Position numbers and translations under genes: made by a program. The notes below the pieces were generated by a model. That model searched no databases, had not been told where the DNA came from, and saw only the letters and a list, made by a program, of their open reading frames with translations. A DNA stretch of 64,000 bases, from contig CM106585.1 of the NCBI GenBank assembly GCA_048013815.1, positions 17,980,001-18,044,000 of the forward strand, read 5' to 3'. The number at the start of each line of letters is the position of its first letter. Positions within the stretch are counted from its first letter, which is position 1. The stretch is from Setoptus koraiensis. Lineage: Eukaryota; Animalia; Arthropoda. Positions 1-64,000 of the stretch are shown here, piece by piece.

Positions 1-544
1 CGTCACCGTTGCTGCTGGCCGGCAACGTTGGTTGGCGAGAATTAAATTGGAGCAGCGGGCCAGCGGCACCAATTGAATTGGTTGGGCAATTCAGTGATCA
101 ATTGCGTCAGTTGTGGGGCCCGATTTGCGTCAATTGCGCCATTGCCATTGCAATCAATTGAAATAGTGCGCTAGTAACAACACGACAATAGTGGCGAGTA
201 TTGTGCCAGATTATGTAAGAGCTCGCTCGGTCGTTGTCGCAGCTCTCATTTGTCAATCAATCGGCAGCGCCGAAAAAAAAAATGATGATCAAATAATGAC
301 AAAAAATATGACACGATGATCATGACGACGACGCCCACCTGTACGGCCTCCGCCCGGCCGACGTTCGGGCCGGTGATGACGGGCACGACGACGCTGGCCC
401 GCAACGGGCTATCATACATTCAGGCCTTTTGTCGCTTGTCGCTCACGACGCGTCGCCCCTCCCGCTGGCTCGCACACTCATCATGCTGCCACCGGGTACC
501 GTCGTGCCGGCCATTGACGTACCGTAGCAGTGATAACAGCGCAA

Positions 545-672
545 AACGGATAACGGATAACGGATAACGGATAACGGATAACGGATAACGGATAACGGAT
601 AACGGATAACGGATAACGGATAACGGATAACGGATAATGGATAATGGATAACGGATAACGGACAACGGATAA
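545..672. repeat. Heptamer tandem repeat (AACGGAT)n, about 18 copies
   Basis: Directly visible. Two AATGGAT and one AACGGAC variant units; decays into a GC-richer TAGCGG-type derivative up to about 782. Confidence 0.95.
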
Positions 673-3212
673 CAGCGAGTTGTGGGCAACAACGAGCCAC
701 GGGCAGCGGGTAGCGGATAGCGACGAGTAGCGGATAGCGGCGAGCTGCGGGTAGCGGACAGCGACGGGTCGCGGGCAACGGACCCTTCCCCCCTGGAGCG
801 CCCCGAGAGCGAGTGTGAGCGAACGCGTTGACGGCAAACACTCGAAATCAAATTATTGTTGTCGCGCGAGAGTCGGGGGGGGGGCGCCACAGCGAATATG
901 ATTATTATTATTAGTGTTACTATTATTATCACTGTCATCATCATTGTTGTTGCATCGGAGTAGACGGTGCGCAGCGCCACTGACAAGTGGCTGCCGAAGC
1001 GTGACACATGGACAAACTTTTTTACTTGTAAACATTAGACACTGATTGTCCAATTTGGGGCCCGAGCTGCTGGCTTGCGCAACAGCCCGGGCTGCAGTGT
1101 CACTGTCAGTGACGAGCACACAGCGACACACATGGGCCGGTCGGAATGGGCGCCAGAATTAATCACACAATAATGGCAACATCAATTATTGCAGCATCCC
1201 GGCCTCAAGTTGTTGCTGTGTGCGTATCATTACCGTTACTTGCCGTTACTGTCTCTGGCGCGCCTGTCACTGGGACAACTGTCATTGGGACAACTGTCAC
1301 ATAGGGTCGCTAGTGGGGCCGTTGCTGCTGTTGGCTGGCGCGGCATTATTATGCCGTGTTCATTTGACGTGTCGGCCCGCGACAACAACGACAGCGACAA
1401 CAGCGACAACGGCGACAACAGCAACTGCGACAGCGGCACAAGCGACAACAACGACCATGTCCAAACTAATGACGCCTCTAATCTCTTTAGCTTAGTGGGC
1501 TTAGCTGGCTGGCTGGCCGGCCGGCCGGCCAGCCAATGGCATATGGACTAATGACGACCGCTAGTCGGCGCGCCGGCGATCAGCGATTCACGTTTCCATT
1601 CACCTGTGTGCTCCACTTGTCACTGGGCTCAGCTCCGGCTCGCTTAACTCCGTTCGGCTCAGCTGGCTGGCATTAGCCAGCGCGGGGCCCCCGGCTTAGC
1701 TATCTGACCGAGCCAGAGAAGCGAGAGAGAGAGAGAGAGGCGACTTGTGATTAGTGCAAATTAGCGGCAGTGGCGCCGGTAGCAGCGCTGCGCAACGACC
1801 AACTTGAGATGATCCAACGCTGAAGTGCCGATACAACGGGCGCTGCCGACATAACGGGGCGCCGAGATTTGAGTTTAGCCGATGGCTGATATCCTGGGAT
1901 GCAGATTTTTCAATGCCGACACACACACACAATTTGTGTGACTGCTCACATGCTGGCCTCTTCATTATGTCTATTTGGGGCCTTTTTCGATCGGGTCAAA
2001 GTCGCACAACACGCACAAATCAAGAGCATTATATCCCATCGAGTGCAGCACTATTTATAGCGACAAATGGCTTCGTCGGGCGCTTTTAGGTCGCGGATAA
2101 ACGGTCGCACTGCACTCACAGGTCACTCAGTCGGCTGTAACTGTTACGTTTGTTTGGTTTATGTGGGCGAACGTGGCCAGACAAACGTAACCAGCGTAAC
2201 CGTATTCTTCTAGAAGCCGCCGTCCAGTTGCACCGGGCTTCTAGAAGAATCTAAATCACTTCCGGTCTGCCTAATTGTCCGCCTGAAATTGTCGTCACGT
2301 TGGCTGCTAGTTGATCAATTGGCCGCTAGTCGGTCCATTGGCCGCTAGTTGTTGGCACTGGCCAGCGCAACTGATGCAACTAACGGCAGATAAATGACAG
2401 ATAGGCGCGAAAGGTCGCATCTTGCGTGACACATATTTGATCTCTGCCAGCCAATCATCATCATGTAACTCGATCACTTGATGATTATACGAATAAATCT
2501 GGCGCTTTCAGGCACCACGGGCATGCTTCGGCGAGTGTGACGTAGACCGTGCCTCACTACACAGTTTGCCGAGCTGGCAAAGTGGCGAAATTTGAGACCC
2601 CGTCCGCGGTCCGCGCCGCTCGGTCGCGCCGCTCGGTCGGTGCTCAGTTGGCCGGGCCGCCACAAATACAACACTCGATAACAATACTGCTGGTGAAGCG
2701 CAACACTAGAGATTAGTTTGTAGTAATTAATATATGGCCGTTAGCCGCCGCCGCCGCCGCTTAATGTTACCTATTTGGCGGGCCCGGCATTCAACAGCGC
2801 CACAGCCAAATAATGGCCCCGATAGCGAGCGGTAGCTATTGGGCGCCGACGGAAATGGTCGCATTATTCGCTTACTCGCTTATTGGCTCATTCACTGTAA
2901 CTAGCCAACAGATACACATGTTTTGTTGGGTGTGGGCAGAGTTGGCAGTTGCGTAACTTGACCCCGATCGGCGCGCACAACAACTGGCCACCGTTCTCGG
3001 GCTAAGCAGCTCGGAATCAGTCAAGACGGCCGACTGGCCGGGCCGGCTCAGTTGGCGCCCGACCGACCACTCATCCAATTTGTGCCGTTAGGTTGCCCTT
3101 AAGTGCGACCTAGAACTTGAGTCCATCTCAAGTTTGCTCCACATTTCGGCGGCAACACTAAAGCCGCTCCGCTGACACTATTCAGCTGACGCTCGCCTGA
3201 CACTCGCTACCT

Positions 3213-3290
3213 GGGACATGGCGACTTTTTGGGACAGAGCGACTTTTCGGGACATAGCGACTTTTCGGGACATAGCGACTTTTCGGGATA
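3213..3290. repeat. 18-bp minisatellite GGGACATAGCGACTTTTC, about 4.3 copies
   Basis: Units start at 3213, 3231, 3249 and 3267, with a partial unit at 3285. Confidence 0.9.
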
Positions 3291-4332
3291 CAACGGCATG
3301 TATACGCTGGCGCATTAACGGTTTCACCCGTTTCGCTGTCTCGTTTGACCGGCGGCGCCAGCAGCTAATACACCCACACTCATATGTATATATTTATATA
3401 TAAATATACATGAATACAGGCCGTGTCGGCGGCGGCGAATACATGTCACTGGAGTGAGAGTCTAAATTGAATATTCATGCTTCTGCCGCTAATGGATAAA
3501 TTGATTTCGCACATGCACAAACAAACGCAAACATATTGACAAGTGTCCAATGGCCGACTCCAACTCGATAGTATCGAGCGTCGATACACAAACGGCACAC
3601 GGAAATAGGGGGCGCCAACGTACACGAACACACTCACCCGAGCAGCTTCTTGGCCCCGACAAGAGAGGGACCCGAAAAGAGATAAATGTCGCTAACAGTC
3701 AAATGGCGAACATGTTCGGCCCGACGAGAACACTTGTCAGTTGCTTGTCACTAGTTCAACTAGTCTAGTTGTGACTGTGTGTCTCTCCACTGGCGAGTCG
3801 CCAGTGATAAAAAATATCAATTTACTTCTCGGAATGGAAATCGGTGTCGTGCGCCGCCGAAAACAAACAAGATCCGACAATTATCCGATGGCATAATTTG
3901 CAATTGCCGTCGGATGGTCGTGTCGCCGTGGCCACCGAAACAACAAATCGCTTTTTTTTCTGGCCATTCCAGCTTGGCCACTGGCCTCCGAGCGCCATCT
4001 CGCGCCCAAAAGCCCCGCAACTATTGTTGTCGAGCCACATTGTTGCCAAGTCGCCCCTCCTAATCCAATTTTCGCCAGTGTCGATGCATCGGAATTGAAT
4101 TGGAGAGAGCGGTGAAAAATTTCTACTCACCCATTTGCTTATGGTCATCACTGCCAGGTTGGCTCCCATCGGGCCCTCTATCATGGTATCTGGGGCGCAT
4201 TGTGCAAGGCGGATAAATGAATATGTAGAAAATGTTGTAATATGAGCGTGTTTGTCATTGTTTGCACACCACTCCAGTCTACAATATGTAATATGACGCA
4301 TGCATGGTCGCATATCATGGCCCCATGTAATA

Positions 4333-7300
4333 CTAACCGTATTTTGAGGTCAATTCCGATATCTTGGCGTCGCTCAAATAGATTGGATTTATTTTAACAA
4401 CGACATTCTGCCTATTATTCAATCCTATATCCACGATGGTGCCCCTGGGCAAATCTAAAGCAATCTCCAGCAAATCGCTCATACGTCTGCGTTGTAATTG
4501 ATTGGTGGCCTCATCCATTGCCGACGGATATGTGCTGGCTGCCGCAGCCGCCGCCGCCGCCGCTGCCAATGTTGGCTGGTAGTCGCTAGTGGTCGATACA
4601 AGGCCGCCCATTGGTGATTGCATCATCGCTGGTGGATATGACAAAATGTTTGAGTTTGTGTCCAATGTTTGCTGTTTGCTGTCTGCTGCGCTCAACATGG
4701 ATACTTGCGCCGGCAAAAAAGGATAAATGGGTATGAGATTGGAGCCGGCGGCCGACGAGGCCGCGTTGAAGACCATGGGAGACATGGGAAAGGCGTACCG
4801 CAGATTGGGTTGAATTGCCTGAAATTGGCCCCGATCCGGTGCACTGTCGCCGGTGTTGTCGCCCGTGTTGTCGCCCAATGTTTGCTGGCTAATAAATGGC
4901 AGCGAGCTCGGCCCCGAAATGGACCGTCTGTATTGCAGCACCGACACCAATGGCTTCTCTTGCGGCTGCTGTTGCTGCTGGAAAGATCTTCTCCACTTGA
5001 GCCGCTCGCTGCTCGGCTGTCGCTGGCGGGCCTCAACAAACGAGGCCAAATCGAGCATTGGATGGTGCCACGTTTGTGGCTGTCCGCCGTCACTGTTGCT
5101 CTGATGCGGCTTGCCCGGCGCGGATTGTGCATAGTAGTTGTTGTCGGGGCCACTGTCTGTCGATTGCACAATCGTGGACCGTTTTCGGGGCGACACGCTC
5201 GTTGTGCGTATTCTCGCCAAATCCGCATCAATATCCTCCAAATTATCCAATTGTTGCTCGTCGTTTTGCTCGCCCAATTCCAGATCGCTGGCCCCCAGCG
5301 GACCGATCAAATGATCCGACGGCGACGCAATTCTGCCCGGTTCATCGCGCCACCTTTTTCGCTCTTTATCATAGCTGAGTCCCTCATCCAGTTGCTGCTG
5401 ATAATTGTCGTTTGAGTTTTCGTCGCTCAGCCGCTGACTGCGATTGTATTCGTCTGCTATCGCCTTCGGGCGCGTGATTATCGGATTGACAATAGTCGCT
5501 GACTCGTCGTCTGCCTCCAGTTGATCTGGTGATTTCAGTTGCACACAAACAGGGAGAAGATGCGCGAGAGCGTCAGCATGACATAAAATTCAACTCATAA
5601 AATTCAAAAGATTCAATCAAATTGCCAGGCGCGGGTGGGCGTTTAAAATTGGAAAAAATTAAAAAAAAATGAAAAAAATTGAAAAAAAAAAATTTCTTTT
5701 GCACAGAAAAATAAACTGCCCGCCCAAGCAACGTTGAGTAACGCGGTTTCGGCTCACCTTGCTCGTCGTCGCGCAACGGGATCACGGGCCGCCCGAACGG
5801 CCTCGCCCTGGCCCTCAGCGCCGGCCCGCCGTGGCTGTCTCTTTTTTCCTCGCCTGATTGTTTCATTTCGCCCGCCAATTGGTCGGCCATCACCTCAAGT
5901 AGCAGCAGATTGTCAGCAGTGCTCTGATCATCTTCGCCAATATCGTCGCCATTATTATCATCGTCTCCCTGTCGACCATCGAAAAGTGCGGGTATTTCCG
6001 GTGCGGTTTTCCGATCGGAGCCAAGCGACTGTTGTTGTTGTTGCTGCTGCTGTTGTTGTCGGCGATCATGAATGTAATTGCTTCTCCCGTCTGTCGTGTC
6101 GCTGCTGTCAATGAGCTGCTGCTGCTGACGCAATTGACTGAATGCCCAATCGCCTTGGTCGCGTCTCCGCATCGGCTGCTGTCGCTGTCCGGGCGCCGGC
6201 TCCAACGCTCTGTCCCTGTTGAGGCGCCTCCGCTGAATCCACACCTGAGCGTCGCCACGTCCGTTTGCAAGCCGATTTGCGCCGGCCATTAATTGGCCAT
6301 CGACAGCGTAGCTGTCTAGCGAGTCGTCACTGTCACTGCGCGGCGGCACAAACATCTCATCAAGTTTCTCCTCAATTGCCTGATCTGTGGCCAGGTCCAC
6401 TTCCGGTTCGTCTTTGGCAGCCGGCTTGTGTGCGCCGTCGTCGTCGTCGCCGTCGCCCCCTTCGTACACCATGGCGTTGTTTCCGATAGGTGGCTTGTAG
6501 GCGCCATCCAAATCGGCCCTCGCAATCAATTCGTCGTAGCTCTTATCAAACAAACCATTATTTTCGTTGCCGTTAGTGGCGGCGCTGCCGGCCGAGCTTG
6601 CATCCAACTCGACCAGCAACTGACCGCCGGTATCGTCGTTGCTATTGTCCACTTGCATGAGTCCATCACTGAGCCAGATTGGCGCGGGTTTTTTGGGCCT
6701 CTTGGCAGGATCGACTCGTGGCGCCGCCGCCTTCTTGCTCAGACTTTGCCGGGCGTTTTCCAACAACAATAGCCGCTGCTGTTCTAGCCACTGTTTCAAT
6801 TCGTCGGCAATCACCTCTCTGAGATCGTCCACACTAATTAGATCGCTTATGTTCACTTGATTATCTTTTGCGCCCACCGGCTCAGATCTCATGTTCACCT
6901 GACCCACCACGACATCGGGCTCGGCTTGTCGCTTCCGGCGGCGCGACACGAGCGCCTGGTTGAGGTAGCGCGCGTTGATCTTTTTCAATTGTTGCCCGTC
7001 GTTGTCGCTGTTGTCGTCGTCGTCAGTGTTCCGCCGCTTGCCGGACTCGTTGTCGGCCGGCTGGCGCCGCTGCACTGTAATCGTCTGATCGTCGGCGCTA
7101 GCCACAAATGGATAATTGTCGCCCGTGGCCGCTGTGTCCGTCTGTTTATCCGTTTCGCTGTCATCACTGTCCAATTTATCGTATCGCTTGTCGTAATCGC
7201 CCAAAGCGGGCTTGTTCTCCAAGTATTCACCATTTAATTGTTGTTCAGCAGTTGTGTCCCTCTTTTCCACCATTATCACTCGATGACGAGGCTTGGCCCC

Positions 7301-7834
7301 ATCCGCACCGCTCAACTGGGCCCCCTGAGCGGCCTGGCGCACACTGTTGGCGCCAACAGCGCCGCCAACGGCAGCCGGAGCGGCCTCTAGTAGCCCAGAT
7401 GACAAGTGGAGGGCCAGAGCGGCCCATATTGCCAGACTTCTGGCCAGCCACCAGAAGGCCCAATATTTGACGCCATGCCGGGGGGTTATCTTGCTGGCGT
7501 GATCGGTGTGCTGTTTCTGTTTCAACTGACCAGACACTGCGGTCTTGGCGGTGTTAAATGGGCCGTTGTCGTGCTGTTGTTGCTTGTTCTTGTTGGTGCC
7601 AATGGTGCCGTATTTGTTGGTGTTATTGGACAATTTTCGCGTCAATCTAATTTTGTCTTCTGATTGTTTTTTCGCATCATACGCTATATCCCTTTCTATT
7701 CGTTTGCGTTGTTGGCTGCTGGTCGCTATGTCGCGCGCCGCAACAACCGCCGACTGTCCGGCCTGAAGGTGGCCGTCGCGCTCAAACGGATTGCAGTAGT
7801 CGTGATGTTTTTGATCGAGTGGCGTTGATGTCAT
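4333..7834 (-). CDS. Large acidic, low-complexity secretory-pathway precursor-like protein (granin/prohormone-like, possibly an IA-2/PTPRN-type luminal region); at least 2 exons, 3' end uncertain
   Basis: ORFs 5573-7834 and 4333-5544 join in frame through a GT-AG intron 5757-5526 (CAAG|GTGAGC ... CCAG|AT). Hydrophobic segment WAFWWLARSLAIWAALALHLSSGLLEA. Many KR/RR sites (EKRD, DKRY, GKRR, RRRKR). The ORF end (TACG|GTTAGT) looks like another splice donor. Confidence 0.6.
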
Positions 7835-9400
7835 GTTGATGTTGGCTTTTTATCGTTAATTTTCTATAAAAATTGTGATTGTTGTTGTTGTTGCTGTTGT
7901 TGCTGTTGCTGTTGCTATCTGCACCCATGTCTCCCACGAGAATGAGAACAAATTATGACCGATGATTATTTCATTAATTTATTCTTGACCCCTGCTGAAT
8001 ATTAAATTAAATGGCTGCACCATATATTACCGGATATCTTGCTCAGATTATCGTTGACCGGTGCCCAAATTGGTCCGCACCGCCTTGCACAGCCGTCCGG
8101 CGCACACACACACGCCCACACCTGTCAAGATTTTGCACCTATTAATTAACTAATTAGGGTGTACATGCACTAATTATCATTCGCTGTTGTTCGGCGGTGT
8201 CTTTTCTACATTAATGGTTATATTATTTAAATCAGTTTCGCTGGGTCGCTCGCTCACTCACAGTCTAACAAATAATAAGCTGATAATAATGGCTTGCAAG
8301 CTGCTAATGGTTACATATGGTTGTTGTTGCCCGCACTGAAGGCCACTTGCAATTGTTGTGGCTCGTGGTGCAAACGGTGCACACGCTGCTGCAGATGGTA
8401 TAATTGGTGCAAACGCTGGGGCCTCGTGGCACCTTATTAGTGTGCAGCTAGCCTAATATTGAATTATACGGTCTGTGTGTGCGTGTGTGTGTGTGTGTGT
8501 GTGTGCTGCTGCGTCAGTGTCGGTGTATGATTTGCGCCGCCAGACGGCCAAAACAATGTTGAAAATTATATTCGCTCACCTGTCGCCGTCGTCGCCAGAA
8601 AGTGTGTGGTTGTTGTTTGCGCTCAGAAATAATCCAGTGCGCGCAACGTTATTCTTAGTGGAGTCGGCCCGTTATTTGCCGTTTAGCTAGCGGGCTCCGC
8701 TTCTATCTACTGGGCGCCCTATCTTGTTCTGTACACACACAGATTAATATAAGTTTTTGCACAGAATTCGCAAGAGAAATTCCAAGTATATGCGTCCCCC
8801 TTTGCCTCTCAATAGTGCAAGTGTGCCACCTAGGCGAAACTAGCTCACTTGCCATTACTCGGCCCCCGGCTCTGCGAGATAGAGGTGCATGTTCGCGTTT
8901 GTCTGTGCGTCTGTGCGTGTGTGTGTGTGTGTCTGCACTATATGAGGGCTCGACATTTCTCCATATAGCACAGCCACCCACAAAATTAGCACACATAGCG
9001 ACGAGCTAGCACACACACACACACAGCCACTAGCTGGCACACAACGAGTCGCGAACGGACCTATGCGCAGCTCGCCTCTAGGCGGCCAGAAGCGCCAGTG
9101 GAGTTGTGCCCACGCCATTGGGTTGAACTTGAAATCGAGTAGCAGTAACACAGACACACGGGCATGTGCGTGTGTGTGCGCTGAGGGGCTCGGGATTAAA
9201 ATTAGAGGTAGAGGATTATATTGGGGCCCCGGCGGACGCACTATCATCGCACTGCGACACACACGCAGCAATGATATCATCGAGGCGCCGAGGGTTTGGC
9301 TAGCTTGCCAGCAATATTATATTATTATTCGTAGTAGTGATCGTCAGCGTGTCGAGCAAGCGAAGCGACGTACATAATTGTAGTCTTGGTATGTGTATGG

Positions 9401-9460
9401 GTGTGTGTGTGTGTGTGCGTGTGTGTGTGTGCGTGTGTGTGTGTGAGAGTGAGTGCATGT

Positions 9461-9512
<52 letters not shown>
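9401..9512. repeat. (GT)n microsatellite
   Basis: About 110 bp of near-perfect GT repeat. Other GT/CA, CAA and GA microsatellites are scattered through 1-10 kb and 40-43 kb. Confidence 0.95.
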
Positions 9513-9515
<3 letters not shown>

Positions 9516-11361
9516 CCATTAAATGGGAAGAGTCACGGAATCAACACTGTTCGCAAGTGGCCAACAACAGCAGCAACAACAACAACAACAACAACAAGCC
9601 GAAAAACAATTCGGGCCCCAACATATGGCGCGCAAGCTGATAACGGAACTGAAACTGTTGGCCATTCTTGGGGCTTCTTTTCGACATGCCAGCCATGATG
9701 AATAACATACATTGTTGCAGCACTACCGCAAACCAACTTGTGTTTGGTAGTTACATGAAAACAACAACACCAACAACAACCATAACAAGAGACGTGCTTT
9801 CTTCTATCCAAATTGCTCATTGAAACTTCTCTCTTTCTCTCTCGATCTGGATACATGGAGGTCAACATACATCCAAATAGACATATTGTCACTTGTGTCA
9901 AGACGAACACACCACAACATGCTTGGCAGATGTTGAATGAATACGATACATTATTTTGATTTTTCTGTTTGCTAGCCCACATTCTTTGCATGCAAACCAG
10001 TCCAGCGAATCACCATTATGCGGGCCTCTTCTCGAACTGCTATTTTTGTCTCAGAGAGTCCTGCGCTGCAAATATACACTCGGTGCTAATTTAATTGGCC
10101 TATTAGCGAGACCAAACTACACTAACTAGCAATGCAAATCGAGCCCTGATTTGAATTGTTCACCATGCAGTGATCAGATTGAAATAATTGCATACTCAAC
10201 CAAAAAAAAACTAGGTGCAAAAAACTGAACTCATACAATTTAATTAACTCGCCCAAGGGCAACGACAACTTCGATGGCACCGGAACGTCAATTCATTCAT
10301 GCGCCAATAGCAGTCGCCCGCCTTCTTCGAAATTATTCTGCTGCCGATACTTTTCCCTAGTTTTGTGCTGCGAAATACCGGTATTTAGACTGCATGAAAT
10401 TTCAGGACGCTTCATCCTCAATAACTCCCTCGAGATATATTTATAGATTGTGCTTAGGTGTGATATACTGAGGGGAGTTATTTGCGCAGACGATGTTTTC
10501 TTTCTGTGCTTCATAAGATAAGGGAAACCAACAAAAAACAAACAAGAATTGATTTCTATGATTTCTTGGTAAAAAAATCTCGATATTTGAAAAGAAAAAC
10601 TTCCTCCTTTCAGACGTGATTCAGATGTGTATTCCAAGAACACAGCAAGATACAGATCAGAGTTTCGTGAAAGTCTAATACACGTCTATGACTCAAATAA
10701 AAAATCCAATTCATGGGCGAATATGAACATTGTTCTTACAAATTAATTTTCTTACCTTTTATTGGGTTGGGGTGTTCAGTGAGTGGTGAGTTAAAAGTTT
10801 TTCTTGTTGAGCCATTTTCTTCGAGATTTCTCCGACTGCTCACTCTAAGTTGTGAATAATTATTGTATGCATTCGTGGGTGCCAATTTCGAGTTGAAGAT
10901 ATCGAGAGAATCTCATAACTTAGTGGACACACTAATATTGGGCAAATCTTTCGCTCTTGTGGCTCACCGTTGCGAAAAACTTAGATTGTTAAAGTCTTGT
11001 GAAACTCAGCAAAGTATTCACTAATCATTGGCGATTCATTCATAAATTTGGATATTTCTCTCATTGTGAAATAAAGATTGACAATGAATCTATGCTGTTG
11101 TATCTCGAGCCCGCCAATAATGACTTTCAGATAATGTTCTGGAATTTGACGATCTGGTGGTCGTCTCATTGTTTTCGTGAAAATTATGAACATATCTATA
11201 TATAGATGTATAGAACATGAAAACTACCCAGAAATAGAAACCTTTGATTATGGTCCGGGTATAAATCGATTATGTTTAAACTATCTTGAATATATTATGT
11301 CGCAATGAATTTGATAAAAAAATATCCAGTTGAGAGATTTCAATCATCTTATCGTTGCAAC

Positions 11362-12917
11362 ATGATTTCCACGGGGCCCACTTTGTTGGCAGCGCTGTTG
11401 CTGCTAGTCTGTAGTAACTTGGCTAGTTTTGCTGAAAACTACAATTATCCGACAAAACCGAGCCTGGGCCATCTACAACGATTGCCAGAAGACATTGGAA
11501 AAAATTGGTACTCGAAATATTTCGAGACATACAGAGAGCCAGAAATCGCTCAAGCAGAAGACAGAACAAATTTGAAACCGACTGAAGATAATTGGCACAA
11601 ATATTCGCCAACAAGCGACTATTGTTTCAGTTTTCTGAAAAAATTCATTGATCGAAGTTCAATGAAATGATCAAATTATTCAGTTAGATGCCTGTTTGGG
11701 TTACCTCTACGATAATCATGAGAACAGATGGACTGACCGAGCAAGCACTGAGGCAAACGAGACACTTGAAAATCTCGTCAATGATGAAAACTTGAAAAAA
11801 AATTTATCAGGGAACCAAATTAGAGACACTGGATTCGAAAGGGGTTCAATTTCTGAAGAATTTTTTCGAATACGCTCTCGAGCAGTCACGATATGGTAAA
11901 ACAGAGAGCTGTGAGCAAACGACTTGGATCAAACTGGTTGAGCTGTATGCTGACGGCCAACAGTTGCTTGATGATCCAAATGAGGATACCTACGTGGATT
12001 TGTTGTCGGGTGGTGCAAAACGTTTTGGACGCAAGTGCTTCAGAGAATTGGCAGAGTTGTACTCGAGAGAGATGCGATTTGAAAAGTTTGATAATAGTGC
12101 CGTGATCAAAATCAAGAACCTAGCCCCGTCGCTGGCCTATAGGCAGATGATGGAAAAGCACTGGCCCAAGGAGTAACTGAAAGTCTTTCAAATATCTCTG
12201 GGCGTATCCGATTCGAGTGCTGTAGATCTTGATAAAGTGCAATCGCTTGCATATTATACGAAAAAAAATCATCATCATCATTTGATGCACAAGTTGGAGG
12301 CCTGTGCCAATAAGAAGCTCAAGAATCCAATTAATATGACTCAGTTCGAAGCGAACACCGCTTATACCAAACGAAAAGACGATCTCTGTCAACGGTACAT
12401 TAGTCAATCTATGGAGACATGGATAAAATTGGCGAGTTATCCGGAGTTTTTCGGCGACTTGGAGTGGATTTTATTTGGAAGTGATGAAAAGATCAGAACA
12501 ATGTACCTGGCCACTTTCTTGTGCCGTTACATCGACCAGACCTTTGCTATACACGTAGACGATGTGTACGGCGTAGGTTTATCGCTGGGCCCCAGACAAG
12601 ATTTGAAAATCTGGCCAATGATGCCACCAATTCATCAACTTGTGCCCTGTCGAGAAATCGGTATAGCGATAACAATCGGCAGATGGTTTGATGTGCGTCT
12701 AGACAGGAGCTCGATAACTGAAAACGCTTTCACTCGATTCGTTGATAGAAATATCCAAATAAATAGCAGATATTGTGTATCTGCTATTTATTGCAGGTAT
12801 ATTGTACCCCCAATACATAGATACATGGATATGTGTAGCATCCTTGCAAGGCTTCACAATTCGCTCATGAACTTGGATACTCTCTCCGGTTGTGAGATGG
12901 CTAATATCGTCCATTGA
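11362..12917 (+). pseudogene. Intronless secreted orphan protein of about 518 codons, disrupted by two +1 frameshifts and one in-frame stop (pseudogene, or partly sequencing error)
   Basis: Signal peptide MISTGPTLLAALLLLVCSNLASFA. The frame shifts +1 at AAA 11665-11667 and again at A8 11795-11802. TAA at 12174-12176 is in frame with ORF 12237-12917, and no other stop lies between them. Confidence 0.65.
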
Positions 12918-15320
12918 AGCCAATTTGTGATGTCACTTGATGGGTTCAATAGCTCACCGGCCAGATTAAATTGTCCACTGAATGCCAGAAGGGAAAAAGC
13001 GAAAAAAGCTCCGAAATCATGTTACATTTCGCTAATAGGCGAGCGTCAGTCGTCACTTGATGGGGCATCATGGGGGCCCAGTTTTCATGTTCTGTTGCCA
13101 CTTTGTGTGTCACGTACGAACGTGTGTATTTTCCACACAAATTACCGTTTTATGGTGTGTATTTCCGTGGAAATGCTCGAGGAAGTGTGACCATTATGAC
13201 CAGCGCCAGGTTAGCGAACTTAGCCGGCCGGGCCTTGCCGATAATGCGGTCATTCAAACCACTGGTATGGCGAAATTTTAATCTTCCAATCGAAAATAAA
13301 TTATATGAGACGAGAGTGCTCGAACTAGCGAGGAGCAAACAGTTGCCAGAGGGCGATATGTACATTTGTATGGACAAATCTGGCTCTCTCGCTGGCCAAT
13401 CCAGCAGAGCTAGCCCGAATTGGCTAGGCAGCGCGAATTCAATAGCACTTCAAACGGTCATTATATCGAGCAGAGTGCGCGTTATTTATTACCGAATCAT
13501 CGCTGCTACTTTACATAGTTTGCTGGTCAATGTGTTTTAAATGGATGCGCCCGGCTACGCGAAAAGTGGCGGCATCAACAACGCACGCTCTCGACAGAAA
13601 ATAGGTGACGAAGCGCCGCAAAGTAGCGAACAAAAGTGCGCCTTGCCAAAAGAATCGTTATTACATAATACACAAGTGGCTCGGAGTGAGCCAAATAAAA
13701 GTGAAGTAGCGACCAAACAGGTAAGCCGCGGTGTATGTATGCATATACGCGCGATACTCGAGATACCTGTTTACCTGTGTACAGACGCGCAGATGAGGCG
13801 CGCCAACTCGTCATGTTGTCGTCATGCCCTTTGGGGATACTCGCTTGGCGAGCTAGCCAGTCTAGCCAGTCTGGCAGCCTGCCTGGCAGTCAGCCAGAGA
13901 GTCGAGAGTGTACCCAATGGGCACGCAGTTTTGCTATCAATTTGACGGCCTCATCCAGTCAACACCTACGCGGCCCCACGTTGACTCGGCCAGACATAAT
14001 TAACACGTGCCGTTATTTGTCACTGTCAGACTCTGCGTGGCCTTGCTGTTATTGATTGCGTCTGATTGACATTCGCACGAGCGAATCGCCACCGCATAGG
14101 TGACGCAAGTGACGAAAGGCAAAATTAATGCCGCTGCCGCGTCAAGTTGGCTGCTAATAAATACGCTGTAACTTGAAACAGTGTTTGTTACGAAACGGAA
14201 AAAAACTAGCCAGTCAACGCGGTGTGGGTGTGAAGGTCGCTTCACATTTTCGCCACGACAGGTACGTTCCGACGGCAACAACAATATTCAATAGACAACA
14301 CAATCAGGCGCGCCACATTTCTCCAACCAAAAGTGGACACGGCCAGAGGAGATGTTGCTGTCGACTGGCTGCTATCTATTAATTTTCTAAATAATTTTCT
14401 ATGGGCCAGTGTGTCACTTGGCCGACATTCGAGCGCGATATATCCCGTTCTATTCATTGGTTAACACAATTGGCCCACAAAAGCGATAACAATGAGGCGA
14501 GTATCACTAACAACAACAACTATTAACGGCAAGGAGAGCGTCGCCTCGGCCACTGGGAACGGAATCGCGTCGGCTACTGGGAACCCAGTGGCAAAAGATG
14601 AAAATACAGTAATCCAATCATCCTCTCACAATGCAGCGCTTCCTCTAGACACCCAGCCCGAGCTGCTTAGTGTTCGCTATCTGACAATCTATATACTTAT
14701 TGTCTGCTATCTGGTCGACATAAACAACAATAATCCATTTATGGAGCACCCCATACAATGGTAATTGTTGCGCTTGGTACGCTGTTGTCGCTGGCTGTTG
14801 TCCATGATCAGAGCACAATTCGTTTGCTTAGATTACCTGTACAGGCTCCGGTGTACATACATATCCTATAATGTCAGTCACCAATAATGTAATGACATGG
14901 AATTATTACTCGAGACGGAAGTGGCGCCCCATTGCGGATTCCAAGTAAACTCGATTGGCGCTGCCAACAAGAGGACAAAAAAGGAAGCCTCTTTATCCAA
15001 AAGACAACTCGTACATGGATTGAGTAGGTGGCTGGGGAAGGCTCGTCTTTCCCGTTCACTCTTGCACGGTTCGATGGTGCGATATTTGAGAGCCCCTCCT
15101 GAAGAAAAATCTCTCGTTTTGGGAGAGGGGGGGGAGTCTCACATTCACGTCTCACCGGCAGATTCCAAATCGTGATCTCCCATCATGTGAGCTGTGAGCG
15201 GGAGATTTCCTAACCTGCTCACGTCGTGAGCCTCACGAGGTGTGAAACGTGAATGTTGCGCCGTTTCTCATCAATTCATGAACTTGTTCTCATTGATTGG
15301 GCAAAAGACACAGGCGACTT

Positions 15321-15426
15321 TTTTCACCGAAAAATTTTCACCGAAAAATTTTCACCGAAAAATTTTCACCGAAAAATTTTCACCGAAAAATTTTCACCGA
15401 AAAATTTTCACCGAAAAAATTTTCAC
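15321..15426. repeat. 14-bp tandem repeat TTTTCACCGAAAAA, 7 copies
   Basis: Perfect units from 15321. Each unit is a TTTTC-ACC-GAAAA quasi-palindrome. Lies just downstream of the NRF-6-like CDS. Confidence 0.95.
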
Positions 15427-15503
15427 ACAACGATGAGGTAATGAATAAATTTGTTCGCATTTCGCGTCAGTTATGACTTTATTTGCACGCGTGGTGCCAA
15501 GTA

Positions 15504-18255
15504 TCATAACCGAATACGAGCTAATAATTTTGCTTGTAAGATGGTCAAGCACGATTTCATTGGTGACTCCATCACTAGATAGACCACAAATGAGACCAGA
15601 TAAATAATAACAGATTGAGCAATCATCAAGAAGGTGAGCATGTCGTAATCTAGCCTGAGTGTGTGCTGTAAGCGTCCATTAATTATCAATACCATCAACG
15701 GGTCCAATAATAAAAATGTCAAGCTTATGCGCGATAATGGCAGCCAACCTGGCCAATTGAGAAATTTCCTGGCGCTTAAACCGTTACCCAGTGACCCAGT
15801 GGATAATTGAATGAGAATAATGGGCACCACATAGGCGTACAGAAGAACCGTTAGAGCCATACAAACATAAATGGTGGCAGTGCCAAAGTAGAACATGTGA
15901 TATTGCTCCGGTAAATGAGCCAAAAGGAACATGGGGCTCAGTGACAGCACAAACAATAGTGTTGCCGTGAACCAATTTGATACTATTTGCATCCTCACTG
16001 TGTCAACGAAACGAACAATGAATTGCACTCCATTTGCCCTGATTGCCTCGCTATGTCTGGCATTCGTCTCATATAAGTGTAACATGTAGCCTGACGTGAT
16101 GCCCATGAGAAAATATGTGGCCCTCAGTGGCGTGTAGTGATAGATTTTGTTTAGTTCGTGGCCAAATCTAGATAGTAAATTGAATGGAGAAAAAAGGAAC
16201 GCGCATTGTAACAGGGGTGAAAATTGATTGAAATGTTGCAATGTCTGACAGTGCGTATGATAATTAGAAAGCATCAATCACAATTACACTTACACAGTGG
16301 TGAAAGCAAGCGGCTCAATTGAGATTCTGGCGATGCTGCGCACCACATCGGGAATGTAAACATCGCTCGCTAGGTAGTGAATGAAATGAGCAACAGGAAG
16401 TGCCACACAAACTGAAAAGGCCGCTCTAGGTGCCCTGGTTCCGACGATTCAATCAGACGGGTAGAGTTTTGAGTAATTAGTTAATTGGTTGCTAGTCGAC
16501 TAGCTTGGCGGAATATTGGTTGGCACGAATAGCGGACATGAGAGATTCGTGCTCGATAAGAAAAGTTACTCACTTGGCGTAGGCTATGATTATTATGGGC
16601 GCGAGAACAATTGTGCACTGCAAATCGATTGCCAAATACCAGGCAGACGGGATACAATTTTGGTATTCTGGGCGCAAATTTACAACGGCCAACAATGTGT
16701 AAAACCAGCTCTCTTGTTGACACAAATACAAATTTGTGCCTGTCGATGTTCCGTAGTCCCACGAGGGACCCGAACCAATGTACTTGGCCAGATATTTTGC
16801 CACTAGAGTGACCGCCACCCACATGGGCATGACACGAAGGTACCGACTTGTACAGAAGGCCAGCCAGATGCTGGGCCTCATAATGGCGTGCTGTTGTTGC
16901 TGTTGATTGGCGATATCTTTTGCCTGATGACATTTGCTCGCTTGTGAGAATGCAGGAAATCTCGTGAAGATCTTATAGGCGATAAGGGCTCCTGTTATCA
17001 TGAGAAAATTGTTCACTCCCATGGCGCCCAACATTAGATGATACTTTGCAAATGAATTCCACGCTTTCATCATGTCGACCATTCGAATGGTTGGCGTGAC
17101 GAACAGAAAAAAATGTGTCTTCATCACAATGAACAATAGTATCACTTTGACACAATGCAAATAGTTGAGATCTATCACTGGCCTGGGCGATTGCGACTGG
17201 GTCGCTTCCGTCAACAGGCACACCTCTTTTCCTCTTGGAGTCTTGTCGCTAGCTAATGCTGCCGATTCAACAGGTGACCCACATTTCGGCATAGCAAACA
17301 ATTTCGATACGTTTGCTCTAACTGAGAAAATCTCATATAGTTTTTTCTTCTCAACACCAACGTCATAAATATCCATGATAGTTGCTATTGCTGTCCACAT
17401 CAACCAAGTGACAAATAATAAAACGACACAACTGGCAGCGGGATCGTATCTCCATTGCGTAAGTGGTGATTCCTTGTCTGGTAGACAGTAGATGTCGCCT
17501 ATTTGGTAGCCCGTGTAGCCCGCACCAAAATTGACTTCCATCAATTTGCTGAGAATTTGTTTGTTTTGCTCTTGTTCGGCGGCCAATGAATCACACGTTT
17601 CCGGCAGGCAAACTGCACTTTTCACTGTGGAATATTTCCATTCGTTGAAGCCATGTGTATGCTTCCATTGAGGCCACCTCAGGTGCGCCAAACAATATCT
17701 AGATCTCGATAATGTTGAGTCTTTCGACGATGTGCCAGAGTAATCGTATCGCGCTTCGATGCACTGGTCGTAGTCACCTAGCCAGGTGAGCACACCGCGT
17801 ACAAACGAACCCTCGGGTCGACCATATGAGTCCAACAAATTAAACAGTCTGTAATCTGATGATTGGCTCAATAGTGGGCGTCCATTTGTTTGCTCTTGTT
17901 TCAATCTATTCGCTAAAAATCTCAGCTTGATAGCGCAGTCTGTATGATTGACTTTTGGACCGCCAGAGATTAGTTTGTCGTTGAATGAATGATATTGATG
18001 CAAAGTGCTGGCGTCTATAATGGGCAAACGCCAGTTGAACATGAATAACTTTCTTATGTATTCTTGTAGGTCGATTTGCCTGTCGTCCCTGAGATCCATC
18101 ATTATTTCCTCTGTATCAAATGCATCGTGTATTAAAAGTGTTCTATTGATGCCGGCAAGATCGTCTGGCACATCCGGTACGTTGTTGGCAACAGTAACTG
18201 TGGCCGCCCAGGCAACCACTAAAGCTATTAATTTATTGCATGATGATATTCTCAT
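15504..18255 (-). CDS. Nose resistant to fluoxetine-6 (NRF-6)-like protein: signal peptide, NRF domain and acyltransferase-3 multi-TM domain; 3 exons
   Basis: NRF motifs LLDSYGRPEGSFVRG..WLGDYDQC and YCLAHL..VCLPETC. Acyltransferase motifs RYLRVMP, CQQESW, WYLAIDLQ and WLPLSRISL. Exons about 18255-16575, 16433-16294 and 16170-15504 join in frame through GT-AG introns. Confidence 0.85.
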
Positions 18256-19574
18256 GATGATTGTTCCTTGATTGATTATGCATAACAATTTATCTCTCTC
18301 TTTCTTTTATTGGTTGCTGTAGGCCTTTGTTGTATTTGATACTGATCATACGAATGACAACGGTGTCGCCAACATGAGATCTATTACTCTGTCCGATTAG
18401 CAACACGTTGAAACTGGATTTTTTGTTGGACCGGAATCGATTTTGTTTTATGTGCAAGAATGATAAGATGAATCTGAGTGTATCTCCAATCGATTGAGCT
18501 GAATCTATCTCAGTAACAATATGGGGTTAAGTTCATCTAGGTTACCCTGCGAGTAAGCTAATTAAATTAGTTGATCTTGAAATTTGGACGGAGTAGCTCT
18601 GGCCACAAAATGGTGGCAAATTATAGCGCGCAAACAAATTTATATGTCAGAGATCTCGATCTATCATCGACTCGGCAAACTAAAAGAGGTCCTTCCGAAT
18701 TAATTAATTCGATTTTCACAATCAATATGGCATCAGAACTGATTGAACTATTTTCTACAAAATTTTTCTTCATCTAAAGTGGGTGTGTTTATGTTTGAAT
18801 TCGGAAAACTTGAATGCATTCGAACCGTTATCCTCGTTCAAGGTTAAAATAAATACAAGTTAGCAGCATTCAACAAGTTTGACAAAAGCTGGTCTGAGCA
18901 ACTAGTGTAGTTCAAGCAAGCAGTTGTGTACAGACTAGATTTTTGCCAACTGAATTGCTGCTAACTTGTATTTATTCCGTGATTCTTTAGAGGCCATCAT
19001 TTACATTTTAAAATAGACATTATTACTCTTACTACTTATTGAGCTCAATTGGAACGGAACATTATCACTATTAACTTCAGAGAATCTTCTAGAATTTAAC
19101 CGTGTAAATGACAATCTTCATTATCCTCATCTTAGCAAAATATGTACATAGCCAGAAAGGATATAACTTGGAAAGGCAGAGACGTAGTCAATAATGTGCA
19201 GATTCGAACGCAGATAAAACCGTATAAACGAATAGAGTCAACTGGATATGTTACTTGTTTCCTATCTGATTAGGAAGCAGAGATATTTAATCTTGATATA
19301 CTGGATAATGAGTAGCAGACAATTATCAATCTGTGTTTTAAGAGTCCCCAGGTGAGGGAATACAAGAAATACGTAGAAAAGCGAACTGCGTGGATACCTC
19401 TGCAAATAGTTGCTTATAAAAAAATGAACTAGACAAATGTTGTATTGTTGTTGCAGTTATGAATTTGATATATTCAGCGCAAAACTTTATTTTTGTCCAA
19501 GCACGAGATGGAAATATAAAAATAAATGCATTAAAAATCACTCAGATGACGATGCGGATAGTCCAAGGGACGTA

Positions 19575-20288
19575 TTAACCTGAGCACATCAGGCAATCAG
19601 CTCCATTTGCTCGACTACACGCCAACACTTGATCGTTATCGGTTACATCGCCAGATAGACTGCTATCTTCGCTACTGGCCTCTATGTTTTTGTTTAGCTT
19701 CTTTTTGACTTTTAACTTGTCTACAGTAAATTGAATAGGATTGGCAGCTGGCTTGGCACGAAGGTAATAACAACCTGTCTTGAGTCCTTTTTTCCAACCA
19801 TAGAAATGCATTGATGAGATGACACTACGATTAGGTTTAGCCAAATGAATATTCAGGGATTGACTCTGATCAATAAATGCACCCCGATCGGCAGCCATAT
19901 CAATAATAGCTCTCTGGGATACTTCCCATACGGTTTTGTGAAGATTTTTTATGTCAGTAGGTATCTCGTCGATGTTTTGTATGGACCCGTGGTCTCTTAA
20001 GATTTGCATTTTAATCTGTTCATTCCAAAGATTGTTCTCGGTGAGATCCTTCAATAGGTGATGATTTACAACCTGAAATTCTCCACTTAATACACGACGA
20101 CTGTAGATATTGCTAGTATATGGCTCAATTGACTCGTTGTTTCCAAGTATCTGAGCGGTCGAGGCAGTTGGCATTGGGGCTAAGAGTAGGGAGTTTCTTA
20201 CTCCGAATTTAGCTACACGCTTTCTTAAACCTTCCCAGTCATTTTGTCCTTCGGTTGGTTTGACACCCCACATGTCAAATTGGAATAT
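19575..20288 (-). CDS. RRM1: Ribonucleotide reductase large subunit, C-terminal part (about 237 aa)
   Basis: [69 protein letters not shown] and the terminal C-x7-C-x2-C tail ([15 protein letters not shown]). Confidence 0.95.
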
Positions 20289-20767
20289 TGCTCACACTTA
20301 TCGTCCGCAGAGACATAATCTCTCTCCACGTACTTATCACTTTGTTTCAAATGTTTGATCATGATGGTGATGGTAACATCACCATACAAGAGCTATCAAA
20401 GTCTCTTGAAAGCCTTGGTATGGTTATACCCGAGAAAGATCTTGAAAACATGATCAAACATATTGACACAAATGGTGATGGTTCCGTGAACATGGAGGAG
20501 TTTAAAGGGTTGTATGAAACAATAATGGAGGAGAAGGACGAAGAAGAGGATATTAAAGAAGCGTTTAATGTTTTTGACAAAAACGGAGATGGGTTCATCT
20601 CGGTTGAGGAGCTTATGTCCGTTTTAACTTCACTTGGATTTAGACAAGGTCGAACCATCGAGGATTGCAAACTTATGGTCAAGAAGGTGGATGTGGATGG
20701 CGACGGGATGGTTAACTATAAAGAATTCAGGCAAATGATGAAAGGTGGTGGCTTTGCATCAATGTAA
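20288..20767 (+). CDS. Plant-type calmodulin-like protein (CML3/CML5-like, 4 EF-hands) as a 5'-truncated cDNA; probable host-plant contaminant
   Basis: EF loops [27 protein letters not shown] and DVDGDGMVN. The plant CML signatures LG(L/F)xQGRTxEDC and the C-terminal MMKGGGF are present. The first ~50 nt do not look like a normal N-terminus. A 3'UTR and poly(A) follow. Confidence 0.85.
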
Positions 20768-20882
20768 ACCACTTGATACATTGTTATTGAAACTCTTTTT
20801 TGTTTACATTCTTGATTGATCATCATGTATTCTTTTTGGGCTTTCAAATTCAATCTAAGATAAGATTATAAAATTTATTAAG

Positions 20883-20921
<39 letters not shown>
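20883..20921 (+). other. Poly(A) tract (39 A) ending the CML cDNA
   Basis: Pure A run 115 nt after the CML stop codon. Confidence 0.9.
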
Positions 20922-20923
<2 letters not shown>

Positions 20924-21307
20924 AAAAAGAAATATGTACTCTCTGCGTTGATGACAACTGTCTTTGTGCGTATTGTTCGCTAACATTAGAGACTAGTTGG
21001 ACGCAGAAGACCGGGGTGGGGGGGGGTGTGAGGGGGGGGGGGGGGGTGGGTGGGGATTTGGATTGGTGGTGTTGTGGTGGTGGGTTGTATTGCGGTTATG
21101 TCGAGTAGTTGCATTTGATATGGTATTAGGATTGTCTGGGGTGGAAGGGGTTGTGTGGTCTCGTGGGGGGGGTGTGGATTGAAAGAGATGTTGGGGTTGA
21201 TTGGTTGGGGTGGGTGGTTAGGATTTGAGTGGAGTTATGTGCGTAGGGGGGGGGGGGGGGGGGGGGGCGGGGGGGGGGGGTGGGGGGGGGGGGGGGGGGA
21301 ACAGGGC

Positions 21308-21338
<31 letters not shown>

Positions 21339-21358
21339 AGGGGGGGGGGGGGGGGGGT

Positions 21359-21390
<32 letters not shown>

Positions 21391-22292
21391 GGTGTGGGGG
21401 GGGGGGGGGGGGGGGGGTGGGTTTGGGTGTTGGGGTGTGTGGTGTGGGGTGTGGTTGTGCGGGAGTTGGTGGGGTGTTGGTTGTTGTGTTTGGTGGGTGT
21501 GAGAGAGATGTGGGTGTTGTGGGTGTGTTGGTTGTGTCGTATTTTGTGTGGTGGAGGGGTGAGTGGGTGTGTGTGTGTAGAGAGTGGTGGTGAGAGTGTT
21601 GTGGGGTAGTGTTGTGGTGTGTGGTTGAGTGCGTGGTGTGAGTGTGTGGTTGTTGGTGTGTGTGAGTTGAGTGTGGGGTGGTGTGTGCGTGTGGTGGTGG
21701 TGGGTGAGAGTGCGTTGTGGGGCGTTTGTGTGTTGGGGTGGTTGCGCGTGGGGTTTGTGGTTGGTGGGTGAGTGTGTGTGGGTGTGTGTGTGGGTGGTGT
21801 CGTGCGTGTGGGGTGGTGTGAGAGAGCGGTGCGTGCGTGAGTTGAGTGTGGGTGTGGTGGGGCGGGGTGGGGTGTGTGCGTGAGTGTGGTTGAGTGTGTG
21901 TGAGTTGTGTGGGTTGAGTGTGGTGGGTGTGTGTGTGAGGGAGTGTGTGGGGTGTTTAGGAGAGGTGGGAGTGGGTGTGTGGGAGAGTGGAGAGATGATG
22001 GGGTCGTGTGTGAGGTGGGAGTATTGGTATATGTGTGTGTAGGGGCGGAGTGTGTGCGCGAGAGAGGTGTTGCGTGTGAGGAGGTGAGTGAGAGGTGATG
22101 TTAGTGCGTGTGTTGCGCGAGAGTAGTGTGTGTGTGGTGATGGGTAGCGGGAGAGAGTGGGTAGTGCGGGTGAGTGTGTGCGAGTGGTGGGGCGTGAGAG
22201 AGAAGGGATGTGTTGTGGGAATGTTTGTTGATGGCGATGGGTGGTGTGTGGGGTTGTGTTGGAGTTGTGTTGTTGGAGTGTGGGTGTGCGTG
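20922..22292. other. Low-complexity G-rich and GT-rich tract, probably low-quality read tail after poly(A)
   Basis: Long G runs and aperiodic G/T sequence with no consistent repeat unit, running directly into the N gap. Confidence 0.75.
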
Positions 22293-22792
22293 NNNNNNNN
22301 NNNNNNNNNNNNNNNNNNNNNNNNNNNNNNNNNNNNNNNNNNNNNNNNNNNNNNNNNNNNNNNNNNNNNNNNNNNNNNNNNNNNNNNNNNNNNNNNNNNN
22401 NNNNNNNNNNNNNNNNNNNNNNNNNNNNNNNNNNNNNNNNNNNNNNNNNNNNNNNNNNNNNNNNNNNNNNNNNNNNNNNNNNNNNNNNNNNNNNNNNNNN
22501 NNNNNNNNNNNNNNNNNNNNNNNNNNNNNNNNNNNNNNNNNNNNNNNNNNNNNNNNNNNNNNNNNNNNNNNNNNNNNNNNNNNNNNNNNNNNNNNNNNNN
22601 NNNNNNNNNNNNNNNNNNNNNNNNNNNNNNNNNNNNNNNNNNNNNNNNNNNNNNNNNNNNNNNNNNNNNNNNNNNNNNNNNNNNNNNNNNNNNNNNNNNN
22701 NNNNNNNNNNNNNNNNNNNNNNNNNNNNNNNNNNNNNNNNNNNNNNNNNNNNNNNNNNNNNNNNNNNNNNNNNNNNNNNNNNNNNNNNNNNN
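22293..22792. other. Assembly gap of exactly 500 N
   Basis: N run counted from the sequence. Confidence 1.
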
Positions 22793-24013
22793 CGTACCTG
22801 TTTCTATCTGAGCGTTGACAATGTGAAACCATAGCTGTTGAGCTTTAATCTGACGGCGGAAGCGCCCCTCGGACTCGTACTTGGTGTACAATTTGTCAAA
22901 TTCTTCGCCCCAGCATTCAAACAAACCTGGGCATTCGTGGGGACACATTAGAGACCACATGCCATCCTCTTCGACTCTTCTCATGAACAAGTCTGGTATC
23001 CATAAGGCGTAAAAGAGATCCCTTGCTCTAATTTCTTCTGCTCCAGTGTTCTTCTTCAAATCAACAAACTGGAAAACGTCCGCATGCCAGGGTTCCAAAT
23101 AAATGGCAAACGCTCCAGGCCTCTTATTTCCTCCTTGATCAACGTAGCGGGCGGTGTCATTGTACACCTTGAGCATGGGAACCAGACCGTTGCTAGTACC
23201 GTTGGTGCCCGCAATATAAGATCCAGTGGCTCTGATACAGTGAACTGCCAGCCCGATACCTCCGGCCGATTTAGATATAAGTGCACATTGGTTCAATGTT
23301 TGAAAGATTCCGTCGATGGAGTCCTCTTGCATTTCCAACAGGAAGCAGGACGAAAGTTGAGGTCTGGGTGTGCCGGCATTGAACAATGTTGGTGAGGCAT
23401 GGGTGAACCATTTTTCCGACAATAGGTTGTATGTTTCTATAGCTGCTTGAATATCTTCACCATGAATAGCTACCGCTACCCTCATGAGCATCTGTTGCGG
23501 ACGTTCGACAACTTTACCATTGATTTTCAGTAGATAGCTTCGTTCAAGTGTTTTAAAACCAAAGTAATTGTAGCTAAAATCGCGATCATAATTGATGACG
23601 GGGTTAAGAAGGTCGGCGTGTTTCTGAACTATTCTGTAGGTTTCCTCGCTGATTGCCGGAGTTTTCCTTTTACTGCTTTCGTTGACCATCTCGTAGAGGT
23701 CTTTGATGACCTCGCTGAACTTGTCATTCGTCTCCTTGTGTAGATTGGAGATAGCTATACGAGCGGCCAAAATGGCGTAATCTGGGTGTTTAACGGTCAT
23801 GGTGGCGGCAGTTTCTGCGGCTAGATTGTCCAGCTCAACTGTTGTGACACCCCGATAAAGTCCCATTATGACGGACTTGGCTATGGCTGCCGGGTCAATA
23901 AAATTCATATTTAGGCCAAAGCTCAATTTTTCGATTCTCGAGGTTATTTTATCGAACAAAACGGCTTCTTTACGGCCATCCCTCTTGATGACAAACATCC
24001 TGTCGCTCTCCAT
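22793..24013 (-). CDS. RRM1: Ribonucleotide reductase large subunit, N-terminal part (407 aa, intronless, ends at the gap)
   Basis: ATP-cone [22 protein letters not shown], plus [50 protein letters not shown] and QIETGT at the gap edge. Confidence 0.95.
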
Positions 24014-24197
24014 TTTTTTAAAAGGCCTGAAGTTGTGATTAATAAATGATGATAAAAATTATTTTGGTGGAATTACTTGAGATAGTGATGTAATGATTTT
24101 GGGATGATGAATAATCGTGTGAGACAAGACTTTTTATACATGTGTAGATAGCGACGCTAACGTACTAGAGTGCATCAGAAGGAGTGTGAGACAATTA

Positions 24198-24205
24198 TTG
24201 GCGCG
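24198..24205. promoter_or_regulatory. Candidate E2F-like site (TTGGCGCG) in the divergent RRM1/DARS1 promoter region
   Basis: Motif match 185 bp upstream of the RRM1 ATG. RRM1 is a known E2F target in animals. A short motif like this can occur by chance. Confidence 0.3.
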
Positions 24206-24965
24206 CATATCTTTGTTACAATCGCGAACATGTTTATCTTACATTGTTATGATAGGAGTAGAAGCAGCGCGTTTTTTTGTGTGCGGAATATAGCGCGAAT
24301 TTGAAACAGGGAGCGAGCCAGGGGAGCGGGGAGGCTCCCTCCTCGCTCCCTCGGTCGGGAAGCAAGATTTCTGCTGCTCCCCCGATCACCAGGAACATCT
24401 CCTTGGTCTCTGGAAATATCAGGCGAAAGAAAGAGATACTTCGATCCACCGAAACGGTTCCAAAGAAACTCCGCCAGAGGTGCTCACCAGCCTAGAGTAT
24501 TCCGATAAATGATACATATTTCCTCTATGACGCAAGAGGTGCAGATAGACAGCCTCTCATGCGAATATTGTCATCCCCAGAAAAACATTTGCACTTTCAA
24601 AAGACGCGCTAGCCCAACACTGAAACCGGAATATTTTGACATGCACGGAGTGCAAAATTTAAAGGGAATTCGGAGCGGCCGCATGTAACTTTGCGTCACA
24701 CTCAAATGGTCAACAGGCATAGTTTTGATCTTCTACGCCAGAGGCGCTCTCTTAGAGTGCATTTGTAATTGTTACATGTTGGTCACTACGAGAGTGTTTT
24801 GTCATACATGAGCTCCCTCTATGCGTAGTCACTATTTTGGATGTGTCTGGATCAATACATGTGCGCATAATTCCCTATGAATTTTCTACAACACTTCAAT
24901 TCTCTTCCATCATTCGACATCATACGCTAATAATTTGATAAATCTAACAAGAATATAAACTTATT

Positions 24966-26420
24966 ATGGAGGCCCTCCGGGAGTTAAATATCAATGACAG
25001 AAAATTGGTCCCGATCAAGGATCTCACACCCGAAATCGCTGGCCAGAAGGTATGGGTGCGTGCGAGGGTGCATAATACAACAGGCCGAGGGAAGCAGGCC
25101 TTCATCATTCTCAGAAAGAAATATTTTACTGTCCAAGCCATCATCAGGGTTTCAGACACAATCACCGCGGACATGGTCAAATTCGCTAAATCGACGACCA
25201 AAGAGTCTATCATCGAAGTTTTTGGTTTGCTCAAGGAATCACCTGTTCGCATACAAGCATGTAGCCAACAGAACGTTGAATTGGAAATCATCAAGCTGAA
25301 CGTTGTCTCCGTGGCGGAAGCACGCCTTCCTTTACAGATTGAGGACGCAAGTCGGTCTCAAGCAGAGATAGAGGCCAAAATTGCGGAACTACGTGCAAAA
25401 GCTGGAGGGGATGATGAAATTCTGAAAATTACCGTCAACCAAGATACCAGACTCAATCATCGTCACATTGACTTGAGGACACCAACCAATCTTGCTATTT
25501 TTAGTGTCCAAGATGCTGTGGAAGATCTGTTCACTGGTGCATTGCGTAGCAGAGGTTTCAAGAAAATACATGCTCCCTCAATTATAGAAACAGCAAGTGA
25601 AGGTGGAGCCAACGTCTTCAAAGTCTCCTATTTCAAAAAGAATGCCTTCCTAGCTCAATCTCCTCAGCTCTATAAACAGATGGCGATCTCAGGCGATCAT
25701 GAACGAGTTTACGCTGTTGGTCCTGTATTTAGAGCGGAAGACTCCAACACCCACAGACATCTCACAGAGTTTATAGGCATGGATTTGGAGATGGAAATCG
25801 TAGATGACTACCATGAAGTGATCAAACTCATCGGCGATGTTTTTGTCGATATGTTTCGCGGTCTGCAACAAAAATACCAAACAGAAATAGATATTGTCAA
25901 CAAGCAATACCCGGCTGAACCATTTTTATTTTTAGAGGAAACTCTAGTGCTTAAGTTCCCCGATGCCATTTCGATGCTCAGAGATGCTGGAGAAGAGATT
26001 GGCGATGAGGATGATTTATCCACCCCACAAGAGAAGTTGTTGGGTAGAATAGTTAGAGAGAAATATCGCACCGACTTTTATGTTTTGGACAAATTTCCTT
26101 TAGCAGTGAGGCCTTTCTATACTATGCCTGACCAGGAAGATCCCAAATATTCTAAATCATATGATATGTTCATGAGAGGAGAGGAGGTTTTGTCTGGAGC
26201 ACAGCGTATAAACGATTACAATTTATTAGCCGAAAGGGCTAAGCATCACAAGATTGATGCCAAAACCATTGAGCCCTATTTGAATTCTTTCAGGCATGGA
26301 TGCTGGCCTCATGGTGGTGGAGGTATCGGCTTGGAGCGAGTGGTTATGCTTTTCTTGGGTCTGGATAATATCAGAAAGACATCCATGTTTCCGCGCGATC
26401 CAAAACGTTTAACACCTTAA
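24966..26420 (+). CDS. DARS1: Cytoplasmic aspartate--tRNA ligase (intronless CDS)
   Basis: OB-fold [76 protein letters not shown] and C-terminal [10 protein letters not shown]. Confidence 0.97.
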
Positions 26421-26952
26421 CAATTGTAGGCGAATATATGTGCTGGGCATCCCACGGTACAGCAATCGTTCCTGTAAAATAGTCGAGTTTATCGTATTAG
26501 AACTGTTCCGTCGAAAGAACTTTCTGAAAAGTCTCTTGATAGTACTTACGCTATTTTCGATATTGGCTCAGATTTGGAAGATCCTTGTTGTATTTAAGAT
26601 AAAGAACAATTTTTAAAGTTAAGAGAGATATATCCGAATCATGTTCAACATCTCAATATCAACGCTATTCTGACTTACTTGTAATTCTTATGTTCCCGGA
26701 TTTCGTCATCTTAATGTCGGAGTTTTTCGCTCGCTTATATACCATGCATGCCCGAGAGATAACTGTCTTGAGTTCTTTACTATCGCACACCTTGATTAAG
26801 ACATTGCCCTCAACAAAGATGCCTGCCCGTTGGTGGCTAGACAAGATCAGCACCACGCAACAGTATAATAGCATTAATGTTTTTAATTGGGCCCATCGGG
26901 ATCCAGTACGATCAGTTCGACATTCAGATCGGCTTGATGTGAAAGGTTGCAT
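26417..26952 (-). CDS. Insulin-like peptide precursor (gonadulin/ILP8-like B-chain spacing); 3 exons: 26952(or 26874)-26679, 26583-26550, 26471-26417
   Basis: Signal peptide [14 protein letters not shown] chain [21 protein letters not shown]. Canonical GTAAGT..AG introns keep the frame. The last exon encodes [17 protein letters not shown], the exact insulin A-chain CC-x3-C-x8-C motif. Confidence 0.9.
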
Positions 26953-28984
26953 TTCATAGGTCTGAATAAGCTTCCAATAACAGACGATGAAATACTGACA
27001 AACGAGTCTCAGTAATTGATATAAATATGTTGATAGCTGTTCAAGTTTGATGGATCAGGTTGATTATTGAATACCAATTTTTATTATACATACAAATTTG
27101 TATCATCAACCTACTGATTTCTTTGTAGAGTTTTGCTTCCCTGATCAGAAGGATATTTTGATACTCACGCACTTCATTACACTCATTAATAGTATGGTGA
27201 AGGTATGTCTGTTGATTTCGCTTGCCTTCTTACTTGAAACTTCAGCTCAATCCGAGGCGAGATAAAGTGAAACACTTACCGTTGATATGTCTACATCAGA
27301 GTAATCAATAGTGAAAATGTAAAGCTTTCATTCAAGTGCTGTATATCGAATGAACAGAAGTTGTGGATGCAAGTGGTGAACAGTATAGATTATGGAATTA
27401 GGTTAATTATATGGGCACCTGACGACGAAGTTGTAGCTTTTGTTCCATATGAGGGCTAACGTGAAATGTAAAATCCATTTCAGCAGATACACGGTATTAA
27501 TCATTTATAAAAAGTAATATGATTAAACAAACTAATGAACAACAAACTAATAGCAGAAAATAACAACAATGATCCCAATAGATTTTTCTATTCCTATCGA
27601 GATAGAAACAGGAAGCGATATCTCCATTGGGAGATGCTAATCAGAACGTTATTTTGCACGTTCATGTACAATTGACCCACATGTACTGATGCTAATTAGT
27701 GAAAAACTAGGTCAATCAATGTATTCGAACTAATCAAATTTATCTGCAAGCAATTGACCGTATTTTGGCAGCCGTTTTGTTCCAGGTGTTGTAATCCTGA
27801 GTTTCTCTACAATTAAAATTAATCAGCTTATCAAGTTTTATGATATTCAATTATAAAAATGCGAACATCAAAAACACACTTGTGTCTAATAGACTTTATG
27901 TACTCATTTTCTAATATTTCCAATTGCAAATTGATTTTTTTCTCATCCACATACGATTAAAAGAGGCCAACTCTGTTAGAGTGGCACCCAATCCAAACTG
28001 AATTCGATGAAAAATTGTTTCCCTTCCCGAGATAAAGCGAAAACTTGATCCCAAGTTTTACATTGTGATGATCTCGATCACGAAGGAAGCTACTCCTCAC
28101 AGGGACTCTAACGGTTGCGTGCGACTCGTGGCATTCAAAGCACGTTGCATAATGAGATGCCCTTCGCATCGATTCTAGCTTCCTCAAAACAGTTACTTTT
28201 CACTGGAAAGCTATCAGTAACCGATTACTTATTAGTTGCTATCACCAGTCCATAACAATTTTCCCCTACTTAGCTTACCGATATTACAATGAACATTCAA
28301 TATCATTCTATGAAACTCGGCCTCGATCGAACAATCTTATGTGCATCAAAGTGCTTACATCGAATCATTGAGAAATTGTAGAGATTGTCCAGTGGAAGTC
28401 TCGAATGATACATGCTTACAGAGCGTGTGTTTCATACAGAAGTGGTGCCCCTACCGAACCAAGAGTTGGATGTTAACTCTATCTTGATTGGATCACAACT
28501 CTCTCGTTAATTATAATGAGCTTACAATATATACTAAAATATAACAAGTGATAATGTAGCATAAATGACAAGTCATTCGATAGTCTTATAAAGAGCGGAC
28601 CTCCATACAAGTCATCCTAGTATCTCACGTAAGAACTCACCACGCGTTAACGTGGTGAGTTCCACCATTGAATACCCCAACATTTGGATGATCAAATGTT
28701 GAGTTTTATCTCCACATGTTGTAATATATATACGACGACGTGTCGAAATGTTTGTTCTAGCTTTTTAAGGGGCGACCTCTGTTGCAACTTGTAGGACCAT
28801 CACAAAATTTTCATCTATTCGAATTTCGCGCAACATACCTTTATGGATACATTTTCCAGACAAGGGAATCTTGCGGGACGTGGAAGTATCCCACGATATC
28901 CTTGGACCTAAATTGATATACAATCCAATCACAGTCGCTTGACCTTTTAGTCATAGCAGATATATCAATACTTTCTGTTTCAGA

Positions 28985-30508
28985 ATGAGCGCTGCCAGAT
29001 TGGCCTCTGCGGCCAAAAAGACCATTGTCATCCCAAATAGAATTCAGCGTGGACCAACTGATATCCTCAAGGCCTTGTCATCGACAGTGATACCTAGCCA
29101 AGCTAAATATGCACCCTTCATGACAGATGAACCCTTTCTCAGAATCAGAGGTGTCAAAGCAACAGCCCTTGCTAAAATATCAGGAATAAAAACTGCCAAG
29201 TTAATCCTCAATGAGCATCCTGAAATATTTAAAAGAGATGAGTCAGAGCCCAAAGTGGAAGATTTTCAGGCGCCCGAACTATTCACAGAAGATATGGACT
29301 TGAATGAAACAGATCTTAGGTGGTGTATCGAACACGTTGACGTAAAAAATGCAATCACAGCCTACAATGTAATGAAATCTAGAAATATCGAGATCGACAC
29401 AACTATCCTACAAGAGTTCTTTGAACTGATATGTTACTACAACGAGTCAAACCCGCCAACAAGCGAAGAGGTTATAGAGATGCATCTAGGGCAACAAAGT
29501 CTATCAGGTAAATCGGATTGGAATAAGGATGGTGTGGCCGAAAAGGTATTCATCGAGTTGAAGGAAAGAGGAGATAAAGTCAAAGCTTACAACACAATAA
29601 TTTTGGGTCTCTCTAAGCATGGTCAATCATCGAGGGCTCATCAGTACTTTCAAGAAATGAACGAGCAGAAACTTGCTGCCTGTGTCGATGTTTACAATTG
29701 CTTAATTAAAAGTCTACATGGAGAGAGTCGGCAACCACGAAATGTAGACAAGACTGAAGATAGCGTTGTAGATAATCAGTTACTGAAACTCATTCAACAA
29801 ATGAATGAAGAGAATGTAACCCCAAATAGACAAACATTCAACATACTACTGAGAAAACACTTGTATAACGGTCCTAGGCACGATACTAAACATCCTATCA
29901 GACTATTCAATGAGATGGTCTCGTTAAATATACAACCGTCGTTGACGACATATAAGATTTTGCTAGAAAATCTATTCAATCAAGATCGAGGTGATCAGGA
30001 TCTCATTAGAAGCACCATCGTGAAAATAGTTGATACTATTAAGTCAAAACGCCACTCAATAGTGACGCTTCAAGATGACCAAGACAGGTATTTCTTCCCG
30101 TTCTTGATGAATCAGCTTAAGTTCAACATGAGGGATCCTGAGTTGGCCAAAAAAGTGCATTCTGCTTTCATGGCGAGCCCATCATTGAGCGCAAACACGT
30201 CCACTTATTACACTAACTTACTCGAAATATCCTTCACCACTGATACAATGGAAAATTCAATAAGTCTTTATGAGGAGATAGTGCCATACCTCTATAGTCC
30301 GACTAAAGAAGTTTTCGAAGCCATCATCGAGGCACTGGAACTCTTTGGGGGAAACGAGAGCTTTAGGAATAGAATAATTGATGATCTGAGGCAGTTTGAC
30401 AAAGACAGTATAAAAAATATCTCACTTTTGATAAAGGATTACAAACCATCCGTAGACGCGCGATACATGTCTAAACACGTAACGAGGGGACACAGAAATG
30501 AGAAGTAG
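28985..30508 (+). CDS. PTCD3: Pentatricopeptide repeat protein PTCD3 / mitoribosomal small-subunit protein mS39 (intronless CDS)
   Basis: N-terminal IVIPNRIQRGPTDILKALSSTV motif typical of arthropod PTCD3. PPR-like repeats (AYNTIILGLSKHG, VYNCLIKSL, PNRQTFNILL, PSLTTYKILL). Confidence 0.85.
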   Translation: MSAARLASAAKKTIVIPNRIQRGPTDILKALSSTVIPSQAKYAPFMTDEPFLRIRGVKATALAKISGIKTAKLILNEHPEIFKRDESEPKVEDFQAPELFTEDMDLNETDLRWCIEHVDVKNAITAYNVMKSRNIEIDTTILQEFFELICYYNESNPPTSEEVIEMHLGQQSLSGKSDWNKDGVAEKVFIELKERGDKVKAYNTIILGLSKHGQSSRAHQYFQEMNEQKLAACVDVYNCLIKSLHGESRQPRNVDKTEDSVVDNQLLKLIQQMNEENVTPNRQTFNILLRKHLYNGPRHDTKHPIRLFNEMVSLNIQPSLTTYKILLENLFNQDRGDQDLIRSTIVKIVDTIKSKRHSIVTLQDDQDRYFFPFLMNQLKFNMRDPELAKKVHSAFMASPSLSANTSTYYTNLLEISFTTDTMENSISLYEEIVPYLYSPTKEVFEAIIEALELFGGNESFRNRIIDDLRQFDKDSIKNISLLIKDYKPSVDARYMSKHVTRGHRNEK

Positions 30509-30574
30509 GCGAAAGAAACTGTTGAATGCAATAATGTAAGATTTATGTCAAATATAAATATATTATCATTACAA

Positions 30575-31480
30575 CTATTTCTTATTAGGTTTGATGATAG
30601 CTTTCATTTTACACAACTTGCGTTTTTTATACATAGCCTGCATTTGAGGTGGAGGAGAAAGTTTTGCACGATTTTCTCCGAGTCGCTTTATCCGCTTATT
30701 ACAGGCTTTAAGCTTCGACATTATGTCGGATCCAGTGAAATTTCTCTTCCATAGAGCATGAAACAAATCCAGCTCACGTCCAGTAAAGTGAGGAAAGGCA
30801 TCAGAATGAAAACGTGCAGAACATTTTGTCTTCATTGAGTATTGATGAGTCTTCAAGATCGTCAATAGTAATGCCAATTGTACTGGGGTCCATCCAGGAT
30901 AGATCGAACTCGTCGAAGATCGATAGCGCATCATCACACCCTGTTCCTTCTGCCGAGGTACATTAACAAGCGCTGCAGTCTCGATGGGTGCATCAGATGT
31001 TCTATGTGGGTCTTGCGATTTGTCCTTTTCTAACTCTGGTAATGTGATTGGATTGTCGATTTCGCCGGCGCTGTTGTTGCAACTGTCTGATGCCGGTGTT
31101 GTCGTTGAGGTTATTGGTGCGTTTTCTTTTAGCTCATTACGGTTTTTCGACTCATGTAAAGCTAATCGTTTGCGCAATCGTTCATTTTCTGACCTCAAGA
31201 TTCTGTTCTCCTCCTCTAGTTTGTCCACCATGGCTCTCTTTTTGTCTCTAGCAGTTTGCGCCGCAATTCTATTTTTCATCTTTCTTCGTAGCATCTTTTC
31301 GGCTTGTGTTAGATGATCAAGACGCTGGCGTGTTCTTTTACGCACCAATTGATTATTGTTTTGTTGCATGATTGTGCTCTCGACATTGGCACCATAAATT
31401 GAAGACTGTTTGGTGTCGTCGTCCGACGATAACATGTAGTCATCGTCGTGACTGCTCAGGCTACCTGCCAAAGAGGGCAT
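30575..31480 (-). CDS. XBP1: X-box binding protein 1 (bZIP); unspliced form 301 aa, predicted spliced form 218 aa (stop at 30801-30803)
   Basis: bZIP RKRTRQRLDHLTQAEKMLRRKMKNRIAAQTARDKKRA. An IRE1-type intron is present. The unspliced tail carries an HR2-like hydrophobic segment (WTPVQLALLLTIL). Confidence 0.93.
   Translation of the reverse strand: MPSLAGSLSSHDDDYMLSSDDDTKQSSIYGANVESTIMQQNNNQLVRKRTRQRLDHLTQAEKMLRRKMKNRIAAQTARDKKRAMVDKLEEENRILRSENERLRKRLALHESKNRNELKENAPITSTTTPASDSCNNSAGEIDNPITLPELEKDKSQDPHRTSDAPIETAALVNVPRQKEQGVMMRYRSSTSSIYPGWTPVQLALLLTILKTHQYSMKTKCSARFHSDAFPHFTGRELDLFHALWKRNFTGSDIMSKLKACNKRIKRLGENRAKLSPPPQMQAMYKKRKLCKMKAIIKPNKK
30953..30975 (-). promoter_or_regulatory. 23-nt non-canonical IRE1-cleaved intron of XBP1 mRNA
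   Basis: mRNA sequence GAGACUG^CAGCGCUUGUUAAUGUACCUCGG^CAGAAGG. Both cut sites are CNG^CNG motifs in hairpin loops (CGAG-ACUGCAGCG-CUUG; CCU-CGGCAGA-AGG), 23 nt apart. Confidence 0.9.
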
Positions 31481-32141
31481 TTTTAGATGGACACTTGTCT
31501 TTTCTTTTTGTTGGTTAGTATGTTTTCAATTAATTGATTGATTTGAATGTAAAATATGACGATATGATTATGAACTAATATTACTGAAATTGTCTCCGTT
31601 TAGCTTGATACGTGCTTGTTAAATTACCGATTGATTGACAATATTTTGATGATCATCAACTGTTATCGTATTCAGGTGGCAACTTTGAAGTTTGTATCAG
31701 AGTGATTTGTGATTTCTGGTTGTGATTTGTTTTGACTGTAGGTCTGATTCTGATCGACGAGAACATCTATTTGTTATGATGATGTTATTCATAAGATGCG
31801 ATGTGACTTTGTATAGTGGCAAACTATCAAATACATGTAGGTCTGTCTACTGCTGAAGTAGCGATAAAACACGATCTAGTCCGTAGGTAGACATTTGGGT
31901 TGGGCCAATTGTTAGTCTACATGGTATAATATTGTTTATGTATCATTGTACATAGCAAAGAAATACATGGAGAGGAATTATTTCCAAGAGAAACAGTTCA
32001 GTTTCAATTGGGAATCCATAACATGAATCACCTTAGCGAGGTGAATGAATCTGTGATACAATTCTTGCGTTTATCCAACAGATCGCTAATGATGAATCAT
32101 CACAACAACTCGCCGTATAAACAGTATGACTCATAGCAATA

Positions 32142-32564
32142 CCGGGTGTCCCACACCAAACTGTCTAACTTTTTTCTAGAATAACTTCCGATCCCCACGG
32201 TAGGGGGCGCTCAAACTTCTTTTTCAAAGAATATGAGTCAAAGGTAATCTGTTGGCAATGATTTCACAATTGTTTGGTAAGGACTCCATCATTGTGCGCT
32301 GCGAAAAGTTTTGATACATTCCCAATAGCAAAGGTACATTCCCGCTGAATTCTGAGCGGATGCGCAGTTTTTCAGGAAGTTTTTACACCAAAAATTCTCT
32401 ATTCAATCGTGTTATGAGTCTATGGCGCGGCTTATAATTGTGAAATCATTGCCAACAGATTACCTTTGACTCATATTCTTCGAAAAAAAGTTTGAGCGCC
32501 CCCTACCGTGGGGATCAGAAGTTATTCTAGAAAAAAGTTAGACAGTTTGGTGTGGGACACTCTG
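32142..32564. mobile_element. Non-autonomous Tc1/mariner-superfamily MITE, 423 bp, with about 130-bp terminal inverted repeats and a TA target-site duplication
   Basis: TA|CCGGGTGTCCCACACCAAAC...GTTTGGTGTGGGACACTCTG|TA. TIRs 32142-32271 and 32436-32564 are near-perfect. No transposase ORF. Confidence 0.9.
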
Positions 32565-34140
32565 TACATGTAAAGCATAGCTGTTTCCAGATTGTTCTTT
32601 TCAGCTATTCAATTCTACTAAACATTGCGCACTAAGAACTGCGCGCTGGCAAGCGCCAAATTTAAAGGCCAAATACGAAAAATTGTGTCATCAACTATGT
32701 TTCATAGCTGTTTATCTGTTTATCCGAAAGTAAATCGTTAGTTTTATTGATAGTATTGATTTCAATCTGTTACTCATTAACGACATCCGAACATGCCGAA
32801 AACTACATGCGAACGCTCTCAAGATTATTCGAATGCTCGACTGGTCCCCTAGAGAGTCTGTATTTGTTTCATTGCACTCGTGATAAATCATTTTTAGTGT
32901 CGCTTACCTTGCCTTTCTACCAGACAAAATCACAAATTAGCGTCGTAGGGCCCGGTTCTCTAAAGGTTTTATGTAACAGTTTAAGGCAAAACCAACGAAA
33001 ACAGCGTTGCTATTAACTGTACTGGACTTGGAATCCGGTCAGTAGAGAGAATAAACAATAACAGGTAGGCAGTAAAAAGCATCTACCTGTCGGATATGCA
33101 ACTCGTGGCAAGATCTTTGTGATCGATGGAAACAATCGAACAGTTTCTAATTTTGAGTTTGCTAAATTTGAGTAAACAAGAGAGAACGTAGAAATAAAGA
33201 AAACGAGAGGCAATTCTTTTGGTTTGAGGGATAGGACACAACGTTTCTTCTTGTCTGGGGAGTTCTGAACATTCTCGCTAAGGCAAGTCGTAACTTTCCA
33301 GTTTGCGTGCGATTTGTTGATGTTGATTATGATGTCAATATAGATAGGCATGAATAACCAAGCATATACAATGCAATACAGTACATTTCACATTTCCGGC
33401 ATCGTGATATTGTTATGGGTTTTTTGTCGCTTTTGCAAATAAACTACTACTATACAATGTAATGTAATAGATTTGGCACCAACATTAAGTAGTTTAGTGG
33501 ATAATTTACCGAGCTTACATGTGTTAGTTACTGTAGATTATTCAAATTTACTCAGACAACAATTCGCTACTCTCTACTATGTGCAACGAGAATGTCCACT
33601 GTAGGTTGAAACAGGTTCAATTGTACTTGAGCGATACTTGTTCTTAGAAAACTGTTCACTCTAATACTAGATATTTTTTACTAAATTGTGATTACATTAT
33701 TTGGCGCACGTTGACTTAACCGTGACCTCTAAAGTCTCCACTTGCTGTGGCAAACAACGAGACACCTATTGTCAGTGGTAGTTTCCTGCTATCTAATCTT
33801 GCAAGTAGCATAAACAATTACTTGATTGGTGGTGAGCTGACTGGTAATCCTGAGAACACTGCCCATAAATTTTGATTTGAATCGGGTTGTGGAAAAAATA
33901 GAATTCCTTCACGAGGTAGAACAACTTGGGAGTTTCCCAGAGTCAGAACACAGCGATAATGCCAAGATATAAAAGCAAACTGAACTGTGCCATTATGAAC
34001 ATTCAGTAATTAGTGTTATAATTAGAAGCAAACAAAAAACTTTTTTATACATTCTAGTGTTTAGTTCATGAGTGCAAACAAATCATCAGGTTAATAGATG
34101 AGAAAGCTGATTTTTTCAACTTAATCAAATCAACAGCATC

Positions 34141-35178
34141 ATGAATCGTCTTCATCAAATCAACATCATTAGCGTCCACCAGGTAAGTGTTGTGTGCAAG
34201 TTCATTAGGAATCATCAATTTTTTATACACGTGTAGTTATTGCTGACATTAACTCGAGTAACATCATTTAAACTGTAGCTATTGAAAACGATCGCATTAT
34301 CATCATTACTGATTGTACACACCATCAATAATGTCGCAAATGGCCAAGGCGAGGGGTTGGGTGACATTGGAGGACTTGGAGATCTAGGCGGCCTGGGCGG
34401 AGGTGGAGATCAAGGTGGATCAGGGTAAATAAGTAAAAAAAACAATTAGATCGTTACGTTTCAACCTCAGGAGAAGTATAATATCTGATATTTTCCATTT
34501 TTAACTTCAATCCGTGCCATCACAAATATAAAAAGTAAATACAAGATTAGATAGGTTCACTGGAATGTTGGGCGTTCAAAAGAGTCCATGCCTATTGGAA
34601 CGAATATCCTTTATTCATCCTTCCACAACAACAACTGAATTCTAACTAGAACCATTGATTGATAAGACGATTTCTCCGATTTAGGTGGTGATCTAGGCGG
34701 AGGCCAGGGAGGCCAGCAGCAGGACTTTGGTCAGTTCACGGGTGGCCAGAGTGGCGGCCAAGACTTTGGTCAATTCGGCGGTGGCGGTCAAGATGGCGGC
34801 ATTGGTGGACAAGACTTCGGACAGGGCGGTTTCGGTGGCAACCAACAAGGTGGCGGAAATCCTTTGGCTCAATTTGGTGGCGGCCAAGGCGGAGGCAATC
34901 AACTCTTGAATCAATTTGGTGGAGGAAGAGGCGGTAATCCATTGGGTCAGTTTGGTGGTCAGGGCGGGGGCAATCCATTTGGACAGTTGATCGGTGGCTT
35001 AAATCCGCTAGGCCAGCTCGGAGGTGGCGGAAACCCGTTGGGTCAATTGGCGGGTGGCCTCAATCCGTTGGGTCAACTCGGTGGCGGTGGTGGCGGTAAT
35101 CCGTTGGCACAACTAGGTGGTGGCCTGAACCCATTGGGACAATTAGGTGGCGGTGGATTACCTAACTTGTTCGGTTGA
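34141..35178 (+). CDS. Secreted glycine-rich repeat protein; about 3 exons, exact junctions uncertain
   Basis: ATG at 34141 with donor CAG|GTAAGT. Exon 2 (about 34281-34420) encodes a signal-like LLKTIALSSLLIVHTINNVANG followed by GDLGGLGG. The last exon (about 34685-35178) has GGQDFGQ and GG(G/L)NPLGQL repeats. Confidence 0.7.
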
Positions 35179-36323
35179 GATCATTACATTTTGTCAATGC
35201 TAATTTAATTACATCATCATCACTATCATCATGTAGATTGTGTCTACATCGATAGTTGTATCTCTTCATCAATGATTTATCTTTGGTATTAGATAACAAA
35301 GCTGATCATATTCATCAAATATTAAATAAAGCGGCCATTTTTTTCGTTACATGTATACGAGTTTACAGTATCTATAAAAAAGAAGGGAAGAATGCAAAAA
35401 GAAGGGGAAACAAGCTGAAAAAATAAGTACAAATCTGTGAAAAGTATCTATGGCTTATAACAAATTGTTGATCTCGTTAGTTCAATTTTGATCATGTTTT
35501 TGCTAACAAAACCATGATTGTTGCTGCTTGCTTCTGTTGCCTACAAGCGAAAAGAATGTTGCTGATATCGGCGGTAACCTGCGTCACATTGCATAGTGGA
35601 ATTGCATAATATATGTCACTTGTCAATAGAAGCCATATCTATAGTTGGTAGCGATTCCGTATAGTCTCGAATAAATCACTCAATCGGCACTGAGGTTAAT
35701 GTCCATGGCGAATGGATTCTCCAATCCGAATGAAGCCAGGCAAAATGGAAAGGATGTCTTTTTATACGTCTGAAATTTGTCACGATGAATGTGAAGGTTA
35801 GCCTAGAAGTGTAGTATATTATTTTTAGTTTGCAGCAACAATTAAAGGATTACCTATAGCTCCTAGCTAGCTGATTGGCGCATTAAGACTTGCTGCTTAT
35901 CGTCGTATTGTATGAGCAAAATATGAACAATAAAAATGACAATAAACACTCAGAACAGACTTGTTTATTGAATCACAATGGAATACTTGAGCTCCAGGTG
36001 AGAGAAACTAATCCTTAGAAGAAAAAAGAAAATCCGTCTGACGTAAGTAATCCAATTTGCAATGCAATGATGGTAGAACAATAAGTCAACTGATTATTGA
36101 CAACTCCGATGATGGATATGGCTCGAAATCTATCCTTTCGAGAGCTATATAAACATAACAAAAACATTCAAATGATCGCAGTTAAAGAAAGAAACAAAGA
36201 ACCCAAAAAAGAACTGGATCAAATCTAAGTCATTTATTCATTGTTGTTGTCGTTCATTTAGTGTTGCTCATAGTGGCAATTAATGTTTTACAAATATAGA
36301 TACCAACAAGATATCACGTAACT

Positions 36324-38557
36324 ATGAGAGGCCACATCAATAGATCTTTATCTTCTAGCGAGGTGCATCCTAGAATGAAGCTAGGTCTGAGGCACAGAGA
36401 GAATTCAACTTTGTCATTGGCCACACTTGTTGGTAACAGGGCCACCACCAAAGCCAATACTTCGGAAGAGAAGAAGCCAGCAACTGATGAAAAACTGGCA
36501 AACAATATCAAGCCAACTTCCGTATTGCCAATGCCTGGGGAGTTGCAACCAAGACGCAATCGGGTAAACAGTAGCTTTCACCAAATGAGATGGGTGGTCA
36601 TTTCCATGTGTGGCACGGGTATGTTTTTGGTATTTTTCTTGAGGCTCAGCATAACGGTGGCCATCATCGATATGGTGAACCAGACTCATGTGCCCGTTTA
36701 TTATCAGTACCCCAATCACACCAATGCTAGCGTCTTAGGCAAGTTAGAAGAGGCTTTAGAGGAGGAGGTAAGTAGGCGTCGAAGTGGTAGCGATTTTCAC
36801 GCCACAGTGAGCATTATAGCCGTAATAATACAATGCATATCCTTCGGTTATTCAAGGTGTTCATATACGACTGGGACAACACAATACAAAACTTTCTCAT
36901 GTCCATCTACATGATAGGTTATGGGGTAAGTGGTTGCGGCGCAGTAGTTAATTTGAAGCCAATCAAAACCTTAATTGCAGCCGTCTAACTTGAAACGATA
37001 AACTTGAAAATTCGCGAACTACACGTCTATTCTTTGTGTCAAGATTCCTCAAGTGCCACTGTCTATTATCATAGAAAAGAGGGGTGGGCTCAAGATAACA
37101 GGTATCAGCCAGACCATTGGTCTGATCGCAACAGCACTAGTGCCCCATGTTGCTCATTTCGGGTGGGGATGGGTGGCTCTGTTGCGTCTTATAACGGGTG
37201 CCGCTCACAGTACCGCATTGGCCGTCGGTATACATATGATCGATCTTTGGATACCGGCTAGTGAAAAATCTATAGCCGTCACCACTTTTCAATTTCTCAG
37301 CAGCACTGGTTATGTGTTCAATCCTCTGCTGAGCGGCTATCTCACTGCGTACAATTGGACCTTCGCCTTCTATGGACCTGCCTTGATAGCATTTATCTGG
37401 GTAATTGTTTGGTTCTCGATCGTGTCCGACAAACCGGAAGATTGTTGGCTGGTCAGTCAGAAGGAGCTGGAATTTATCAAAAGCAACAATAATTATTGTC
37501 AGCAGCCGTCGTGTAAGCTGGCGGGCGAGGCAAAAAAAGATGCTGAATTCCCATGGAAGAAATTTGCCAAAACTCCATGCGTTTACGCGTTTCTATTTAT
37601 ATGGGTGATGCATTGCAGCACTGGTCTAGGTTTCGCCTTTATGCTGCCCAGATTTCTCATGTCGAGCGGCATTGGCGTTGATGATATTTCCGAAAATGGT
37701 CGAGTGAATTTCTATATACAATTGGGCTCGTTAATGAGTTACATTTGGGGCTATACTCTTTTTTCGTATCTATTGAAGAAGAATTTCTCAAGGATCAATG
37801 CACGACGAGTGGTGTACACACTTTGTAAGTATCGTTGCTTGTTTGTTTGTCGAACACAATGAATATCATCAATGTGATATTTTAATAGCTGTTCATTATT
37901 ACTGTTTGTGTATTGCGAAGCTGCTGGCTTTGCCGCCCTCGGTTGGATATTGCCAAGCTTTGTTGATGGCAGTCCCGTCTGGATGTGCCTCATGAATCGA
38001 ATTGCACAACCAATAACCGAGGTAATTGTTTTGGGGTCTGTTATGGACAATTTCAGCGCGGCCGGTATATCCACCAGTGTGTTCGGAATATTAAATACGT
38101 TGGCGAATTGTGCCAATTTCCCAGTGGGTGTCACTCTAGGGAAGCTTCTGGATGTTTACGTTAGTATATCGCACCCTCTTCAGTCACATCCACTCACATA
38201 CGTCATGTAAAGACTCACGTATGCGATTGGTTGGTTACTGACCAAAGTGTCAAATTGCTTCCATTATTAACTGCGTACCTCGATTATTAATTGTCTACTC
38301 AATGCAAACAGGAGGAAAGTCTCACTTGTTGGCATCTTATGCTTTCGGCAATGAGTCTGGTTCTTGTTTTGTCGCTAGTGACCTACTATATAATGATTGA
38401 TACGGTGCCCATCAAGTTCGACGACACCAACAGCAACACCGATATAGAGAGTGGCGAAGAGAAGGATCCAGTGGGCCCCGTGGCTGTGCAGCCCATAAAG
38501 GTAGCCAACATAGGATCAACCGAACCGAACGTGACCGACAACAAGACCGTTAGATAG
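36324..38557 (+). CDS. SLC17-family MFS transporter (sialin / inorganic phosphate cotransporter-like), multi-exon
   Basis: FLRLSITVAIIDMVN, YDWDNTIQNFLMSIYMIGY, LRLITGAAH, WIPASEKS, WFSIVSDKPED...SQKELEFI, FPWKKF and STSVFGILNTLAN. About 12 TM segments across exons with GT-AG boundaries. Confidence 0.85.
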
Positions 38558-40661
38558 CAGCAAACAGGATGTGATGAATAGACGCCAACGTTATTTTTTT
38601 CAAAACCCGATCAAGATCCATCCCATACGCGGTACAATAATCTTAATCACATTATCAATATTGCTAAATAAGATTGTTGAGTCATTTCCAGAATGATTGA
38701 ATGATTCGGTGTAGGTGCAATAAAAGAATGGATTGAGAATTTACTCACATTGTTTTGTATTCGTGGCCGAATATACTGCCAAAATAAGAGAACTAGTCAA
38801 CAGGGAGTGGCTGTTTTTGCTGATTTGAAATCAAATGAAGCAACAATAACGCGCGATTGCGAGCCAACTCTTGTAACATTTATACATTTGCAATGTTTGT
38901 ATCATGCGTGGCGTCATCGTCGGTCATTGGTGCCAGTGACACCATTCCAAGTCAAATCAATATATAAATAATTATATATTGATAAATTATATTATAAATA
39001 GTTGATTATAAAGATGAAGTATGAACACGATGCTATAGCTAATTAAGTAAAGTTAATAAAGTTTATCAATGATTGAACTAGTCAAATGAGCCAATCGAGT
39101 CAATTGAATACATTTACGATGAGAGTAGTCGATCGGCCAGCGGCTGACCATAGCCAGTTATCAATGTTTAGTGATACGCCGACGAGTTTGATGCGTTCAA
39201 AAGATTAATAATCAGGCACGTGATGCCGTATTGTTTGACACATTATCACGCGATTTCCGTCTACTTTAACAAGTAAATCTAAGGCTAGTGTTTAAGAATG
39301 TGCAAGCAAGCAACAAGGAACAGCAAACCGATCGTATCAAGTTCTGCAGTTGTCGGCCAGACTGGGACCAAGTTACATATGACTATGTGGCCATGACGAC
39401 CAAGCCAGCCGTAGGCGACAGCACAGTGATAATCACTTGCGATCAGACGTCGCTTCTCGATAGTTGCTTTCCTTTTGCCCGGTTGAATTGTGTCTGTTGA
39501 ACTTGCTGTTGGTTAGACAAAACTCGTCGATTGAAGGAGGCTTTGTCTCACCGAGCTGGCAACTGTATCCGATGACGTCGAGTGTAGAGTCAGAGCTAGC
39601 ATACAACGTTGTGACTTCGCTCTAACTAGCATGCTTTGCGACACATTTTGGCCACATCCGGACCATGCCTGGGCTGTCACTGGCGTGTTGCAAAGTTGAC
39701 ATGGCGATCAACAACAACAACAAGAGGGGCCTCCAGAAGTAACAATACAGCGAGAATTTCTTGCTGATCGGATGAGATGCATCACTAAAGAGTCGACCAG
39801 CAGGAGCTCTGGCGGCCGCGCTGCCGCGAGAACTAGAGGCGATTGTACGAGGCTATTGAATGACAATTTTATCTGTTATTTTATTCGTTCTTAGGATTAG
39901 CTGGATCACAGTATAACAATCAACTAATTCCAAAAGATTTTACGAATTTCACGAAGAGGTGCTCACAGGGTCATCGGCAGGAGCGCCCAAGTGCGAAAAT
40001 TTGGATTTTGTTCAAATTTGGCGCCGCTCCGATATAATTGTGCACCGCAATTGTGAATAGCAAGCAGAGCGAGTGCAAGAGCGAGAATTTATGTGGATTA
40101 GAGGCGCACAATGCGCTGCTTTTGTATGGAATGGTCGGTGAGCATTGCTAACCCAGACTAAATATATATATATATCCCCGATATGACGAGATGTGGTGGT
40201 TTATTTCCGACGTGAACGACAACAACAACAACGACAACGACAACAACAACAACGCCGTCGCCCCTATTCATGCACACACACACACGAACAATAGTTGTAT
40301 AGTGCGAATTACAACAAGATTATTTAGTTAAGACATCACGGTGCATCAGTCGGCCAGAGGCAAACAACGCCAACAACAACGCCGATATCCTGACGTGTGT
40401 GAATATACTACAGTGTAGTTGTGAGCAACAACCAGACTTTAAAGAGCACGCCAGAGACAATTGTTAACCGCAACGAGTTGCTAACGAACTATTATATTCA
40501 CAAACGTTTATTTGCGACGAGCGAGCGAGCACTAGATAAAGCGAGAGAGAGAGAGAGAGAGAGAGAGAGCGACAGAGCGAGCGAGACTGAGGTCGCCACC
40601 AGCATTCTTAATATTATTGATCTACGCCAGTGGGAACAATACAATCACAACCAAAATTATC

Positions 40662-42805
40662 ATGGCTTCGTATGATAAAAATCCAATTTTTGATTTGCAA
40701 AGAGTGGTAATGAAACAACGCCAACTACTATTGTTACAACAACAACAACTATTGCAGCAGCAGCAACAACAACAGCGCCAAGAGCCATCTCCGATTTTGG
40801 TGCAGCAGCAGCAGCCGCATCAGCAACTTGATTGCAGTAACAACAATATTGCGGTATCTAATAACAGCAAAAGCACAAACAACGACATTATTAACATTAA
40901 ACAACAATCAGATGATGACAGCAAACTGATGCAAACGCCGTCCGCTGATAGAAACCTCCCGGCGCAAACATTGTCGCCAAACGGCAAGTCGTTGGCAACC
41001 ATTCAAACTAAACAGATACAACAACAACAACAACAACAACAAGATCATCATAATAACAAGTCACACGAAGTCACTACTAAATCAGAGAATCACAACAACA
41101 ATAAGTTAGCAGCAGACACAAAAATAATGGCAAATAATGTAACAGCAGCACCAGCGACACACGACATAGGTGATAACGACGGAGCGTCTCGCCTTCAACA
41201 TGACCACAGCTCAGCCGTCAACGCTGCAGTCATAGATAAACGTAGCAGCAAGGATAGCAACAAAATGGACACCGATTCCTCGGCCCCCAATGAACTGTCT
41301 CCCTCACTGTCTGAGCCATCGTTAGCCAGATCTTCTCCCTCTACAACCAAAGCCGACGTCACTAAAGAAGCACCAACCGCTAAGGTGTTAGACACTTCAA
41401 AATGTAAGCTTACTGGTGATCAATTAAACGGCACCGCAAATGGTAAGCGCCTTCTCTCGGGCGCAGAAGAGCGACGAGAAGAAGAGCGACGAAAAAAAGA
41501 CAATTCGCAGTGTGTTGATCCATGCAACGCAGCCTCAAAAGGTGCCCCCATCTCAGTACCAGTAGCAGCATCAGTAACTGCGCCCATTTCAACCTGCGTG
41601 ACCAACACAAATCTAACTGCGACGCATGACATATCAGCTACGGCTACCACTGACAACATTCGTAATACACCTCAACCATCAACAACAACAACCAGCGCCA
41701 CAACAAACAATAACGCTGGAGATAAATCAGCCCACCCCAAACCAGGTGATCAAACAATCAATAAACCACACAATCAAATCAACGATACCACCAAAACCAG
41801 CCAACAGAATAGATGGAGTGAAAATTATAAAAACATGAAGTTGGATGGTATCATCTTTATTGATCACGATGGCACAATTGTTAATTTTGTTGTTGTCAAA
41901 AGCCCAATGTAAGTAATTGAGTATGATGCTGTGAGTTCTTTCCTATCAGTGCGCAACCAAATATCTAGTCTTGATTTTTAAAGCTTCCGACAGAAACATG
42001 TCATGTGGATATCTCGGGGTCTCAATATAAATACTAATGCTGTCCTCTTCGTACATTCAATACCTCTCTCAACTGATACACTACATTCTAAACATTCTAA
42101 CATTAAATTCACTGTAGTAAAGAGATAGGCGATCCTGTATATAGAACCAAAGTACATTTGGACAAATTCGGTCGGCCAATCCTAGCGCCAGCTCAAACCT
42201 TTGATCAGATGATACAAGCCAAGAGGCGCCAACAAATGTTGTTATACCCAATAAGTTCTTCATCGCGAGCTGTTTCACCATCAGAGTTACTAGCCAACTC
42301 GAACAATCAGGACATGGGTTCTTTCATTATCCACCAAGACACTGCCAGAACAGTAACCACTTCAAGAATTTACACGGGCCGTAGGAGGCCAGCGCGTCGA
42401 AAGAAGGTTCCTACGAAACCTGACTCCTCACGTGGTAGCGGTGCAGGTGTTGGTGTTGGTGGTGGTGGTGGTGGTGGTGGTGGTGTCGGTGCCGGTACCG
42501 GTGCCGGCGCCGGCACCGGTGCTGGTACCGGAACAGTAACAAGTCGACCAAGAAAAAGTTCCAGAAGACCAGTTCGAGGTACATCCAGAAGAAAACTGAC
42601 AGCCAATGCTAGACGTGCTGCTGCAGCCTCGGTTTCTTCGCGCCGGTTTCCGAGGACAAAAGAGGAATGCAAGGTCACCGATCCAGCCGTCCTCAACAGA
42701 ATTTATGGTTCAACTAACAACACCGCCACAACAGCAGCAACAGCAACAACAGCAACAACAACAACAACGACCACGACGACGAACGTTGAGCAAACTGTTG
42801 TCTAA
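40662..42805 (+). CDS. Orphan Q/N/T-rich protein of about 635 aa with basic, NLS-like segments; 2 exons, intron 41909-42144
   Basis: ORFs 40617-41912 and 42158-42805 join in frame via CCAAT|GTAAGT ... TATAG|A, giving KSPITKVHLDKFGRP. First ATG at 40662. No family recognised. Confidence 0.65.
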
Positions 42806-45103
42806 CTATTCCATGGATTCCATTTGCTTATGTTATACAAGGTCTGATTTAGCCGTTTACCACTTTCCGTACTTCCAACTGTACTACAAGAACACGAGAT
42901 ACGTGGTGATAAGGAGTTGGATATTTGTTCTGTTAAACAGGATTATAGAGGAAGATGAGAAAGATTGAAGCTTGGAAGTGGAAACTTACTATGAGAATTT
43001 CAATTTGATGTCACTAAAATTTAAACCTTTGTTGGCGGAACTAAAAGGATGCTTGTTTTTCAACCCCATCAAGGCAGCTCCTTTACCGGATGCTTGCCAT
43101 ATTTTATAATTGTTGGTGATCATCGTCCAGGTTTGCATGAAGTTTGTATTAAACATGTTGTAATTATGCACTCTTGCTGCCCTGAGCATGTACATAGTGT
43201 ACATTCTGAAATGATATCTTATCCATTCGTCTCCTCCAACCCATTTAGTAACGTCCTGCGACATGAAATCAGTGTCCTCTGTGTGCCTGGTGTAAAAAGA
43301 GCTTTTATTTATGCTATTTTCACCCACAACTTGCTTTATGAGGTAATCCATAAAACGGAGATCCTCGGTTGTTAGAGCAAGGCATTTTCTCAGTTGTGGG
43401 TCGTTAATTTCAATCTTATTCTCATCTATATCCACTATAATATCGTACATGTCTTTCTTTTGCTTAAATAAGAAATTGGTCGCCCCGATCACAAAGCTTT
43501 TGACTCTGGCATCAGCCATTAAATCAAGATAACTAATTGAAAGGTATGGTAGGCAGAAGGATCCGCGAGTAAATATTTGTAATGGTAGACCACATTCCTC
43601 CGGATCCATTCTACATAGTTTGAGGGCATATGGATCATCTACTTGAGAGCCATCTGCCAGTTGATCCTCGTCTGTATAGTTTAATGATTCGTGTGATTCA
43701 TCATCTGTAGTTTGTTCGGCATCATTTGGTTGGGGCTCTATTTGACTAGGTTGTCGGGCATCTGATTCACTTGTACTGACCTTCGAGTTATCATCCAGTT
43801 CTGATGGTTTGCTAGGAGTAATGTTTGATTCATCTAATTCGTCTTTGGTAATAGTCTGAAAACTATCCGAGAAACTGGAATCACATATTATGACTACTTC
43901 CTCTTTTGAAGTATCAAAGAACACTTTATCTTCTCGTAAAGATTTTGAGTGTTCTGAAGTTGAGCTAGTGTTAGCATCAGTTGTATCATCAGAAAGTTTG
44001 AGCGCTTCCAACAAAGCGGGACTCAATTGTAGATCACAAGCTGAATGATTCAGTCCGCCTGATTCTAGTAGTCCGGGAAATAGTGAGCAGAACGACAGAA
44101 TAGTGACACATAATTCTCTGACTGGTGACTTATAGAACAGAATCTTTTTCTCCAGTAGCATGGCCTTATAAAGTACTAATACATTGTTACCAAATTGTGC
44201 TATTAGCGATCTTGCTGATAGTCCCAAGAATATCGATGAATCTTTAATGGAGTTTTTTGTTAGAGTAGAATTGAGATTATCATAGGTTAGTCTGAGAATG
44301 TCCACTTTGCTAAAATCTAGCTCATCAAAATAGGCATGTGTGATCATCTCAAGTTTTGATCTAATAAGTCCAAATAATGGTACTACACTCAATATGCACA
44401 CTGACTTTTGCACTGAGATCCTTGTCATATCATCTGAACGATTCAATAATTTATCAGCTTGTATTTGTCTGTAACAGGCGGTGCCGAAAATTGTTTTGAC
44501 CCCAGAACATTGTTGATGCTGTTGCTTTTGTTTGTCATAATTATTATCACTGGCGGCCTCTTCTTTTTGCCTGGAATTTTTGTTTTCTCCATGCTGGTCC
44601 CGATTATCGTCAGCTACAATGTTACTTTGAGTTTCATCTTTGCAATTATCACTATTGTTGTTGTGTTTCGTTTCATTGTCTATATCGGGCATTGTAAAAT
44701 ATATGGTGTCACTGTCGAAATTGTGAGCTCCATCTGGTAAGCAGAGTAGAGGCAGTGTCTTCCAGCAATTCGGTAATGTAATCGGGTGTTTGCTAGTGGA
44801 AAAGACTCTTCTACTAGGTGGTATAGGCGGATAACAGTAGTCCACTTGATAGCCATGTTTGTGATGGAACCCAACAACCATGATGTGTCTAATGACTCTG
44901 TTCTCGTTGAGTTCATCTGAATTCTTGGGCGCCTCGCTGAGGCCGTCATCACTGTCGTCTTCGTCGTCATTGTTGTTGTCCATCTCAATGTTGTCGTTAC
45001 CGTGCGGATTGGACTCCTCCGACACTTTCTCTTCACTGCTGATTAATTCGTCTTGTTGAGAAGCTGGAGTGCCTGTGAGGTTGGCTCGTGGTTTGTTATT
45101 CAT
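42802..45103 (-). CDS. AVL9: Late secretory pathway protein AVL9 homolog (DENN-related); 2 coding exons, 45103-42990 and 42883-42802
   Basis: HIMVVGFHHKHGYQVDYCYPP, LPDGAHN, FGTACYRQI, SVQKSVCILS, VKSFVIGATN and GGDEWIR. The ORF's apparent TAG overlaps a GTAAGT donor. Splicing to TTGTAG|T gives KLKFSYTVGSTESGKRL, which resembles the vertebrate KLRFSHSVQNSERGKK as recalled. Confidence 0.92.
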
Positions 45104-45999
45104 GGCTAGAGAAAACAAGAGTAAGGAAATAAATCTCTTTTCGTTTGTCTAGTCCTTTTGGGGGCCTTAGATTGCTCGGTTGCGACATAATCTAGAGGTA
45201 ATCCGGTATATTTCCATGAAACTCCACATACGCCGTGATGTCACCCGTTGCAATCGTTGTGAGACAGGAGAATAGAAATAACAGAATCGAACTAACCAGC
45301 TGACTGCAATTGTGTGCAAATAATGCGCAGTAGACGCTTATTGTTCGGCGTGCAATTGGCGCGCAACAAAAAGTCCATTCGATGCGTTTTCTAGCGTTGG
45401 GGAGCGACATTTTTTCGCTCCGAATCAAAGCGCCACAACCACACAACTCACAATATCGACAACAACCACATGTCAGACGATTACGATACATTGGATAGGT
45501 GAGGATAGATTGGGGACCGTGGTGCCCCAATCTATCTGCACCAAAAAACCCTCAAAATGCACATGTTTTTGCGCTCACTCCCTCAACCAACTCTATGCTA
45601 ATAGTGAGCATTTTGAGCGGTTTGTGGGTGCTGCGGTGGCCGGGTTCGGGGTCGCGAGCACGACTTTTTTAACTTTTTTGTTCTTCATTTTGTAGAGGAA
45701 GAGTTCCTCTATCGATCTGGATGGGCCTATTCGGCGCACGCGGAGCTTTTCTGGACGAAAATCACGTTCGAAAAAAAAGTTTGCCGAGAAATCGCGACAT
45801 AAGGAAAAAGGGGGCCTATCACCGGAAGTTGGGGGGTCGTCCCCTGTCGACTGGTGGTGATCTGTCGAATTATGACATTCACATGCTCCCCGCCCCCTGA
45901 AATAGTTTGAGAAAATACCGTCGAAAATGGAACACATCCTTACTGCATAAGACGTTCATTCGAAGTGTTGTTTCCACTGGTGGGGTCAGAATATAAATT

Positions 46000-48325
46000 T
46001 TATCTATTTTCTGTGGCTATATGAACTGGTGCCTTTCCCGATTGTTTCGTTGACTCCTCGATTGTATCAGTCACATCGACATCCTTTGTCTCTGTCACGA
46101 GAAAATGCAAACAAATTGTCAGTATGAATGCTACAGTTGTCAGTATTATCTTGTAATTAAATTGATCACCAACCCACTGGGCAATATGTGGCGAAAATGG
46201 TGCCAGGACGCCGCTTATTCCTAGCGCTGTCATAATGATTGAGGCACCGCAGTTCCTCAGTTCCGTGGGAAACACCTCATAAGCCACCAAGAATAATATA
46301 ATTGTTCCACTTGTGCATGATACCTTGGCGACAAAATCTAATGCACTGACAAAAATAAGTGAATTATCGGGCAGTTGTAGTAATGGATGCTCCACGAGAC
46401 AAGACAGGCCCGTGATACAAATAAAGAAGACGAGGCAAGTTTTCCGTTTGAATATCACCATAAAGGCCACCGATACAGCTAGGCACACCCACTCGCTGAG
46501 ACCGGTTACTATGAAATTAGAAAATATCGATAGTTTGTCCATGGAGAAGTGCATTGTTCTTATGAGATAAATGAAGTTGTTGAATAGAAGCGCCGACCAG
46601 AGCGTTACAAGATTCAACAAAAACGACGGATGTTTGAATAAGCTCGCCATGCCAGCTTTGTGGCTCGTTTGCTGTTGTTCGGGAAAGACAGATGAATGCA
46701 GTATATAGTTGACATCGACAATTTGTAACAACATGCAGCTCGACTATAAATCCTAAATTCTAGTTTAATCACCTGTGATAACCTCTGGCCTCTGAGATAT
46801 CTATCGATTTTCGATTCCAAACACTCGTCTGTGTGCTGTATCCGATTGAGCTTTGCAGCTCGTTTAATCTCCTTGCGTGCAGCTTTATATTTGCCATTCA
46901 CCTTGAGCCATCTAATGGATTCTGGCATGACGAACATCCATGGTAAACTGTGGTCAAGTATGAGTTTCGAAGGTGAAAAGATCATCGATGTCTTACTGAA
47001 TCTGCTCGTAGTTCAGCACGACACAAACACAGCATAATTTTTCTACCGTACCTGATTAGCAACAACAACGGACAGATAGCTGCAATGTCAAACCAGTGGC
47101 GGGTGTTCACTCCTATAAATGCCAGCATCATGATACCGAAACCCTTCAATTAGTTAGAGTGACAGATTTGTTAATGGCTGTTGTTCAGCTAGGACGATCA
47201 TAAATTAAGTGATATGATTATCTTGGTGTATTTACCCATCCAAAGTGGTTGGCGGTAGAGGAAAAGGTCCTATATTTGGCACCAAGTATTTCTATCTCTA
47301 CATCCAAAATATATGGAGGCATTCAATTGTGAGCTTAGAGAGCCATTTGTATCGGTTTACCGACTTAATGAGTACTACTGAATGTACAAACTTACGCGTA
47401 GTATACAAAACTTGATAACCGCTTGAATTGAATGCCGACAAAAATCGCAACAGTATGAGAATATAGATCGTGGGCGAAAGTAGACTGGCTGCACCAAATA
47501 TCAAAGCCATGACATGACATAGAGAATGTGTATTCCATCGTCCGAACCTATCAGCAAAATATCCCCAGACCATGCTCCCAAATAAAACTCCAAAAAAGTA
47601 GATTGTCATCAATAGTGAACCGAGCATTTTCCTATTGCAAACAAGATTGAACTGACAAATAGATTTAAATCAATCGCTTGAAACGTAATCTGCATCATCT
47701 TCGACTACAATCATTTGAAAAATTATAACTGTTTAAGCATGGAGATTGTAGTGTCAACAAAGTAAATAGACTATCGCATATCGTTCAATTAAATACCTCA
47801 ACAGGTAGGGTGCCCTCAAGATTGGAATCGGGATAGGTCCATTGGGTGCAGGGTGAAATAGAGCCATTGTGGTTCGCGTAATTGCATCTGTCGGTCGTGT
47901 TTTTAGAACGATAGTTTGAATGGCTTGACGAACGTCGGCATGGTGTCGCAGAGAGATATTTTATTTTCGAGAAATAGTCCTCAATGAATATTTACCTTTC
48001 ATTTGTTCCATTGTTAATTAAGACTGACTCTGGTGGTGTTATACACTGAAAATCAAATTCCGAAGGAAGGGAAATAGACAAACCGAGGCTATCTATGGCA
48101 ACTGTCGTCTCGCGAATGAAGCTGAACAACATCAAGTTGAGATGATAAGGTCCAAACTGGCCTTGTGAGCATAAAGTTAGATCGACATTATTATTATTAT
48201 TGATGATTCGCAATGATCTGCTAGTAAGTGATTTGATTTTTTCGTTTTAATGAACTACCTATTAAGTCGTTCAAATCTATCGATCTCTCCTTTGTTTCCC
48301 CACGTTCGCCTTTCTCCTCTCCCAT
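46000..48325 (-). CDS. SLC22/organic cation transporter-like MFS protein, copy 1 (most divergent), multi-exon
   Basis: MGEEKGE..IDLNDLIG|QFGPYH, LVCNRKMLGSLL, WGYFADRFGR, MPESIRWL, YEVFPTELRNCG and ETK tail. Confidence 0.85.
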
Positions 48326-48772
48326 GGCTGCCCAATAATAAAAATTTTGTCGTTATTCTTAGGACCAGAAATATTACATTCATAATGATACGAAGTCGTC
48401 ACCCATCCAACCTCAACGCTCGGTGTTTTATTTCTTTAGAGTTAGTTTTAGTGCAAAAAGAACCAATGAATGAATAGGCTCCATCGATTGCTAACAAGTC
48501 CTTAGAGGTAACATGCTGATGGTGAAAGATTAGTTGACGATGAGAGATGCTTATCATATTGTTACGGTAGAAATCTCTTGCCAAGTAATACTTCTAATAA
48601 GTGTAGACTAGACATAAAGAGTGAAAACAGAGCGTCAATCTTGCAAATCAGACCCACCAAAGGATTGTTGAGATGACTGTGCAAGTTGCTCATATGTTAC
48701 AAAATGGTGACATTGCAATATCATGATTGTAGCGTATTCTTCGCTGTGAACATGTGTCATATTATATAATAA

Positions 48773-51072
48773 TTATTTCAGTAGACTCTTTCTCTTTCTT
48801 CTGTTTGCTTGCTGATCGGTTGATTCTTCAATGGTGTCGGTTACATCAACGTCCTTTGTTTCGGTTACCAGCAAAACGAGAGCCAATGAAAGGGCGAGCG
48901 GTATACTCGCTATCATGACGGAATAGTTTACATCGCCACCAACAAGTTGCAAAATTCTAGGTTTAAATGGTGCTAAACAACCACCAAATGCCGTGGCTGT
49001 CATGACAATCGAGGAGCCACGATCTCTCAACTCGGTGGGAAACACTTCGTAGGCGACTAAAAATAATATAATAACTCCATTTATGGCGGATATTTTCGCA
49101 ATAATATCTATGGTAGCAAACAGGGCGAACGATCTAACCAATAGATCACCAGTGTTGGATATTATTGTTTCAGTGAGGCATGTCAAACCGGCGAGGCAGA
49201 TAAATAGGGCAATGCAGGTTTTACGCTTAAAGATCAGCATGAAACCCAGTGATATCACCAAGCTACTTAGCTCACTTGAACCGGAAAAGATGAAATTAGC
49301 GACTAGAGATTTGTGATCCTTCGAAAAGTGTATCGTCCTAGCGTAATAGATGTAACTGCTGAAGCATAGCGACATCCAGAGTATTAAGATATTGAAACAA
49401 AACAACGGACGTCTGAATAGATCTAACACGCTGGATTTTTTTCTTGAATCATCCTGCAAACAAATGAAAGTCAAGATTAAGAACAAATTAGAGCATGAAG
49501 CTTTTCTCCTTTCGGTAGTTTAATCTTACAACTCACCAGTGATATTTGCTTATTGTCGATGTCAGTGGTCAAGTATTGATCAATCTTCGAGTCGAAATCC
49601 ACATCTTTCCGTGCCTTCACAGAATTGAATTTTGCCGCCCGTCTAATCTCTTTTCTTGCGGCCTCATACTTGCCATGCACCTTGAGCCATCTAATAGATT
49701 CTGGCAAAAAGAGCAACCAAGGTAAACTGATAGATGGGGGAGAGCCAATAATCGATTACGAAAATTGATTTTAATATATTCAATGCAGATATATTTAATT
49801 CGCAAGTTAATTCGGCCTTACCCTACGAACATCATTGCCGGACAAATGGCGGCAATATAGCGCCATCTATTTGTTTCGATTCCTATGAAGGCAAGCGAAA
49901 TTATCCCGCAACCCTGTGAATTTATATAAATTCGGTTTATAACTCTGGTTTGTCTAGTCTATTTGATACTGTTGGATGGTTAAAACGAATGAAAATTGTG
50001 TAAGTTGCCAGAAAAAGTTGTGCTTACCCATCCTAAGCGATTTGCAGTTGTAGCAAAGGTCCTGTATCTAGTGCCTATCATTTCGACTTCTATTATCTCA
50101 ATGTAAAACGTAAAATGTAAATAATGTATCACAATAATATATATATATTGAAATGATTGCATAGTAGATTATGATGTGATGTCCGGTTGGATAAAATTTA
50201 CTCACGAAGCGTATTCAAACCACAAAAACCAGTTGCTCCGAACGCCGTTCCAAATCTCGTCACCAGCAACAGGTAGATGGAGGGCGAAAACAAACCGGCC
50301 AAACTGAATAGAAATGCCATACAGTGACAAATAGTATGCGCGGGCCATCTACCTATTTTATCAGAAAGATGTCCCCAGAAGAGTTTTCCTAGCAACGTTC
50401 CAAGGAAGTAGCTTGTAATGAGTAATGAGCCGAGCATCTTTCTATCACATATTAAATCGTACTGGACAAGTGTTCGAGAATAATTGATATGATTAAACAA
50501 TTGATCAATAAACTATTTGCCAAATCATTTACCAGCGAAAAGTACCTCAACGGTGAGAGTGCCTTCTAGGCTTGCATCGGAATATTTCCAATTGAGACAC
50601 GGTGCCGCCGTGCCATTAGTATCAAAATACTCGCATCCTATGTCCAATCTGAAAGCGATGAATGATTTGTAAACAGAGTTGTCGTGATCATGTTTGTTTA
50701 GAAGACTAACAGCGAGGCGCAGAAAATCAGATTCCATGAGATGCTCACTCTTTGTTGCCTGTTGATGGAATACATTGAAAATCGATATCCGGATGGATGG
50801 ACAATGACAATGCAATACTGTCTATGGCAACAGTTATCTCCCGGATGAAACTGAACAGCATGACATTTAGATGGTACGGTCCAAACTGACCTGCAATTGT
50901 CGCGTGATGATTGGAAACATATTTTCTCTAAATGAAATATCGAATGGTATTAGGGCGAACGCATTCTGTCCGCTAATTTTGAGATCAATTGCTAAAAAGA
51001 CCTACCGATCAAATCGTTCAAATTTACCGATTTTTCCCCTGTTTTTCGATGTTTGCTTTTCTCCTCTCCCAT
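48773..51072 (-). CDS. SLC22-like MFS transporter, copy 2
   Basis: MGEEKSK..VNLNDLIG, YDLICDRK, WGHLSDKIGR, LPESIRWL and YEVFPTELRDRG. Same intron positions as the neighbouring copies. Confidence 0.85.
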
Positions 51073-51626
51073 TTCTGAATGATGATAGAAGCGTTGTTCG
51101 TTGTCGATTTGTCAGAACATAAATACAAAACTGTGATCGATCCGAGCTCGACGCCTGGTTTCTTCGCAGTAATTTTTCGTTCGACGGGACACAATTAACA
51201 ATAAAGACAGAATTATTGGCATCATGTTGTTTGCGGCAACATGCTGATGGTGAGAGATAATTAGCCAGTGAGAGATGCTAATCATATTGTTAGGGTATAA
51301 ATCTCTTGTCAAGTGATACTTATAATCAGAGTAAACACAAGAAGAAACGGAGCGTCGATCTTACAAATCATTCCCGACAATGGATTGTCGACTGTACAAG
51401 TAGCTCTCAAGTTACAAAATAGTCACATGACTATATGATGATTGTATTTTGTTACTCGATGCCATCATCTGTCATACGCACAATAGATAGAATAATTTTA
51501 TATCTTAATTTGACAATAATAATCGTGAATTGACACATGTGGCTCCCGGATTATTATCGCTGCCTAAGCAAAAACATTGCTAGCGGAGAACTAATCTCTT
51601 TCTAGTATCCACTATAGATTGTATAA

Positions 51627-53927
51627 TCAGTTATTCCGTGGACTTTTGCACTCTCTTCTATTTGCATGCTTATCCGTCGATTCTTCGATCGTATCGGTGA
51701 CATCAACGTCCTTTGTTTCGGTTACCAGCAAAATAAGAGCTGACGATAGAGCTAGCGATATACCCGCTATCATGAGAGAATAGTTTAAGTCACCACCAAC
51801 TGATTCCAGAATAGTGGGTTTAAATGGCGCCAGAATACCACCAAAAGCGCAGCCTGTCAGTATAATTGAGGCGCCACGATCTCTCAACTCGGTGGGAAAT
51901 ACTTCGTAGGCGACTAAAAATAATATAATAATTCCATTTATGGCGCATATTTTTGCAATAAAATCTATGATAGCAAACAGGACGAATGATTCAATTAATA
52001 GATCACTAGCGGTGGCTATTATTGCTTCGGTGAGGCATGTCAAACCTGTAAGACAGTTGAATAGAGCGATGCAGGTTTTGCGCTTGAACATCAACATGAA
52101 ACCCAACGATATACCCAGGCCAATTAGTTCACTTGAACCGGAAAAGATGAAATTTGCGACTAATGATTTGTGATCTTTGGAAAAGTGTATTGTCCTGGAG
52201 TAATAAGTGTAACCGCTGAAACAGAGCGACATCCAGAGTGTTACGAGATTGAAACAAAACAACGAATGTCTGAATAGATCTAGCACGCTGGCCGATTTTT
52301 TTCTCGAGTCATCCTGCGAATAAATGAAAGTGAAAGTTTACAACAAATTAGAGCATGAATTCTTTCTCCCTTCGGTATGACAAGTTTAATCTTACAACTT
52401 ACCGGTGATGCTTTCGTATTGTCGATGTCAGTAGTCAGGTAATGATCGATCTTCGAGTCGAAATCAGCATCTTTCCGTGCCTTCACAAAATTATATTTTG
52501 CCGCCCGCCTAATCTCTTTTCTTGCGGCCTCATGCTTGCCATGCACCTTGAGCCATCTAATAGAGTCTGGCAAAATAAGCAACCAAGGTAAGCTGATGGA
52601 TTGGGGAGAGCCAATGATCGATTACTAAGATTGCTTATAATATATTCAATGCAGATATATTCATTTCCGAGTTGATTTGGCCTTACCCTATGGACATCAA
52701 TACCGGGCAAATGGCAGCAATATAGCGCCATTTATTTGTCTGGATTCCTATGAGGGCAACTAACATGATCCCGAAACCCTTCGGATTCAATTCAAATTAG
52801 GTTTATAACAGCTTTTTTTCAGTTCATATGATTCTATTAGATAATTAGAAAGATGATGTGCGAAAAAGTTTTATTTACCCATCCGCAGTGATTGGCGACG
52901 GTAGCGAAAGCCCTATATCTAGTGCCTATCATCTCGATCTCTATCATCTCAATGTAGATAATGCAATAATGCACAAGAATTATATGGATATCTCTATTAA
53001 TATGCTAATTATGTAATGGTTTGATATTTGATCGGATAAATTTTACTTACGAACTGTATTTTGAATACCGGAACCAGTGGCTCCGAAAGCCGTTCCGAAT
53101 CGCGTTAGCATCAACAGGTAGATTGAGGGCGAAAACAAGCCAGCCAAACTGAACAGAAGCGCCACAGAGTGGCAAATAGCGTGAGCACGCCATCTGCCTA
53201 GCTTGTCAGAGAGATTTCCCCAGATAAAGTTCCCAAACAGGGCTCCAATGTAGTAGCTTGTCAGCAGTAGGGGGGCGAGCATCTTTCGATCGCATATTAA
53301 ATCGTACTGAAGAAGAGTTCGAGAAAGATTGATATAATTAAACAACTGATCAATAGATTATTTGCCAAATCATTTGCCTGCGAAAAGTACCTCAACTGTG
53401 AGAGTGCCCTCCAGGCTTGCATCGGAATATTTCCAATTGAGACATGGTGCCGCCGTGCCATTAGTATCGAAATACTCGCATCCTAGGTCTAATCTGGAAG
53501 CGATAAATGATGTGGTTGTAGTAAGAAAAAAAGTTGTTGTTCATGCGTTTGCCTTGAAGTCTAACATAGAAACTTTTCTGAAATGATGCAGAAAAATTTG
53601 ATCTCATGCGATGCTCACTTTTCGTCGCCTGTCGATGGAATACATTGAAAGTCGATATCCGGATGGATGGACAATGACAATGCAATACTGTCTATTGAAA
53701 TAGTTGCCTCTCGGAGGAAACAGAACAGCATGACATTCACATGGTATGGTCCAAACTGGCCTGAAATTATCAAGAATAGATGTTTTTTAATGAGATATCA
53801 AATGATGCTCTGTCGAACGAATCTCAGGATACGTGGTATCAATCGCGATTGGTGAACTACCTATCAGCTCGTTTAGATCCACCGATTTCTTCCCATCATT
53901 TTTATCACTCTTCACCATTGTCGGCAT
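51627..53927 (-). CDS. SLC22-like MFS transporter, copy 3
   Basis: MPTMVKSDKN..VDLNELIG|QFGPYH, YDLICDRK, WGNLSDKLGR and YEVFPTELR. The 5' exons I checked splice in frame. Confidence 0.85.
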
Positions 53928-55440
53928 CGAAAAATACTTTACTGTTGGTGAAAGTTGACACTGATCAGAATCCGAGTTAAAATTTTCTAAATAGAATTTC
54001 TTTCCAGGTGGACCTACCCTAGTGTCACCGGGTTCTGCTTGCTGGTGGTATCTCTCGCCCGGCTAGAAAAAGTGCATGTATCTAACAAATTCATTCTAGG
54101 CCATAAAAGCATGAGCCATAATTTCAATCGACCAGCAACATTTTTCAACCTCCGATTGCATTGACAAGCAAGATATCATTTGTGGTGCTGTCGATTACAT
54201 TTATGGCTCACACTGCTAGTCAGATGGAATTTCAGTTGGTGATTATGTTGTTGGTTTTCACCTATTGCTATTGTTATACTATTTTGCAAGTCGAGATATG
54301 ATCGCGACATTGAGAAATTCACGCAACTGTTTGTGATTTAGGCTTAATCTCTGTCTATGTTTGCTTAAACGATATTCATCACCATTGAATGTTGAAATTA
54401 TGGAGCAGGCAACGCATTTGACCTTTTTGTGTCAGTTCCGACTAGAGTGGGGATCTTTATGATTAAAACACGCATTTAAGCCGCCACGGTAATCATATCA
54501 TTTGTTCGAATTTCATTAATATAGAATATTTTGGATTTAGACCATGTTAAAATCAATGATATATCATCAGCTAGTGGCGCTAAAAGAGGTGATCATATAT
54601 GAAATGATTACACAGAAGATTGTGCAGTTGTCACAAGTATGTTTCCTGATGATTCTTCATTTTCGGGAACCGTCTTGCCTCATTGTGTTTGCTGTGTAAA
54701 ATTGAATAGACATGATTCTGAGAATAATATCAGCCACAAGAAACATTTTTCAGAACAAATCTACATCAATGTATTCATTTGAAAATGCATTAGGCACCCC
54801 TAGTTGATTTTTTTTTTTGCACATATTGCGGGCACACACCGGACTTTACTGATACAATTGTAATTTTGCAGTGAATCAGATCGACTGTGCATGTGAACAT
54901 GATTGTGTAATGATTATATTGAATATTCCAGACGTTGATAAATGAAGGCAAATCCTCTCCATTCACAAATACTTCAAACTGATTAATTGTTAGTCAACTT
55001 TTTCTATTATCCAGCTAGTTTGTCTGGCCACGAATGAATAATGTCTGGAGTTGATACGCTTACAACATACTAGCAAACGGTAAATTGTCGCACGAAATCT
55101 CGTGTGAAATAAATTTTATTTCCTCCACTTTTTAGTAGCCACCATTGCACCAATTGTCTCAAGCCGGGAAGCGGCTAAAAATACACGGAATCGGTTTTAG
55201 GAGATCGGATTTTTTCATTTTTATCCAGTCAAAATTGCATGTGGCAGGAAGTACCCCTTCCGAGTCTATGAGTGGGAGGTGGGAGTTACCGTGCAGAGGA
55301 AATCTTCCCAACCCCGAAAAGTACATGAACTGTCGCTCTTATTCCGCACCTCGTTGAGGCATGCTGTGGAAGAATTCATAGAAAAATACCACATTTTTAA
55401 ATTTTTATGGAAAATAAACATTTAGACACTCAGTTTTATA

Positions 55441-55575
55441 CCCTATGATGGTTTATTATAACTGCATGATTTACGGCATGGCCAAACCCGTGACCGGTAG
55501 AATTTTTTCCTCCGAAATGGACGTCACTCGCACAATGTCAGAATATGCCAAATCGTCTAGCATTGATTGTTTGAA
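55441..55575 (-). pseudogene. Remnant of the His-rich membrane-protein gene
   Basis: Aligns by eye to 62978-63105 with an 8-nt insertion (GCACAATG), and is flanked by unrelated sequence. Confidence 0.8.
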
Positions 55576-55689
55576 TTATAATAATAATCTTGAATTGAAG
55601 CATATGTTTCTCGGATTATCATTGCTGTGAAAGCAAAAAAATAGCGAAAAATAAATCTCTATCTATTATCCAATATAGATATTATATGA

Positions 55690-58041
55690 TCAGTGATTCG
55701 GTGAAGTTTTCCTCTCTCTTCTGTTCTCCTGCTGATCTGTTGATTCTTCGATTGTATCGGTGACATCGAGGTCCTTTGTTTCGGTTACCAGCAAAACAAG
55801 AGCTAACGATAGAGCTAGCGATATACCCGCTATCATGAGAGAATAGTTTAAGTCACCACCAACTGATTCCAGAATTGTAGGTTTGAATGGGGCCAGAATA
55901 CCACCAAAAGCGCAGGCTGTCATTATAATTGAGGAGCCGCGCTCCCTTAATTCGGTGGGAAACACTTCGTAGGCGACTAAAAATAATATAATAACTCCAT
56001 TTATGGCAGATATTTTTGCGATAAAATCAATGATAGCAAACAGGACGAATGATTCAACTAATAGATCACTAGTGGTGGCTATTATTGCTTCGGTGAGGCA
56101 TGTCAAACCGGCTAGACAGTTGAATAGAGCGATGCAGGTTTTGCGCTTAAACATCAACATGAAACCCAACGATATGATCAGGCAAATTAGTTCGCTTGAA
56201 CCGGAAATGATGAAATTTGCAAATAACAATTTTTGATCTTTTGAAAAGTGTATTGTCCTAGAGTAATAGGTGTAATTGCTGAAACATAGCGACATCCAGA
56301 GTATAACGAGATTGAAACAAAACAACGAGTGCCTGAATAGATCTAGCACGCTGGCTGATTTTTTTCTCGAATCATCCTGCGAGTGAATGAAAGTGAAAGT
56401 TTACAACAAATTAGAGTATGAATTCTTTATCCCTTCGGCATGACAAGTTTAATATTGCAACTCACCAGTGATAATTTCTTATTTTCTATGTCAGTGGTCA
56501 GGTATTGATCGATCTTCGAGTCGAAATCAGCATCTTTCCGTGCCTTCACAAAATTATATTTTGCCGCCCGTCTAATCTCTTTTCTTGCGGCCTCGTGCTT
56601 GCCATGCACCTTGAGCCACCTAATGGATTCTGGCAAAATAAGCAACCAAGGTAAGCTGATGGATGGGGGAGAATCAATTATTGATAACGTTGATTATATA
56701 TAATAGATTTGGTGGATAAAAAATAGAATCGATAAATTTTATACACAAGATAAATCGGCCTTACGCTATAAACATTAAAATCGGACAAATGGCGGCAATA
56801 TAACGCCATTTATTTGTCTGGATTCCTATGAAGGCAACTAAAATTATCCCGAAACCCTGTGATTTAATGTAAATTCGGATTATAACGGCTTTGTTCAGTT
56901 CATATGGTTCTATTCGGTAATTCAGAAGAATTAACTGCGTGGAAAAGTCATAGTTACCCATCCTAGGTGATTGGCCGTCGTAGCGAAGGTCCTGTATCTT
57001 GTGCCGATCATTTCGATTTCTATTATCTCAATGTAGATAGTACAATAATGCACAAGAAATATATAGGTATATTTATGTATATATATTAATATGCGAATCA
57101 TGTGATGATATGATGATGTGATATTTGATCGGATAAAATTTACTCACGAACGGTGTTCTGAATAACGAAACCGGTGGCTCCGAACGCCGTTCCAAATCGC
57201 ATTAACATCAACAGGTAGATGGAAGGCGAAAACAAACCGGCCAAACTGAATAGAAATGCCACAAAGTGACAAATAGTGTGCGCACGCCATCTACCTAACT
57301 TGTCAGAGAGATGCCCCCAGAAAAGTTTCCCAAACAGCATTCCTAGGAAGTAGCTTGTCATCAGTAGTGGGGCGAGCATCTTTCTATCACATATTAAATC
57401 GTACTGGACAGGTGTTCGAGAATGATTGATATAATTAAACAACTGATCATTGAATTGAATTTGCCAAATCATTTGCCAGCGAAAAGTACCTCAACTGTGA
57501 GAGTGCCTTCTAGGCTTGCATCGGAATATTTCCAATTGAGACACGGTGCCGCCGTGCCATTAGTATCAAAATACTCGCATCCTATGTCTAATCTGAAAGT
57601 GATGAATGATAAGATTGTAAATTTAGTTTAGTTATAAACAGAGTTGTTGTGATCATGTTTGTTTAGAAAACTAACAGCGAGACACAGGAAATTAGATTCC
57701 ATGAGATGCTCACTCTTTTGAATTGCCTGTTAGTGCAATACATTGAAAGTCGATATCCGGATGGATTGATAGTGACAATGCAACACCATCTATTGCAACG
57801 GTTGCCTCTCGGAAGAAACTGAACAGCATGACATTCAGATGGTATGGTCCAAACTGGCCTGCAATTGTCGCGTGATGATTGGAAACATATTTTCTCTAAA
57901 TGAGATATCGGATGATATTAGGACGAACGAATTCTGTCTACTGATTTCGGTATCTATCGCGATTAGTGAACTACCTATCAACTCGTTTAGATCCACAGAT
58001 TTCTTTCCATCTTTCTTATCGCTCTTCAACATTCTTGTCAT
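55690..58041 (-). CDS. SLC22-like MFS transporter, copy 4
   Basis: MTRMLKSDKK..VDLNELIG, YDLICDRK, WGHLSDKLGR, LPESIRWL and YEVFPTELRERG. Confidence 0.85.
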
Positions 58042-59135
58042 CAAAAAATACTTTACTGCTGGTGAAAGTCAACACAAATCCTTCGCCCTGAAATTCGATC
58101 AATTATTTTCTGAATTGATTATCTTCCTATTCCTAGAGTCACGGAATCCTCCTTGCTGGTGATATCCCTCGCCCTGCTAGAAAAAGTGCATGCAATTCCT
58201 GTCGATGCATCTAACAAATTCAATCAAGGTCATAAAAGTATGAGCCATAATTTCCATCGCCCAGCAATATTTTTCAACCTCCGATTGCAGTGACAAGCAA
58301 GATATCATTTGTGGTTCTGTAGATCACATTTATGGCTCAGACTTTTAGTCAGATGGAATTTCAGTTGGTGATTATGTTGTTGGTTTTCACCTATTGCTAT
58401 TGTTGTACTATTTTGCAAGTCGAGATATGATCGCGACATTGAGAAATTCACGCAACTGTTTGTGATTTAGGCTTAATCTCTGTCTATGTTTGCTTAAACG
58501 ATATTCATCATCATTGAATGTTGAAATTATGGAGCAGTTTGCGACAATTTCGACCATCCGATGGATCGTGGGCGAGTGGCGTGGGGAAAGGCAGCCGAAT
58601 ATGAAATGATTACAGCTAGGATTATATTTTGATTGCATTTTATTGGAATTGTGTTTTTCTGATAATTCTTCATTTTCGGAACCCCTCTCACTTCTTCGCT
58701 CTCGCGGTGTTAGATGTACGACATGATTTTGAGAATAACACTACTCACAAGAAACATTTTCCAGAACAAATCTGTATCAATGTATCCATTTGAGAATGCA
58801 TTAGACGCCCCTTGCACACATCGCGGGTACATACCGGACTGCGCCGAAACGATTGCAATGATGTCACTTGTGTCGTGAATCAGATTGATTGTGTAGATGT
58901 TTATGATTGTTTAATAATTATATCGAGTATTTCAGACGTTGCTAATCCGCTGCAAATCCTCTCGACTCATACTGCTTACAATTGTTAGTCAACTTTTTCT
59001 ATCCTCCAACTCTTTTGTTTGGTCATGAATGGATAATATCTGGAGTTGATACGCTTACAACATACTAGCAAGCGGTAAATTGTCGCCCAAAATTTAGTGT
59101 GGCATAAATTTTATCTCCTGCTCTTTTTAGTAGCC

Positions 59136-59255
59136 CGGAGTTTCGATTCTACGAACGGTTTCCCTTTGCTTGGGCCCGTAACCAATGCACCTATCATAAT
59201 CAAAATCATACTGCTTATACCTATGGCCATAGCTATTCCGAATGCAGCGTCAAAT
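59136..59255 (-). pseudogene. Remnant of the C-terminal TM exon of the His-rich membrane-protein gene
   Basis: Aligns to 62813-62940 (AFGIAMAIGISS.ILIMIGAL) with an 8-nt indel that shifts the frame. Confidence 0.8.
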
Positions 59256-59787
59256 TTGTTGATTTTTCGAAAGGCCGGATTCCATGATGTCGAACTATCA
59301 AATTACCGAAATTATCTCGAAACCGTGTGGATAAATATTGATTCGGTTCAGAATATCGACGTGCGAAATCTCGACAAAGCTATATTTTGATGATAATTGC
59401 AATCTGCATTTATTGTATTCAATGTATATAGATGCATAAATGAAGTAACATAACTACTCTTCGGGATCGCCGACAACATCCCGTTCATTCTCCTCTCTGT
59501 CATCATGTACCACAATAGTGAACTTGTATAATGAATGATGATTACGTGTCCGGTCGGATGAAATTCACCTACGAGCGGTATTCAGATTACGAAATGGTCA
59601 CATGTCAATATCATGATTGTATTACGTCGCTTGTTGCTATACGCACAATAGATAGAATAATCTCACATCTTAATTTGACAATAATAATCTTGAATTGAAA
59701 CACATCTTTCTCGGATTATCAGTGCTGTCGAAGTAAAAACATAGCGAAAAACAAATCTCTATCTATTATCCAATATAGATTATTCAA

Positions 59788-62107
59788 TCAGTTGTTCTGA
59801 GGACTTTTGCCCTCCCTTCTACTTGCTTGTTGATCCGTCGATTCTTCGATCGTATCAGTGACATCAACGTCCTTTGTTTCGGTTACCAGCAAAGCAAGAG
59901 CTAACGATAGAGCTAGCGATATACCCGCTATCATGACAGAATAGTTTAAGTCACCACCAACTAGTTGCAGAATTGTAGGTTTGAATGGAGCCAGAATACC
60001 ACCAAAAGCGGAGCCTGTCATTATAATTGAGGCTCCACGATCTCTCAACTCGGTGGGAAACACTTCGTATGCGACTAAAAATAACATAATAACTCCATTT
60101 ATGGCGGATATTTTTGCAATAGCATCTATAATAGAGGACAGGGCGAATGATTTGACTAATAGATCACTAGTGTTGGCTAATATTGTTTCAGTGAGACCGG
60201 TCAGACCGGCGAGGCAGATAAATAGAGCAATGCAGGTTTTGCGCTTAAACATCATCATGAAACCAATCGATATCACCAAGCTACTTAGCTCACTTGAACC
60301 GGAAATGATGAAATTTGCGACTAAAGATTTGTGATCTTTCGAAAAGTGTATTGTCCTAGAGTAATAAGTGTAACTGCTGAAGCATAGCGACATCCAGAGT
60401 ATAACGAGATTGAAACAAAACAACGAATGTCTGAATAGATCTAGCATGCTGGCCGATTTTTTCCTCGAATCATCCTGCAAAAGAATGAGTGTGAGAGTTC
60501 AAAACAAATTAGGGCATGAAGACTTTCTTCCCTCAGTATGACGAGTTCAATCTTACAACTCACCAGTGATAATTTCTTATTTTCTATGTCAGTGGTCAGG
60601 TATTGATCGATCTTCGAGTCGAAATCAGCATCTTTCCGTGCCTTCACAAAATTATATTTCGCCGCCTTTCTAATCTCTTTTCGTGCGGCTTCATGCTTGC
60701 CATGCACCTTGAGCCATCTAATTGATTCTGGCATAATAAGCAACCAAGGTAAGCTGATGGATTGGGGAGAGCCAATGATCCATTACTAAGATTGTTTATA
60801 ATAAATAGCAGATATATTTCATTCGCAAATTAATTCGGCCTCACCTTATGAACATCAATACCGGACAAATGGCAGCAATATAGAGCCATTTATTTGTTTG
60901 GATTCCTATGAGGGCAACTAACATGATCCCGAAACCCTTCGGATTTAATATAAATTCGGTTTACAACAGCTTTGTTCAGTTCATATGATTCTATTATGGA
61001 TGATTAGAAAAAAAATGATGTGCAAAAAAGTTATATTTACCCATCCGCAGTGATTGGCGACGGTAGCGAAAGCCCTATATCTGGTGCCTATCATTTCGAT
61101 CTCTATCATCTCAATGTAGATAATGCAATAATGCACAAGAATTATATGGATATCAATATTAATATGCGAATTATGTAATGGTTTGATATTTGATCGGATA
61201 AATTTTACTTACGAACTGTATTCTGAATATTGGAACCAATGGCTCCGAACGCCGTTCCAATTCGCGTTAGCATCAACAGGTAGATTGAGGGCGAAAACAA
61301 GCCGGCTAAACTGAACAGAAGCGCCACAGAGTGGCAAATAGCGTGAGCACGCCATCTGCCTAGCTTGTCAGAGAGATTTCCCCAGATGAAGTTCCCAAAC
61401 AGGGCTCCAATGTAGTAGCTTGTCAGCAGTAGGGGGGCGAGCATCTTTCTGTCACATATTAAATCGTACTGGACAGGTGTTCGAGAATGATTGATATAGT
61501 TAAACAACTGATCATTGAATTGAATTTGCCAAATCATCTGCCTGCGAAAAGTACCTCAACTGTGAGAGTGCCCTCCAGGCTTGCATCGGAATATTTCCAA
61601 TTGAGACATGGTGCCGCCGTGCCATTAGTATCAAAATACTCGCATCCTAGGTCTAATCTGGAAGCGATAAATGATGTGGTTGTAGTAAGAAAAAAAGTTG
61701 TCGTTCATGCGTTTGCCTTGAAGTCTAACATAGAAACTTTTCTGAAATGATGCAGGAAAATTTGATCTCATGCGATGCTCACTTTTCGTCGCCTGGTGAT
61801 GGAATACATTGAAAGTCAATATCCGGATGGATGGACAATGACAATGCAATACTGTCTATGGCAACAGTCACCTTCCGAATGAAACCGAACAGCATGACAT
61901 TCAGATGGTATGGTCCAAACTGGCCTGCAATTGTCATGTGACGATTGAAAACATATTTTCTCTGAATGAGATATCGGATGATATTAAGACGAACGAATTC
62001 TGTCCGCAGATTTTGGTATCTATCGCGATTAGTGAACTACCTATCAACTCGTTTAGATCCACCGATTTCTTCCCATCTTTTTTATCACTCTTCGCCATTG
62101 CCGGCAT
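59788..62107 (-). CDS. SLC22-like MFS transporter, copy 5
   Basis: MPAMAKSDKK..VDLNELIG, YDLICDRK, WGNLSDKLGR, MPESIRWL and YEVFPTELRDRG. Confidence 0.85.
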
Positions 62108-62825
62108 CGAAAAGTACTTTACTGTTGTTGAAAGTTGACACAGATGCTTCTGCTTCTCAGAATCCGAGTTGAAATGTTCTAAATAGAATTTTTTTTCGGG
62201 TGGCCTTACTCCAAGTGTTACCGGGTTCTGCTCGCTGGTGATATCCCTCGCTCTGCTAGAAAAAGTGCATGCAATTCCTGTCGATGCATCTAACAAATTC
62301 AATCTAGGCCATAAAAGCATGAGCCATAATTTCCATCGCTCAGCAACATTTTCAACCTCCGATTGCAGTGACAAGCAAGATATCATTTGTGGTTCTGTAG
62401 ATCACATTTATGGCTCACACTTTTAGTCAGATGGAATTTCAGTTGGTGATTATGTTGTTGGTTTTCACCTATTGCTATTGTTGTACTATTTTACAAGTCG
62501 AGACATGGTCGCGACATTGAGAAATTCACGCAACTGTCTGCGATTTAGGCTTAATCTCTGTCTATGTTTACTGTCGAATGTCAAACCTATGGAACAAGCA
62601 ACGCAATTATCTCATTTGCGGCAATTTAGACCATCCGATGGAACGTGGGCGAGTAGCGGGGGAAAGGCAGCCGAATATGAAATGATTACACCGAGGATTA
62701 TGCATTTTATTATTAGAATTGTGCTTTCTGATAACTCTCTATATTCGTGACCCATCTCACCAAACTCGAATACACCAAGTCCGGATTAATAGACTCCGAC
62801 CGTCATTGCTATCGGAGTTTCGATT

Positions 62826-64000
62826 TTACAAACGGTTTCTTTTTGCTTGGGCCCAAAACGATAGTCCCAATGCACCTATCATGATTAAAATCAGACTGCT
62901 TATACCTATAGCCATAGCTATTCCGAATGCAGAGCCAAATGAGCCGCCCAAATACGAATGATGCACTGCTCCATGGACCCCATGATGGTTTATTATAAGC
63001 GCATGATTTACGGCATGGCCAAATCCGTGACCGGCAGAACTTGTTCCTCCGAATTGGACGTCACTCTCAGCATATGCCAAATCGTCTAGCATTGATTGTT
63101 TGAATGAGTCGTCCAAAATAGATAACTTGATGTACTTCGAGACCAGCCGTTCAGCACCGCTCAATCGTTTCGAAAGCCATCCTCTCAGACCTTGCGAATA
63201 GGTGTAACATTTGAGATCGGCATCAAATATCTGAAAGTTATCTACCACATCTACAAATCTGTGCACTTTTATATCTTCGGTATCATGTTTTTTGGTTAAA
63301 TCAACAGCTATATAATCGTCGTCTGGTTCTTCTTTGTTCAGCTTAAGCGAACTCTCTTGTTCCAAATCGAGCGTCGCCTCAACAATGAGAGCACCCTGGC
63401 AGTACTGTACTGCCTGTATCCAGTTTTGGACTCGTTCGTCTTTATTCAAGTCTGCGTCCAGCGTGTCTAAATCATTTCGTGCCATATATCCCCTCCAAGC
63501 GAGTCGTGCAATTGCATACATGGAACTCTGAGCATGCTCATCTATCAATTTACAAGCACTCTTCGTTTGGGTGACCTCATCCAAAGCTTCGTTAGAATTG
63601 ATTGTCATAAATAGTATAAATTCTGCTTCTGATGATGGTTTTAACGAGTCCAGTAGCACAACATTTTCTATTCTGGTGAAAACATTGGGAGTGTATTTCC
63701 TAAGAAAATTGAACAATTTACGCATAACACCAGACAGATTCTTTGCTTTGGCCACATCGAGAGGCTGATTGGTTTCCGTTGACAATCTGACAATTCTTTT
63801 TACAGCTTCCACCAATTCGACATTATTCTCTGCCAATTGTAGTTTTCGCGCCAACGATTTCTTGCACGTCAACACAACTTGCCCAGTAAGCAATCTAAAG
63901 AATTTCAAGAATCTGTGTCTTCGTTTTCTATTTACATATTTGCCGCGGCTTGCGTTATCTTTCAACTGCTTTTCAAATTGCAACAATTGCTCAATGTAAT
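62826..64000 (-). CDS. Orphan helical protein with a His-rich juxtamembrane segment and C-terminal TM anchor; 5' end lies outside the window
   Basis: The frame is open to the window edge (more than 390 aa). It ends ...GHGFGHAVNHALIINHHGVHGAVHHSYLGGSFGSAFGIAMAIGISSLILIMIGALGLSFWAQAKRNRL*. Confidence 0.75.
   Translation of the reverse strand, partial: YIEQLLQFEKQLKDNASRGKYVNRKRRHRFLKFFRLLTGQVVLTCKKSLARKLQLAENNVELVEAVKRIVRLSTETNQPLDVAKAKNLSGVMRKLFNFLRKYTPNVFTRIENVVLLDSLKPSSEAEFILFMTINSNEALDEVTQTKSACKLIDEHAQSSMYAIARLAWRGYMARNDLDTLDADLNKDERVQNWIQAVQYCQGALIVEATLDLEQESSLKLNKEEPDDDYIAVDLTKKHDTEDIKVHRFVDVVDNFQIFDADLKCYTYSQGLRGWLSKRLSGAERLVSKYIKLSILDDSFKQSMLDDLAYAESDVQFGGTSSAGHGFGHAVNHALIINHHGVHGAVHHSYLGGSFGSAFGIAMAIGISSLILIMIGALGLSFWAQAKRNRL

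Follow-up and report, generated by a model that had tools for sequence, protein, structure and literature searches.

Probable four-nucleotide stop-on-stop interlock between AVL9 and a convergent gene of an unnamed mite family in Setoptus koraiensis

The window, a stretch of 64,000 nucleotides from Setoptus koraiensis (GCA_048013815.1, contig CM106585.1, positions 17,980,001 to 18,044,000), belongs to a very compact genome of gall-mite type and harbors an AVL9 gene on the minus strand and, converging on it, a plus-strand gene that is called gene X here. The minus-strand ORF comprises 709 codons (42992-45118) and is closed by a TAG at 42991-42989. It carries the Pfam Avl9 domain at residues 76-647 (E 1e-108, profile positions 1-378/379), and 206 homologues of it were found, named AVL9 proteins of mites and insects among them. 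In the gene model, exon 1 of AVL9 covers 42990-45103, begins with the ATG at 45103-45101 and holds 704 codons plus the TA of a split Tyr codon. Gene X, as modelled, is composed of 635 codons in two exons: exon 1 (40662-41908) starts with the ATG at 40662 and ends with the AT of a split codon, an intron of 236 nt follows (41909-42144, phase 2, GTAAGT...TATAG), and exon 2 (42145-42805) closes with the TAA at 42803-42805, its last sense codon being GTC (Val). A (GA)n run of about 30 nt was also observed at 40540-40575, some 90-120 nt upstream of the gene X start codon. The searches, alignments and dN/dS estimates for both genes were carried out separately on each exon.

The G at 42989 is both the last base of the TAG that closes the AVL9 ORF and the first base of a GTAAGT donor (42989-42984), so a direct reading of the DNA bears out the overlap of the apparent stop with a splice donor that had been claimed from the sequence alone. 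The acceptor AG lies at 42885-42884 with a pyrimidine-rich stretch ahead of it, giving an intron of 106 nt in phase 2 (42884-42989, GTAAGT...TTGTAG). Splicing would join TA (42991-42990) to T (42883) and restore a Tyr codon, whereas retention of the intron leaves TA+G, that is, the TAG stop. Behind the split Tyr, 42882-42802 translates into 26 residues followed by a TAG at 42804-42802, and the terminal exon (42802-42883) thus contains the last base of the Tyr codon, 26 codons and the stop. AVL9 as modelled has 731 codons, of which the terminal part contributes 27 when the Tyr is counted, and its last sense codon is AGT (Ser).

The predicted tail was compared with 34 proteins (P0003-P0036) that rank with the two named eriophyoid AVL9 proteins, those of Fragariocoptes setiger and Aceria tosichella. 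In all 34, the motif KLK[LF]SY runs uninterrupted into a tail of the AVNSSEKG..INQTLNGIGKWSIWNN type, while the window equivalent is reached only by splicing. The 26-residue exon peptide matches residues 619-643 of P0023, directly behind KLKLSYA, with 56% identity (BLASTP, E 3e-8). When ten tails were aligned, the AVL9 of the window and nine mite tails, the motif x-x-x-S/T-E-x-G-K-x-x-N-Q-T following KLK[LF]S was present in the window AVL9 solely in its spliced form; almost every other mite AVL9 protein in the comparison conserves this motif. The likeness of the added tail to the conserved AVL9 tail, which the sequence-only reading had noticed, is thereby confirmed by the alignment of C-termini across mites, and the tail is also shortened, as that reading held, relative to the other mite AVL9 proteins with an alignable tail. 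It halts two residues past the W-N of the conserved motif, about 14 residues after NQT, whereas all 34 eriophyoid-type proteins go on past W-N with IASAA... and tens of residues, amounting to a further 35 to >100 residues of low complexity. The annotated AVL9 of F. setiger differs in its tail (YNFSDHV..., L002 8120-8240), which has almost no similarity to the conserved mite tail although KLKFSY is intact, and it lacks an intron at the site of the terminal intron of the window; either the tail has diverged or the annotation misses something.

The same gene pair was detected in a sister species on Logan contig L001 (SRR33593474), with about 87% DNA identity and a dS of about 0.6. On this contig, automatic ORF calling cuts AVL9 off at the TAG that the donor creates (P0001, 4030-6159, 709 aa) and reports gene X as a pair of ORFs, 245 and 399 aa long, an example of how public protein sets come to contain truncated versions of genes of this kind. 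Exon 1 of AVL9 has a dN/dS of 0.09 between the two species (dS 0.62), with all indels being multiples of 3. The terminal exon is 92% identical and free of indels, while the intron is 58% identical and carries indels of 1 and 3 nt; the TAG/GTAAGT and the acceptor are kept in L001, as is the phase. The terminal exon differs from that of L001 at six positions: five of the changes are third-position and synonymous in the AVL9 frame, and the sixth replaces Tyr with His. The probability of at least five of six changes falling at third positions is about 0.02 by our own binomial estimate, which is based on six changes only, and this pattern argues for a coding role of the exon. The terminal exon is also the presumed 3′ UTR of gene X, which could be an additional source of its conservation.

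The trombidiform mite Dinothrombium tinctorium contains an AVL9 intron of 54 nt that splits the codon following KLKLS behind its second base. The split codons read TCA CA/GTAAGT...AACAG/A GCA in Dinothrombium (L010) and TCA TA/GTAAGT...TTGTAG/T ACA in the window. Because the codon and the phase are the same in both, the terminal intron is ancestral. The lineage of the window has retained it, and the rest of the eriophyoid-type sequences, F. setiger among them, have lost it. Massive intron loss has been reported for eriophyoids (PMC7738191; bioRxiv 10.64898/2026.08.24.746826), and loss of the AVL9 intron fits this. The AVL9 introns are kept differently between mites: of the ancestral introns the window has only the last (42884-42989), the F. 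setiger gene has introns in its main body (L002 7600-8240), with a read-through stretch between IRYHFR and MYTMYML among them, and the Dinothrombium gene has at least three (L010 3500-3850).

An unspliced AVL9 would present a different picture, in which the protein ends at the TAG at 42991-42989, the tail-like segment is a decaying relic, and the two genes are separated by a 184-nt spacer with no coding overlap. Automatic calling yields exactly this ORF, of 709 aa here and as P0001 in the sister species, and intron retention costs just 27 residues. A relic, however, is hard to reconcile with an exon that is 92% identical beside an intron that is 58% identical, that has no indel and whose changes are synonymous in five of six cases, nor with the conserved GT, AG and phase, the orthologous intron of Dinothrombium and a tail motif shared by nearly all mite AVL9 proteins compared. 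We therefore consider the unspliced protein very improbable as the main product, although intron retention may occur as a minor isoform. The splice from 42989 to 42884, which had been proposed to add a tail reaching the TAG at 42804-42802, is supported by three comparative results, namely the homology of the tail, the Dinothrombium intron and the exon-intron contrast with L001, and it is likely to be real.

On the plus strand, exon 1 of gene X encodes an N-terminal extension rich in Gln, Asn and Thr and the first half of a conserved N-domain, while exon 2 encodes the second half of this domain, an Arg-rich motif, and low-complexity runs of Gly/Ala/Thr and poly-Thr. The exon 1 frame runs without a stop through 431 codons in the window and at least 399 in L001, with 14-45 stops in the other frames. 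Overall, dN/dS against L001 is 0.21-0.37. In exon 2 it is 0.21 (dS 0.51), and all six indels are multiples of 3 (3, 3, 3, 12, 15 and 87 nt), one of the 3-nt indels lying directly ahead of the stop, with the last residues conserved. The first 145 codons of exon 1 have a dN/dS of 0.23 and the last 45 one of 0.02, with faster evolution in the middle. The most divergent part of this middle, at about 41190-41575, is nearly unalignable with L001, with an apparent dS of 1.6 and some indels that are not multiples of 3; the frame is nevertheless open in both species, perhaps because frameshifts have compensated one another or because a disordered segment is evolving very fast. The microsatellite of GGT/GGTGCC type at 42420-42540 in exon 2, which encodes a Gly/Ala/Thr run, is missing from L001 through the 87-nt in-frame indel. 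At the intron, the GT at 41909 and the AG at 42143-42144 agree with the junction that had been suggested from the letters (41909-42144); L001 has exactly the same splice sites, whereas between them the intron matches at 54-58% and differs by indels of 1, 3, 4, 4 and 12 nt.

The word-index protein search retrieved no match for the end of gene X exon 1, and the sole match for exon 2 was the ORF of the sister species. The exhaustive HMMER search (phmmer, 1.8 billion proteins), in contrast, recovered four single-exon ORFs of 265-390 aa from four other mite assemblies (P0123-P0126, E 6e-5 to 1e-3). They have in common an N-terminal domain, some 85 residues long and ending in QTF-x-x-x-IQAKRRQQMLLY, and a C-terminal Arg/Gly-rich motif, PG-x-x-I-x-LP-x-G-x-V-x-x-KSRRGGARAGAGRKRSR. 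The last 40 residues of gene X exon 1 align to the N-terminus of the four proteins, and the family N-domain is matched half by the end of exon 1 (33% identity to P0125) and half by the start of exon 2 (49%); the intron lies between the two halves, which supports the splice model. The C-terminal motif has only a loose counterpart in gene X, G-S-F-I-I ... S-R ... R-R-K-K-V-P (21-27% identity), and gene X differs from its relatives in its large Gln/Asn/Thr-rich N-terminal extension and its longer low-complexity tail. A fish protein of 1680 aa in the HMMER list (P0122) was set aside as a probable low-complexity match, made up of four stretches. Pfam gave nothing above noise for gene X or its four homologues, the PDB sequence-profile search returned no matches and the ESM Atlas no usable one, and the AlphaFold model of the N-domain (mean pLDDT 62) had no Foldseek match at E ≤0.001. 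Gene X had been described as an orphan, a description that does not hold, as it is a member of a small unnamed family that has so far been seen solely in mite assemblies.

The same data bear on whether the plus-strand ORF is translated at all, at least up to 42805, or instead represents a non-coding transcript of low complexity or a wrongly modelled last exon. Such a reading could draw on the failure to find Pfam, PDB, Atlas or fold matches, on the large share of low-complexity sequence, and on the middle of exon 1 with its poor alignment and some out-of-frame indels. It is countered by the dN/dS and the consistently in-frame indels of exon 2, by the conservation of the last residues next to a 3-nt indel ahead of the stop, and by the homologous mite family with its conserved neighbourhood, and we regard it as extremely doubtful. 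Because of the dN/dS, the in-frame indels and the open frame relative to L001, gene X is probably translated up to its stop, and the coding status that had been assumed for the ORF 42158-42805, which closes with the TAA at 42803-42805, is likewise favoured by its homologues.

With both ends modelled in this way, the stop codons of AVL9 (TAG, 42804-42802, minus strand) and gene X (TAA, 42803-42805, plus strand) interlock in the CTAA at 42802-42805, and every coordinate of the stop-on-stop junction given by the sequence-only reading proved correct. The coding sequences overlap by 4 nt, stops counted, so that the two stops have two bases in common, and each also covers the wobble position of the partner's last sense codon with one further base. 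The form [C/T]TA[A/G] is the sole interlock possible for two stops on opposite strands, and it touches just the wobble base of each last sense codon. The tetramer is kept in L001, with the 3-nt in-frame indel just upstream of it in gene X. Four conserved bases alone are not significant at about 87% DNA identity; what exceeds chance is the purifying selection on both frames right up to CTAA in two species, with both genes showing dN/dS below 1, homologues, and abutting exons with in-frame indels or none. As only one other species carries the junction, this amounts to a single evolutionary observation.

The neighbourhoods of the two genes differ in other mites. At the loci of P0123-P0125 (L005-L009), the family gene lies between a divergent DARS1 and, where the contig permits, a convergent NAA35, at a spacer of 51-85 nt from the latter; the family genes there are intronless (L005 2288-3460, L006 6001-6798, L009 6001-6954). 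DARS1 and gene X are the only genes that these loci have in common with the window, where DARS1 (24966-26420) lies 14 kb upstream of gene X on the same strand and is not adjacent to it, and NAA35 is absent from the window. The neighbour of AVL9 in F. setiger (L002) is NDUFA12, about 620 nt away, with no adjoining gene X homologue; at L003 an MFS transporter follows AVL9 and the neighbours of the window are missing, as they are at the L004 locus. The adjacency of AVL9 and gene X is therefore absent from six of six other mite loci examined and shared with L001 alone, and since each gene has other neighbours in other mites, it is a derived arrangement. The earlier proposal that a deletion removed the spacer does not stand as written and is one conceivable history among others, because the absence of the adjacency from the six loci implies that a rearrangement joined the genes; the AVL9 tail may have been shortened by a deletion, a breakpoint or a new stop.

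We consider it likely that these are two real coding genes that converge with their coding sequences interlocked by four bases, a state that most probably arose by passive compaction and is held by purifying selection. A rearrangement in the common ancestor with the L001 species would have set the genes tail to tail, leaving the AVL9 tail short; the spacer would then have shrunk to the deepest overlap possible at no cost to either protein, a natural end point of spacer loss, and purifying selection on both proteins would have kept the junction thereafter. This passive course is a parsimony argument. Another convergent pair in the window is only 66 nt apart, an mS39/PTCD3-like gene (plus strand, ORF ending at 30508) and a bZIP gene (minus strand, ORF ending at 30575), and 369 overlapping annotated gene pairs have been reported from the eriophyoid Floracarus perrepae (bioRxiv 10.64898/2026.08.24.746826).

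With no spacer left, the 3′ UTR and poly(A) signal of each gene would have to lie inside the last exon or intron of its partner, and if both genes have 3′ UTRs, their mRNAs should overlap in antisense at the 3′ ends. In both species, the 400 nt downstream of each stop contain weak variants only and no canonical AATAAA, and the Rfam search of 40000-46000 found no known RNA family. The possibility that an antisense ORF at 42370-42696 is one more AVL9 exon was rejected, for its core is the Gly-repeat missing from L001 (the 87-nt indel) and it is unlike AVL9 tails.

The forced overlap of the transcripts, together with a layout that has survived a dS of about 0.5-0.6, might be taken to indicate that the interlock is functional, with the antisense 3′ overlap coupling the genes through transcriptional interference, double-stranded RNA or small RNAs, or shared 3′-end processing. 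Purifying selection on abutting coding sequences suffices for the conservation, however, and the two genes are unlinked in the six other mite loci, which speaks against an ancient partnership; moreover, neither a strong conserved poly(A) signal nor a conserved structure came to light, and AVL9 and gene X have no known functional relation. A dedicated regulatory role is accordingly judged unlikely. A broader version, in which the 4-nt interlock of eriophyoids is a recurrent, selectively stabilised end state and the antisense overlap of 3′ UTR and coding exon serves mutual regulation, strikes us as somewhat more doubtful still; were it true, these mites would be animals with a genome-wide system of paired gene termination. 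Passive compaction under purifying selection thus remains our preferred account. The locus nevertheless offers a place to ask how cleavage and polyadenylation work with signals inside the coding sequence of another gene, and it holds a lesson for annotation, as ORF-based callers cut AVL9 at the donor-made TAG and its partner was mistaken for an orphan. Its interest lies mainly within the genome-wide pattern, and a single case overturns nothing.

As regards known systems, AVL9 is a DENN-related protein of the late secretory pathway (PF09794), and the window gene has the full Avl9 domain and the C-terminal motif of mites and insects, with the tail cut short. Overlapping transcription has reportedly been described in the compacted genomes of microsporidia and nucleomorphs (Williams et al. 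2005, PNAS). There, as in the Floracarus perrepae pairs and at the locus presented here, loss of intergenic DNA drives neighbouring 3′ ends together; those reports, however, concern general overlap of transcripts or annotations, without the specific stop-on-stop coding interlock or its conservation across species. Convergent overlaps of 4 bp are established in prokaryotes, where the tetramers are CTAA, TTAA, CTAG and TTAG and the distribution of overlap lengths jumps at 4 (Lillo and Krakauer 2007, PMC2174442). The geometry is identical, with stops on opposite strands sharing two bases over 4 nt. Unlike the prokaryotic pairs, AVL9 and gene X are nuclear, spliced and presumably polyadenylated, so that a 3′ UTR and a cleavage signal are needed inside the partner. 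The junction seems to be an extreme case of genome compaction and not a mechanism of a new kind, and it illustrates how far an animal nuclear genome may compact, with two spliced genes of no known functional relation meeting at zero intergenic DNA in a tetramer typical of bacteria.
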